Assembly (NCBI GenBank): GCA_017961385.1
Contig: JAGCXJ010000022.1
Span: 1-41,043, forward strand
Source: Lachnospiraceae bacterium
Lineage (GTDB): Bacteria; Bacillota; Clostridia; Lachnospirales; Lachnospiraceae
DNA: 41,043 nt
Reading direction: 5' to 3'
Part shown: in pieces, positions 1-41,043 of the stretch
How positions within the stretch are numbered: position 1 is the stretch's first letter
Layout: each line of letters opens with the position of its first letter
Notes under the pieces: model-generated
The model's database searches: none
What the model was told of the DNA's origin: nothing
Seen by the model: the letters and a program-made list of their open reading frames with translations, nothing else
Translations under genes and position numbers: made by a program

Positions 1-1
1 A

Positions 2-160
2 GAACTTCAGCTTGTTGATCTGGCGGGATCCTACCCTTTAATTGTAAAGAACCTAAAAGAGCACAACGCCGATGAATGGTATGACCTTAAAGGATATGTG
101 ATAGACTGGGCGGGCGGCCGGACTCATCCGGATGAATCGCTTATATACAAGAGGATATGA
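2..160 (+). CDS. 3' end of an upstream ORF truncated by the window edge, function unknown
   Basis: Frame 2 is open from base 2 (ELQLVDLAGSYPL...DWAGGRTHPDESLIYKRI) to TGA 158-160. The stop overlaps the next ATG (ATGA), which suggests translational coupling. Confidence 0.7.
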   Translation, partial: ELQLVDLAGSYPLIVKNLKEHNADEWYDLKGYVIDWAGGRTHPDESLIYKRI

Positions 161-1416
161 TGAACTACAATTTGACTGATGAGAGAATAGAGGAACTGGC
201 AAAGAAGTACGGGACGCCTCTTTATGTATATGACAGAGATGTAATAAGAGAGAACAGCAGACTGCTTAAGGATTCCGTTTATCCGGGAGCCTCAGTATAT
301 TATGCAATGAAATGTAATCCCCTAGTCGGGATTTGCAGGGCTTTTAAAGAAGAGGGGCTGGGAATAGAGACGGCATCTAAAGGAGAGATCGTTGCAGCAC
401 TCAAAGCAGGATATAGTGGTGATGAGATCATATTTACGAGTCCCGGCAAGACCGAAGAAGAGATAGAATTCGCTGTGGAAAATGGCTTGAAGGTCATCAA
501 TGTTGATTCCTTGTATGAGGCTAAAATAGTTGACAGGATAGCTGCGAAACTTGGCAGGAAAGCACGTATTGCGGTACGCATCAATCCTACACAGTGCTTC
601 TCTAATGCCAAGATCAAAATGACGGGACTCCCCTCACAGTTCGGTGCAGAAGAGGAAGAACTGGATAAAGAGTTCTTTGACAGGCTTTCAGGTCTTTCCA
701 ACATAGAAACGGTTGGATTCCAGATATATATGGGAACCCAGATGCTTAAGGTCGAGGACATAATCGGTAATACCGAATATGCCATGAAATTGGCTGTCAG
801 ACTCTCAAAAGAGTACGGTATCAAGCTTAGATATCTTAACTGCGGCGGAGGGTTCGGAGTTAAATACTTCAAAAACGAAGAGCCTCTAGATGTGCAGGAT
901 TTAAAGAGCAAGATGCAAAAACTGCATGAACGAATGGGATCTGAACTTGCAGGTACCGAAGTGATCTTCGAGAGCGGAAGGTTCCTTATGGCTTTAGCGG
1001 GAGTGATGGTGACAAAAGTGTTATATCGCAAGGATTCCAAGGAACAGAGATTTCTTATATGCGACGGTGGGTCCAACTTCCATTCGTCTGCAGCCTTCCT
1101 CGGAAGATTTGTCCGTAATAATTTCCCGCAAAGGGCAATAAGCAAAAGCAATAAGACTGAGGATATCGAGACCATGGTATGCGGTCCTTTATGTACAAGC
1201 CTGGATGTGATGGGACAGAAGGTCATGATGGATAAAGGTGTTGACGCAGGGGATCTTATTGTGATCGAATGTTCGGGTGCATACGGATTTACCTACAGCC
1301 CTTCACTGTTTCTAAGTCATGAATCACCGGCGGAGATAATGGCTGAGAAAGATACAGTCACCGTCTTAAGACGAAGGGGAGAAGCCGATGACATCCTAAA
1401 ACTGCAGGAGTATTAA
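157..1416 (+). CDS. PLP-dependent group IV decarboxylase (diaminopimelate decarboxylase fold), BtrK-like aminoacyl-ACP decarboxylase
   Basis: 419 aa with YGTPLYVYD, PLP lysine motif YAMKCNP, GGGFG, ESGRFL, GPLCT and GAYG. It has QIYMGTQ where LysA has HIGSQ. Neighbouring ATP-grasp and ACP genes favour BtrK-like over LysA. Confidence 0.8.
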   Translation: MMNYNLTDERIEELAKKYGTPLYVYDRDVIRENSRLLKDSVYPGASVYYAMKCNPLVGICRAFKEEGLGIETASKGEIVAALKAGYSGDEIIFTSPGKTEEEIEFAVENGLKVINVDSLYEAKIVDRIAAKLGRKARIAVRINPTQCFSNAKIKMTGLPSQFGAEEEELDKEFFDRLSGLSNIETVGFQIYMGTQMLKVEDIIGNTEYAMKLAVRLSKEYGIKLRYLNCGGGFGVKYFKNEEPLDVQDLKSKMQKLHERMGSELAGTEVIFESGRFLMALAGVMVTKVLYRKDSKEQRFLICDGGSNFHSSAAFLGRFVRNNFPQRAISKSNKTEDIETMVCGPLCTSLDVMGQKVMMDKGVDAGDLIVIECSGAYGFTYSPSLFLSHESPAEIMAEKDTVTVLRRRGEADDILKLQEY

Positions 1417-1424
1417 GTAAGAAA

Positions 1425-2741
1425 ATGAGTTTTGATCTGCTTAGACATATTAGAGAAAATGATGAATATACGGTGATATGGCTCTTTAATATCGGCGTTG
1501 AGAAATACTGGAATAACAATGTATTTACGGTAAAAAGTGCAGGAGATGACATTGTTGTAGCCCATATGGAAGAGATGAACCTGTTGATAACAAGGCAGCA
1601 GGATATCTTGATATTAAGGGACGAACCTGATGTTGAATATCTTGAGGAAATGCGAAACTTCGGAGCGGAGATCCCCTCTATAGTGTGTCCGTCGCTAAAG
1701 GATGATGATAAGAGCATATCCGAGATAGTACTGGAAGATAAAAGCCTGACAGACAGGATAAAGGAGTTGTGCAGGAACAGGGAGAAGGTCGTTTTTGTTC
1801 CGTACGGAGTTTCATCCCTTGAAGAGAAGATAGCACAGAAACTGGGTGTGGATATATTCGGGCCTAAATCTGCAGATGCGATCAGAGTGAATGACAAGGT
1901 CTATTCGAGAAGATTTGCAATAGAACACGGATTTAGAGTCCCTGAAGGAAAGATATGCCTTGGGTATGATGAACTGTGCAGCACGGCAGGAGAGTATCTT
2001 GAAAGGTTTGGAAGGATAATAATCAAGGAACCTCACGGTGCATCAGGCAAAGGGCTCTGGGTAGTTGAAACGGCTGCCAAACTTAAGAGCACGCTTCTTA
2101 TCATAAAGAGATTCTATGATATTTCTGAGGACAGAGAATGGATCGTGGAACAGTGGTGTGATAAGCTTACTGATCTGAACTATCAGGTCTATGTAGGAGA
2201 AGATGAAGGTAAGCCGCATGTTGAAGTGTTCTCCGTTAAGGAACAGAGAGTTAACGGAACCGTATATACAGGATCTGTTATACCGCCCTCCTTTGATGAA
2301 AAGATCGTAAATGAGTGTGATGAATGCGGCAGGATAATAGGTGAAGAACTATACACAGAAGGTTACAGAGGCATACTCGGCATAGATGCGATGATCCTTA
2401 GTACAGGTGAACTGGTACCAATAGTGGAGATCAACGGAAGATTCACTTTGTCGACTTATCTTTCGTTTATACCGAACAGATGCAAGGAAGTAACAGACAA
2501 GATATTTGCTTCTTACCGTAAGGTAAAGCTTTGCAATGGCGACAGATATATTAACATAGTGAATAAACTGGCCGATGCCGGGATAGCATACAAGGACAGA
2601 GACGGTGTATTCGTATACACATCCGAGACTGTAAATTCGAACAGGACAGGTGAGTATGGCAGACTGTTCACCCTGTGCCTGGGTGGTGATGAGTCAAGAA
2701 CTGATGAACTTGATATTAAGTGCAGGCAGATCATTGAATAG
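1425..2741 (+). CDS. ATP-grasp ligase, BtrJ-like amino acid:ACP ligase
   Basis: 438 aa with ATP-grasp motifs VNDKVYSR, IIKEPHGASGKG, WIVEQW, GILGIDAM and VEINGRF. Lies between the decarboxylase and the ACP. Confidence 0.75.
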   Translation: MSFDLLRHIRENDEYTVIWLFNIGVEKYWNNNVFTVKSAGDDIVVAHMEEMNLLITRQQDILILRDEPDVEYLEEMRNFGAEIPSIVCPSLKDDDKSISEIVLEDKSLTDRIKELCRNREKVVFVPYGVSSLEEKIAQKLGVDIFGPKSADAIRVNDKVYSRRFAIEHGFRVPEGKICLGYDELCSTAGEYLERFGRIIIKEPHGASGKGLWVVETAAKLKSTLLIIKRFYDISEDREWIVEQWCDKLTDLNYQVYVGEDEGKPHVEVFSVKEQRVNGTVYTGSVIPPSFDEKIVNECDECGRIIGEELYTEGYRGILGIDAMILSTGELVPIVEINGRFTLSTYLSFIPNRCKEVTDKIFASYRKVKLCNGDRYINIVNKLADAGIAYKDRDGVFVYTSETVNSNRTGEYGRLFTLCLGGDESRTDELDIKCRQIIE

Positions 2742-2755
2742 AAAGGCGGATCAAA

Positions 2756-2995
2756 ATGGAAGATAAGATCAAAGAGATAGTCATATCTGTATTGGAATTG
2801 GCAGAAGATGATGCAAAACAGATTGAGGAAGATACGGATCTTCTGGAGTACGGACTTGATTCCATGACCTGTGTGGGAGTGGTGGTCAGTCTTGAAGAGG
2901 AATTCGGGATCACTGTGGATGAAGAGGATCTGTTGGTCGAGAACATGTCTACGATCAGCAAGATCAAGGAACTGGTCGAGAAGTACGAAGACTGA
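2756..2995 (+). CDS. Stand-alone acyl carrier protein (BtrI-like)
   Basis: 79 aa, very acidic, with phosphopantetheine motif YGLDSM and LEEEFGI. Purine-rich RBS-like GAAAGGCGGA upstream. Confidence 0.92.
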   Translation: MEDKIKEIVISVLELAEDDAKQIEEDTDLLEYGLDSMTCVGVVVSLEEEFGITVDEEDLLVENMSTISKIKELVEKYED

Positions 2996-3039
2996 TATAT
3001 CATCTGATCAAAGAAACGTAAAGAAGGCAGGATGGGATC

Positions 3040-4350
3040 ATGAGTGATGGTTTTGAAGCCGGAAGGCGTATGTACCGGTTTGCTGAGAAGATATTTCCCT
3101 ATACGAGAAGCATAACGGGCGAAGGTGTCAGACAGACATTAAGCGATATAGAAGAGTATATCGCATCATCGGGAACAAAGCTTAAGATTTCTGATATACC
3201 TTATGGAACACTGGTGTTTGACTGGACTGTTCCTAAGGAGTGGAAGATAAGAGAAGCCTATATAGAAGACGAAAACGGTGATCAAATCATAGACATGAAG
3301 GAATCAAATCTTCATGTGCTTGGATATTCTACACCTGTGGATGAATGGGTGGATCTTGATGAATTAAAAAGGCATATATATGTTGAAGAAAACCAGCCCG
3401 ATGTGATACCGTATGTGACCTCGTATTACAAGGAGCGCTTTGGCTTCTGCATGAGCAAGAATAAACTGGATTCCTTAAAAGACGGCAGATATCACATGTA
3501 TATAGACAGTGAGCTGTTTGACGGAGTGCTTAACTATGCTGAGGCGATCATACCCGGTGACAGTGATGAGGAGATCATGTTCTCGACATAGTTTTGTCAT
3601 CCTTCAATGGCGGATAATGAGTGCTCGGGTCCTGCGCTTGCAGCAGAACTCATCAATACGATCGCTTCAATGGATCACAGAAGATATACATACAGATTTG
3701 TATTCGTACCCGAGACAATAGGATCTATAACGTACTTGAGCCAGAATGATCATGTGGCTTATTTGCAGAAGCATTTAAAGGCAGGATTTGTACTGTCGTG
3801 CGTCGGCGATGACAATGACTATTCGATGATACATTCAAGATATGCGGATACTTATGCGGACAGAGTACTTTTAAATGTATTAAGCTACAAGGAAAAGCAT
3901 ACCATTTACGGATTCAACAAGCGCGGTTCGGATGAGAGGCAGTATAATGCGCCCGGAGTTGATCTTCCGGTCGTATGCTTCTGCAGGTCAAAATTCGGTG
4001 AGTTTGCCGAATATCACACATCGGCTGACAACATGGACTTTGTATCTAAAGAAGGCTTTCAGGGCGCATATGATGCGATGATGGAAGCTGTTAACATTCT
4101 TGAAAAGAACGCACGCTACAGGATGAAGGTACTGTGCGAGCCTCAGCTGGGAAAACGAGGTCTGTATTCGGATATCAGCAGAAAGGGTATCTATGATACG
4201 ATACTTGTTCAGCGCGATGTCATATCCTACTGTGACGGAAAAAACGATCTTTTGGATCTGAGTGAACGCATCGGTGTACCTGTAAGCGATATCATAGATA
4301 TAATAGAAAGACTTAAGGAAAACGATCTTTTGGAAGAAACTAAAGAGTGA
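3040..4350 (+). pseudogene. DUF4910/DUF2172 aminopeptidase-like polysaccharide-locus protein with C-terminal winged HTH, interrupted by an in-frame TAG at 3589-3591
   Basis: ORFs 3040-3591 and 3607-4350 share one frame and read RSITGEGVRQTL, VFDWTVPKEW, PYVTSYY, FST*FCHPSMADNECSGP, PETIGSI, GSDERQY, EYHTSAD, CEPQLGKRGLY. The stop sits where the family has Tyr (STYxCHPS). Could be a true lesion or a sequencing error. Confidence 0.8.
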
Positions 4351-4354
4351 TCAT

Positions 4355-5386
4355 ATGAAGTTAAGTATAATCGTACCCGTCTACAACATGGAGGCAGATG
4401 ACAAGCTTACATTCTGCCTGGATTCTCTGATCTCCCAGAATCTTGATGATTACGAGATAATAGCTGTCGATGACGCTTCCACGGATGCGTCATTTGAGAT
4501 CATGAAAAGCTATGAGCAGAAACATCCTGATCTGGTAAGAGCGATCCACAGTGATGTAAACAGGCATCAGGGCGGAGCCAAGAACATCGGAATAAGACAG
4601 GCCAAAGGCGAATGGATAGGCTTTATTGATGCCGATGACTGGATAGATCCCGATATGTATAAAAAGCTTATCACAAAAGCTGAGGAGACAGGAGCAGGTG
4701 TTGTAGGCTGTGACTATGTCATGGTAAACGATCATACATACGAGATCAATGGGCCGGTAGATGCAAATTCAAGAGATGATCAGACAGGAGAGCTTGATCA
4801 TGACAGAAAGGCAAGCCTCATTCTTGACGGAGGAAGCCTTTGCGTCAAGATATTCAAAAGACAGACGATAATCGATAATGAGCTCTTCTTTCCCGAGGAT
4901 ATATTCTATGAAGATAATGCGATGAGCGACGGCTATCTTCTCACTGCAGGCAGGTTTGAATACATAAAGGAGCCCCTGTATTATTACTACCAGCATGATA
5001 CATCAACCGTCCATTCATTTTCTGAAAGAAGATGCGAGGACAGGATGGCGGCGGGACGCATCATAATCGATGAAGCAAAAAGACTCGGTTTTTTTGATGA
5101 GTTTAAAGAAGAGATAGAATTTAAGTTCACACAGCTTTTCTATGTCAACACACTCTTTACTTACATGCCATGTGTAAGACCAGCCAGGATGGGATTTGTA
5201 AAGAAGATGAGTGAGGAGATGCGGGATAGATTTCCTGACTTTCAAAAGAACAGATATTATCTTGAAAGAGTGGGTAAAGAGGAGCAAAAGCTCATCGACA
5301 TGGCTCAAAAGTCGACTTTTGAATTCTTTGTTTACTACAGACTGCTTTGGACATATCGCAATCTGCGCAAACGTTTAGGAGTATGA
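4355..5386 (+). CDS. Glycosyltransferase family 2
   Basis: LSIIVPVYN, EIIAVDDASTD, GGAKNIG, FIDADD (DxD) and FYEDN motifs. Confidence 0.93.
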   Translation: MKLSIIVPVYNMEADDKLTFCLDSLISQNLDDYEIIAVDDASTDASFEIMKSYEQKHPDLVRAIHSDVNRHQGGAKNIGIRQAKGEWIGFIDADDWIDPDMYKKLITKAEETGAGVVGCDYVMVNDHTYEINGPVDANSRDDQTGELDHDRKASLILDGGSLCVKIFKRQTIIDNELFFPEDIFYEDNAMSDGYLLTAGRFEYIKEPLYYYYQHDTSTVHSFSERRCEDRMAAGRIIIDEAKRLGFFDEFKEEIEFKFTQLFYVNTLFTYMPCVRPARMGFVKKMSEEMRDRFPDFQKNRYYLERVGKEEQKLIDMAQKSTFEFFVYYRLLWTYRNLRKRLGV

Positions 5387-5396
5387 TCTTTAATCT

Positions 5397-6467
5397 ATGA
5401 AAGACAGAATATATGTGTGTCATACATTTTATCATGTATATATAGCTGTTATAAAAGAGCTGAACTTAAAACCTGAAGCAAGGGGCAATGCCACTCTTGT
5501 TCTCAGCACGATGTCCAATGATTTCGGTTCTTTAAAAGACAGGGCAAAGGACAGCGGACTTTTTGAAGAAGTATATATGTTTGATGAGATCGAAGATGTA
5601 AAGCTCCCTGATGTCATGGCCTATCACATGGACAGGGGAAATATAATTCTTAATCTCATGCAGAGAATCAAGTATACAAAAAAGCTTGGAAAAGCTCAGG
5701 AAAAGAATGTACCCGTTGACTTTAAGCAGTATAAGGATATATACGTGTTCTGCGATTCCGATCCGATAGGATATTATCTGAATTATAAGCATATATATTA
5801 TCATGCGCTTGAAGACGGACTTGATACGATTGTCTATTGCGATGATGCAAGATACGCAAACAGAGGACATTTCGGACTCAAGGCATTCATGGCTAAACTG
5901 GGACTTATCTTTATCGAAAACGGCTATTCAAAGTACTGCATTGATATGGAAGTCAATGATCTTGGCGCCATCAAGTACAAAAACGATGCTTATATCGAAG
6001 TACCGAGAAAAAAGCTCATCCAAAATGTATCAAAAGATGACAGTCATCTTTTGCTGGATATCTTCATGGATAATCCAAAGCAGCTGCTTGAGCAGATAAA
6101 AGATGCAGGATCTGACAAAAAGAAGGTAATGATCCTATCCGATCCCGTTTGTGATCTTGAAACGAGAAAGAGGATCATGAGGGATATCATAAACGAGTAT
6201 GCAAAAGACTGCATAGCATTCATCAAGCCTCACCCGAGAGATATCCTTGATTATGATACAGATGATTTTAGCGACTGCATCATAATACGCGGGCGCTTTC
6301 CCATGGAGATGATGAACTACTTTGATGAGCTGCATATGGACAGAGTCGTTTCGATATTTACAGTAGTTGATGCTATATAATTTGCCGATGAAAAGATCAT
6401 GCTGGGAAATGATTTCATGGATAAATATGAGGACCCCTTGATCCACAGATGGAACGAACAGATATAG
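5397..6467 (+). CDS. Sialyltransferase-like (GT52/Lst-type) glycosyltransferase; predicted ORF ends at TAA 6378-6380 but the frame continues to TAG 6465-6467
   Basis: N-terminal YVCHTFYHVY plus the bacterial sialyltransferase D/E-D/E-G (LEDGLD) and HP (IKPHPRD) motifs and FPMEM. A 28-codon in-frame extension after the TAA ends 2 nt before the next ATG. Confidence 0.65.
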
Positions 6468-6469
6468 AT

Positions 6470-7567
6470 ATGATTGAATCAAGTATTCAGACAGGCCAAA
6501 AGAATAAAAGACAGTCAGGCTTTGAGCTTTTAAGGATCATATCGATGCTCATGATCATAGCCATGCACTACATGACAAAGGGCATGAAGATTGAAAAGCT
6601 ATCTATAGACTGCAGCATGACAAACGTGATCTACTGGATCATTTATGCTCTGTGTGTTTCATCTGTCAATGCATATGTGTTCATAAGCGGATACTTTGCT
6701 ACTGACTCAAAATGGAACCTAAAAAAACTGATAAGGCTCTGGGCACAGGTGCTTTCATATTCGATCCTTGTTCCTCTCATTATGTCGGCATTTGGCGCAT
6801 TTGATCTTAAAGGCGCGTCTCTTTCAGTAAAGCAGCAGATATTTCTGCCGGTGACATACGAGCATTACTGGTTTGCCACAGCATACATAATGCTGTATCT
6901 GATCTCGTATGTTTTGAATGTCGCTATATCAAAGCTTGACAAGAAAAGCTATAAGACAGTGCTTCTTGCACTCATAGCGGTATTTTGCGGATTCAAATCG
7001 ATAGATCCGTATCTGATCCCCTGGGATAAATACGGCAATGACATGATATGGTTCATTATCCTTTACCTTATCGGAGGATATATAAGGACATACGGCCTGC
7101 CTTTTACAGATAATAAGACCAAAAAGGAAACGGCAAGATTCGGACTTGTTATATATGCGGCATTCAGTCTGATAACGTTTTTGATCGCTTATGCGTTCTC
7201 GTTCATTGTAAGGAGCACGGGAAAGCTTGAATACTATATGGACATGACATACTGCTACAACTATGTCGCGGTACTGATCGCAAGCATCGGTCTGTTTGCA
7301 GTCTTTGCAAATATGGATATCGGACACCGTCCATGGATAAACAAAATAGCAAAGTATACGTTTGGCGTATATCTTCTTCATGATAATATTGTACTCAGAG
7401 AAAAGTGGCAGCATCTTCTTTTGATCGACTCTGCACAGGGAAAATGGTGGCAGATATTTCACATGATCATCTGCATCATCATCGTGTTCATTGTCGGATG
7501 CGTCATAGATCTTGTAAGAGACGGCGTGTTTAATGCCTTTGCAAAAACAGGTAAAAGCAGGCAGTAG
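6470..7567 (+). CDS. Acyltransferase family 3 (OafA-like multi-pass membrane glycan acyltransferase)
   Basis: RQSGFELLRIISMLMIIAMH, VFISGYF, YWFATAY, FGVYLLH and about 10 hydrophobic segments. Start placed at ATG 6470; the ORF track starts at 6449. Confidence 0.85.
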   Translation: MIESSIQTGQKNKRQSGFELLRIISMLMIIAMHYMTKGMKIEKLSIDCSMTNVIYWIIYALCVSSVNAYVFISGYFATDSKWNLKKLIRLWAQVLSYSILVPLIMSAFGAFDLKGASLSVKQQIFLPVTYEHYWFATAYIMLYLISYVLNVAISKLDKKSYKTVLLALIAVFCGFKSIDPYLIPWDKYGNDMIWFIILYLIGGYIRTYGLPFTDNKTKKETARFGLVIYAAFSLITFLIAYAFSFIVRSTGKLEYYMDMTYCYNYVAVLIASIGLFAVFANMDIGHRPWINKIAKYTFGVYLLHDNIVLREKWQHLLLIDSAQGKWWQIFHMIICIIIVFIVGCVIDLVRDGVFNAFAKTGKSRQ

Positions 7568-7573
7568 CAGATT

Positions 7574-8623
7574 ATGGATACAAAGATAATAAAAATAGAT
7601 GAAGAAAACATAGATGAAGCTCTGATAGATAAGGCCGGAGAGATAATAAAAAACGGCGGTCTGGTCGCTTTTCCGACAGAGACGGTTTACGGACTCGGAG
7701 GAGATGCTCTAAATCGCGAATCGAGCAAAAAGATATATGCGGCGAAGGGAAGACCGAGCGACAATCCGCTGATCGTACATATAGCAGATATTGATGACAT
7801 GGAATCTATCGTTACAAAGGTTACAGAAGATGCGCTAAAGCTTGCTGACAGATTCTGGCCGGGACCTTTAACGATGATACTTGAAAAATCAGACCGGATA
7901 CCGCTTGAAACGACCGGAGGACTTGACAGCGTGGCAATAAGGATGCCCATACATAAGACTGCGGCGGCATTCATAAAGGCAGCAGGAGGATATGTGGCAG
8001 CTCCCAGTGCGAACATCTCCGGAAAGCCAAGTCCCACGAGCGCAAAATACGTCATCCAGGACATGGACGGGCGTATAGACATGATCATTGACGGCGGGGA
8101 CAGCGGCATCGGTCTTGAATCGACTATAGTCGATCTGACGGGGGACATACCTGTACTGCTAAGACCGGGATATATAACTGTTGAACAGTTAAGAGAGGTG
8201 CTGGGACAAGTTGATGTCGACAGGACTATCCTTGACGGAGACTGCAAGGAAAGACCAAAAGCTCCGGGTATGAAATACAGACATTACGCGCCAAAAGGGG
8301 AGCTTACCATAGTTGACGGATATGCTTCGGCTGTGGTTGAAAAGATCAATGAACTGACGCATGAAGCCGAAAGCAGAAACAAGAAAGTATGTGTGATAGC
8401 AACGGATGAGAATGCCGACAGATATGATAGTGGCGTGATAAAGAGCATAGGGAGCAGAAATGATGAAGACATCATCGCTCACAGGCTGTATACTATACTC
8501 AGGGAATGTGATGATGAGAATATTGACGTCATCTACAGCGAGAGCTTTGACAGCGCAGGAATAGGACAGGCGATAATGAACCGGCTGCTAAAGGCGGCAG
8601 GTCATCACATGATACATATTTAG
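7574..8623 (+). CDS. sua5: L-threonylcarbamoyladenylate synthase (Sua5/YwlC type)
   Basis: VAFPTETVYGLG, KGRPSDNPLIVH, AAPSANISGKPSPT, PGMKYRHYAP and C-terminal SUA5 domain. Confidence 0.97.
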   Translation: MDTKIIKIDEENIDEALIDKAGEIIKNGGLVAFPTETVYGLGGDALNRESSKKIYAAKGRPSDNPLIVHIADIDDMESIVTKVTEDALKLADRFWPGPLTMILEKSDRIPLETTGGLDSVAIRMPIHKTAAAFIKAAGGYVAAPSANISGKPSPTSAKYVIQDMDGRIDMIIDGGDSGIGLESTIVDLTGDIPVLLRPGYITVEQLREVLGQVDVDRTILDGDCKERPKAPGMKYRHYAPKGELTIVDGYASAVVEKINELTHEAESRNKKVCVIATDENADRYDSGVIKSIGSRNDEDIIAHRLYTILRECDDENIDVIYSESFDSAGIGQAIMNRLLKAAGHHMIHI

Positions 8624-8643
8624 ACTGTTTGGAGGGTTAAACG

Positions 8644-9075
8644 ATGATAGCTATTGGAAGCGATCACGGCGGATACGATCTTAAGATGTCCGTCATCAAG
8701 CACCTTGAAGAACGGGGAATCGACTGCAAGGACTACGGCTGCTATGACAAGAGTTCGTGTGATTATCCTGTTTACGGACATGCCGTTGCAGAGGCTGTGG
8801 CTGATGGAAGCTGCGAAAAAGGCATAGTCATCTGCACTACTGGAATAGGCATTTCGATAACCGCGAACAAGACAAAGGGAATAAGATGCGCACTGTGCAG
8901 CGAGCCGCTGTCAGCAAAGATGACCAGACTTCATAACAATGCAAACGTGCTCGCGATGGGAGCAGCTCTTATTGGTCCCATGCTTGCAAATGAGATAGTG
9001 GATACTTTCCTGGATACTGAATTCTCGGGTGAAGAGAGACATCAGCGCAGGATAGATCTTATAGAAAACAATTGA
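8644..9075 (+). CDS. rpiB: Ribose-5-phosphate isomerase B
   Basis: [27 protein letters not shown] and RHQRR. RBS GGAGGG. Confidence 0.96.
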
Positions 9076-9094
9076 TTATCAGGGGGTAAGAAAG

Positions 9095-9724
9095 ATGGCA
9101 AAACTAGTGATAATGGATCACCCGCTCATTCAGCACAAGATTGGTTATATCAGAAGGCTTGATACGGGAACAAAGGATTTCAGACAGACGATCTCGGAGA
9201 TAGCAATGCTCATCTGCTATGAGGCTACAAGAGATCTTGAACTTGAGGATGTTGAGATCGAAACACCTATATGCAAGACTACGGCTAAGACATTGAAAGG
9301 CAAGAAGATGGCGATCGTTCCGATCCTTAGAGCAGGTCTTGGAATGGTAGACGGAATGCTCTCTTTGATCCCTGCGGCAAAGATCGGTCATATCGGTCTT
9401 TACAGGGATCCTCAGACGCATCTTCCGATAGAGTACTACTGCAAGCTTCCGGCAGACTGTGCGGAGAGAGAAGTATTTGTCGTAGATCCTATGCTCGCTA
9501 CCGGCGGTTCTGCTGTTTCGGCTATACAGATGTTAAAGGACAAGGGATGCAAGAAGATCCACTTCATGTGCATAATCGCAGCTCCCGAAGGAATAGAGGC
9601 CATGCAGAAGGCTCATCCCGATGTCGACATCTATGTCGGAGCAAAGGATGAAAAGCTCAATGAAAATGCATACATCGTACCGGGTCTGGGAGATGCCGGC
9701 GACAGGATATTCGGAACCAAGTAA
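9095..9724 (+). CDS. upp: Uracil phosphoribosyltransferase
   Basis: [26 protein letters not shown] and [17 protein letters not shown]. Confidence 0.98.
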
Positions 9725-9736
9725 AGAGGACAGGGT

Positions 9737-10222
9737 ATGAAAAGAACCGACTACATTAAATGGGACGAGTATTTCATGGGGGTATCCAAGCTTGCGGGAA
9801 TGAGATCAAAGGATCCCAACACACAGGTGGGAGCCTGTATAGTCAGCGAGGATAACAAGATACTGTCCATGGGTTACAACGGATTTCCGAACGGATGCTC
9901 CGATGAGGATTTCCCCTGGGAGAGGGACGGAGACGTTTTAGATACAAAGTATGCATATGTTACTCACAGCGAATTAAACGCTATATTAAACTACCGCGGA
10001 GGAAACGGCGGGCTTGCGGGAGCAAAGCTCTACGTCTCACTGTTTCCCTGCAATGAGTGTGCAAAGGCTATCATCCAGAGCGGTATAAAGACTGTCATAT
10101 ATGACAGCGACAAATATATAAACACACCAGGAAATATCGCCTCAAAGAGGATGTTTGACGCTGCAGGCGTAAAGTATATAAAATATCAGCACAGCGGAAG
10201 ACAGATAACCATTGATGTTTAG
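9737..10222 (+). CDS. dCMP deaminase
   Basis: WDEYFM, RSKDPNTQVGA, GYNG and Zn motifs HSELNA and PCNEC. Confidence 0.95.
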   Translation: MKRTDYIKWDEYFMGVSKLAGMRSKDPNTQVGACIVSEDNKILSMGYNGFPNGCSDEDFPWERDGDVLDTKYAYVTHSELNAILNYRGGNGGLAGAKLYVSLFPCNECAKAIIQSGIKTVIYDSDKYINTPGNIASKRMFDAAGVKYIKYQHSGRQITIDV

Positions 10223-10230
10223 GAGTTTTT

Positions 10231-11394
10231 ATGGTCAGGAGACGATCTCTTAAGGCAGTTGCCGTTCTTTTGACGGTGACCATGTATTTTTCTACACTGC
10301 CTTGCTTTGATTCCTATGCCGAGACCACAAAGGAAAAGCTTGAGAAGGCTCAGCAGCAGCACGAGGAAACAAAGAAAAACCTTAATGAGACAAAAGAGAA
10401 TATTGATGACCTCAACAATGTGAAGCATTCGCTTCAGGGTGAACTGGCGCAGCTTAACGATCAGCTTGAAGAGGTGAGCAACAATCTTGCAGACCTCGAA
10501 GGAAGGATCGAGGACAAGGAAGCAGAGATAACGCAGACACAGTCCGATCTTGAGATCGCCAGACAGCTTGAAGCAGATCAGTATGCGGCAATGAAGAAGC
10601 GCATACAGTTTATGTATGAAAAGCAGGATTTCATGTTTGCCGAGATGATCTTTTCCGCAAAGAACTTTGCCGATCTTCTCAACAAGAATGATTATATCGA
10701 GAGCCTGTCAGCCTACGATAAGAAGATGAAGGACGAGCTCGAGGCTACAAGGATCAGCATTGAGGATACCGAGGCAAGACTAAAGGATGAGAAGGCCGAT
10801 CTTGACAAGCTTCATGAGGATGTTGTTGCGGAGCAGGAAAAGGTCACCGGATATGTCAATGCGACGGCGTCGAGCATAAAGAACTATTCGGGACAGATAA
10901 AGGATGCCGAGGCTGTGGCAGCAGCGTATGAAGCAAAGGCTGCGGAAGAGGAAGCCGACATCGCGGCATTAAAGAAAAAGCTCGAAGAAGAGATCAGGAT
11001 GTCAAAGCTTGCTGCTCAGTCAAAATGGAGGGACATCTCCGAAGTAAGCTTTGAAGAGGGAGACAGATATCTTCTGGCAAATCTGATCTATTGCGAGGCG
11101 GGAAACCAGCCTTATGAAGGACAGGTTGCCGTAGGTGCGGTCGTAATAAACCGCGTTCTTTCATCGGTATATCCCGATACGGTCGTTGGAGTCATATATC
11201 AGAACAAGCAGTTTTCGCCTGTAGGAAGCGGAAGGCTTGCTCTGGCGCTTGCGGAAAACAGGGCAACCGATGCCTGCTACAGTGCTGCCGATGCAGCGAT
11301 GAACGGACAGACAAACGTAGGCACCTGCGTATATTTCAGAACCCCTATCGAGGGTCTCAGCGGCATTCAGATAGGCGGACACATATTCTATTAA
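10231..11394 (+). CDS. Secreted cell-wall hydrolase with PcsB/CwlO-like coiled coil and C-terminal SleB-type (Hydrolase_2) domain
   Basis: Signal peptide (MVRRRSLK plus hydrophobic stretch), long heptad-rich region, then LANLIYCEAGNQPYEGQVAVGAVVINRV, VIYQNKQFSP and IGGHIFY. Confidence 0.88.
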   Translation: MVRRRSLKAVAVLLTVTMYFSTLPCFDSYAETTKEKLEKAQQQHEETKKNLNETKENIDDLNNVKHSLQGELAQLNDQLEEVSNNLADLEGRIEDKEAEITQTQSDLEIARQLEADQYAAMKKRIQFMYEKQDFMFAEMIFSAKNFADLLNKNDYIESLSAYDKKMKDELEATRISIEDTEARLKDEKADLDKLHEDVVAEQEKVTGYVNATASSIKNYSGQIKDAEAVAAAYEAKAAEEEADIAALKKKLEEEIRMSKLAAQSKWRDISEVSFEEGDRYLLANLIYCEAGNQPYEGQVAVGAVVINRVLSSVYPDTVVGVIYQNKQFSPVGSGRLALALAENRATDACYSAADAAMNGQTNVGTCVYFRTPIEGLSGIQIGGHIFY

Positions 11395-11419
11395 AAAATA
11401 AAGGGGATAAAATAAAAGG

Positions 11420-11531
11420 GAAAAGGTCGCTCATTGCTGAACGACCTATAAAGGGGGAGTATATTTTCTTGTTACGTCACTTCGACGTTCACAATTCGGA
11501 AATAAAAGATGTATTTCTTTAATCACCTTGC
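11420..11531 (-). ncRNA. Candidate small regulatory RNA (~110 nt)
   Basis: Minus-strand extended -10 (TGATAATAT) with an upstream direct repeat, an internal hairpin, a single-stranded ACUCCCCCUU, and a terminator hairpin with GCAA loop and U-run. No ORF is listed here. Ends are approximate. Confidence 0.6.
11421..11447 (-). terminator. Intrinsic terminator of the candidate sRNA
   Basis: Minus strand reads AGGUCGUUCA-GCAA-UGAGCGACCU-UUU. The stem has a U.G wobble and GNRA loop on the minus strand but a C/A mismatch on the plus strand. Confidence 0.7.
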
Positions 11532-11537
11532 AAGTGT

Positions 11538-11571
11538 ATATTATCAGATGATGTGTAACAATTCTGTAACA
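11538..11571 (-). promoter_or_regulatory. Promoter with OmpR/WalR-type direct repeat in place of a -35 element
   Basis: Minus strand reads TGTTAC-AGAAT-TGTTAC (11571-11555), then 11 nt, then TAATAT (11543-11538) preceded by TG. Fits the WalR consensus TGTWAH-N5-TGTWAH on both strands. Confidence 0.6.
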
Positions 11572-11572
11572 G

Positions 11573-11604
11573 AAAAAAAGAAACGGGATCACCGTTTCTT
11601 TTTT
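11573..11604. terminator. Bidirectional intrinsic terminator downstream of the DUF402 gene
   Basis: AAAAAAAGAAACGG-GATCA-CCGTTTCTTTTTT, a perfect inverted repeat with A/T tails. Confidence 0.85.
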
Positions 11605-11615
11605 GCATGTATTAT

Positions 11616-12092
11616 CTAAATATGTTCTTTTAATCTGTCTGTCAGGGTGGAGAAGTTTCCGTCCTGGATGAGCTTTATCAGGGCCCCGAGCTGCTTTACG
11701 GATATGAAGAACTGCTGATCGTTTATCAAAAGCTTCTCCTTTGCTTCACAGAGCTCATCTATGTCTATGACGTTCATCTTGCCGTCAGGCTTTACTATCA
11801 CGTCTGCCAGAAGATCCACAACCGTTAGCGTGTTTTGCGCTCTGTCCCACAGATAGGTAACGATATCGCAGTAGAAGTAGACAAGAGAATCATCCTCGGC
11901 CAGAAACTTGCTCACCTTGTAGCCTTCCTTAAGAAAATAGCACGAGTAGCCGTGGTGAAAATCCTTTCTGGGCTTTAAGGTGTTCCACTTTGTAACGATG
12001 ATCTCATCGTCCATATAAAGGATGATATCATCCTTTAGAGGTATGCATTCCTCCGGTATGAGACGCTTGCGATAAAGTACAGGATAATCCAT
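11616..12092 (-). CDS. DUF402 domain protein
   Basis: 158 aa with RBS GGGGAGGG. YFYCDI, VVDLLADV and VIDIDEL acidic motifs are typical of DUF402. Confidence 0.78.
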   Translation of the reverse strand: MDYPVLYRKRLIPEECIPLKDDIILYMDDEIIVTKWNTLKPRKDFHHGYSCYFLKEGYKVSKFLAEDDSLVYFYCDIVTYLWDRAQNTLTVVDLLADVIVKPDGKMNVIDIDELCEAKEKLLINDQQFFISVKQLGALIKLIQDGNFSTLTDRLKEHI

Positions 12093-12117
12093 ATCAAGAC
12101 CCTCCCCTGTCCCTTAA

Positions 12118-12146
12118 ATATTACTAAAAAAGGCGCTTTCAGTCAA
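12118..12146 (-). promoter_or_regulatory. Sigma-A promoter for the DUF402 gene
   Basis: Minus strand TTGACT-17 bp-TAATAT. Confidence 0.6.
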
Positions 12147-12180
12147 CATGGATGAAATCTCAAAAAAGGCCTACAATTCC

Positions 12181-12209
12181 TTTACACTAAATCCTAATTA
12201 ATGTATAAT
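12181..12209 (+). promoter_or_regulatory. Sigma-A promoter of the atp operon
   Basis: TTTACA (12181-12186), 17 bp, TATAAT (12204-12209). Confidence 0.75.
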
Positions 12210-12231
12210 ATATCTAATTGTGTGAAGGTTT

Positions 12232-12465
12232 GTGGGTGTGGATAAACGTAATAATTTCAAGATATTAACTTTTGTTACACAGTTTGCGGTAAATATGTTA
12301 GTACCGATATGCATGTGCTCATTTGTCGGTTATTACATCGACAGATACTTCGGTACTCAGTTCTGGTTTGTTGCGCTGTTTTTTATCGGAGCGATAGCCG
12401 GAGGCCGCAATATCTACATACTTGCTCGCAAGACCTACGGCAAAGATGAGGATTCCGATTCATGA
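12232..12465 (+). CDS. AtpZ/AtpI-family small membrane protein (ATPase gene 1)
   Basis: Two hydrophobic segments and GYYIDRYFGT; first gene of the atp operon. The start may be the GTG at 12238. Confidence 0.8.
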   Translation: MGVDKRNNFKILTFVTQFAVNMLVPICMCSFVGYYIDRYFGTQFWFVALFFIGAIAGGRNIYILARKTYGKDEDSDS

Positions 12466-12869
12466 GCAATCAGACTTCAAAGATCGACGACACTTTAAAA
12501 GAGCTTCTGATCGGTATACTGGTCTTTGGCGTGCTTGCTCAGTTGGGAGGCATGTTCTTTGTAAAGAGCATGTCTGCTTATTCGATAGGGCTTTGGATAG
12601 GAGTTTTGCTCGCGCTTGCCTGTGCTTATCACATGTGGTGGAGCTTAAATAAGAATCTCACATTAAATACCGATAACGAGGTCGCGGCAAGGACGTTTGC
12701 GATAAAGCAGAACCTTATAAGGTACGCGGTCATACTTATTGTTTTCGCAGGTGTATGCCTTAGCGATTTTGCATATCCGTTATCTGCTTTTTTAGGGATA
12801 ATGAGTCTGAAGGCGGGTGCATACCTGCAGCCGTTTGTAAGCAGATTTTTACATAAGAATTCTAAATGA
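12462..12869 (+). CDS. atpI: ATP synthase protein I
   Basis: Four hydrophobic segments, immediately upstream of atpB, ATGA overlap with the previous gene. Confidence 0.75.
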   Translation: MSNQTSKIDDTLKELLIGILVFGVLAQLGGMFFVKSMSAYSIGLWIGVLLALACAYHMWWSLNKNLTLNTDNEVAARTFAIKQNLIRYAVILIVFAGVCLSDFAYPLSAFLGIMSLKAGAYLQPFVSRFLHKNSK

Positions 12870-12886
12870 TTTAAGGAGGTGAACAT

Positions 12887-13606
12887 ATGGACATGGGAAT
12901 ACTGTTGTCCGCCGATAACGAAGTCGACTTTATGATACACGGCATTTTTTCATACAGCTTCTTCGGTCATCAGGTATGGATAACGACCACTCATGTATGT
13001 TGCCTTATAGTGCTTCTTTCGCTTATGCTGTTCGGCTTTCTTGCGGGACGCAAGATGAAGCATGCCGATGAGGTGCCGGAGGGATTTCAGAACTTCATTG
13101 AACTGATAGTTGAACTTCTCGACGGTATGGTAGACGGCACTATGGGTAAGAACGGTGCTAATTTCAGAAATTACATCGGCACCATATTCATATTCATCCT
13201 GGTGAGCAATCTGTCGGGACTTTTGGGACTTCGTCCCCCGACTGCCGACTACGGAACCACTCTTCCGCTCGGTCTTATGACATTCACCCTTATCTTTTTC
13301 AACAAGCTCAAGTATCAGAAGGTATCAGGCTTTATCAAGGGACTGTGCGATCCGTGGGTGTTCTGGGCTCCGATCAATGTTATCGGTGACATAGCAGTTC
13401 CGATCTCTATCTCGCTTCGTCTGTTTGCCAATATCCTTTCGGGAACAGTCATGATGGCGCTGATATACGGACTGCTCAGCAAGATAGCGATCATATGGCC
13501 GGCAGCCTTGCATGTATACTTTGACATGTTCTCCGGAGCCATACAGACATACGTTTTCTGTATGCTGACCATGACATACATCTCGGATGCCATGACTACG
13601 GAATAG
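12887..13606 (+). CDS. atpB: F0F1 ATP synthase subunit a
   Basis: GFQNFIE, PPTAD, SISLRLFANI (essential Arg) and IQTYVFCMLT. RBS AAGGAGGTG. Confidence 0.97.
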   Translation: MDMGILLSADNEVDFMIHGIFSYSFFGHQVWITTTHVCCLIVLLSLMLFGFLAGRKMKHADEVPEGFQNFIELIVELLDGMVDGTMGKNGANFRNYIGTIFIFILVSNLSGLLGLRPPTADYGTTLPLGLMTFTLIFFNKLKYQKVSGFIKGLCDPWVFWAPINVIGDIAVPISISLRLFANILSGTVMMALIYGLLSKIAIIWPAALHVYFDMFSGAIQTYVFCMLTMTYISDAMTTE

Positions 13607-13647
13607 TTTATGAATTGTGAATAATACAACTTCAACATATATTTTAG

Positions 13648-13914
<267 letters not shown>

Positions 13915-13954
13915 GCCTTTTTATCTAACAAAACATGAAAGGAGGCTTATATAA

Positions 13955-14505
13955 TTGAGCGAAATGGGAAAAGCCACATATATGCTGCTTGCCGCGCAGA
14001 TGGAACCGAGACTCTTTGATCTCGACTTCCAGCTTTTGGCAGACGCGGTCCTTACTCTCATCGCGGTCATAGCGCTGTTCTTCTTCCTTTCGTACTTTTT
14101 GTTCAATCCCGCAAGAGATTTTATGAACAGAAGAAGAGAGAAGATCAAGAACGAGCTTGACGAGGCAAAGAAGAGTCAGGAAGAAGCCGAGGCATTAAAG
14201 GCACAGTACGAAGACAAACTTAAGAATATCGATAAAGAAGCGGAGTCAATACTCAGCGAAGCGCGCAAGAAAGCTCTCGATAACGAGGCTTCTATAGTTG
14301 CAAAAGCCAAGCAGGAGGCACATTCCATCGTGGAAAGAGCCGGCATTGAGGCTGAGCAGGAAAAGCTGCGCGTAAAGGATGACGTTAAGAAAGAGATGAT
14401 AAATGTTGCATCCGCAGTTGCCAAGAAGGCAGTCGGAAACAGCATGGATGTCAACGTTCAGGAACGTCTTGTTGATGAAACATTGAAAGAAATAGGTGAA
14501 GGCAC

Positions 14506-14518
<13 letters not shown>
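13955..14518 (+). CDS. atpF: F0F1 ATP synthase subunit b
   Basis: TTG start 9 nt after AAGGAGG, one TM helix followed by a charged coiled coil, operon position. Confidence 0.95.
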
Positions 14519-16582
<2,064 letters not shown>

Positions 16583-16600
16583 AAAGTAGGGTGATTTATC

Positions 16601-17464
16601 ATGGCGTCTATGAGAGATATCAAAAGACGTAAGGGCAGTATACAGAGTACTCAGCAGATCACAAAGGCTATGAAGCTTGTTTCCACGGTCAAGCTGCAGA
16701 GGACAAAACAGCGTGCGCTTAATTCAAAAGCTTATTTCAGCTACATGTACAGCACGATACAGTCCATCATGTCAAAGGCCGGGACCATCAATCATTCGTA
16801 TGTGACGGGCAATGAGAGCGACACAAAGGCTGTGATCGTTATTTCGGGCAACAGAGGTCTGGCCGGCGGTTACAACTCAAATGTCATAAAGCTCATAACC
16901 AAGGGTGAACTCAAAAAGGAAGACCTTATAATGTACACCATCGGTAAAAAAGGCCGTGAAGCATTTTCAAGACACGGATATGTTCTTGCCGATGATTACT
17001 CGCATATGATAGAGGCTCCCGATTATGTCGATGCGATGAGACTCAGCGCGGTTTTGCTTAACCAGTACAGAAAAGGCGAGATAGGTGAGATCTATTTGGC
17101 CTATACTGCATTCAAGAATACTGTATCGCACGTGCCGACACTCATGAAGCTGCTCCCGGTCGATCAGGAAGCGATCATCGCGGATGAAACAGACAGCAAG
17201 TACGACGTTCCCATGAACTTCGAACCGGCGGAAGAGGAAGCACTCGAGCTTATCATACCCAAGTATGTTGCTAGCATCATCCACGGAGCTATGATAGAGG
17301 CCGTAGCGAGCGAAAACGGAGCGCGTATGCAGGCAATGGATTCTGCTACGAGCAACGCTGAAGAGATGATAGACAAGCTGACGCTGCAGTACAACAGAGC
17401 AAGACAGGGTTCTATAACTCAGGAACTCACAGAGATCATTGCAGGTGCACAGGCTATTTCTTGA
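16601..17464 (+). CDS. atpG: F0F1 ATP synthase subunit gamma
   Basis: QITKAMKLVS, RGLAGGYN, ASENGARMQAM and YNRARQGSITQELTEI. Confidence 0.99.
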   Translation: MASMRDIKRRKGSIQSTQQITKAMKLVSTVKLQRTKQRALNSKAYFSYMYSTIQSIMSKAGTINHSYVTGNESDTKAVIVISGNRGLAGGYNSNVIKLITKGELKKEDLIMYTIGKKGREAFSRHGYVLADDYSHMIEAPDYVDAMRLSAVLLNQYRKGEIGEIYLAYTAFKNTVSHVPTLMKLLPVDQEAIIADETDSKYDVPMNFEPAEEEALELIIPKYVASIIHGAMIEAVASENGARMQAMDSATSNAEEMIDKLTLQYNRARQGSITQELTEIIAGAQAIS

Positions 17465-17486
17465 TCTGTGCAGCGATTGAATATAA

Positions 17487-18902
<1,416 letters not shown>

Positions 18903-18914
18903 AGGAGGCTCATT

Positions 18915-19319
18915 ATGGCAGAGGATAACAAGAATTTTGAACTTAAGATCATCACTCCCGAAAGGACTTTCTATGAGGGAGAGGTCCATATGGTCGAGTT
19001 CAATACGACCGAAGGTCAGATAGGTGTTTACAGGAATCACATTCCGATGACTGTGATCATCAAGCCCGGTGTCATCACTATCAGGGGAGAAGAGGTTTTA
19101 AAAGCCGCTCTGCATTCCGGATTTGCCCAGATACTTCAGGACAAGATAACGATTCTTGCCGAAGTTATCGAGTGGCCTGATGAGATCGATAAAGACAGGG
19201 CTCAGGCAGCAAGAGACAGAGCAGAAAAGCTCATAGCCGAACATGCCTCGTCAACAGATATGGCAAGAGCTGAGACGGCTCTTAGCAGAGCTATGGCTCG
19301 TATCAACGTATTAAAGTAG
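18915..19319 (+). CDS. atpC: F0F1 ATP synthase subunit epsilon
   Basis: LKIITPER, GQIGVYRNHIP and C-terminal helical hairpin. RBS GAGGAGG. Confidence 0.97.
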   Translation: MAEDNKNFELKIITPERTFYEGEVHMVEFNTTEGQIGVYRNHIPMTVIIKPGVITIRGEEVLKAALHSGFAQILQDKITILAEVIEWPDEIDKDRAQAARDRAEKLIAEHASSTDMARAETALSRAMARINVLK

Positions 19320-19328
19320 TATATGCAG

Positions 19329-19359
19329 GGATCGTGCTTTGGCATGATCCTTTGTTTTT
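19329..19359 (+). terminator. Intrinsic terminator of the atp operon
   Basis: GGATCGTGC-TTTG-GCATGATCC followed by TTTGTTTTT. Confidence 0.75.
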
Positions 19360-19364
19360 GAATC

Positions 19365-21890
19365 ATGAAAAGAATCCTTATCAGATGGTTTGTCATCATT
19401 GTGGCCTTCTTTGCATCACTGTTTGCCTTTAACATCCTGATGAACCGCGGAACAACCGATATGACGATAGATATGCCGGAAGCAACACTTCCGGTTATTA
19501 GCGTGCTCTACGGGGACAAGAGCGTCAATACGATGTACGGCTATACAGAACGTATGGATGCAGGAACCATGCGAGACAGCATATCTCCTATCGGCGATGA
19601 GCGCTCGCTCAGCTTTTCCGTCAATGCCTACAATACAGGCATAAGCAAGATAAGCTATGAAGTCAGAAGCTTGGACGGAGGCAGGCTTATCGAAGAGACA
19701 ATGGTCGGAAACTACGAGCATAAGACAGGCAGGATAGTCGGCACGATAAACTTAAAGGATCTGATAGAAAAGGATAAGGAATCCAATCTTGGCTTCGTAT
19801 TAAAGCTCACAGACGGAAGGGATGTATATTACTATACGAGGATCATCTGCAAGGAAGATGTGGCTGTAAACGAAAAGCTTGATTTTATCCACAACTTCAA
19901 TTCCATGACATTTTCACAGACTGACGTAAGGAGCCTGTATTCATATATGGAGCCGAACTCCGAAGGGGACAATTCGTCTTTCGGATATGTAAATATACAC
20001 AGCAATCTGAATCAGCTCGGCTGGGGGAATATGCATCCGAGGATCGAAGGCGATATAAGGACTACCATATGCGACATAGGTTCATCGACCGCATCTGTAA
20101 TGCTCGAATACATGGTGAGTGTCAGAAACGATTCCATCGTGAATTATTACATGATCGAGGAGTTTTACAGGATAAGACAGGGCACTGACAGATTCTATCT
20201 TCTGACATATGACAGGAGCATGAAGGAAATATTTGTGGCTGAAAAGGAATCACTTGTGAACAACAAGATAGTCCTGGGAATACAGAACGGCGATATTCAG
20301 GTCAGGGAAAGCGATGACGGAAACATCATAGTGCTGGAAAACTGTGGAAGACTGTTCAGCTATGATGTATCGGCAAACAAGCTGGCAACGCTTTACGGCT
20401 TCTTTACAGCAGGCGATACGGATTTAAGAGACATACATAACGAATCAAAGATAAAGATCCTTTCTGTTGAGGAAAACGGAAATGTTTCATTTGCCGTATA
20501 CGGGTATATGAACCGAGGGATACATGAGGGTCAGACAGGTGTACTCGTTGAATACTACAACAGTCTTTTGAATACCGTTGAGGAGCAGATGTTTGTTGAA
20601 TATAACAGATCTCCTCAGATTTTGATAGCCGATATAGACAGGCTGTGCTATCTAAACAACAACAAGCAGCTCTATGCGTTCATAGACGGAAACATCATAA
20701 AGGCAGATGCCGATAATCTGAGTGTTTCTGTCATCTCCGACAAGGTCATAGAAAATACGCTTTACGTGTCAAAGAGCGGAAGGAGCGCAATGTGGCAGGA
20801 GAGCGAGGATGTTGCATCACAGCTTAACACCATCGATATGGGCGACGGCTTTATAAGCAGCGTGGAAAAGAGCGACAGTGAATGCCTGCGTCCCATAGGA
20901 TACATGAACGATGATCTGATATACGGCGTCAGCAACAGAAACGATATAATATACAATCCTCTCGGAGATACGACATTTCTGATGGCAAAGATTGTCATAA
21001 GATCGAGATTTGGCGCAATCCTTAAGGAATATGACTTCGAGGACATATTTGTTGTAGAGGGAGAGATAAACGAGAACCAGATAAGCCTAAAGAGAGTTGA
21101 AAGGCATTCTGACGGCTCTTACAGCGAGATCCATGATGACCAGATAACAAACAATGATTCAACGGATACTGGCAAGAACAAGGTCGTATATGCTCTGACG
21201 GATATGTTTGAAAAGGTGGCTCAGATCGAGCTTATGTCAAATATCGATGCAAAGACTTTAAAGTTTCTTACTCCAAAGGAAGTACTCTATGAATCGGGCA
21301 AGAACATAAAGCCTGAGTTTAATGAGGACAAGAAACGTTTCTACATGTATGACAGAGGCAGGATAGGCATGATAAGCGACAGTCCTTTGGATGTCATAAG
21401 TCCCTCTTACGAGAGACGAGCTCTTGTCGTGGACAATCTTGGAAACGAAGTATATAAAAGAGGAGAGACTCATGCAAGAAATCAGATCATGTCAATCAAG
21501 GAAGACAGCATGAGTCAAGACAGGGATTCCATGGCTACGTGTCTTGATATCATCCTAAGGCAGAGAGGGATATCAAGAAATACGGAGGCGATGTTGGCTC
21601 AGGGAAAGACGCCATACGAGATACTCGATGAAAATCTTGATAATGTGCATGTGCTCAACTTAAGCGGATGCATCATGGATACGGCCGTTTACTATCTCAA
21701 TCAGGATATACCGGTGCTTGCAATAGCGGACGACGGAAGGACGATCTTACTTGTGGGATATAACGAGCAGAATGTCGTCTGGTACGATCCTGTGATGGGA
21801 AGCATATACAAAAAGGGAATGAGTGATTCCCGCGAACTGTTTGATGAGAGCGGGAACAGATTTTTAACTTACAGCCTGATGGCCGAATGA
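19365..21890 (+). CDS. Large membrane-anchored hypothetical protein (841 aa)
   Basis: Long ORF with one N-terminal TM anchor and a beta-rich body. The C-terminus resembles a degenerate C39-peptidase-like fold. Confidence 0.8.
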   Translation: MKRILIRWFVIIVAFFASLFAFNILMNRGTTDMTIDMPEATLPVISVLYGDKSVNTMYGYTERMDAGTMRDSISPIGDERSLSFSVNAYNTGISKISYEVRSLDGGRLIEETMVGNYEHKTGRIVGTINLKDLIEKDKESNLGFVLKLTDGRDVYYYTRIICKEDVAVNEKLDFIHNFNSMTFSQTDVRSLYSYMEPNSEGDNSSFGYVNIHSNLNQLGWGNMHPRIEGDIRTTICDIGSSTASVMLEYMVSVRNDSIVNYYMIEEFYRIRQGTDRFYLLTYDRSMKEIFVAEKESLVNNKIVLGIQNGDIQVRESDDGNIIVLENCGRLFSYDVSANKLATLYGFFTAGDTDLRDIHNESKIKILSVEENGNVSFAVYGYMNRGIHEGQTGVLVEYYNSLLNTVEEQMFVEYNRSPQILIADIDRLCYLNNNKQLYAFIDGNIIKADADNLSVSVISDKVIENTLYVSKSGRSAMWQESEDVASQLNTIDMGDGFISSVEKSDSECLRPIGYMNDDLIYGVSNRNDIIYNPLGDTTFLMAKIVIRSRFGAILKEYDFEDIFVVEGEINENQISLKRVERHSDGSYSEIHDDQITNNDSTDTGKNKVVYALTDMFEKVAQIELMSNIDAKTLKFLTPKEVLYESGKNIKPEFNEDKKRFYMYDRGRIGMISDSPLDVISPSYERRALVVDNLGNEVYKRGETHARNQIMSIKEDSMSQDRDSMATCLDIILRQRGISRNTEAMLAQGKTPYEILDENLDNVHVLNLSGCIMDTAVYYLNQDIPVLAIADDGRTILLVGYNEQNVVWYDPVMGSIYKKGMSDSRELFDESGNRFLTYSLMAE

Positions 21891-21892
21891 CA

Positions 21893-21921
21893 TTGTATTT
21901 TATAGAAAATAGGAATAGAAT
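21893..21921 (+). promoter_or_regulatory. Putative sigma-A promoter for murC
   Basis: TTGTAT-17 bp-TAGAAT. Confidence 0.5.
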
Positions 21922-21957
21922 TAGTATTTGGAAAATAAATTGAGGGAAGGATGATCC

Positions 21958-23334
21958 ATGTACCAGTTAGATTTTAACAATCCATGTCATGTATATTTCT
22001 GCGGGATAGGCGGGATAAGCATGAGCGGTCTTGCTGAGATACTCTTGTCAAGAGGCTTTAAGGTCTCAGGCTCCGATATGAAAGAGAGCGAGCTTACAAG
22101 GATACTTGAAAACAAGGGCGCAAAAGTGTTCATAGGCCAAAGGAGCGAGAACATCACAGACGATATCGATCTGTTTGTATATACGGCTGCGATAGGTTCT
22201 GACAATCCCGAATGGATCGCGATGAAGGAACTCAAGATAGAAGAGCTTTCAAGAGCCCAGCTGCTTGGCCAGATCATGAAGAATTTTGAGCTGCCCATAG
22301 CGATAAGCGGTACACACGGAAAGACTACGACCACATCCATGATAACCGAGATACTGATGAAGGCGGATACAGATCCGACCGTATCCGTGGGAGGGATGCT
22401 AAAGAGCATAGACGGCAACCTAAGGATAGGTCATTCGAAGTATTTTGTTACGGAAGCATGTGAATATACCAACAGCTTTTTAAACTTCTTCCCCAAGATC
22501 AGCCTCATCCTTAATATCGAGGAAGACCATATGGACTTCTTTAAGGACATAGATGATATAAGGGCGTCATTTTCGAAATTTGCATCTTTGCTTCCTGATG
22601 ACGGCACGCTCATAATAAACGGCGAGATAGATAACGTAGAAGCCATCGCATCTGGCGCAAAGTGCGGCTTTGTTACATACGGCATGAGTGATTCATTTGA
22701 TTACTATGCAACTGATATAAGCTATGATGAGTTTGCTCATCCAAGCTACATCCTTCACAGCAAAAAGGGTGAATCAAGGATATCTCTCAGCGTTCCCGGA
22801 CTTCATAACGTATATAATTCAATGGCTGCTGTAGCATTTGCAGATACTGCGGGCATCGACAGACAGGTATCTGTTCAGGCGCTTAAGTGCTTTACGGGAA
22901 CAGACCGCAGATTTGAAAAAAAGGGAGAGATAGGCGGTGTGACCATTATAGATGATTATGCTCATCACCCGACTGAGATAAAGGCAACGCTCAAAGCAGC
23001 GATTAATTATCCTCATAAGACGCTGTGGTGCGTGTTCCAGCCTCATACATATACAAGGACCAAGGCTTTCTTGCATGATTTTGCAGAGGCTCTCTCGCTT
23101 GCAGACAAGGTGGTCTTAGCAGATATATATGCCGCAAGAGAGAAGAATACGATAGGGATATATTCTACAGATCTTCAAAAGGAGATACAAAAGCTTGGAA
23201 AGGAATGCTATTATTTCCCTACTTTTGACGAAATCGAAAATTTTCTTCTTGAAAATTGTTCACAAGGCGATTTGTTGATAACTATGGGCGCCGGAGATAT
23301 AGTAAAAGTGGGCGAAAGCCTGCTTGGAAAATAA
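21958..23334 (+). CDS. murC: UDP-N-acetylmuramate--L-alanine ligase
   Basis: GIGGISMSGLA, GTHGKTTTT, EACEY, DDYAHHPTE, FQPHTYTRT and TMGAGD. Confidence 0.98.
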   Translation: MYQLDFNNPCHVYFCGIGGISMSGLAEILLSRGFKVSGSDMKESELTRILENKGAKVFIGQRSENITDDIDLFVYTAAIGSDNPEWIAMKELKIEELSRAQLLGQIMKNFELPIAISGTHGKTTTTSMITEILMKADTDPTVSVGGMLKSIDGNLRIGHSKYFVTEACEYTNSFLNFFPKISLILNIEEDHMDFFKDIDDIRASFSKFASLLPDDGTLIINGEIDNVEAIASGAKCGFVTYGMSDSFDYYATDISYDEFAHPSYILHSKKGESRISLSVPGLHNVYNSMAAVAFADTAGIDRQVSVQALKCFTGTDRRFEKKGEIGGVTIIDDYAHHPTEIKATLKAAINYPHKTLWCVFQPHTYTRTKAFLHDFAEALSLADKVVLADIYAAREKNTIGIYSTDLQKEIQKLGKECYYFPTFDEIENFLLENCSQGDLLITMGAGDIVKVGESLLGK

Positions 23335-23473
23335 GTTATTCACATTATCCACCGATTTTTATGCCGTAAGACATTAAGATCCGGTGGATAATTTGATCAT
23401 TGAAAGAACCTTGATAATTCGCATCTTGCCTGTGATCGACCTTACGATTTCCACAATATCCACATTATCCACA
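23256..23473. promoter_or_regulatory. DnaA-box cluster
   Basis: TTATTCACA 23336, TTATCCACC 23345, reverse TTATCCACC 23383-23391, tandem ATTTCCACA/ATATCCACA/TTATCCACA 23447-23473, plus TTGTTCACA 23256 and reverse TTATCAACA 23273-23281 inside the murC 3' end. Confidence 0.8.
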
Positions 23474-23540
23474 ATGGTGAAAACCTCAGTAAAATCAAGG
23501 GTTTGAGCACATTTTACCTGTTTCTTTTTTAAAGGTGCTG

Positions 23541-23549
23541 TGCTATAAT
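23541..23549 (+). promoter_or_regulatory. Extended -10 promoter for the dnaD operon
   Basis: TGCTATAAT; weak -35. Confidence 0.6.
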
Positions 23550-23610
23550 TTGGGTTACATTCGACAGAAGGGGGAGCTGTTGGACAGTATTGGGAATACC
23601 GGGTGAGACT

Positions 23611-24645
23611 ATGAGTAACTTTTCGGTCTATCGTGATGTCGATAACGGATGTACATACATTTCAAATCAGTTTATCGACGAATTTCTTGCTGAGGCAAAT
23701 GCAGCTCAGATCAAGGTCTATCTATATCTGCTTCGCATGACGGGAAATGCGACGAGCGTTTCCGATATGGCGGACAAATTCAACTATACGGAAAAGGATA
23801 TATGCAGAGCGCTTAAGTACTGGGAGAAGAACAAGCTTCTTTCTCTCAGCTATGATATAGACGGTTCGGTTGTGGGAGTAAGACTCATAACACCTGCAAG
23901 CGTTAAAAAGATGAACACACAGACAAAGCCGTTTGTGCCTGTGGCTGTTTCATTTGAGCCTGCGCCTGAGGTCAGTGAGGAGCCCGAGACATTTATCAAG
24001 CCGACATACTCAGCTGATGATCTGAGGGCATTTAAAGACAGAGACGAGACAAGCCAGATCATATTCATTGCAGAGCAGTATCTTGGAAAGACGCTGAGCC
24101 CTTCGGATATAAGATCATTGCTGTTCATAACGGATGTCCTGCACTTTTCAACAGATCTTATAGATTATCTTTTGGCATACTGTGCAGACAAGGACAAGAA
24201 GAACTTCAGATATATTGAATCGGTTGCCATCAACTGGGCTCAGAACGGAGTTACGACTCCCGAACAGGCCAAAGCTGCAAGCGGCCGCTATGACAAGAAC
24301 GTCTATACGGTGATGAGAGCTCTCGGAAAGAGTTCGACTCCTACGGACAAGGAAGCCGAATTTGTACGCAGATGGATTAATGACTTTGGATTTTCCATTG
24401 ATATAATCCTGGAAGCCTGTGAACGCAGCGTCATGTCTACGGACAAGAACAGGTTTGCGTATGCGGATTCCATCTTAAAGAGCTGGAGCCAGGCAGGGGT
24501 TGCAAGCAAGCGCGATATAGAGGCTATAGATGCAAAGTACCGCCGTCCCGTAAAGAAGACGGTCAATACATCATTCCATCAGTTTGATATGAAGCATGAC
24601 TATGACTTTGACGAGATGGAAAAGGTATTGCTGCAGCGAGAATAA
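23611..24645 (+). CDS. DnaD/DnaB_2 domain replication protein
   Basis: N-terminal ISNQFIDEFL...IKVYLYLLR and two DnaB_2 repeats (FRYIESVAINW and FAYADSILKSW). ATG 23611 chosen; alternative TTG at 23590. Confidence 0.88.
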   Translation: MSNFSVYRDVDNGCTYISNQFIDEFLAEANAAQIKVYLYLLRMTGNATSVSDMADKFNYTEKDICRALKYWEKNKLLSLSYDIDGSVVGVRLITPASVKKMNTQTKPFVPVAVSFEPAPEVSEEPETFIKPTYSADDLRAFKDRDETSQIIFIAEQYLGKTLSPSDIRSLLFITDVLHFSTDLIDYLLAYCADKDKKNFRYIESVAINWAQNGVTTPEQAKAASGRYDKNVYTVMRALGKSSTPTDKEAEFVRRWINDFGFSIDIILEACERSVMSTDKNRFAYADSILKSWSQAGVASKRDIEAIDAKYRRPVKKTVNTSFHQFDMKHDYDFDEMEKVLLQRE

Positions 24646-24654
24646 GGAGAAAAC

Positions 24655-25626
24655 GTGTCATTTACCAACGCACAGTTTGAACAGATAAAGAGAATATATG
24701 ATGAGAGACGTATGCTCAACGGACAGGAGTCAGACAGACGTCTTGAATATGCAGAGAAGACCATACCGGGATTTAGTAATTTAAGGGACCGTATGGTCTC
24801 TTTGAGTATGGAGATGGCAAAAAAACTTGCCCTGGGAGAAGAATCGTCATGTGAGGAATATAAAAAGGAATACGCTGATCTTCTAAAGCAGAAGAAGGAT
24901 CTTCTTGTTTCGGCATCCCTTCCTCAAGACTATCTTGATCCCATATATACGTGCAGGGAATGCAAGGATACCGGCTATATAGACGGAAAAGCCTGCAGAT
25001 GTCTTAAGAAGATATCTGTTTCAATGCTCTACAACAGATCAAATATCGATTCGTATCTGAGATCTGTTGATTTTTCAATGATAAGCGACAAGTACTATAA
25101 GGACGAGGAACTGGTCGCATTTAAGGACACATATAACAACGCCATAAATTTTGTAAAAAACTTTGACAATGACTTTAAAAACCTTGTGATTTATGGTACA
25201 GTTGGTAGCGGCAAATCATTGATGAGCGCCTGCATAGCAAGAGAACTGATAGAAAAGGAGTATTCAGTGCTGTATTTCAGTGCATCGAATCTCATGGATC
25301 TGTTCTCTAGATACTCCTTTGATCATTCAAAGAGAAATGAGTTATACTCGGATTATGCAGAGATATTCGAGAGTGATCTGCTGATCATAGACGATCTGGG
25401 AACGGAGCAGGTGAACAGCTTTACTATAACGACGCTTTTTACCTGTCTAAACGAGCGTTTCCTTAACAAAAAATCAACGATAATATCAACAAATCTGTCG
25501 CCTAAAGCAATAGCAGAGACCTACACGGAAAGAATATATTCCCGCCTTGTGGGAAGCTATACATTCTGCAAGCTTTACGGCCCGGATATCCGGTTTAAGA
25601 ATAAGTTTGACCGGAAGGAGATGTAA
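24655..25626 (+). CDS. DnaC/DnaI-like helicase-loader AAA+ ATPase (IstB-like domain)
   Basis: Zn motif CRECKDTG...CRC, Walker A GTVGSGKS, Walker B LLIIDDLGTE, TIISTNL and RIYSRL. GTG start with AAGGAG. Confidence 0.9.
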   Translation: MSFTNAQFEQIKRIYDERRMLNGQESDRRLEYAEKTIPGFSNLRDRMVSLSMEMAKKLALGEESSCEEYKKEYADLLKQKKDLLVSASLPQDYLDPIYTCRECKDTGYIDGKACRCLKKISVSMLYNRSNIDSYLRSVDFSMISDKYYKDEELVAFKDTYNNAINFVKNFDNDFKNLVIYGTVGSGKSLMSACIARELIEKEYSVLYFSASNLMDLFSRYSFDHSKRNELYSDYAEIFESDLLIIDDLGTEQVNSFTITTLFTCLNERFLNKKSTIISTNLSPKAIAETYTERIYSRLVGSYTFCKLYGPDIRFKNKFDRKEM

Positions 25627-25652
25627 AAAGAAAGTGAGGTTTTCTTAAGTTT

Positions 25653-26855
25653 ATGGCAAAACGCGAAGAAAAAAGAAAGCTTGACAGCATACCTGTAGGC
25701 TCGCTTGGGATCATTCCCTTAAGCGGATGCAAGGTACTCGGAGAAAAGGTTGACTCATATCTTGTCGACTGGCGTACCGAGAGAGAGAATGAGCATAAGA
25801 ACAGTCTCGCATTTGCAGGCTATATGAGAGATTCGTACATTCTAAAGAGCAAGGTCTCAAGATTCGGTTCAGGAGAAGGCAAGGGCGAGATACTTGAATC
25901 CGTAAGAGGAATGGACCTTTATATCCTTGTAGATGTATGCAACTATTCGCTCACATACACTGTTGCGGGACAGAAGAATCACATGTCCCCCGATGATCAT
26001 TACCAGGATTTAAAGCGTATCATAGCAGCTGTCGGCGGAAAGGCCAGACGCATAACTGTCATCATGCCCTTCCTTTATGAGAGCAGACAGCACAAGCGTA
26101 CAGCAAGAGAATCTCTTGACTGCGCTATAGCACTTCAGGAACTGGTGCGCATGGGCGTTGACAACATCATCACATTTGATGCTCATGACCCGCGTGTACA
26201 GAATGCCATACCGCTTCACGGATTTGAAACGGTACAGGCTTCATATCAGTTTATAAAGGGCCTTCTTTCTCATGTTAAGGACCTTAAGATAGATTCGGAC
26301 CATATGATGGTCATCAGCCCGGATGAAGGCGGAATGAGAAGAGCGATCTATATCGCAAACGTTTTGGGACTCGACATGGGAATGTTCTACAAGAGACGAG
26401 ACTATACAAGAGTCGTTGACGGAAGAAATCCCATAATAGCTCATGAGTTCTTGGGTTCAAACGTGGCAGGAAAAGACGTTATCATACTTGATGACATGAT
26501 CTCTTCGGGAGACAGTATGATAGATGTTGCGACAGAGCTTAAGAAGCGTGATGCCGGACGTATCTTTTTATTTTCGACATTCGGTCTGTTCACCAACGGA
26601 TTCGAGAAGTTTGACAGGGCTTATGAAGCCGGTCTGTTTACAAATATCCTTACCACGAACCTTATCTATCAGCCGCCGGAGCTCTTGGAAAAGGAGTGGT
26701 ATATAAGCTGTGATCTGAGCAAATACATAGCTTATATCATCGATACCTTAAATCATGATTCTTCCATAAGCGATCTGCTGGTTCCCAATGACAGGATCAA
26801 CAGCATCGTTGCAAGATATAAAGCAGGCGAGGATCTTTCCAAGCCGGAAGAATAA
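25653..26855 (+). CDS. prs: Ribose-phosphate pyrophosphokinase
   Basis: RFGSGEG, MPFLYESRQ, FDAH, ISPDEGG and PRPP-binding ILDDMISSGDS. Confidence 0.93.
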   Translation: MAKREEKRKLDSIPVGSLGIIPLSGCKVLGEKVDSYLVDWRTERENEHKNSLAFAGYMRDSYILKSKVSRFGSGEGKGEILESVRGMDLYILVDVCNYSLTYTVAGQKNHMSPDDHYQDLKRIIAAVGGKARRITVIMPFLYESRQHKRTARESLDCAIALQELVRMGVDNIITFDAHDPRVQNAIPLHGFETVQASYQFIKGLLSHVKDLKIDSDHMMVISPDEGGMRRAIYIANVLGLDMGMFYKRRDYTRVVDGRNPIIAHEFLGSNVAGKDVIILDDMISSGDSMIDVATELKKRDAGRIFLFSTFGLFTNGFEKFDRAYEAGLFTNILTTNLIYQPPELLEKEWYISCDLSKYIAYIIDTLNHDSSISDLLVPNDRINSIVARYKAGEDLSKPEE

Positions 26856-26891
26856 AAAACGGGTTACAAAAAAACGGAAAGGGGTAAAACT

Positions 26892-27584
26892 ATGAAAAAG
26901 TATGTAGCAGAATTCATCGGAACAATGACGCTTGTCATCCTGGGATGCGGAACGGCAATGCTTGTCGGATGTGATTACATCGGCAGCACAGGATATATCC
27001 TGACGGCATTCGCATTCGGTCTTACCATCATTGCCATGGCTTATTCCATCGGCAATATCTCAGGATGCCATATCAATCCTGCCGTATCGCTGGGAGTTTT
27101 AATGACGGGAGGCATGGATGTCAAGGAGTTTGCAGGATATGTTATATCCCAGATATGCGGTGCATTTGCAGGCTCGCTCATTCTTGCAGCTATCTTTGGA
27201 CTTGGCGGCATAACGGATATGACCGGAGGCTTTGGCTCAAACGGCCTTGGCGGAGTTAACGGCAGTATTATTGCAGGCCTTTTGGTTGAGATCGTGCTCA
27301 CATTCATATTTGTTACAGCAATACTGGGTGTTACGAGCAAAAAGGCAAATCACGGATCCTTTGCCGGAGTAGTTATAGGCTTTACGCTTGTTGTCGTTCA
27401 TATCCTTGGTATCGGACTTACAGGTACGAGCGTTAATCCCGCAAGAAGCATAGGTCCCGCTATCGTTGCTGCTTTTAACGGAAATACAGACCCGATCGCA
27501 TGTGTCTGGGTATTCATAGTAGGTCCTCTTGTTGGTGCAGCGCTCTCTGCTGTTGTTTACAAGGCGCTTGAAAAGCAGGATTGA
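26892..27584 (+). CDS. MIP-family channel (aquaporin Z-like)
   Basis: AEFIGT, SGCHINPAVS and GTSVNPARS (two NPA motifs); six TM segments. Confidence 0.95.
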   Translation: MKKYVAEFIGTMTLVILGCGTAMLVGCDYIGSTGYILTAFAFGLTIIAMAYSIGNISGCHINPAVSLGVLMTGGMDVKEFAGYVISQICGAFAGSLILAAIFGLGGITDMTGGFGSNGLGGVNGSIIAGLLVEIVLTFIFVTAILGVTSKKANHGSFAGVVIGFTLVVVHILGIGLTGTSVNPARSIGPAIVAAFNGNTDPIACVWVFIVGPLVGAALSAVVYKALEKQD

Positions 27585-27602
27585 TACACTTTTTGGATTC
27601 AC

Positions 27603-27632
27603 GGCCTGTCTCTTAAAAGAGACGGGCCTTTT
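27603..27632 (+). terminator. Intrinsic terminator
   Basis: GGCCTGTCTCT-TAAA-AGAGACGGGCC-TTTT. Confidence 0.85.
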
Positions 27633-27764
27633 AATTTACACAAGATGTTGTGGTATGAAAAATCATCTGTCGCAAGATGAAAGGCATATTTCAAAAATAG
27701 TGTCTACAAATTTGTTAAATATTCACAAAAAATCACAAAATAGTGGCGATTAATTCTAAAAAAC

Positions 27765-27793
27765 TTCACAATAATTTCTTTCTATGCTATAAT
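27765..27793 (+). promoter_or_regulatory. Sigma-A promoter of glgCD
   Basis: TTCACA, 17 bp, TATAAT with extended TG (TGCTATAAT). Confidence 0.7.
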
Positions 27794-27861
27794 CTACATA
27801 CAATTTATTGTACCTTTTGACAGCAAAATCGACTCAATATTACGACAGAAGAGGTGAAGAC

Positions 27862-29136
27862 ATGATCAAGAAGGAAATGATTGCCATGCTTCTGGCCGGA
27901 GGTCAGGGCAGCAGGCTGGGAGTTCTAACGTCTAAGGTTGCAAAGCCGGCGGTATCTTTCGGCGGAAAGTACCGTATCATTGATTTCCCGTTAAGTAACT
28001 GTATCAATTCCGGAGTGGACACCGTAGGTGTTCTTACTCAGTATCAGCCTTTGAGACTGAATACTCATATCGGCATTGGCATCCCGTGGGATCTGGACAG
28101 AAATATCGGCGGTGTTACTGTGCTGCCTCCGTATGAGAAGAGCACAAACAGCGAATGGTATACAGGTACGGCAAATGCCATATATCAGAACATTGACTAT
28201 ATGGAGAGCTTTAATCCTGAGTATATACTCATTCTTTCCGGAGACCATATCTACAAGATGGACTATGAGGTAATGCTTGATTTCCACAAGCAGAACAAGT
28301 CTGAATGCACGATAGCCGTTATGCCTGTTCCGATGGAGGAGGCTAAGCGCTTCGGGATCATGATAACGGATGAGAACCGCAAGATCACCGATTTTGAGGA
28401 AAAGCCCGCAAATCCCAGAAGCAATCTGGCATCGATGGGTATATATATCTTCAACTGGAAGACATTAAAGGAAGCTCTTATAGCAATGGCTGATCAGCCC
28501 GGACTTGATTTCGGAAAGCATATCATTCCCTACTGTCATGACAAGGGATGTCCTCTTTATGCATATGAGTTCAACGGCTACTGGAAGGATGTAGGTACTC
28601 TTCATTCGTACTGGGAAGCAAATATGGAGCTCATCGATATCGTTCCGGAGTTTAACCTCTACGAAGAGTACTGGAAGATCTATACCAAGTCGGATATACT
28701 TCCTCCTCAGTATTTCTCAAAGGAGAGCGAAGTTGAAAAGAGCATCATAGGTGAAGGATCTGATATCTACGGAAAGGTTTACAACTCAGTCATCGGCTGC
28801 GGTGTAACCATCGGAAAGAACACGATTATCAGAGATTCCATCATAATGAACAACACCGTTATAGGTGACAACTGCGAAGTATACAAGACTATCGTAGCCG
28901 AGAATGTTGAGATTAAAAACAACTGCCGCTTCGGAATAGGGGATGAGGTTGAAAACGAGACGGATCCTCATATCTATAACAGCGGACTGGTATGCATAGG
29001 TGAAAAGAGCATCATTCCCGAGAACATAACCGTCGGAAAGAATACATGCATCTTCGGCGAGACGGTCTACTCGGATTATCAGAACAATACACTGGCAAGT
29101 GGTAAGACATTGATTAAGGCAGGTGAAAGTGTATGA
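27862..29136 (+). CDS. glgC: Glucose-1-phosphate adenylyltransferase
   Basis: [30 protein letters not shown] and YWKDVGT. ATG 27862 follows GAGGTG. Confidence 0.97.
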
Positions 29137-30251
29137 GAGCGATAGGAATTATACTAGCGGGCGGTAACAACCACCGTATGAGAGAATTGTCACAGAAAAG
29201 AGCTATAGGCGCGATGCCCATAGCCGGAAGCTACAGAGCGATAGACTTTGCTTTAAGCAACATGTCTAACTCTCATATACAGAAGGTAGCCGTATTCACC
29301 CAGTACAATGCAAGAAGCTTAAACGAGCATCTCAGTTCATCGAAGTGGTGGGATTTCGGACGTAAGCAGGGCGGACTGTTCGTATTTACACCTGCAGTAA
29401 CTGCTGATAACAGCTTCTGGTACAGAGGAACGGCTGATGCCATCTATCAGAATCTGTCCTTCCTTAAATCAAGTCATGAGCCTTATGTGGTAATAGCTTC
29501 GGCTGACTGTGTATACAAGCTCGATTTTAACAAGGTGCTTGAATATCACATCGAAAAGAAGGCTGATATCACGGTTGTGTGCAAGGATATGGATCCCGAT
29601 GCAAATGTGGATCGCTACGGAACAGTAAAGCTTGATGATGACTGCAGGATAGAGGATTTCGAGGAGAAGGCTGTTGTAGCAAGATCAAATACGATAAGCT
29701 GCGGTATCTATATCATCAGAAGAAGACTTCTTGTAGAGATGATCGAGAAGTGTGCTGAAGAGGACAGATACGATTTTGTAAGAGACATCCTTATCAGATA
29801 CAAGGGACAGAAGAGGATCTACGGATACAAGATTACCGATTACTGGAAAAACATTGCTTCAGTTAACGATTACTTCTCTGCAAACATGGATTTCTTAAAG
29901 CCTGAGGTAAGGGATTACTTCTTCAAGACCTATCCGGATATCTACTCAAAGGTTGATGATCTTCCTCCCGCTAAATATAACGTCGGAGCAAAGATCATGA
30001 ACAGCCTGGTAGCAAGCGGAACGATCGTAAACGGTACCGTTGAGGATTCTGTGATCTTCAGACAGACATTCATCGGAAACAACTGTACCATTAAGAATTC
30101 TATCATCTTAAACGATGTTTACATCGGAGATAATTCATATATCGAAAACTGCATTGTGGAGAGCCACGGCACGATAAGGGCCAACTCCTACCACAAGGGA
30201 GAGAACGGAATAGAAGTAGTTGTAGAGCATACAGACAGATATGTGATGTAA
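29133..30251 (+). CDS. glgD: Glucose-1-phosphate adenylyltransferase subunit GlgD
   Basis: GlgC paralogue with degenerate motifs ([18 protein letters not shown]); ATGA overlap with glgC. Confidence 0.93.
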
Positions 30252-30267
30252 TGAAGGGAAATAGCTT

Positions 30268-30543
30268 ATGAAGATTACAGATGTAAGGGTACGCAAGATT
30301 TCAAAAGAGAGCAAGATGAGAGCCATCGTATCGATCACAATAGACGACGAGTTCGTGGTTCATGACATCAAGGTCATCGAGGGTGAAAAGGGGTTATTCA
30401 TCGCGATGCCCAGTAAAAAGGCTACGGACGGAGAATACAGGGATATCGCTCATCCGATCAATTCTGCTACAAGAGACAGCATTCAGAAGATAATCCTGGA
30501 GGCTTATGAAAAGGCTAAGGATGACGAGGATGATCCTGTCTAG
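30268..30543 (+). CDS. spoVG: SpoVG family nucleic-acid-binding regulator
   Basis: [27 protein letters not shown] and YRDIAHPIN. Confidence 0.97.
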
Positions 30544-30577
30544 CAGATAAGAGTTTTTTCAGAGAAAATATGGGGTT

Positions 30578-30615
30578 AAAGAGAAGCTGCGGGATTTACC
30601 TGCGGCTTCTCTTTT
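30578..30615 (+). terminator. Intrinsic terminator after spoVG
   Basis: AAAGAGAAGCTGCGGG-ATTTA-CCTGCGGCTTCTCTTTT. Confidence 0.85.
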
Positions 30616-30623
30616 GCTACAAT
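30595..30623 (+). promoter_or_regulatory. Putative mfd promoter overlapping the terminator
   Basis: TTTACC, 17 bp, TACAAT with extended TG; ends 8 nt before the mfd ATG. Confidence 0.55.
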
Positions 30624-30631
30624 GATAAAGC

Positions 30632-33600
30632 ATGAATACTCTAACAGAAGTGGTAAGAGAGCTGTCCGATCATGAGGGCATCATAAAGACTCTCTCAAAG
30701 AAAAAAGCAGTATCTCTCTCGGGATGTTCGGATTCCCAGAAGATCAATATAGCTCAGGGACTCAGCGATGGTTTTAAGTATAAGATCATCGCTACTTACA
30801 GTGACCTAAGAGTCAAGGAGATAGCTGAAGATCTAAAGATCTACGGTGACAACGTGCTGTTTTATCCCGCGAAGGATCTGATATTCTATCAGGCAGATAT
30901 TCACGGAAACAGGCTTGTCAGTGAAAGACTCAAGGTGTTAAAGAGCCTTGTTACAGATACTCCCTTTACAGTCGTTACCACATTTGATGCACTCATGAGT
31001 CCCGTGCTCCCGATAGAGCATGTCGCTGCCGGAAGCATTAGCATATCAAAAAATGGAAGCATAGATACAAAGAAGCTTGCGAGCGATCTTGTTGATATAG
31101 GATATATAAGGAATTACCAGGTAGAGGAACCGGGCCAGTTTTCCGTAAGGGGAGATATCATAGATATATTTGATACCACAGAGACAAATCCCTTCAGGAT
31201 AGAGCTCTGGGGAGATGATGTGGAATCTTTAAGAAGCTTTGACATAGATACGCAGCGCTCTATCGAAGATCTTGACAGTATAAGCATCTTTCCTGCTTCC
31301 GAGATGATCCTTACAAAGGATATGCTGAATAAAGGTCTTGAAAAGATAGAAAAGGACAGAGACAGGATATACAAGAGCTTCAGGGATGATTTTAAGACTG
31401 AGGAAGCACACAGGATTGATACACAGGTAAAGACTTTAAAAGAGGATCTTTTAGAACTTGGAAGAGTCGTAAACCTGGACAGCTATGCGTCATATTTCTA
31501 TGATGATATGTATCAGTTCATAGAGATGTTTGACAGTGATGAGACTGTTCTAATATTTGATGAGCCCGTTCAGATAGCCGATCATGCCAAGGCGGTCGAG
31601 CTGGAATTTGACGAGAGCATGAAAAACAGGGCATTAAAGGGATATATACTTCCCGGACAGATGAAACTGCTGTATTCTGCCGATCAGGTAAGACGCGGAT
31701 TTGAAAAGTATGCCGTCATCCAGCTTTCATCATTAGAGAGCAGAAATCTCATTGTGGATGCCGCATACAGATGCAATATAACCGCTAAATCGATAGCTCC
31801 TTACAAGAATCAGTTTGAATATCTCATAAAGGATCTTGAGCTTTACAGAAAAAGAGGCTACAGGATAATACTGCTGTGCCCGTCAAGAACGAGAGCTCAA
31901 AGACTCGCAGACAACCTGATCCAGAGAGATCTTCCAGCCATATATACAGAGGATATGGACAGAAGACTGATACCCGGCGAGATAACCGTCATGTACGGAA
32001 ATGTATTAAGGGGATTTGAATATCCTCTGCTCAAATTCGTTGTTATCAGCGAGAGCGATATATTCGGAGTTCAGAAAAAGAAAAAGAAGCATAAGAGATA
32101 TGAAGGGACAGCGATCAATGACTTCAATGAATTAAAGGTCGGGGATTACGTTGTTCACGAGAGCCACGGACTGGGCATATATCAGGGTATAGAAAAGGTC
32201 GAGACTGAAAATGTCATAAGGGATTACATGAAGATATCCTACCGCGACGGAGGAAATCTCTATGTCCTTGCGACAGGCTTTCGCGCTGTCCAGAAATATG
32301 CCAGTGCCGATGCTGCCAAAAAGCCAAAGCTTAACAGACTCGGCGGCAAGGAATGGACAAATACCAAGACAAAGGTAAGGACCGCAGTAGACGGTATAGC
32401 GCAGGATCTGGTCAAGCTCTATGCAGCAAGACAGGAAAAGAACGGATATGTCTACGGAGAGGATACCGTCTGGCAGAAGGAATTTGAAGAGACGTTTCCT
32501 TTTGAAGAGACAGAGGATCAGCTAAAGGCCATAGCAGAGACCAAGGCCGACATGGAATCAAACAAGATCATGGACAGGCTCATCTGCGGAGATGTGGGAT
32601 ACGGCAAGACAGAGATAGCTATAAGAGCCGCATTCAAGGCCGTTACAGAGAGCAAGCAGGTTGCGATACTCGTTCCTACCACCATACTTGCACAGCAGCA
32701 TTTTAATACCTTTACGCAGCGCATGAAGGACTATCCCATTAAGATCCAGATGCTGTCAAGATTCAAGAGCGCAAAGGAGCAGAAGCAGACAGTATCCGAT
32801 ATAAAAAAGGGACTTGTCGACATAGTCATCGGAACTCACAGGCTCTTGTCGGATGATATAAGCTTTAAGGATCTGGGTCTGCTTGTTGTGGACGAGGAGC
32901 AGAGATTCGGAGTCACCCACAAGGAAAAGATAAAGAAGATGAGGCAGAATGTGGATGTACTGACGCTTTCTGCGACACCTATACCCAGGACACTTCATAT
33001 GTCGCTTGTGGGTATAAAGGATATGTCTGTGCTTGAAGAGGCTCCCGGTGACAGAGTGCCGATCCAGACTTTTGTCATGGAATACAACGAGGAGCTTATA
33101 CGTGAAGCCATAGTAAGAGAGATGGCCAGAGGAGGCCAGGTCTATTATGTATATAACAGGATAAACGACATAGCGGATGTAACCGCAAGACTGCAGGCTC
33201 TTGTTCCCGAGGCAAATATTGCCTACGGTCACGGAAGGATGAACGAGAGAGAGCTTGAGAGTCTGATGTATGACTTTATCGACGGGCAGATCGATGTGCT
33301 GGTCGCTACGACGATAGTAGAGACGGGACTTGATATATCAAACGTAAATACCATCATCGTTCATGACTCCGACAGGATGGGACTGTCACAGCTCTATCAG
33401 CTAAGAGGAAGAGTCGGAAGGAGCAACAGGACCGCATATGCATTCCTTATGTACAAGCGCGACAAGATGCTTAAGGAGCAGGCTCAGAAGAGACTCGAAG
33501 CGATAAGGGAATACACAGATCTTGGAAGTGGCTTCAAGATAGCCATGAGGGATCTTGAGATAAGAGGTGCGGGCAACATACTCGGAAGGACCCAGCACGG

Positions 33601-34177
33601 ACATATGGAAGCGGTAGGGTATGACCTTTACTGCAAGATGCTAAATGATGCCGTAAAGAAAGCCAAGGGCATAAGCAGCGAAACCGATGAATTCGATACA
33701 CAGATAGATCTCGAAGCGGATGCCTATATCCCTGTCGATTACATTCCCAACGAAGTTTTAAAGCTTGATGTATACAAGAGGATAGCTGCCATAGAGGAAG
33801 AGTCTGAGGCGGATGATCTTAGAGATGAGCTTAAGGACAGATTCGGTGCTATACCTAAAAGCGCACAGAATCTCATAAGGATATCGCTCTTAAGGATAAA
33901 GGCTCACAGCTGCTATGTGACTGAACTCAAGGCAGCAGGGGAGATGCTTCGCATGAACATGCACAGCGCTGCCCTTATTGATGTTGCAAAGATACCTGAC
34001 CTTATAAAGATCTACAAGGGAAGGCTGAAATTGGTTACGGGCAAGACGCCGTACTTTACATGCTCGTACAAAAAAGAGGGCATCGTCGAGCTGGACGAGG
34101 AAAATCTTTTAAAGTTTGTCGATGAACTCTTAAACAACATGTATAATATTCTTATATCGGATAAAAAGGATGCTTAA
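30632..34177 (+). CDS. mfd: Transcription-repair coupling factor
   Basis: 1181 aa with UvrB-like module, CarD-like GDYVVHESHG, GDVGYGKTE, VDEEQRFG, QLRGRVGR and DLEIRGAGN. Confidence 0.98.
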   Translation: MNTLTEVVRELSDHEGIIKTLSKKKAVSLSGCSDSQKINIAQGLSDGFKYKIIATYSDLRVKEIAEDLKIYGDNVLFYPAKDLIFYQADIHGNRLVSERLKVLKSLVTDTPFTVVTTFDALMSPVLPIEHVAAGSISISKNGSIDTKKLASDLVDIGYIRNYQVEEPGQFSVRGDIIDIFDTTETNPFRIELWGDDVESLRSFDIDTQRSIEDLDSISIFPASEMILTKDMLNKGLEKIEKDRDRIYKSFRDDFKTEEAHRIDTQVKTLKEDLLELGRVVNLDSYASYFYDDMYQFIEMFDSDETVLIFDEPVQIADHAKAVELEFDESMKNRALKGYILPGQMKLLYSADQVRRGFEKYAVIQLSSLESRNLIVDAAYRCNITAKSIAPYKNQFEYLIKDLELYRKRGYRIILLCPSRTRAQRLADNLIQRDLPAIYTEDMDRRLIPGEITVMYGNVLRGFEYPLLKFVVISESDIFGVQKKKKKHKRYEGTAINDFNELKVGDYVVHESHGLGIYQGIEKVETENVIRDYMKISYRDGGNLYVLATGFRAVQKYASADAAKKPKLNRLGGKEWTNTKTKVRTAVDGIAQDLVKLYAARQEKNGYVYGEDTVWQKEFEETFPFEETEDQLKAIAETKADMESNKIMDRLICGDVGYGKTEIAIRAAFKAVTESKQVAILVPTTILAQQHFNTFTQRMKDYPIKIQMLSRFKSAKEQKQTVSDIKKGLVDIVIGTHRLLSDDISFKDLGLLVVDEEQRFGVTHKEKIKKMRQNVDVLTLSATPIPRTLHMSLVGIKDMSVLEEAPGDRVPIQTFVMEYNEELIREAIVREMARGGQVYYVYNRINDIADVTARLQALVPEANIAYGHGRMNERELESLMYDFIDGQIDVLVATTIVETGLDISNVNTIIVHDSDRMGLSQLYQLRGRVGRSNRTAYAFLMYKRDKMLKEQAQKRLEAIREYTDLGSGFKIAMRDLEIRGAGNILGRTQHGHMEAVGYDLYCKMLNDAVKKAKGISSETDEFDTQIDLEADAYIPVDYIPNEVLKLDVYKRIAAIEEESEADDLRDELKDRFGAIPKSAQNLIRISLLRIKAHSCYVTELKAAGEMLRMNMHSAALIDVAKIPDLIKIYKGRLKLVTGKTPYFTCSYKKEGIVELDEENLLKFVDELLNNMYNILISDKKDA

Positions 34178-34180
34178 GAG

Positions 34181-34744
34181 ATGTATATAATAGTGGGTCT
34201 GGGAAATCCGGACAGAAAATATGACAATACAAGACACAATACGGGATATGTGACTATAGATAGGATCGCTGACAGATACGGCATAGATATAATGGAGCGA
34301 AAGTTTAAATCTGTCATAGGAAAAGGCGTGATTGACGGCGAGAGGGTAGTCCTTGTAAAGCCTCTTACCTATATGAACCTGAGCGGCGAGGCTGTACGTG
34401 AAGTTGCCGATTACTTCAAGGTAGATCCTCAAACACAGGTCTGCATCATCTATGATGATACATCTATGGAAGTAGGCAAGATACGCATACGCAAAAAAGG
34501 CAGCGCAGGAGGGCATAACGGCATAAAGAGCATAATAAGCCACCTTGGCAGCGATGTATTTGTCAGAGTAAAGATTGGCATAGGAGAAAAACCGCCGCGC
34601 ATGGATCTGGCAGACTATGTCCTGGGTCATTTTTCTTCTGATGATAAAAAGATAATCGAAGAGAGTGCAGACAAGGTAAGCGAAGCGATACCTCTTCTTG
34701 TTCATGATATGTGTGATGAAGCCATGAACAGAATCAACGGGTAG
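34181..34744 (+). CDS. pth: Peptidyl-tRNA hydrolase
   Basis: IVGLGNP, TRHNTG, KPLTYMNLSG and GSAGGHNGIKS. Confidence 0.98.
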   Translation: MYIIVGLGNPDRKYDNTRHNTGYVTIDRIADRYGIDIMERKFKSVIGKGVIDGERVVLVKPLTYMNLSGEAVREVADYFKVDPQTQVCIIYDDTSMEVGKIRIRKKGSAGGHNGIKSIISHLGSDVFVRVKIGIGEKPPRMDLADYVLGHFSSDDKKIIEESADKVSEAIPLLVHDMCDEAMNRING

Positions 34745-34753
34745 GGTCAGGCT

Positions 34754-35416
34754 ATGGATATAAAGCAAAAGATCGCACAGTGGATACCGACACATGTTTC
34801 TCCGAAACTTGTGGTGTTTGTATACGGTGTACTTGACAGGCTGATATATATAAAAAAATCTGTAAGGAAAGAAAACAGGCTGGTAAACGATCAGGTGTTA
34901 AACAGCGACAGCTCGCCCTATAAGCAGGGCTATATAGAGAACCAGAGCGAATGGAAGAATGTTAAATTCGGAAGATCGACAATGGCTTTTTCGGGCTGCG
35001 AGATCATGGCTGTCTACAATGTTTTATATGCCCTTGACAGAGGAAAGGGAACGAAGCTTATCGGTGAGCTCATAGAAGAGTTTGAAAAGAGCGGAGCTGC
35101 CTTGAAGGGAATGATCGGCTCATCGCCAAGGTCGATAAGAAGACATCTTTTAAAGCACGGGATAAAGAGCAGCATCGTATGGAAAGAGGAAGATATCGAT
35201 CCTGACTGCACACTTGCTGTCGCGACCGTCTATAATGACAAAAAGACTCTTTATTCACAGATACATACCATTGCATTTACAAAGGACGAGAACGGGTTTA
35301 GAGCTCATAACGCTCGAAGCAGACAGAAGTACTATCCCACATTAAGAGAAGCGATAAACGGTGTGGGCAGCGATCCGAAGATGATATGCGCGATACAGAT
35401 AGATAAAAATTTATAG
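34754..35416 (+). CDS. Hypothetical protein, possible C39-like cysteine peptidase fold
   Basis: 220 aa; ENQ...SGCEIMAVYN, IHTIAF and AHNA fit a papain-like Cys/His/Asn order. Confidence 0.55.
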   Translation: MDIKQKIAQWIPTHVSPKLVVFVYGVLDRLIYIKKSVRKENRLVNDQVLNSDSSPYKQGYIENQSEWKNVKFGRSTMAFSGCEIMAVYNVLYALDRGKGTKLIGELIEEFEKSGAALKGMIGSSPRSIRRHLLKHGIKSSIVWKEEDIDPDCTLAVATVYNDKKTLYSQIHTIAFTKDENGFRAHNARSRQKYYPTLREAINGVGSDPKMICAIQIDKNL

Positions 35417-35494
35417 ATTATTTATTAATTTATCATAGTAAAAACACAGATTATATGGCATAATTTGCGTAGGGACTAAAAAAGGAGGTTCACT

Positions 35495-36325
35495 ATGAGC
35501 GATTATAATTACGACAGCGCAAACAACTATAATTACGATAATAGTTCATCTGATATGCCCGGCTACGGATATGACGCATTCTCGCCCGGAGCAAACAGCT
35601 ATCAGGGGGACATGGGTTCTGAAACATTTCAGGGAGCAAGCTATGTAGGACCTACAGGCATGGACGGACTCAAGACGATCGCAACCGAAAAGGTTGTTAC
35701 AAAGTCTTTCATGTTCATGGTAGTAGCACTTCTTATAACAGCATTTGCTGCTCTTATAACAAGCCCTGCAACAGCTATAAGGATGTTAAGCGGCGGAACG
35801 TTCTTCATTCTTCTCATTGCAGAGATAGCCATCGTTCTGATTGGCAATTCAGCAGTAAAGAAGAATAATGCCATACTCGCAGGAGTACTTTATACAATAT
35901 ATTCATTCCTTACCGGAATGACATTTTCTGTAATACTCCTTGCATATACCGGAACCAGCATAGCTGCTACATTCTTTGTAACAGCCGGCATGTTCGGCGC
36001 AATGGCGATCATAGGTCTTACGACTGACAAGGATCTTACGGGCATCGGTTCAATGTGCCTGATGGGCCTTATAGGCATCATCCTTGCAAGTCTGGTTAAC
36101 CTTGTATTCCTTCGCAATACAGTGTTTGATCTTGTTATATCTATAATAGGTGTAGTCATCTTTGTAGGTCTTACGGCATATGATACACAGAAGATCAAGC
36201 AGATGGCTATGTATTCAACGGTTGAATCAGAAAACAGCCTTGCACTTTTCGGTGCATTCCAGCTGTATCTTGATTTCATCAACCTCTTCTTAAAGCTCTT
36301 ACGTATCATGGGCAAGAGAAAATAA
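35495..36325 (+). CDS. Bax inhibitor-1/YccA family membrane protein
   Basis: About seven TM segments, GLTAYDTQKIK and LYLDFINLFL. RBS AAGGAGGT. Confidence 0.93.
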   Translation: MSDYNYDSANNYNYDNSSSDMPGYGYDAFSPGANSYQGDMGSETFQGASYVGPTGMDGLKTIATEKVVTKSFMFMVVALLITAFAALITSPATAIRMLSGGTFFILLIAEIAIVLIGNSAVKKNNAILAGVLYTIYSFLTGMTFSVILLAYTGTSIAATFFVTAGMFGAMAIIGLTTDKDLTGIGSMCLMGLIGIILASLVNLVFLRNTVFDLVISIIGVVIFVGLTAYDTQKIKQMAMYSTVESENSLALFGAFQLYLDFINLFLKLLRIMGKRK

Positions 36326-36342
36326 TAAACTGACTGATGTTT

Positions 36343-36377
36343 GGAGTGTCATATCATGCGATATGGCACTCCTTTAT
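36343..36377 (+). terminator. Intrinsic terminator-like hairpin
   Basis: GGAGTGTCATATC-ATGC-GATATGGCACTCC-TTTAT. Confidence 0.7.
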
Positions 36378-36391
36378 AATTTGAGGTAAGC

Positions 36392-37441
36392 ATGAGATAT
36401 CCGGAATTTATCAAAAAGAACGATACAATAGCATTTATAGCGCCTGCATTCGGATGCAGCGCACAGCCGTACAAAAGCTGCTTTGAAAACTTTTTGGAGA
36501 TCCTGAAAAAGGATGGCTTTAATACTGAACTGGGCAATAATGTATACAAGGAAGACGGCATCGGGATAAGCAGCGATCCTGAAAGCTGTGGCAGGGAACT
36601 AGAAGAATACTATATATCAGATTCAAATGATGCCATTATCAGCTGCGGCGGCGGAGAGCTTATGTGCGAGACCATAAGCAATGTCGACTTTGACAAGATC
36701 AAAGAAGCAAAGCCGAAGTGGTATATGGGATATTCGGATAACACGCATATGACATTTTTGCTCACCACTCTATGTGATGTGGCTTCCATTTACGGACCCA
36801 ATGCGCCGAAGTTTGGCATGGAGTCATGGCATGAATCCATATTTGATGCCTGGCACATGCTAAAAGGAGAGTGCTTATCTGTCCATAATTACGACAGATG
36901 GGAGATAATGTCGCTCAAGTCTGAAGAGGAGCCGCTTGCTCCGTATAACTGCACAGAGCCGACGATCCTCAAAGGATATAAGCCTGGCGAAGATAAGAGC
37001 ATGGTAAGCACAGATGATATAAAGATGTCTGGAAGGCTCATCGGCGGATGCATGGACTGCCTTGTCGGAATAAGAGGAACCCGGTTTGACAGAGTCGGGG
37101 ATTTTCTTGAGAAATATAAAGACGATGGATTTATATGGTTTTTGGAAAGCTGTGACTTAAACGTATTCTCCATGAGAAGAGCCATGTGGCAGATGTATGA
37201 ATCCGGATGGTTTAAGTACTGCAGGGGATTTATTATAGGAAGACCGCTTCAGTTTAACGAGCCGATGTTTAATCTTGATCAGTATGATGCGATACTGTAT
37301 ACAGTCTCAAAGCTTAATGTACCCGTTATAATGGATGCGGATATAGGGCATTTATCTCCGATGATGCCTCTGATATGCGGCAGCATGGCAGATATAACGC
37401 TTTCGGATAACAGCTTAAACGTACAGATGCGATTGGAATAA
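36392..37441 (+). CDS. LD-carboxypeptidase / MccF-like serine peptidase (family S66)
   Basis: TIAFIAPA, GYSDNT (catalytic Ser), GRLIGG, WFLES and DIGH. Confidence 0.9.
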   Translation: MRYPEFIKKNDTIAFIAPAFGCSAQPYKSCFENFLEILKKDGFNTELGNNVYKEDGIGISSDPESCGRELEEYYISDSNDAIISCGGGELMCETISNVDFDKIKEAKPKWYMGYSDNTHMTFLLTTLCDVASIYGPNAPKFGMESWHESIFDAWHMLKGECLSVHNYDRWEIMSLKSEEEPLAPYNCTEPTILKGYKPGEDKSMVSTDDIKMSGRLIGGCMDCLVGIRGTRFDRVGDFLEKYKDDGFIWFLESCDLNVFSMRRAMWQMYESGWFKYCRGFIIGRPLQFNEPMFNLDQYDAILYTVSKLNVPVIMDADIGHLSPMMPLICGSMADITLSDNSLNVQMRLE

Positions 37442-37444
37442 ATT

Positions 37445-39754
37445 CTAGTTCGGATCGGGCGCAAATTCAAGGATTTCATCATCTTGCGCCGGTGCTGATG
37501 AAAAACCGGGAAATACAGTCATGATCGATCCTACAGCATCACTGTACATCTGCTGCATCAGATCATGGTTTTTCGTTATGAGATCAGCATCCGACTCATC
37601 GGCTGCATTTTCCAAGGACCTTGCGATCTCAGACAGATCTGTTTCACCTATCGTTTTAGAGGCGCTCTTTAAAGAATGCACGATCGTAGCGTAATCATTC
37701 CAGTTTCTTTCTTCATACAGCGCCTGAAGATTTTCGCTCCTTTTTTTGTAGCTCATAACGAAGTCGCTTAGTATCGATTTATAGAAATCCCAGTCATTGT
37801 TGCAATACTTAAGTCCTGTTTGCGAATCTATCCCGTTTTCCTTTAAAAGATTGTATTCATCGGGCAGTTTTGTTTCTGATGATTCTTCATCAGATGATGA
37901 AAATCTGTTTAACAGGACCTTCTCATCAGGCAGATAACTTATCAGCATTTTTTCAAGAGCACCATAATCGATGGGCTTTGTAAGATAGTCTTCAAAGCCC
38001 GAAGCCATATATCGCTCCTTGGCGCCGCTTATCGCATCTGCGGTAAGGCATATGAAAGGAGTATCCCTGTTTGGACCGCCATCCGCTTTTATAAGCTGCA
38101 ATGCTTCAGTACCGTTCATTCCGGGCATACGCTGATCCATAAGGATGATGTCGTACTTTGTATTCCTTGCCAGTTCTATGGATTCTGCACCGCTTACTGC
38201 GGTATCTATGTTTATATCCGTACTCTTTAACAATCCTTCAACAACGAGAAGATTCATTTTTGTGTCATCGACTACCAGGATGCGTGCATCTGGTGCATGG
38301 AAGGATTCCGTATAGACATCCATTTCCTCGATGCTCTCGTTGAATTTCTTCCTGAAATCACCTACAGGCTCCAAAGATACCACTAGCTGGGGAAGTCTGA
38401 TCGTAAAAGTCGATCCTTCGTTGTATACGCTCGTTACTTTGATATCGCCGCCCATCATTTCGAGCAGGTTCTTGGTTATCGCCAGTCCCAGTCCCGTGCC
38501 TTCGACCGTGCTGTTCTGCTCAAGATCCACTCTTTCGAATTTATTAAACAGTTTTCCTATATCCTCATCCTTGATGCCTATACCGGTATCAGAGACGGAT
38601 ATGACAAGACAGATCGCCTGCTTTTCATAGCCTGTATCTGATTCTTCGCAGCCGACGCTCAGCTTGATATGGCCGTGCTTTGTGTATTTTACGGCATTGT
38701 TTAAAAGATTTATGATTATCTGTCTTACACGGACTTCATCACCGTGCAGGCCGTCCGGGATATCCTTGTTTACATCTACAAAGAAATCCAGACCTTTTTC
38801 TTTTGCCTTGATAAAGATCATGTTGCTGACATCATTCAATACGGAACCGAGTTTGTAGTTTGTTTCTATAAGCTGCATTTTTCCGGATTCTATCTTGGAA
38901 AAATCCAGAATATCATTGATAAGATACAGCAGGTTGTTGCCTGCGCTTTCTATATTTCCGGCATATTTGCTGATGTCAGAGAAGATATGCTTGGCCGATT
39001 CGCTGTTCTTTGGAGGCTGCTTGCTTGCCTTTAAGCTTTCTCTTAATATCATCTCGTTCATGCCAAGGACAGCATTTATCGGAGTTCTGATCTCATGTGA
39101 CATATTTGACAGAAAATCGCTCTTGCCTCGGTTTGCCCGATCGGCTTCGACTTTTGATTTTAACAGTTCTCTTGCGGATTCGGTCAGTTTTAATACCGAC
39201 AGATGATAATTGATAAGACAAAGTGATACAAGTATCAGATTTAAAAGATAAAGAACAGGGAACCTGTCCATGAAGAATCTGGAATAATGATCTTCGAGCA
39301 TATGCCTTACAGGCGTATAAAAGATAGCGATGAGCAAAAGCTCAAAGTATACGCCGCAGTATATGCCGTATAATGCATTGCCGAAATAACCTATCCCTAA
39401 AGGAGCCAAAAGCGTCCATATGATGGTGGTGCCGCCCGTGGCGCCGCTGAAGGCGTAGTAAGTGAACGTGATCACGCATATGAGCAGCATGGATATGGTA
39501 GGGATCTTTTTATTGTCTCTTAGGATAAAAACAACGATAATGATGCCGCCGATAGCCTGAGAGATGGTAGTTGCGATCGTAATGACATCTCTGTTGCTGA
39601 GGAAATTCAATGTTGTAGTCGTACTGGCGGCAAGGGCAACAGCTATGCCTACAATGAGGCAGGCCTTCATGTTCTGATCGCGCATTTCACCTACAAAGAT
39701 ATCGCGATGCAGTAGATCCCAGGATTGACGTAATCTCTTACGCATACTTTTCAT
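37445..39754 (-). CDS. Membrane hybrid sensor histidine kinase / receiver / Hpt
   Basis: Hydrophobic N-terminus, H box FLSNMSHEIRTPINA, NLLNNAVKYT, DTGIG, GTGLGL, receiver VVDD...LMDQRMP...TKP and Hpt VHSLKSAS. Confidence 0.95.
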   Translation of the reverse strand: MKSMRKRLRQSWDLLHRDIFVGEMRDQNMKACLIVGIAVALAASTTTTLNFLSNRDVITIATTISQAIGGIIIVVFILRDNKKIPTISMLLICVITFTYYAFSGATGGTTIIWTLLAPLGIGYFGNALYGIYCGVYFELLLIAIFYTPVRHMLEDHYSRFFMDRFPVLYLLNLILVSLCLINYHLSVLKLTESARELLKSKVEADRANRGKSDFLSNMSHEIRTPINAVLGMNEMILRESLKASKQPPKNSESAKHIFSDISKYAGNIESAGNNLLYLINDILDFSKIESGKMQLIETNYKLGSVLNDVSNMIFIKAKEKGLDFFVDVNKDIPDGLHGDEVRVRQIIINLLNNAVKYTKHGHIKLSVGCEESDTGYEKQAICLVISVSDTGIGIKDEDIGKLFNKFERVDLEQNSTVEGTGLGLAITKNLLEMMGGDIKVTSVYNEGSTFTIRLPQLVVSLEPVGDFRKKFNESIEEMDVYTESFHAPDARILVVDDTKMNLLVVEGLLKSTDINIDTAVSGAESIELARNTKYDIILMDQRMPGMNGTEALQLIKADGGPNRDTPFICLTADAISGAKERYMASGFEDYLTKPIDYGALEKMLISYLPDEKVLLNRFSSSDEESSETKLPDEYNLLKENGIDSQTGLKYCNNDWDFYKSILSDFVMSYKKRSENLQALYEERNWNDYATIVHSLKSASKTIGETDLSEIARSLENAADESDADLITKNHDLMQQMYSDAVGSIMTVFPGFSSAPAQDDEILEFAPDPN

Positions 39755-39877
39755 AATATGTCCTCGCTGCTTAAATGGCCAACATAGCTATATTCACTAC
39801 TGTTTCTATCATATCATTCATTGAGCGGAATGTCTTTAAAATGTGAGAAAATCACTAGATTTTTGGGCAATAATTGT

Positions 39878-39906
39878 TTGACACGGCATGGCCTAAAATG
39901 TATAAT
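39878..39906 (+). promoter_or_regulatory. Consensus sigma-A promoter of the ileS leader
   Basis: TTGACA-17 bp-TATAAT, perfect consensus. Confidence 0.9.
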
Positions 39907-39921
39907 ATCTCTAATCATATA

Positions 39922-40170
39922 GAAAAGCTATGACGAAGACAGTAGACCGTGAATATGAAATCATAAGCGAGTGTACGACGGTGAGAGGTACATGAAAGTA
40001 GTGCATGGTTGAAGATCACTTCCGAGCTGCAAGGCTGAAATCCGATCAGAGTAAGCTGCGCCGTTATGCCTGCGTCAGAGGCACGCACATGAACCGTACG
40101 GGAGTGTGTCGCAATAAGGTGGTTGTAAGATACAGGTCTTATCCTTATGCGGATAGGATCTTTTTTATTT
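39922..40170 (+). ncRNA. T-box riboswitch (Ile specifier)
   Basis: AGTA, AGCGA and GGTGAGA stem I motifs; specifier ATC at 40015-40017; AAGGTGGT T-box at 40116; terminator GGTCTTATCC-TTATGC-GGATAGGATC-TTTTTT; directly upstream of ileS. Confidence 0.88.
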
Positions 40171-40186
40171 TTCAAGGGAGGTTTCT

Positions 40187-41043
40187 ATGTACAATAAGGT
40201 TGATACGAATCTGAACTTTGTGGACAGAGAAAAAGAAACTCTTGCATTCTGGCAGGAGAATGACATCTTCAGAAAGAGCATGGAACAGAGAAAGGACGGG
40301 GAGGTATATACCTTCTATGACGGCCCTCCGACAGCAAACGGAAAGCCGCATATCGGACATGTCCTTACAAGAGTAATCAAGGATATGATCCCGAGATACC
40401 GTACTATGAAGGGATATATGGTTCCCAGAAAAGCCGGATGGGATACACATGGTCTTCCGGTAGAGCTCGAGGTTGAAAAGCTTCTTGGTCTTAACGGAAA
40501 GGAACAGATCGAGGAATACGGCATGGAGCCGTTCATCGACAAGTGCAAGGAATCCGTATGGAAGTACAAGGGCATGTGGGAGGATTTCTCAGGCACTGTA
40601 GGATTCTGGGCCGATATGGATGATCCCTATGTAACATATCATGATGACTATATCGAGTCAGAGTGGTGGGCTCTTAAGGAGATATGGAAGAAAGGCCTTC
40701 TCTACAAGGGCTTTAAGATCGTGCCTTACTGCCCCAGATGCGGTACTCCTCTTTCAAGCGCAGAGGTATCACAGGGATACAAGACACTTAAGGAAAGATC
40801 AGCGATCGTAAGATTCAAGGTTAAAGGCGAGGATGCTTATTTCCTTGCATGGACGACAACTCCCTGGACACTGCCTTCAAACGTGGCTCTCTGCGTAAAT
40901 CCGTCGGATGATTACTGCAAGGTAAAGGCTGCGGACGGTTATACCTATTATATGGCAAAGGCACTTCTTGATACTGTTCTTGCTCCTTTAAAGAAGGAAG
41001 ATGAGCCTGCGTACGAAATACTGGAAGAGTACAAAGGTAAGGA
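40187..41043 (+). CDS. ileS: Isoleucine--tRNA ligase (type 2), truncated by the window end
   Basis: Not in the ORF track. ATG 40187 follows GGGAGG and reads [11 protein letters not shown]...[16 protein letters not shown]...[13 protein letters not shown]...[12 protein letters not shown]. Confidence 0.97.

Follow-up and report, generated by a model that had tools for sequence, protein, structure and literature searches.

The window analysed here, a stretch of 41,043 nucleotides from a Lachnospiraceae bacterium (GCA_017961385.1), derives from a cattle-gut bacterium whose source genome (G000) is 66% complete and spread over 360 contigs. Near its left edge, the seven genes that an initial annotation had described as a tightly spaced run lie on the plus strand with intergenic gaps of -19 to 44 bases (Table 1), and three of them are relatives of the butirosin and closthioamide side-chain enzymes. 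Absent from that annotation were the 3' end of a gene of the AAC(3) family (AAC3), the pseudaminic acid (Pse) pathway context and two in-frame stop codons. A family scan of the 26 window proteins agreed with it in finding no NRPS, PKS or aminocyclitol families. The last gene of the run probably encodes an O-acetyltransferase; Acyl_transf_3 genes also occur in pse loci without the ACP module, in genomes G410 and G413, where AAC3 and DUF4910 are both missing. Further downstream, a membrane protein gave a PMT_2 lead in an Atlas look-up, from 19% of members only.

Table 1. Features at the left end of the window (positions counted from its first nucleotide).
Feature	Position	Strand	Family support
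AAC(3)-family (Antibiotic_NAT) acyltransferase, 3' end, last 52 codons	2..160	+	
BtrK/CtaF-type fold-III PLP decarboxylase, predicted aminoacyl-ACP substrate	157..1416	+	
BtrJ/CtaD-family ATP-grasp ligase (PreATP-grasp + ATP-grasp), predicted Asp/Glu loader	1425..2741	+	PF18604 + PF02655
Free-standing acyl/peptidyl carrier protein (ACP), Ser36 within GLDS	2756..2995	+	PF00550, E 2.6e-13
DUF4910/DUF2172/HTH_47 protein, single-zinc amidohydrolase-like, Cj1295/CA_C2195 family, predicted N-deacetylase	3040..4350	+	Pfam
GT2 glycosyltransferase of glycan	4355..5386	+	PF00535, E 5e-35; orthologues in genus pse loci
GT52 sialyltransferase-like protein, predicted CMP-Pse transferase	5397..6467	+	PF07922, E 1.4e-10
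Acyl_transf_3 membrane acyltransferase	6449..7567	+	PF01757, E 2.7e-30

Positions 2-160 match the C-terminus of the AAC(3)-family protein encoded at 1037-1897 of contig L014 (98%; PF02522, E 1.8e-25). Residues 1-271 of AAC3 are encoded on a second contig of the source genome, C310, which overlaps the window start over 111 bases (96.4%). Upstream on C310 there are only AAC3 and two signalling-type genes, and downstream the block is followed by Sua5. Residues T166, H169 and E172 are invariant in 16 orthologues, and AAC3 is predicted to be an acyl-ACP:amino-sugar N-acyltransferase; prediction of its complex with the ACP scored 0.15 against a mark of 0.32, a value that counts neither for nor against this role. 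The BtrH-like transferase that the initial annotation had proposed to look for upstream was found in none of the five genomes that carry the decarboxylase-ligase-ACP trio, the AAC(3)-family gene being present upstream instead.

The decarboxylase scored 312 bits against BtrK and 193 bits against the best DAP decarboxylase, in line with its assignment as a BtrK-type enzyme and not LysA, and it stands apart from the LysA-like rows in a quick tree that left out 20 of 63 non-redundant rows, mostly near-duplicates. It is 38% identical to BtrK and 34.9% to CtaF and has K52, Y191, C346 and T347; Tyr191 and Thr347 are His and Glu in a LysA-like row, from which the enzyme differs at 38 positions that it has in common with both BtrK and CtaF. 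The butirosin reference was a genome encoding a BtrK 99% identical to PDB entry 2J66, retrieved by an order-level search (BtrK was absent from a first search of a Paenibacillus-type genus), and the closthioamide reference was a cluster (L141) recognised by its gene content.

The ligase and the ACP are likewise true homologues of BtrJ and BtrI. The ligase is 26.7% identical to BtrJ over 341 residues and 28.1% identical to CtaD over 427 residues, and has K158, K201, E242, D321, E335, N337 and R339 in common with both. Its model (pLDDT 93) is nearest in fold to 8YND, PGM1 and BesA, and in a tree of 52 rows, a chosen subset of loci, it falls inside a 98-supported clade containing CtaD and BtrJ, on a branch separate from BtrJ. 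The ACP is 54% identical to BtrI over 52 residues and 40% identical to CtaE over 77 residues; its D35-S36 pair is invariant, and a phosphopantetheinyl transferase family (PPTase, PF01648) is present in all five trio genomes. A ligase with its catalytic residues, an adjacent decarboxylase and a carrier thus mark the trio, as judged from sequence, as a predicted member of the noncanonical thiotemplated (NCT) loader family. The description of the trio as butirosin-like therefore holds as regards homology, but the three proteins are about equally near to CtaF, CtaD and CtaE of closthioamide, and the specific proposal of glutamate-to-GABA chemistry was not supported, the ligase being as distant from BtrJ as from CtaD. 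CtaD loads aspartate, which gives β-alanine (PMC7183216); with a ligase at about equal distance from the two enzymes, GABA and β-alanine are both possible products. Residue counts and trees were discarded as a means of choosing between Asp and Glu, since ligase and decarboxylase point opposite ways: of the 80 conserved positions in the ligase, 19 agree with CtaD alone and 13 with BtrJ alone, against 20 decarboxylase positions that agree with BtrK alone and 12 with CtaF alone.

The link to surface glycans drawn in the initial annotation recurs across the genus, where the trio block sits within pse loci. Four further genomes of the genus have the arrangement, as do a number of metagenome contigs, so it is not a chance gene order. 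In summary, the same-genus order is pseC-AAC3-trio-DUF4910-pseI-pseG-pseF-GT52. In G419 and L018 it reads pseB...pseC-AAC3-decarboxylase-ligase-ACP-DUF4910-pseI-pseG-second ATP-grasp-GT2, continuing in G419 with pseF-GT52-ABC; all five of PseB, PseC, PseG, PseI and PseF of G419 score above the NCBIfam cut-offs. The order pseC-AAC3-decarboxylase is also seen in G423 and G424, AAC3 directly follows pseC at five loci (G419, G423, G424, L015 and L018), and G405, G420 and G402 show pseC-DUF4910-AAC3. The source genome has pseB, pseC (above cut-off) and a pseG-like gene; neither pseI nor pseF turned up in this 66% complete assembly. The block and pseB-pseC-pseG lie apart in G000 and G407, yet GT2 and GT52 stay adjacent to the block. 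Of 26 genus genomes, 16 encode both AAC3 and DUF4910 and the remaining ten encode neither. A loader and an ACP are found in every one of the 16, the loader being the trio in five and an adenylation enzyme in 11. Because these genomes are related to one another and some are incomplete, the co-occurrence does not represent 26 independent cases, and a Fisher value was set aside on account of the relatedness. The acceptor can be narrowed to Pse or a precursor of it.

Exchange of the loader within the genus bears on the predicted division of labour. The DUF4910, GT2, GT52 and Sua5 proteins of the window are 87-90% identical to those of the adenylation-type genome G407; its ACP is 34% identical to that of G407 and 89% identical to that of G424. 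The branch from AAC3 to its adenylation-type counterparts in G407 and G422 measures 0.42, and that from DUF4910 to G407, G409 and G406 measures 0.049, the pattern to be anticipated were AAC3 to recognise the acyl-ACP and DUF4910 to recognise the sugar. In the PDB, the matches to two sibling adenylation enzymes were all generic NRPS/DltA entries. For ligase homologues of less than 55% identity, none of 89 loci contains AAC3, DUF4910 or PseI and 47 contain a candidate papain-like transacylase; for those of at least 55%, DUF4910 is present in six of seven loci and the papain-like gene in none. The ligase itself was detected in two of 401 family, four of 401 phylum, 11 of 398 class (three genomes unscored) and five of 126 relatives genomes, the source genome being counted in each. 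The outside matches examined lie in non-Pse clusters, metagenomic homologues (P0006-P0036) are 50-62% identical, plasmid matches do not exceed 31%, and a scan of genome contigs with a single protein returned one locus.

On balance, we lean slightly towards a reading in which a butirosin/closthioamide-type loader operates in a Pse tailoring locus and an ω-aminoacyl group (β-alanyl or 4-aminobutyryl) would replace an N-acetyl group on surface-glycan Pse. The chromosomal PPTase, for which a gene was found, would convert the carrier to holo-ACP; the ligase, by analogy with CtaD and BtrJ, would link the side-chain carboxyl of Asp or Glu to it, and the decarboxylase would strip the α-carboxyl, with further rounds possible. 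PseB, PseC and a PseH-like GNAT may supply a UDP-diacetamido precursor, the GNAT, pseI and pseF having been seen only in relatives. DUF4910, like Cj1295, may then take off an N-acetyl group, likely at the future N5, and the AAC(3)-family enzyme may transfer the acyl group from the ACP onto the freed amine. After PseG, PseI and PseF, GT52 would transfer the modified sugar onto a lipid-linked glycan for export by an ABC flippase. The DUF4910 and AAC3 steps could act either on the UDP-sugar or on CMP-Pse.

The precedent for the DUF4910 step comes from Campylobacter jejuni, in which Cj1295 lies downstream of pseB-pseC, ahead of the N-acetyltransferase Cj1296/7, and is required for N5-dimethylglyceroyl Pse; its role as a deacetylase is its authors' hypothesis (PMC3068675). 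An intact DUF4910 orthologue scored 349 bits against PDB entry 3K9T, in which Asp195 is a zinc ligand; the protein studied here has Asn at the corresponding position. PMC4000134 puts forward transacylation and observes that an amidase role would require unusual residues.

Acylation may instead take place at the future N7: AAC3 would stand in for PseH and attach a protected dipeptidyl group, γ-Glu-GABA for example, to the 4-amino group of the PseC product, and DUF4910 would trim off the protecting residue, the job of BtrG in butirosin synthesis. The position of AAC3 directly after pseC at the five loci named above would suit this, as would the N7-glyceroyl Pse of T. forsythia (PMC5378307), the peptidase-like fold of DUF4910 and the lack of a BtrG homologue in all five trio genomes, in none of which does any GNAT pass the PseH cut-off. 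PseH-like GNATs are nevertheless present, with scores of 66-81 bits, below the 93-bit cut-off: they adjoin pseF in G407, G403 and G412, which gives N7 a candidate enzyme of its own, and occur also in G419 and G424. Moreover, DUF4910 hardly changes upon the loader swap, and it accompanies donors that leave nothing to deprotect, being found with a non-amino donor in the dimethylglyceroyl system of C. jejuni (PMC3068675) and with an ACP and a HAD phosphatase in the C. acetobutylicum locus (PMC4000134, Table 2). Taking both sides together, we consider acylation at N7 rather unlikely. Less probable still is that the acyl-ACP decorates another glycan sugar, such as WecE-made Fuc4N, or forms an O-ester via the membrane acyltransferase, with the Pse genes as mere neighbours. 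The loci do include wecE and several Acyl_transf_3 genes, the PseH-like GNATs near wecE in G419, G424 and G410 could serve Fuc4N instead, and the block lies apart from pseB-pseC-pseG in two genomes. However, wecE and Acyl_transf_3 are equally found in the two genomes that lack AAC3 and DUF4910 (G410 and G413), the block retains GT2 and GT52 where it is split from pseBC, and Cj1295 acts on Pse (PMC3068675).

A housekeeping LysA role for the decarboxylase, or membership of the trio in a separate secondary-metabolite cluster, is already largely refuted and hardly credible. The TIGR01048 (lysA) model rejects the decarboxylase only narrowly, at 294 against a cut-off of 298, and the nearest outside relatives lie in clusters that hold exporters, AMP ligases and candidate papain-like transacylases. 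Yet the model gives CtaF 292 and thus cannot tell lysA from CtaF-type enzymes, the source genome has a distinct LysA-like gene on contig C131 (our label), and the flanks of the block hold only AAC3, the two signalling-type genes and Sua5. Loss of function is a different matter, bearing on this genome only and leaving the mechanism unaffected. Two in-frame stops within the 7.4-kb run, a TAG at 3589-3591 in the DUF4910 gene and a TAA at 6378-6380 in the GT52 gene, could mean that the locus is off or decaying in this strain. At each site, however, four of four aligned sequencing runs (not tied to the source sample) have a sense codon, and contig L014, 92% identical, is intact at both, its 356-residue GT52 protein matching the present one at 99%; the stops are therefore private to the assembly or strain. 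Base-call errors are plausible in view of the 360-contig assembly and the strain-mismatch break inside AAC3, and decay of the locus seems improbable. RNA runs contain only 0.05-0.14 of the words.

Beyond the preferred reading of N-acyl replacement on Pse lies a broader proposal, which we put forward tentatively and rate a little short of even. The trio may have been recruited once into Pse synthesis, giving a zwitterionic N5-(β-alanyl/4-aminobutyryl, perhaps oligomeric)-Pse7Ac, and AAC3 with DUF4910 may constitute a general nonulosonate acyl-exchange device in which interchangeable ACP loaders (the trio, adenylation enzymes or glyceryl loaders) vary the surface. Such a scheme would provide a product hypothesis for one branch of the approximately 400 orphan NCT loci (PMC7183216) and would take NCT chemistry out of antibiotic synthesis and onto the cell surface. 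The scheme predicts a sialic-acid-like sugar that bears a positively charged amine, which would alter the charge of the surface and perhaps how phages or the host recognise it in the rumen. The origin of non-acetyl N-acyl groups on Pse and the role of DUF4910 (Cj1295), an old question, become testable, one genus offering a natural series in which the same transferase/hydrolase pair is combined with different loaders. A possible use lies in the chemo-enzymatic synthesis of Pse variants.

Among known systems, butirosin biosynthesis (BtrI, BtrJ and BtrK) has a homologous ligase, decarboxylase and ACP, but the locus described here is without aminocyclitol genes, its transferase is of the AAC(3) family and its ligase lies off the BtrJ branch. 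BtrO, BtrH_N and BtrG each gave no match in the five trio genomes (66-95% complete), which for the BtrO-like oxygenase extends what had been noted in the window. Closthioamide biosynthesis (CtaD, CtaE and CtaF), also from an anaerobe, has the same three homologues; the CtaC thioamide synthetase, the CtaG transacylase, CtaH/CtaI aryl loading and a second carrier are absent from the window and from the G419 and L018 loci. The NCT survey groups loci with KSIII, GT1 or NRPS/PKS, and no nonulosonate pathway is mentioned in the main text (PMC7183216). Aminoacyl groups on surface amino sugars are known, as in Leg5GluNMe7Ac (PMC13317340) and the type B peptidylamido sugar of C. difficile, which needs an ATP-grasp enzyme (PMC5207246); the accessible parts of these reports name no carrier protein, BtrK-type decarboxylase or decarboxylated ω-aminoacyl group. 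In a literature search that covered subscription carbohydrate journals thinly, we found neither aminobutyryl nor β-alanyl Pse reported, nor any nonulosonate locus with an NCT trio. The locus of Clostridium acetobutylicum CA_C2195 (3K9T) combines DUF4910, an aminosugar N-acetyltransferase, an ACP, a nonulosonate synthase and a second ATP-grasp ligase, as here, although an acetyltransferase/HAD-phosphatase protein serves as its loader and the product is uncharacterised in that report (PMC4000134). In C. jejuni, DUF4910 (Cj1295) likewise stands beside pseB-pseC and an N-acyltransferase and is genetically linked to N5-acyl Pse (PMC3068675). The Maf transferase family (PF01973) was found in none of the five trio genomes and flagellin in all five; in contrast to C. 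jejuni, the donor here would be derived from an amino acid by the NCT trio, and a GT52/ABC-flippase glycan, not a Maf-type flagellin, seems to be the target.

The seven-gene run at the left of the window was confirmed at the coordinates of the initial annotation as a single tight run on the + strand, with Pfam families assigned; Sua5 marks its end and housekeeping genes follow. The left edge holds the C-terminal 52 residues of an AAC(3)-family acyltransferase (AAC3; PF02522). Residues 1–271 are encoded on contig C310 of the same genome (G000), which overlaps the window by 111 bases with four mismatches and, judged from the sequences, carries only two signalling-type genes beyond AAC3. The nearest solved structures to AAC3 are YokD, a Bacillus N3-acetyltransferase, and FrbF; residues T166, H169 and E172, at positions that we take to be catalytic in AAC(3) enzymes, are invariant across 16 orthologues. 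The window assembly shows a single in-frame stop in each of the DUF4910 and GT52 genes. Since both sites read as sense codons in 4/4 sequencing runs compared per site and in contig L014 (92% identical to the window over 8 kb), these stops are confined to this assembly or strain. At least half of the window's words are present in ten runs from four studies of bovine gut or gut metagenomes, and the locus is real and recurrent.

Positions 7574–41043 are housekeeping in character: Sua5, a cell-wall hydrolase, a MurC-like ligase, a DnaB/DnaI-like pair, PRPP synthetase, a glgC/glgD-like pair, Mfd, Pth, a class I tRNA synthetase, a minus-strand hybrid histidine kinase and an F-type ATP synthase run (assigned by reading the gene run). 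Elsewhere in the genome, contigs C96 and C342 carry a further amino-sugar cluster (dehydratase and aminotransferase) and a WecE-like gene.

Coordinates of the features discussed (window positions unless a locus is named)
Feature	Location	Remark
AAC3, C-terminal 52 residues	2-160	PF02522
PLP decarboxylase	157-1416	+ strand
ATP-grasp ligase	1425-2741	+ strand
ACP	2756-2995	+ strand
In-frame stop, DUF4910 gene	3589-3591	
In-frame stop, GT52 gene	6378-6380	
ORF, 841 aa	19365-21890	no Pfam match
ORF, 220 aa	34754-35416	no Pfam match
Second ATP-grasp_4 ligase	L011:5218-6465; L001:5195-6358; L018:15327-16493	L011 is from G419
Other fold-III decarboxylase	L206:16510-17802; L207:16528-17721; L216:4934-6145; L232:3752-5071; L213:19042-19998	
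Ligase, ACP, DUF4910, then AMP-binding enzyme	L021:2612-3049	
Decarboxylase-paired adenylation enzyme	L203:8847-10430	G405
WbuX-family N-acetyl sugar amidotransferase	L231:10034-11182	G403

The decarboxylase, ligase and ACP (the trio) were compared with a butirosin cluster (in G1325; BtrK 99% identical to PDB 2J66; btrC, F, G, H, I, J, K and O assigned from gene order and Pfam) and with a closthioamide-type cluster (in G1042), recognised by gene content matching the roles given in PMC7183216. The BtrK-type assignment of the decarboxylase is borne out over LysA: it scores 312 bits to BtrK versus 193 to the best DAP decarboxylase. Its lysA model score of 294 lies just under the cut-off of 298, but CtaF scores similarly (292). 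Identities to the butirosin and closthioamide counterparts are 38 and 35% for the decarboxylase (BtrK, CtaF), 26.7 and 28.1% for the ligase (BtrJ, CtaD), and 54% over 52 residues and 40% over 77 residues for the ACP (BtrI, CtaE). The ATP-grasp catalytic residues of the ligase are common to BtrJ and CtaD; its predicted structure (pLDDT 93) most resembles the PGM1, BesA and 8YND peptide ligases (TM 0.70–0.74). In quick trees, the decarboxylases and ligases linked to pseudaminic acid (Pse) genes each form one group (nine rows each; support 99 and 100, respectively), nested among uncharacterised noncanonical thiotemplated (NCT) enzymes and separate from LysA-like rows, BtrJ and CtaD. By identities, common catalytic residues and tree placement, the trio is thus an NCT loader, orthologous to neither BtrJ nor CtaD in its ligase. 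The proposed butirosin-type trio holds as homology, but not as orthology of the ligase to BtrJ, and the trio belongs to the NCT loader family outside both pathways.

In closthioamide synthesis the Asp loaded by CtaD is decarboxylated by CtaF, iteration giving a tri-β-alanyl chain, and BtrJ and BtrK perform equivalent chemistry with Glu (PMC7183216). Residue counts are discordant on this choice: of 80 conserved ligase positions 19 match CtaD only and 13 BtrJ only, whereas 20 decarboxylase positions match BtrK only and 12 CtaF only. A PPTase is present in all five trio genomes, none of which yielded BtrH_N, BtrO or BtrG; the noted lack of a BtrO-like oxygenase is upheld in these genomes, and the upstream gene is AAC3 rather than a BtrH-like transferase.

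A second NCT cluster in G1042 (L142) and in relatives (L143, L024, L040) is 41–45% identical to the window's trio, closer than the closthioamide cluster, and contains a thymidylate-kinase-like gene, a nucleotidyltransferase, a GT28-like gene and BtrH_N proteins. Three metagenome clusters (L019, L027, L038; ligase 38–51% identical) carry candidate transacylases, exporters and a PP-loop-like protein with an SGGKD motif by eye (no Pfam match in the member scanned), with two ACPs in each of L019 and L027; these are possibly thioamide or other NCT metabolite clusters.

Of the 26 genus genomes, five carry the ligase. Both G419 (95% complete) and the metagenome contig L018 show the gene order pseB ... 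pseC, AAC3, decarboxylase, ligase, ACP, DUF4910, pseI, pseG, a second ATP-grasp, GT2, followed in G419 by pseF, GT52, an ABC transporter, GtrA and Acyl_transf_3 (AT3). All five of PseB, C, I, G and F in G419 exceed equivalog cut-offs, and pseC–AAC3–decarboxylase recurs in G423 and G424, so that the suggested link to surface-glycan genes is sustained. Across the genus, PseC is above cut-off in 23/26 genomes and NeuB-family genes occur in 20/26. The G000 assembly (66% complete) has pseB–pseC–pseG-like–ABC on C163, and pseI and pseF were not found in it; G407 has the same split layout, with pseF–GNAT–pseI on a separate contig. Flagellin is present in all five trio genomes, though Maf was found in none; GT52, the ABC flippase, GtrA and YfhO suggest that the glycan is lipid-linked. 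The second ATP-grasp_4 ligase, found after pseG in loci with the trio and in others but missing from the window, may attach another amino acid. G403, which has neither AAC3 nor DUF4910, carries a WbuX-family gene among pseF, GNAT and pseI, probably an acetamidino variant.

AAC3 and DUF4910 occur in the same 16 of 26 genus genomes and are both missing from the other ten; ACP and a loader adjoin AAC3 in all 16. The loader is the trio in G000, G408, G419, G423 and G424 and a stand-alone amino-acid adenylation enzyme in G401, G402, G405, G406, G407, G409, G411, G412, G417, G420 and G422, with a different, distant decarboxylase adjoining ACP in four of these 11. In G407, G406 and G409 the adenylation enzyme occupies the trio's slot, 5′ of DUF4910–GT2–GT52–AT3–Sua5. 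Against G407, the window's DUF4910, GT2, GT52 and Sua5 are 87–90% identical, AAC3 70% and ACP 34%; against the trio-bearing G424, the values are 81% (DUF4910), 69% (GT2), 71% (GT52), 76% (AAC3) and 89% (ACP). Two changes of loader type are needed in each of the AAC3 and DUF4910 trees. The long AAC3 branch to G407/G422 (0.42) versus the short DUF4910 branch to G407/G409/G406 (0.049) suggests, from one event, that AAC3 adapts to the acyl-ACP while DUF4910 is blind to the acyl group. Among 89 loci whose ligase homologue is below 55% identity (61 of them 8 kb or longer), none has AAC3, DUF4910 or PseI. A candidate papain-like transacylase was found in 47, counted from three clusters, two matching BtrH and the third having one member with a Pfam BtrH_N match. 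Among the genomes searched, recruitment of the trio looks like a single event in one genus.

Some strains may carry two cassettes: the L021 locus combines trio genes with an AMP-binding enzyme, and two copies of DUF4910 occur in G408 (contigs C44 and C96). In G405 and its kin G402, G411 and G420, the decarboxylase-paired adenylation enzyme has FDFDVSVK after the core; the Lys at this pocket position may indicate acidic-amino-acid specificity, and this pair could converge on the same ω-aminoacyl product as the trio. In several genus genomes another fold-III decarboxylase lies between pseC and pseI or next to them; a second ATP-grasp is usually close by, but no ACP adjoins it; the best match of those scanned is FslC, under cut-off. 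Such loci may use carrier-free aminoacylation and then decarboxylation on the sugar.

We propose that the ligase would load Asp or Glu onto holo-ACP, that the decarboxylase would convert this to β-alanyl- or 4-aminobutyryl-ACP and that AAC3, from its position, family and co-variation, would move the acyl group to an amine of Pse or a Pse precursor. N5 is favoured as the site, by analogy, because N5-dimethylglyceroyl Pse in Campylobacter jejuni requires Cj1295, a DUF4910 protein encoded 3′ of pseB–pseC and 5′ of the N-acetyltransferase Cj1296/7, for which removal of the N5 acetyl was proposed (PMC3068675). A DUF4910 structure has a single-zinc, non-peptidase site, its locus including an aminosugar acetyltransferase, ACP and nonulosonate synthase (PMC4000134); the intact orthologue here keeps both His ligands, with Asn at the Asp195 position. 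The genus's PseH-like GNATs score 66–81 bits, below the cut-off of 93; they adjoin pseF in three genomes and are present in G419 and G424, so that N7 has a candidate acyl enzyme of its own. In the main rival reading, AAC3 would take the place of PseH at N7, with DUF4910 removing a protecting residue. N7-glyceroyl Pse is known (PMC5378307).

The initial idea of a loader module decorating a surface glycan thus holds in outline, with the transferase, acceptor pathway and cassette exchange added here. Neither an NCT trio in a Pse locus nor ω-aminoacyl Pse was reported in the literature searched, which was mostly outside subscription journals and excluded Table S4 of PMC7183216. Known aminoacylated surface sugars include Leg5GluNMe7Ac (PMC13317340) and the C. 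difficile peptidylamido sugar (PMC5207246). On the donor side the trio resembles butirosin BtrIJK and closthioamide CtaDEF; on the acceptor side the module resembles C. jejuni Cj1295 and its acyltransferase.

What the first reader, a model, noticed from the sequence alone, without database searches (positions are those of the whole stretch)
11420..11604. Unannotated two-component-regulated sRNA candidate with an anti-Shine-Dalgarno motif
Seen on the minus strand, in order: the DUF402 terminator (insulating), direct repeat TGTTAC-N5-TGTTAC, 11 nt, extended -10 TGATAATAT, a hairpin (ACGTC/GACGT, 11474-11488), an unpaired ACUCCCCCUU (11460-11451), and a GNRA-capped terminator that pairs properly only on this strand. 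Known: OmpR/PhoB-family regulators bind 11-bp-period direct repeats about 10 bp upstream of -10, as CiaR does for streptococcal csRNAs. C-rich loops of Gram-positive sRNAs pair with ribosome-binding sites, and the repeat fits the WalR consensus. Inference: a stand-alone ~110-nt trans-acting sRNA in a cell-envelope regulon, lying convergent with a peptidoglycan hydrolase gene.
Basis: partly seen in the sequence, partly recalled or inferred. Interest (0 to 1): 0.75.

Follow-up and report, generated by a model that had tools for sequence, protein, structure and literature searches.

The report
Sibling small RNAs of gut Lachnospiraceae
This is one of three copies in the genome of a conserved, predicted small-RNA gene that belongs to an uncatalogued family spread across about half of the sampled genera of Lachnospiraceae gut bacteria and some of their phages, and it likely silences mRNAs by covering their ribosome-binding sites, probably switched on here by a two-component regulator.

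Summary
Observation confirmed; the finding is larger than stated. The unit (TTACA-N6-TTACA repeat, extended -10, unpaired AUAUACUCCCCCUUU seed, 3' hairpin) is one of three paralogs in this genome and occurs in 24 of 26 genus genomes, 1-6 copies each, beside unrelated genes; the hairpin covaries, the seed is near-invariant, no ORF is conserved. A second-round model uncovered a related, mostly single-copy RNA with an ordinary sigma-A promoter and a near-invariant 26-nt core in 46 of 100 Lachnospiraceae genera sampled, in three other families, in human-gut metagenomes and inside phage late regions; a model built from that form alone ranks the three local paralogs top. No Rfam match; none found in nine literature searches. 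It most likely works like csRNA/LhrC/FsrA (anti-Shine-Dalgarno pairing) but is a member of none. WalR and a cell-envelope regulon are not supported: the best, weakly supported, candidate activator is a SARP-type response regulator, and other box-bearing promoters drive chemoreceptors and secreted proteins. Transcription, targets and regulator remain untested. This scan noted an analogous, different family in Chloroflexota.

The parts
11574..11604 (.). Bidirectional intrinsic terminator: ends DUF402 (minus) and probably the hydrolase operon (plus)
   Evidence: Folds -14.1 / -16.4 kcal/mol with U-runs on both strands; absent in orthologs L004, L005
11554..11571 (-). Direct repeat TGTTACA-N4-TGTTACA (family consensus TTACA-N6-TTACA), predicted activator site
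   Evidence: Coordinates; downstream half-site 10 nt before -10 in 39 of 40 boxed copies, upstream half exact in 31 of 40
11538..11546 (-). Extended -10 element TG-A-TAATAT; no sigma-A -35
   Evidence: PWM consensus TGTTACAGTTCTGTTACA-n7-TGATAATAT
11414..11531 (-). Predicted small RNA, about 115-118 nt (+1 inferred 7 nt after -10)
   Evidence: z = -4.0; model R1 69 bits; transcription not shown (inconclusive)
11498..11527 (-). Weak 5' hairpin, variable among copies
   Evidence: MFE; not conserved in alignment A2
11469..11494 (-). ACGUC/GACGU hairpin, shared only by this copy's and the C91 copy's subtypes
   Evidence: CGUC/GACG invariant in 14 of 14 sequences of A2, so no covariation
11450..11464 (-). 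Single-stranded seed AUAUACUCCCCCUUU (anti-Shine-Dalgarno)
   Evidence: Near-invariant columns in A1; unpaired probability 0.94 here, mean 0.82 over 46 copies
11424..11447 (-). 3' terminator hairpin, covarying; loop carries a second C-run in 28 of 46 genus copies but not here
   Evidence: 8 of 10 pairs with two-sided changes, 97.7% cells paired
11414..11423 (-). U-tract interrupted by a conserved CCC
   Evidence: CCC in the tail of 43 of 46 genus copies, 0 of 51 of the widespread form
10231..11394 (+). Neighbour: cell-wall hydrolase (Hydrolase_2/SleB-like), convergent; its mRNA probably overlaps the sRNA gene antisense
   Evidence: PF07486, TIGR02869 below cut-off; no plus-strand U-tract before 11574
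11616..12092 (-). Neighbour: DUF402 protein, upstream on the same strand
   Evidence: PF04167

Best explanation
The element is one of three sibling copies of a conserved, predicted ~115-nt small RNA that likely represses translation in trans by pairing its exposed CU-rich seed with G-rich ribosome-binding sites, and is likely switched on by a response regulator bound to the TTACA repeat. Shown: sequence, multiple copies in unrelated neighbourhoods, covarying 3' hairpin, invariant exposed seed, fixed repeat-to--10 spacing, no conserved ORF, kinship with a family-wide form that has a plain sigma-A promoter. Inferred: transcription from about 11531; activation by a winged-helix regulator sitting where -35 would be (best candidate, about 0.4: the SARP-type regulator G000:C149:375-1178 with its LytS-type kinase, upstream of rpsO-pnp); base-pairing to several mRNAs, additively by the siblings; possible negative feedback on that regulator's own ribosome-binding site. 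In this genus the ancestral, mostly single-copy constitutive RNA would have been multiplied and put under signal control, in a regulon that also holds chemoreceptor and secreted-protein genes.
For: Three copies in G000, next hit E 0.012; 55 hits of 44 bits or more in 24 of 26 genus genomes, 22 of them training sequences. Hairpin covariation 8/10 pairs; seed invariant while 5' parts diverge. Neighbours and orientation vary; in several copies the downstream gene is convergent, so not a leader. 35 of 50 repeat+-10 hits lie before a copy, control 3. Repeat in 33 of 46 genus promoters vs 2 of 134 promoters of the widespread form, which have TTG(C)WW/-10 in 123 of 134. Model R3, built only from the widespread form, ranks the three G000 copies first (E 7e-6 to 7.5e-5; next 0.016). 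Seed pairs at -13 kcal/mol or better with 5.3% of start regions vs 1.3% of coding and 0.9% of upstream windows (n = 1616). SARP-type regulator orthologs (66-100%) in 20 of 26 genomes, none in G016 (99% complete) and G023 (94%), whose copies lack the box and which have no promoter-pattern hit; its start region pairs best of 13 ortholog families (mean -13.2, n = 20). Same layout as csRNA and LhrC (passages).
Against: No stranded expression data: metatranscriptome contigs are unstranded and some cross the promoter. No target identified; start-region preference (-2.38) was matched by at least 1 of 20 shuffled seeds (mean -1.18, best -2.69). Regulator link rests on one loss in two near-identical, reduced genomes; 4 of the 6 boxless copies lie in genomes that keep the regulator; G008 (80% complete) has boxes but no ortholog found, the G012 ortholog is in two pieces; across the family no association (14/27 vs 26/73, p = 0.17); three core OmpR regulators present in all five genomes listed remain possible. 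Kinship with the widespread form lacks synteny and shared C-rich features can converge. No CAU anti-start codon.
Confidence: 0.65

Rival explanations
1. The RNA is real but works as a protein sponge or protein-guided RNA: repeated CCC motifs in loops and single strands titrate a C-rich-RNA-binding protein (such as KhpA/KhpB), as CsrB/Rsm RNAs do with GGA.
For: Two to five C-runs per RNA in single strands, loops and tail; two-component-driven sibling RNAs are also the Rsm pattern (passage); T. thermophilus KhpB was crystallised with a C-rich 10-mer (passage); no conserved mRNA target emerged.
Against: The invariant stretch (11-15 nt in the genus, 26 nt in the widespread form) is longer than a typical protein site and is the complement of an SD plus spacer; this copy has only one C-run outside the tail; UCCC RNAs of Firmicutes with tested mechanism pair with SD sequences.
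Confidence: 0.15
2. One reading: a WalR-activated sRNA of the cell-envelope regulon, acting on or with the convergent hydrolase.
For: This copy's repeat fits TGTWAH-N5-TGTWAH (consensus) on both strands; 20 of 40 boxes fit antisense; the hydrolase mRNA probably overlaps the sRNA gene.
Against: Sense fit only 9 of 40; YycF-like regulator not found in five box-bearing genomes and present in the two boxless ones; none of the seven G000 OmpR proteins scanned reaches the YycF cut-off; box promoters precede chemoreceptors, not hydrolases; hydrolase start region pairs poorly (-6.5).
Confidence: 0.07
3. A cis-acting leader/attenuator or mere terminator for neighbouring genes; the weak CCC-interrupted U-tract allows read-through.
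For: Many copies are followed by a same-strand gene 13-250 nt away; tail CCC conserved; in L004/L005 the seed pairs with a downstream copy to form the hydrolase terminator.
Against: Downstream genes are unrelated and often convergent, including this copy and nearly all of the widespread form; each copy has its own promoter.
Confidence: 0.08
4. A small peptide gene on the plus strand (SD GGGGGAG, TTG at 11469, 17 codons).
For: Good SD and TTG start in this copy and in its sister subtype.
Against: No start codon in 22 of 46 copies; length changes 17 to 29 codons between 97%-identical orthologs; frameshifts between close orthologs; conserved promoter is on the other strand.
Confidence: 0.03

Closest known systems
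csRNAs (CiaRH-dependent small RNAs) of Streptococcus
   Same: Several copies; direct repeat 10 nt upstream of -10; two stem-loops flanking an unpaired anti-SD region (PMC3091779, PMC4152353 passages).
   Different: Repeat is TTACA-N6-TTACA, not NTTAAG-N5-TTTAAG; no anti-AUG; no Rfam match; relatives with a plain sigma-A promoter exist.
LhrC1-5 of Listeria monocytogenes (LisRK)
   Same: Multicopy, ~110 nt, predicted two-component control, redundant UCCC motifs in single strand and terminator loop (PMC4132741 passages; 28 of 46 genus copies).
   Different: No sequence match in Rfam; this copy has no loop motif; a conserved C-run in the U-tract; copies dispersed; envelope-stress link not supported.
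FsrA of Bacillus subtilis (RF02273)
   Same: 5' hairpin, C-rich single strand, terminator with C-rich loop; best Rfam hit of the widespread form L365, 27.6 bits.
   Different: Far below the 80-bit cut-off; no hit for this copy; no Fur box in 134 + 46 promoters.
RsaE/RoxS, RNAIII (UCCC-motif sRNAs)
   Same: UCCC motif proposed to block SD sequences (passages).
   Different: No Rfam match; different size and layout.

Membership tests
csRNA | CiaR box NTTAAG-N5-TTTAAG | tested here: not met
   Box is TTACA-N6-TTACA (consensus)
csRNA | Direct repeat 10 nt upstream of -10 | tested here: met
   39 of 40 boxed copies
csRNA | Unpaired anti-SD between two stem-loops | tested here: met
csRNA | Anti-AUG in the unpaired region | tested here: not met
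   No CAU in the conserved seed
csRNA | Rfam csRNA model match | tested here: not met
csRNA | Translational repression of target mRNAs | not testable with these tools
   Only predicted pairing
LhrC | Multiple copies per genome | tested here: met
   1-6 copies in 24 of 26 genomes
LhrC | Three UCCC motifs (loop A, single strand, terminator loop) | tested here: inconclusive
   This copy: single strand and tail only; loop C-run in 28 of 46 copies
LhrC | Rfam match / LisRK control | tested here: not met
   No Rfam match; LisR dependence itself not testable
FsrA | Rfam RF02273 gathering score 80 | tested here: not met
   27.6 bits for L365; none for the window or L112
FsrA | Fur box in promoter | tested here: not met
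   Best matches no better than shuffles (Fur consensus recalled)
WalR regulon | TGTWAH-N5-TGTWAH box | tested here: inconclusive
   Fits this copy; 9/40 sense, 20/40 antisense across copies
WalR regulon | WalR/YycF encoded in box-bearing genomes | tested here: not met
   YycF-like protein (below cut-off) not found in G041, G017, G009, G019, G000; found in G016, G023, G012, G007, G021
WalR regulon | Co-regulated cell-wall hydrolases | tested here: not met
   Of 15 non-sRNA box hits: 3 MCPs, 1 Fe-S sensor, 4 probable secreted proteins, none a Pfam hydrolase among the 9 scanned

The most novel reading that the evidence does not exclude
An uncatalogued core riboregulator of gut Lachnospiraceae, with a 26-nt centre almost unchanged across dozens of genera, was multiplied and rewired in one genus from a constitutive promoter to a SARP-type two-component switch (with feedback on that regulator's own translation), and has been captured by phages into their late tRNA/packaging region to act on host translation.
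Probability: 0.3. Interest if true: 0.85.

Novelty: new variant of a known kind. Interest (0 to 1): 0.66.

Why it matters
Lachnospiraceae are dominant gut commensals with almost no characterised small RNAs. A ~95-120-nt RNA with a near-invariant core in about half of the sampled genera, abundant in human-gut metagenomes and carried by phages, is a ready target for deletion and target capture in cultured members. The genus studied here offers a natural case of how a single constitutive sRNA may become a signal-controlled sibling set like csRNA or LhrC, and the repeat gives a candidate binding site for an uncharacterised SARP-type response regulator class.

Tried and rejected
Rfam: no gathering hit in the window or 20 loci apart from tRNAs; E-value searches gave only terminator-like or chance hits. 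Exact-pattern scan of genome contigs: 35 loci, the non-Lachnospiraceae ones lack the hairpin. Class-wide search with R3: 11 of 149 other genomes hit at 26-30 bits, all generic terminators or partial. Hits of 31-34 bits in genera g33, g49, g47 share the layout but kinship is unproven. Small ORF on either strand rejected. WalR, C69-type (no ortholog in 5 of 5 box genomes) and C3-type (2 of 5) regulators disfavoured. Family-wide box-regulator association not found. Target prediction: ranked list is dominated by G-rich SDs; FliS (C269) has the best extended match but was not tested in relatives; 8 of 17 ATG-type sites for the widespread form were read and belong to unrelated genes or no gene. Metatranscriptomes: 8 runs laid, all contigs, unstranded; four stop at 11508-11549 coming from the hydrolase side, two cross the promoter, so expression and strand are undecided. 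Plasmids: no match. INPHARED phages: no full match. Genus-type pattern in viral contigs: 15 hits, none with the hairpin. Synteny with the widespread locus not kept in G000. Fremin and Bhatt 2021 alignment files could not be read, so overlap with their candidates is open.

Full report
Observation. Every element is present at the stated place on the minus strand. The unit lies between a convergent cell-wall hydrolase (10231-11394, PF07486) and an upstream DUF402 gene (11616-12092). With +1 placed 7 nt after the -10 hexamer (inferred) the RNA runs about 11531-11414 and folds with z = -4.0, leaving AUAUACUCCCCCUUU unpaired. Rfam has no match.

Sibling copies. BLAST and motif scans found two more copies in the same 66%-complete genome (C91:4790-4850, C31:6628-6694). 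A covariance model of seed plus 3' hairpin (R1, 22 sequences) finds exactly these three (65-76 bits) and 55 hits of 44 bits or more in 24 of 26 genus genomes, 1-6 per genome; the two without are 60% and 77% complete, and 22 hits were training sequences. Named records carrying the RNA are titled Lachnospiraceae MAGs, many from rumen. The 3' hairpin covaries (8 of 10 pairs changed on both sides, 0 of 500 shuffles reach the score, slid controls far lower), the seed is near-invariant and the 5' parts differ in length and sequence. Mean unpaired probability of the seed is 0.82 over 46 copies, lowest 0.43. Neighbours vary in identity and orientation; a copy behind a folD-like gene (name recalled from its sequence) is the commonest. 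No ORF is conserved on the opposite strand.

Promoter. 40 of 46 copies have TTACR followed by a -10 hexamer, at 10 nt in 39; the upstream half-site is exact in 31. Of those 15, nine downstream proteins were scanned: three are chemoreceptors, one an Fe-S/hydrogenase-like sensor, one cytidylate-kinase-like, four have no Pfam family and look secreted; one further hit precedes a pilin-like start (recalled motif) and three have no ORF behind them. This is not a cell-wall regulon.

Regulator. The WalR consensus (PMC9210968 passages) fits this copy but only 9 of 40 boxes on the sense strand and 20 of 40 antisense. The most YycF-like regulator in the genus scores below the NCBIfam cut-off, was not found in G041, G017, G009, G019 or G000, all with boxes, and is present in boxless G016 and G023. 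A receiver plus winged-helix protein (G000:C149:375-1178; weak Trans_reg_C; nearest atlas cluster AfsR/SARP-type at 0.91), beside a LytS-type kinase and upstream of rpsO-pnp, has orthologs in 20 of 26 genomes and no match in G016 and G023. Against it: one loss event, four boxless copies in genomes that keep it, no ortholog found in G008, a split gene in G012, no association across 100 family genomes (p = 0.17), and three core OmpR regulators cannot be excluded. I put it at about 0.4. Its start region pairs with the seed best of 13 ortholog families (mean -13.2 kcal/mol; background -8.7, sd 3.3), a hint of feedback on a small null.

A family-wide relative. Model R2 (57 sequences) hit 39 of 149 other family genomes once each. 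28 of the 29 loci read share one RNA or a close variant: sigma-A promoter, variable 5' hairpin, ACCCCUUAUUAAUUAUUUAUACUCCCCU, covarying terminator with a CUCCCC loop; L393 is a tRNA terminator. An exact 13-mer occurs in 50 of 100 family genomes (one per genus); 22 coincide with R2 hits and 24 of 32 further loci read are full units, 8 chance, giving 46 of 100. In the order, an exact 16-mer occurs in 38 of 251 genomes (f1 13/33, f28 22/27 with up to three copies, f7 2/2, f4 1/1; control 2); nothing convincing outside the order. 123 of 134 promoters of this form have a -35/-10 pair and 2 have the repeat, against 33 of 46 in the genus. Model R3, built only from this form but aligned with R2, ranks the three G000 copies first genome-wide. 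Synteny is not kept, so common descent is likely (shared UAUACUCCCC, stem base, loop) but not proven. Seven viral contigs hold the core; L630 lies between a phage regulator/tRNA-Thr and the terminase genes, L626 just before a portal gene, L629 and L631 in regions like L630's, while L628 is the host locus at a prophage edge and L625, L627 look like boundaries.

Mechanism. The layout is that of csRNAs (PMC3091779, PMC4152353 passages), LhrC (PMC4132741 passages) and FsrA (27.6 bits for L365), all UCCC RNAs reported or proposed to block SD sequences. The seed prefers start regions over coding windows, but 1 of 20 shuffles did as well, and no conserved target emerged. A protein-sponge role remains the main rival (passage on KhpB and C-rich RNA). 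The hydrolase operon has no plus-strand U-tract before 11574, so its mRNA probably overlaps this copy antisense; contigs from RNA runs neither prove nor refute this.

Novelty. Not in Rfam 15. Nine full-text searches (listings only, except the papers named) showed no description of this RNA; the library lacks most subscription papers. For PMC8040213 I saw the supplement list and searched the tables, but the alignments were unreadable, so it may be among those unnamed candidates; for PMC5171806 I saw passages only. Earlier scan notes hold no look-alike sequence and one analogous Chloroflexota family. Verdict: a real, previously uncatalogued sRNA family of a known mechanistic kind, with a genus-specific multicopy, activator-controlled variant; interest 0.66.

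Noticed in passing
L625-L631 (viral contigs; same as L527, L532, L535, L536, L542, L544, L552): Phages carry the core of the widespread RNA: behind a tRNA upstream of terminase (L630, L629), before a portal gene (L626); two others look like prophage boundaries, so the gene may also be an integration site.
   Followed up: partly
L365-L392, upstream on the opposite strand: The widespread RNA is often divergent from a 70-95-codon Asn/Ser-rich low-complexity ORF and an rRNA methyltransferase-like gene (name recalled), and convergent with a small membrane-protein gene.
   Followed up: no
L122/L124 (g33), L123/L125/L127 (g49), L126 (g47), L562, L581, L375: Other genera and families have distinct units of the same layout (C-rich single strand, terminator with C-rich loop); kinship unproven.
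   Followed up: partly
L004, L005 hydrolase 3' UTR: A downstream complement of the seed makes a long plus-strand hairpin (-31 and -39 kcal/mol), so the hydrolase terminator has co-opted the sRNA seed where the DUF402 terminator is missing.
   Followed up: partly
G000:C229:5382, C2:5593, C338:3632, C354:1304: Variant repeats (TGTGACA or degenerate) with extended -10 in front of protein genes; the C229 site lies right behind a paralogous SARP-type regulator.
   Followed up: no
G041, G017, G009, G019, G000: The most YycF-like response regulator of the genus was not found in these genomes (four are 95-96% complete), although WalRK is described as general in Firmicutes.
   Followed up: partly
L289, L297, L309, L311, L315, L316 and others: A recurring TTACAAATTTGTTACA-like motif in other Lachnospiraceae genera, without an RNA or ORF behind it on that strand; may be a site for another regulator on the opposite strand.
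   Followed up: no
window 3040-4350: A DUF2172/DUF4910 protein is split into two ORFs (3040-3591, 3607-4350).
   Followed up: no
window 19365-21890 and 34754-35416: 841-aa and 220-aa ORFs with no Pfam family at 1e-5; the first follows the ATP synthase operon.
   Followed up: no
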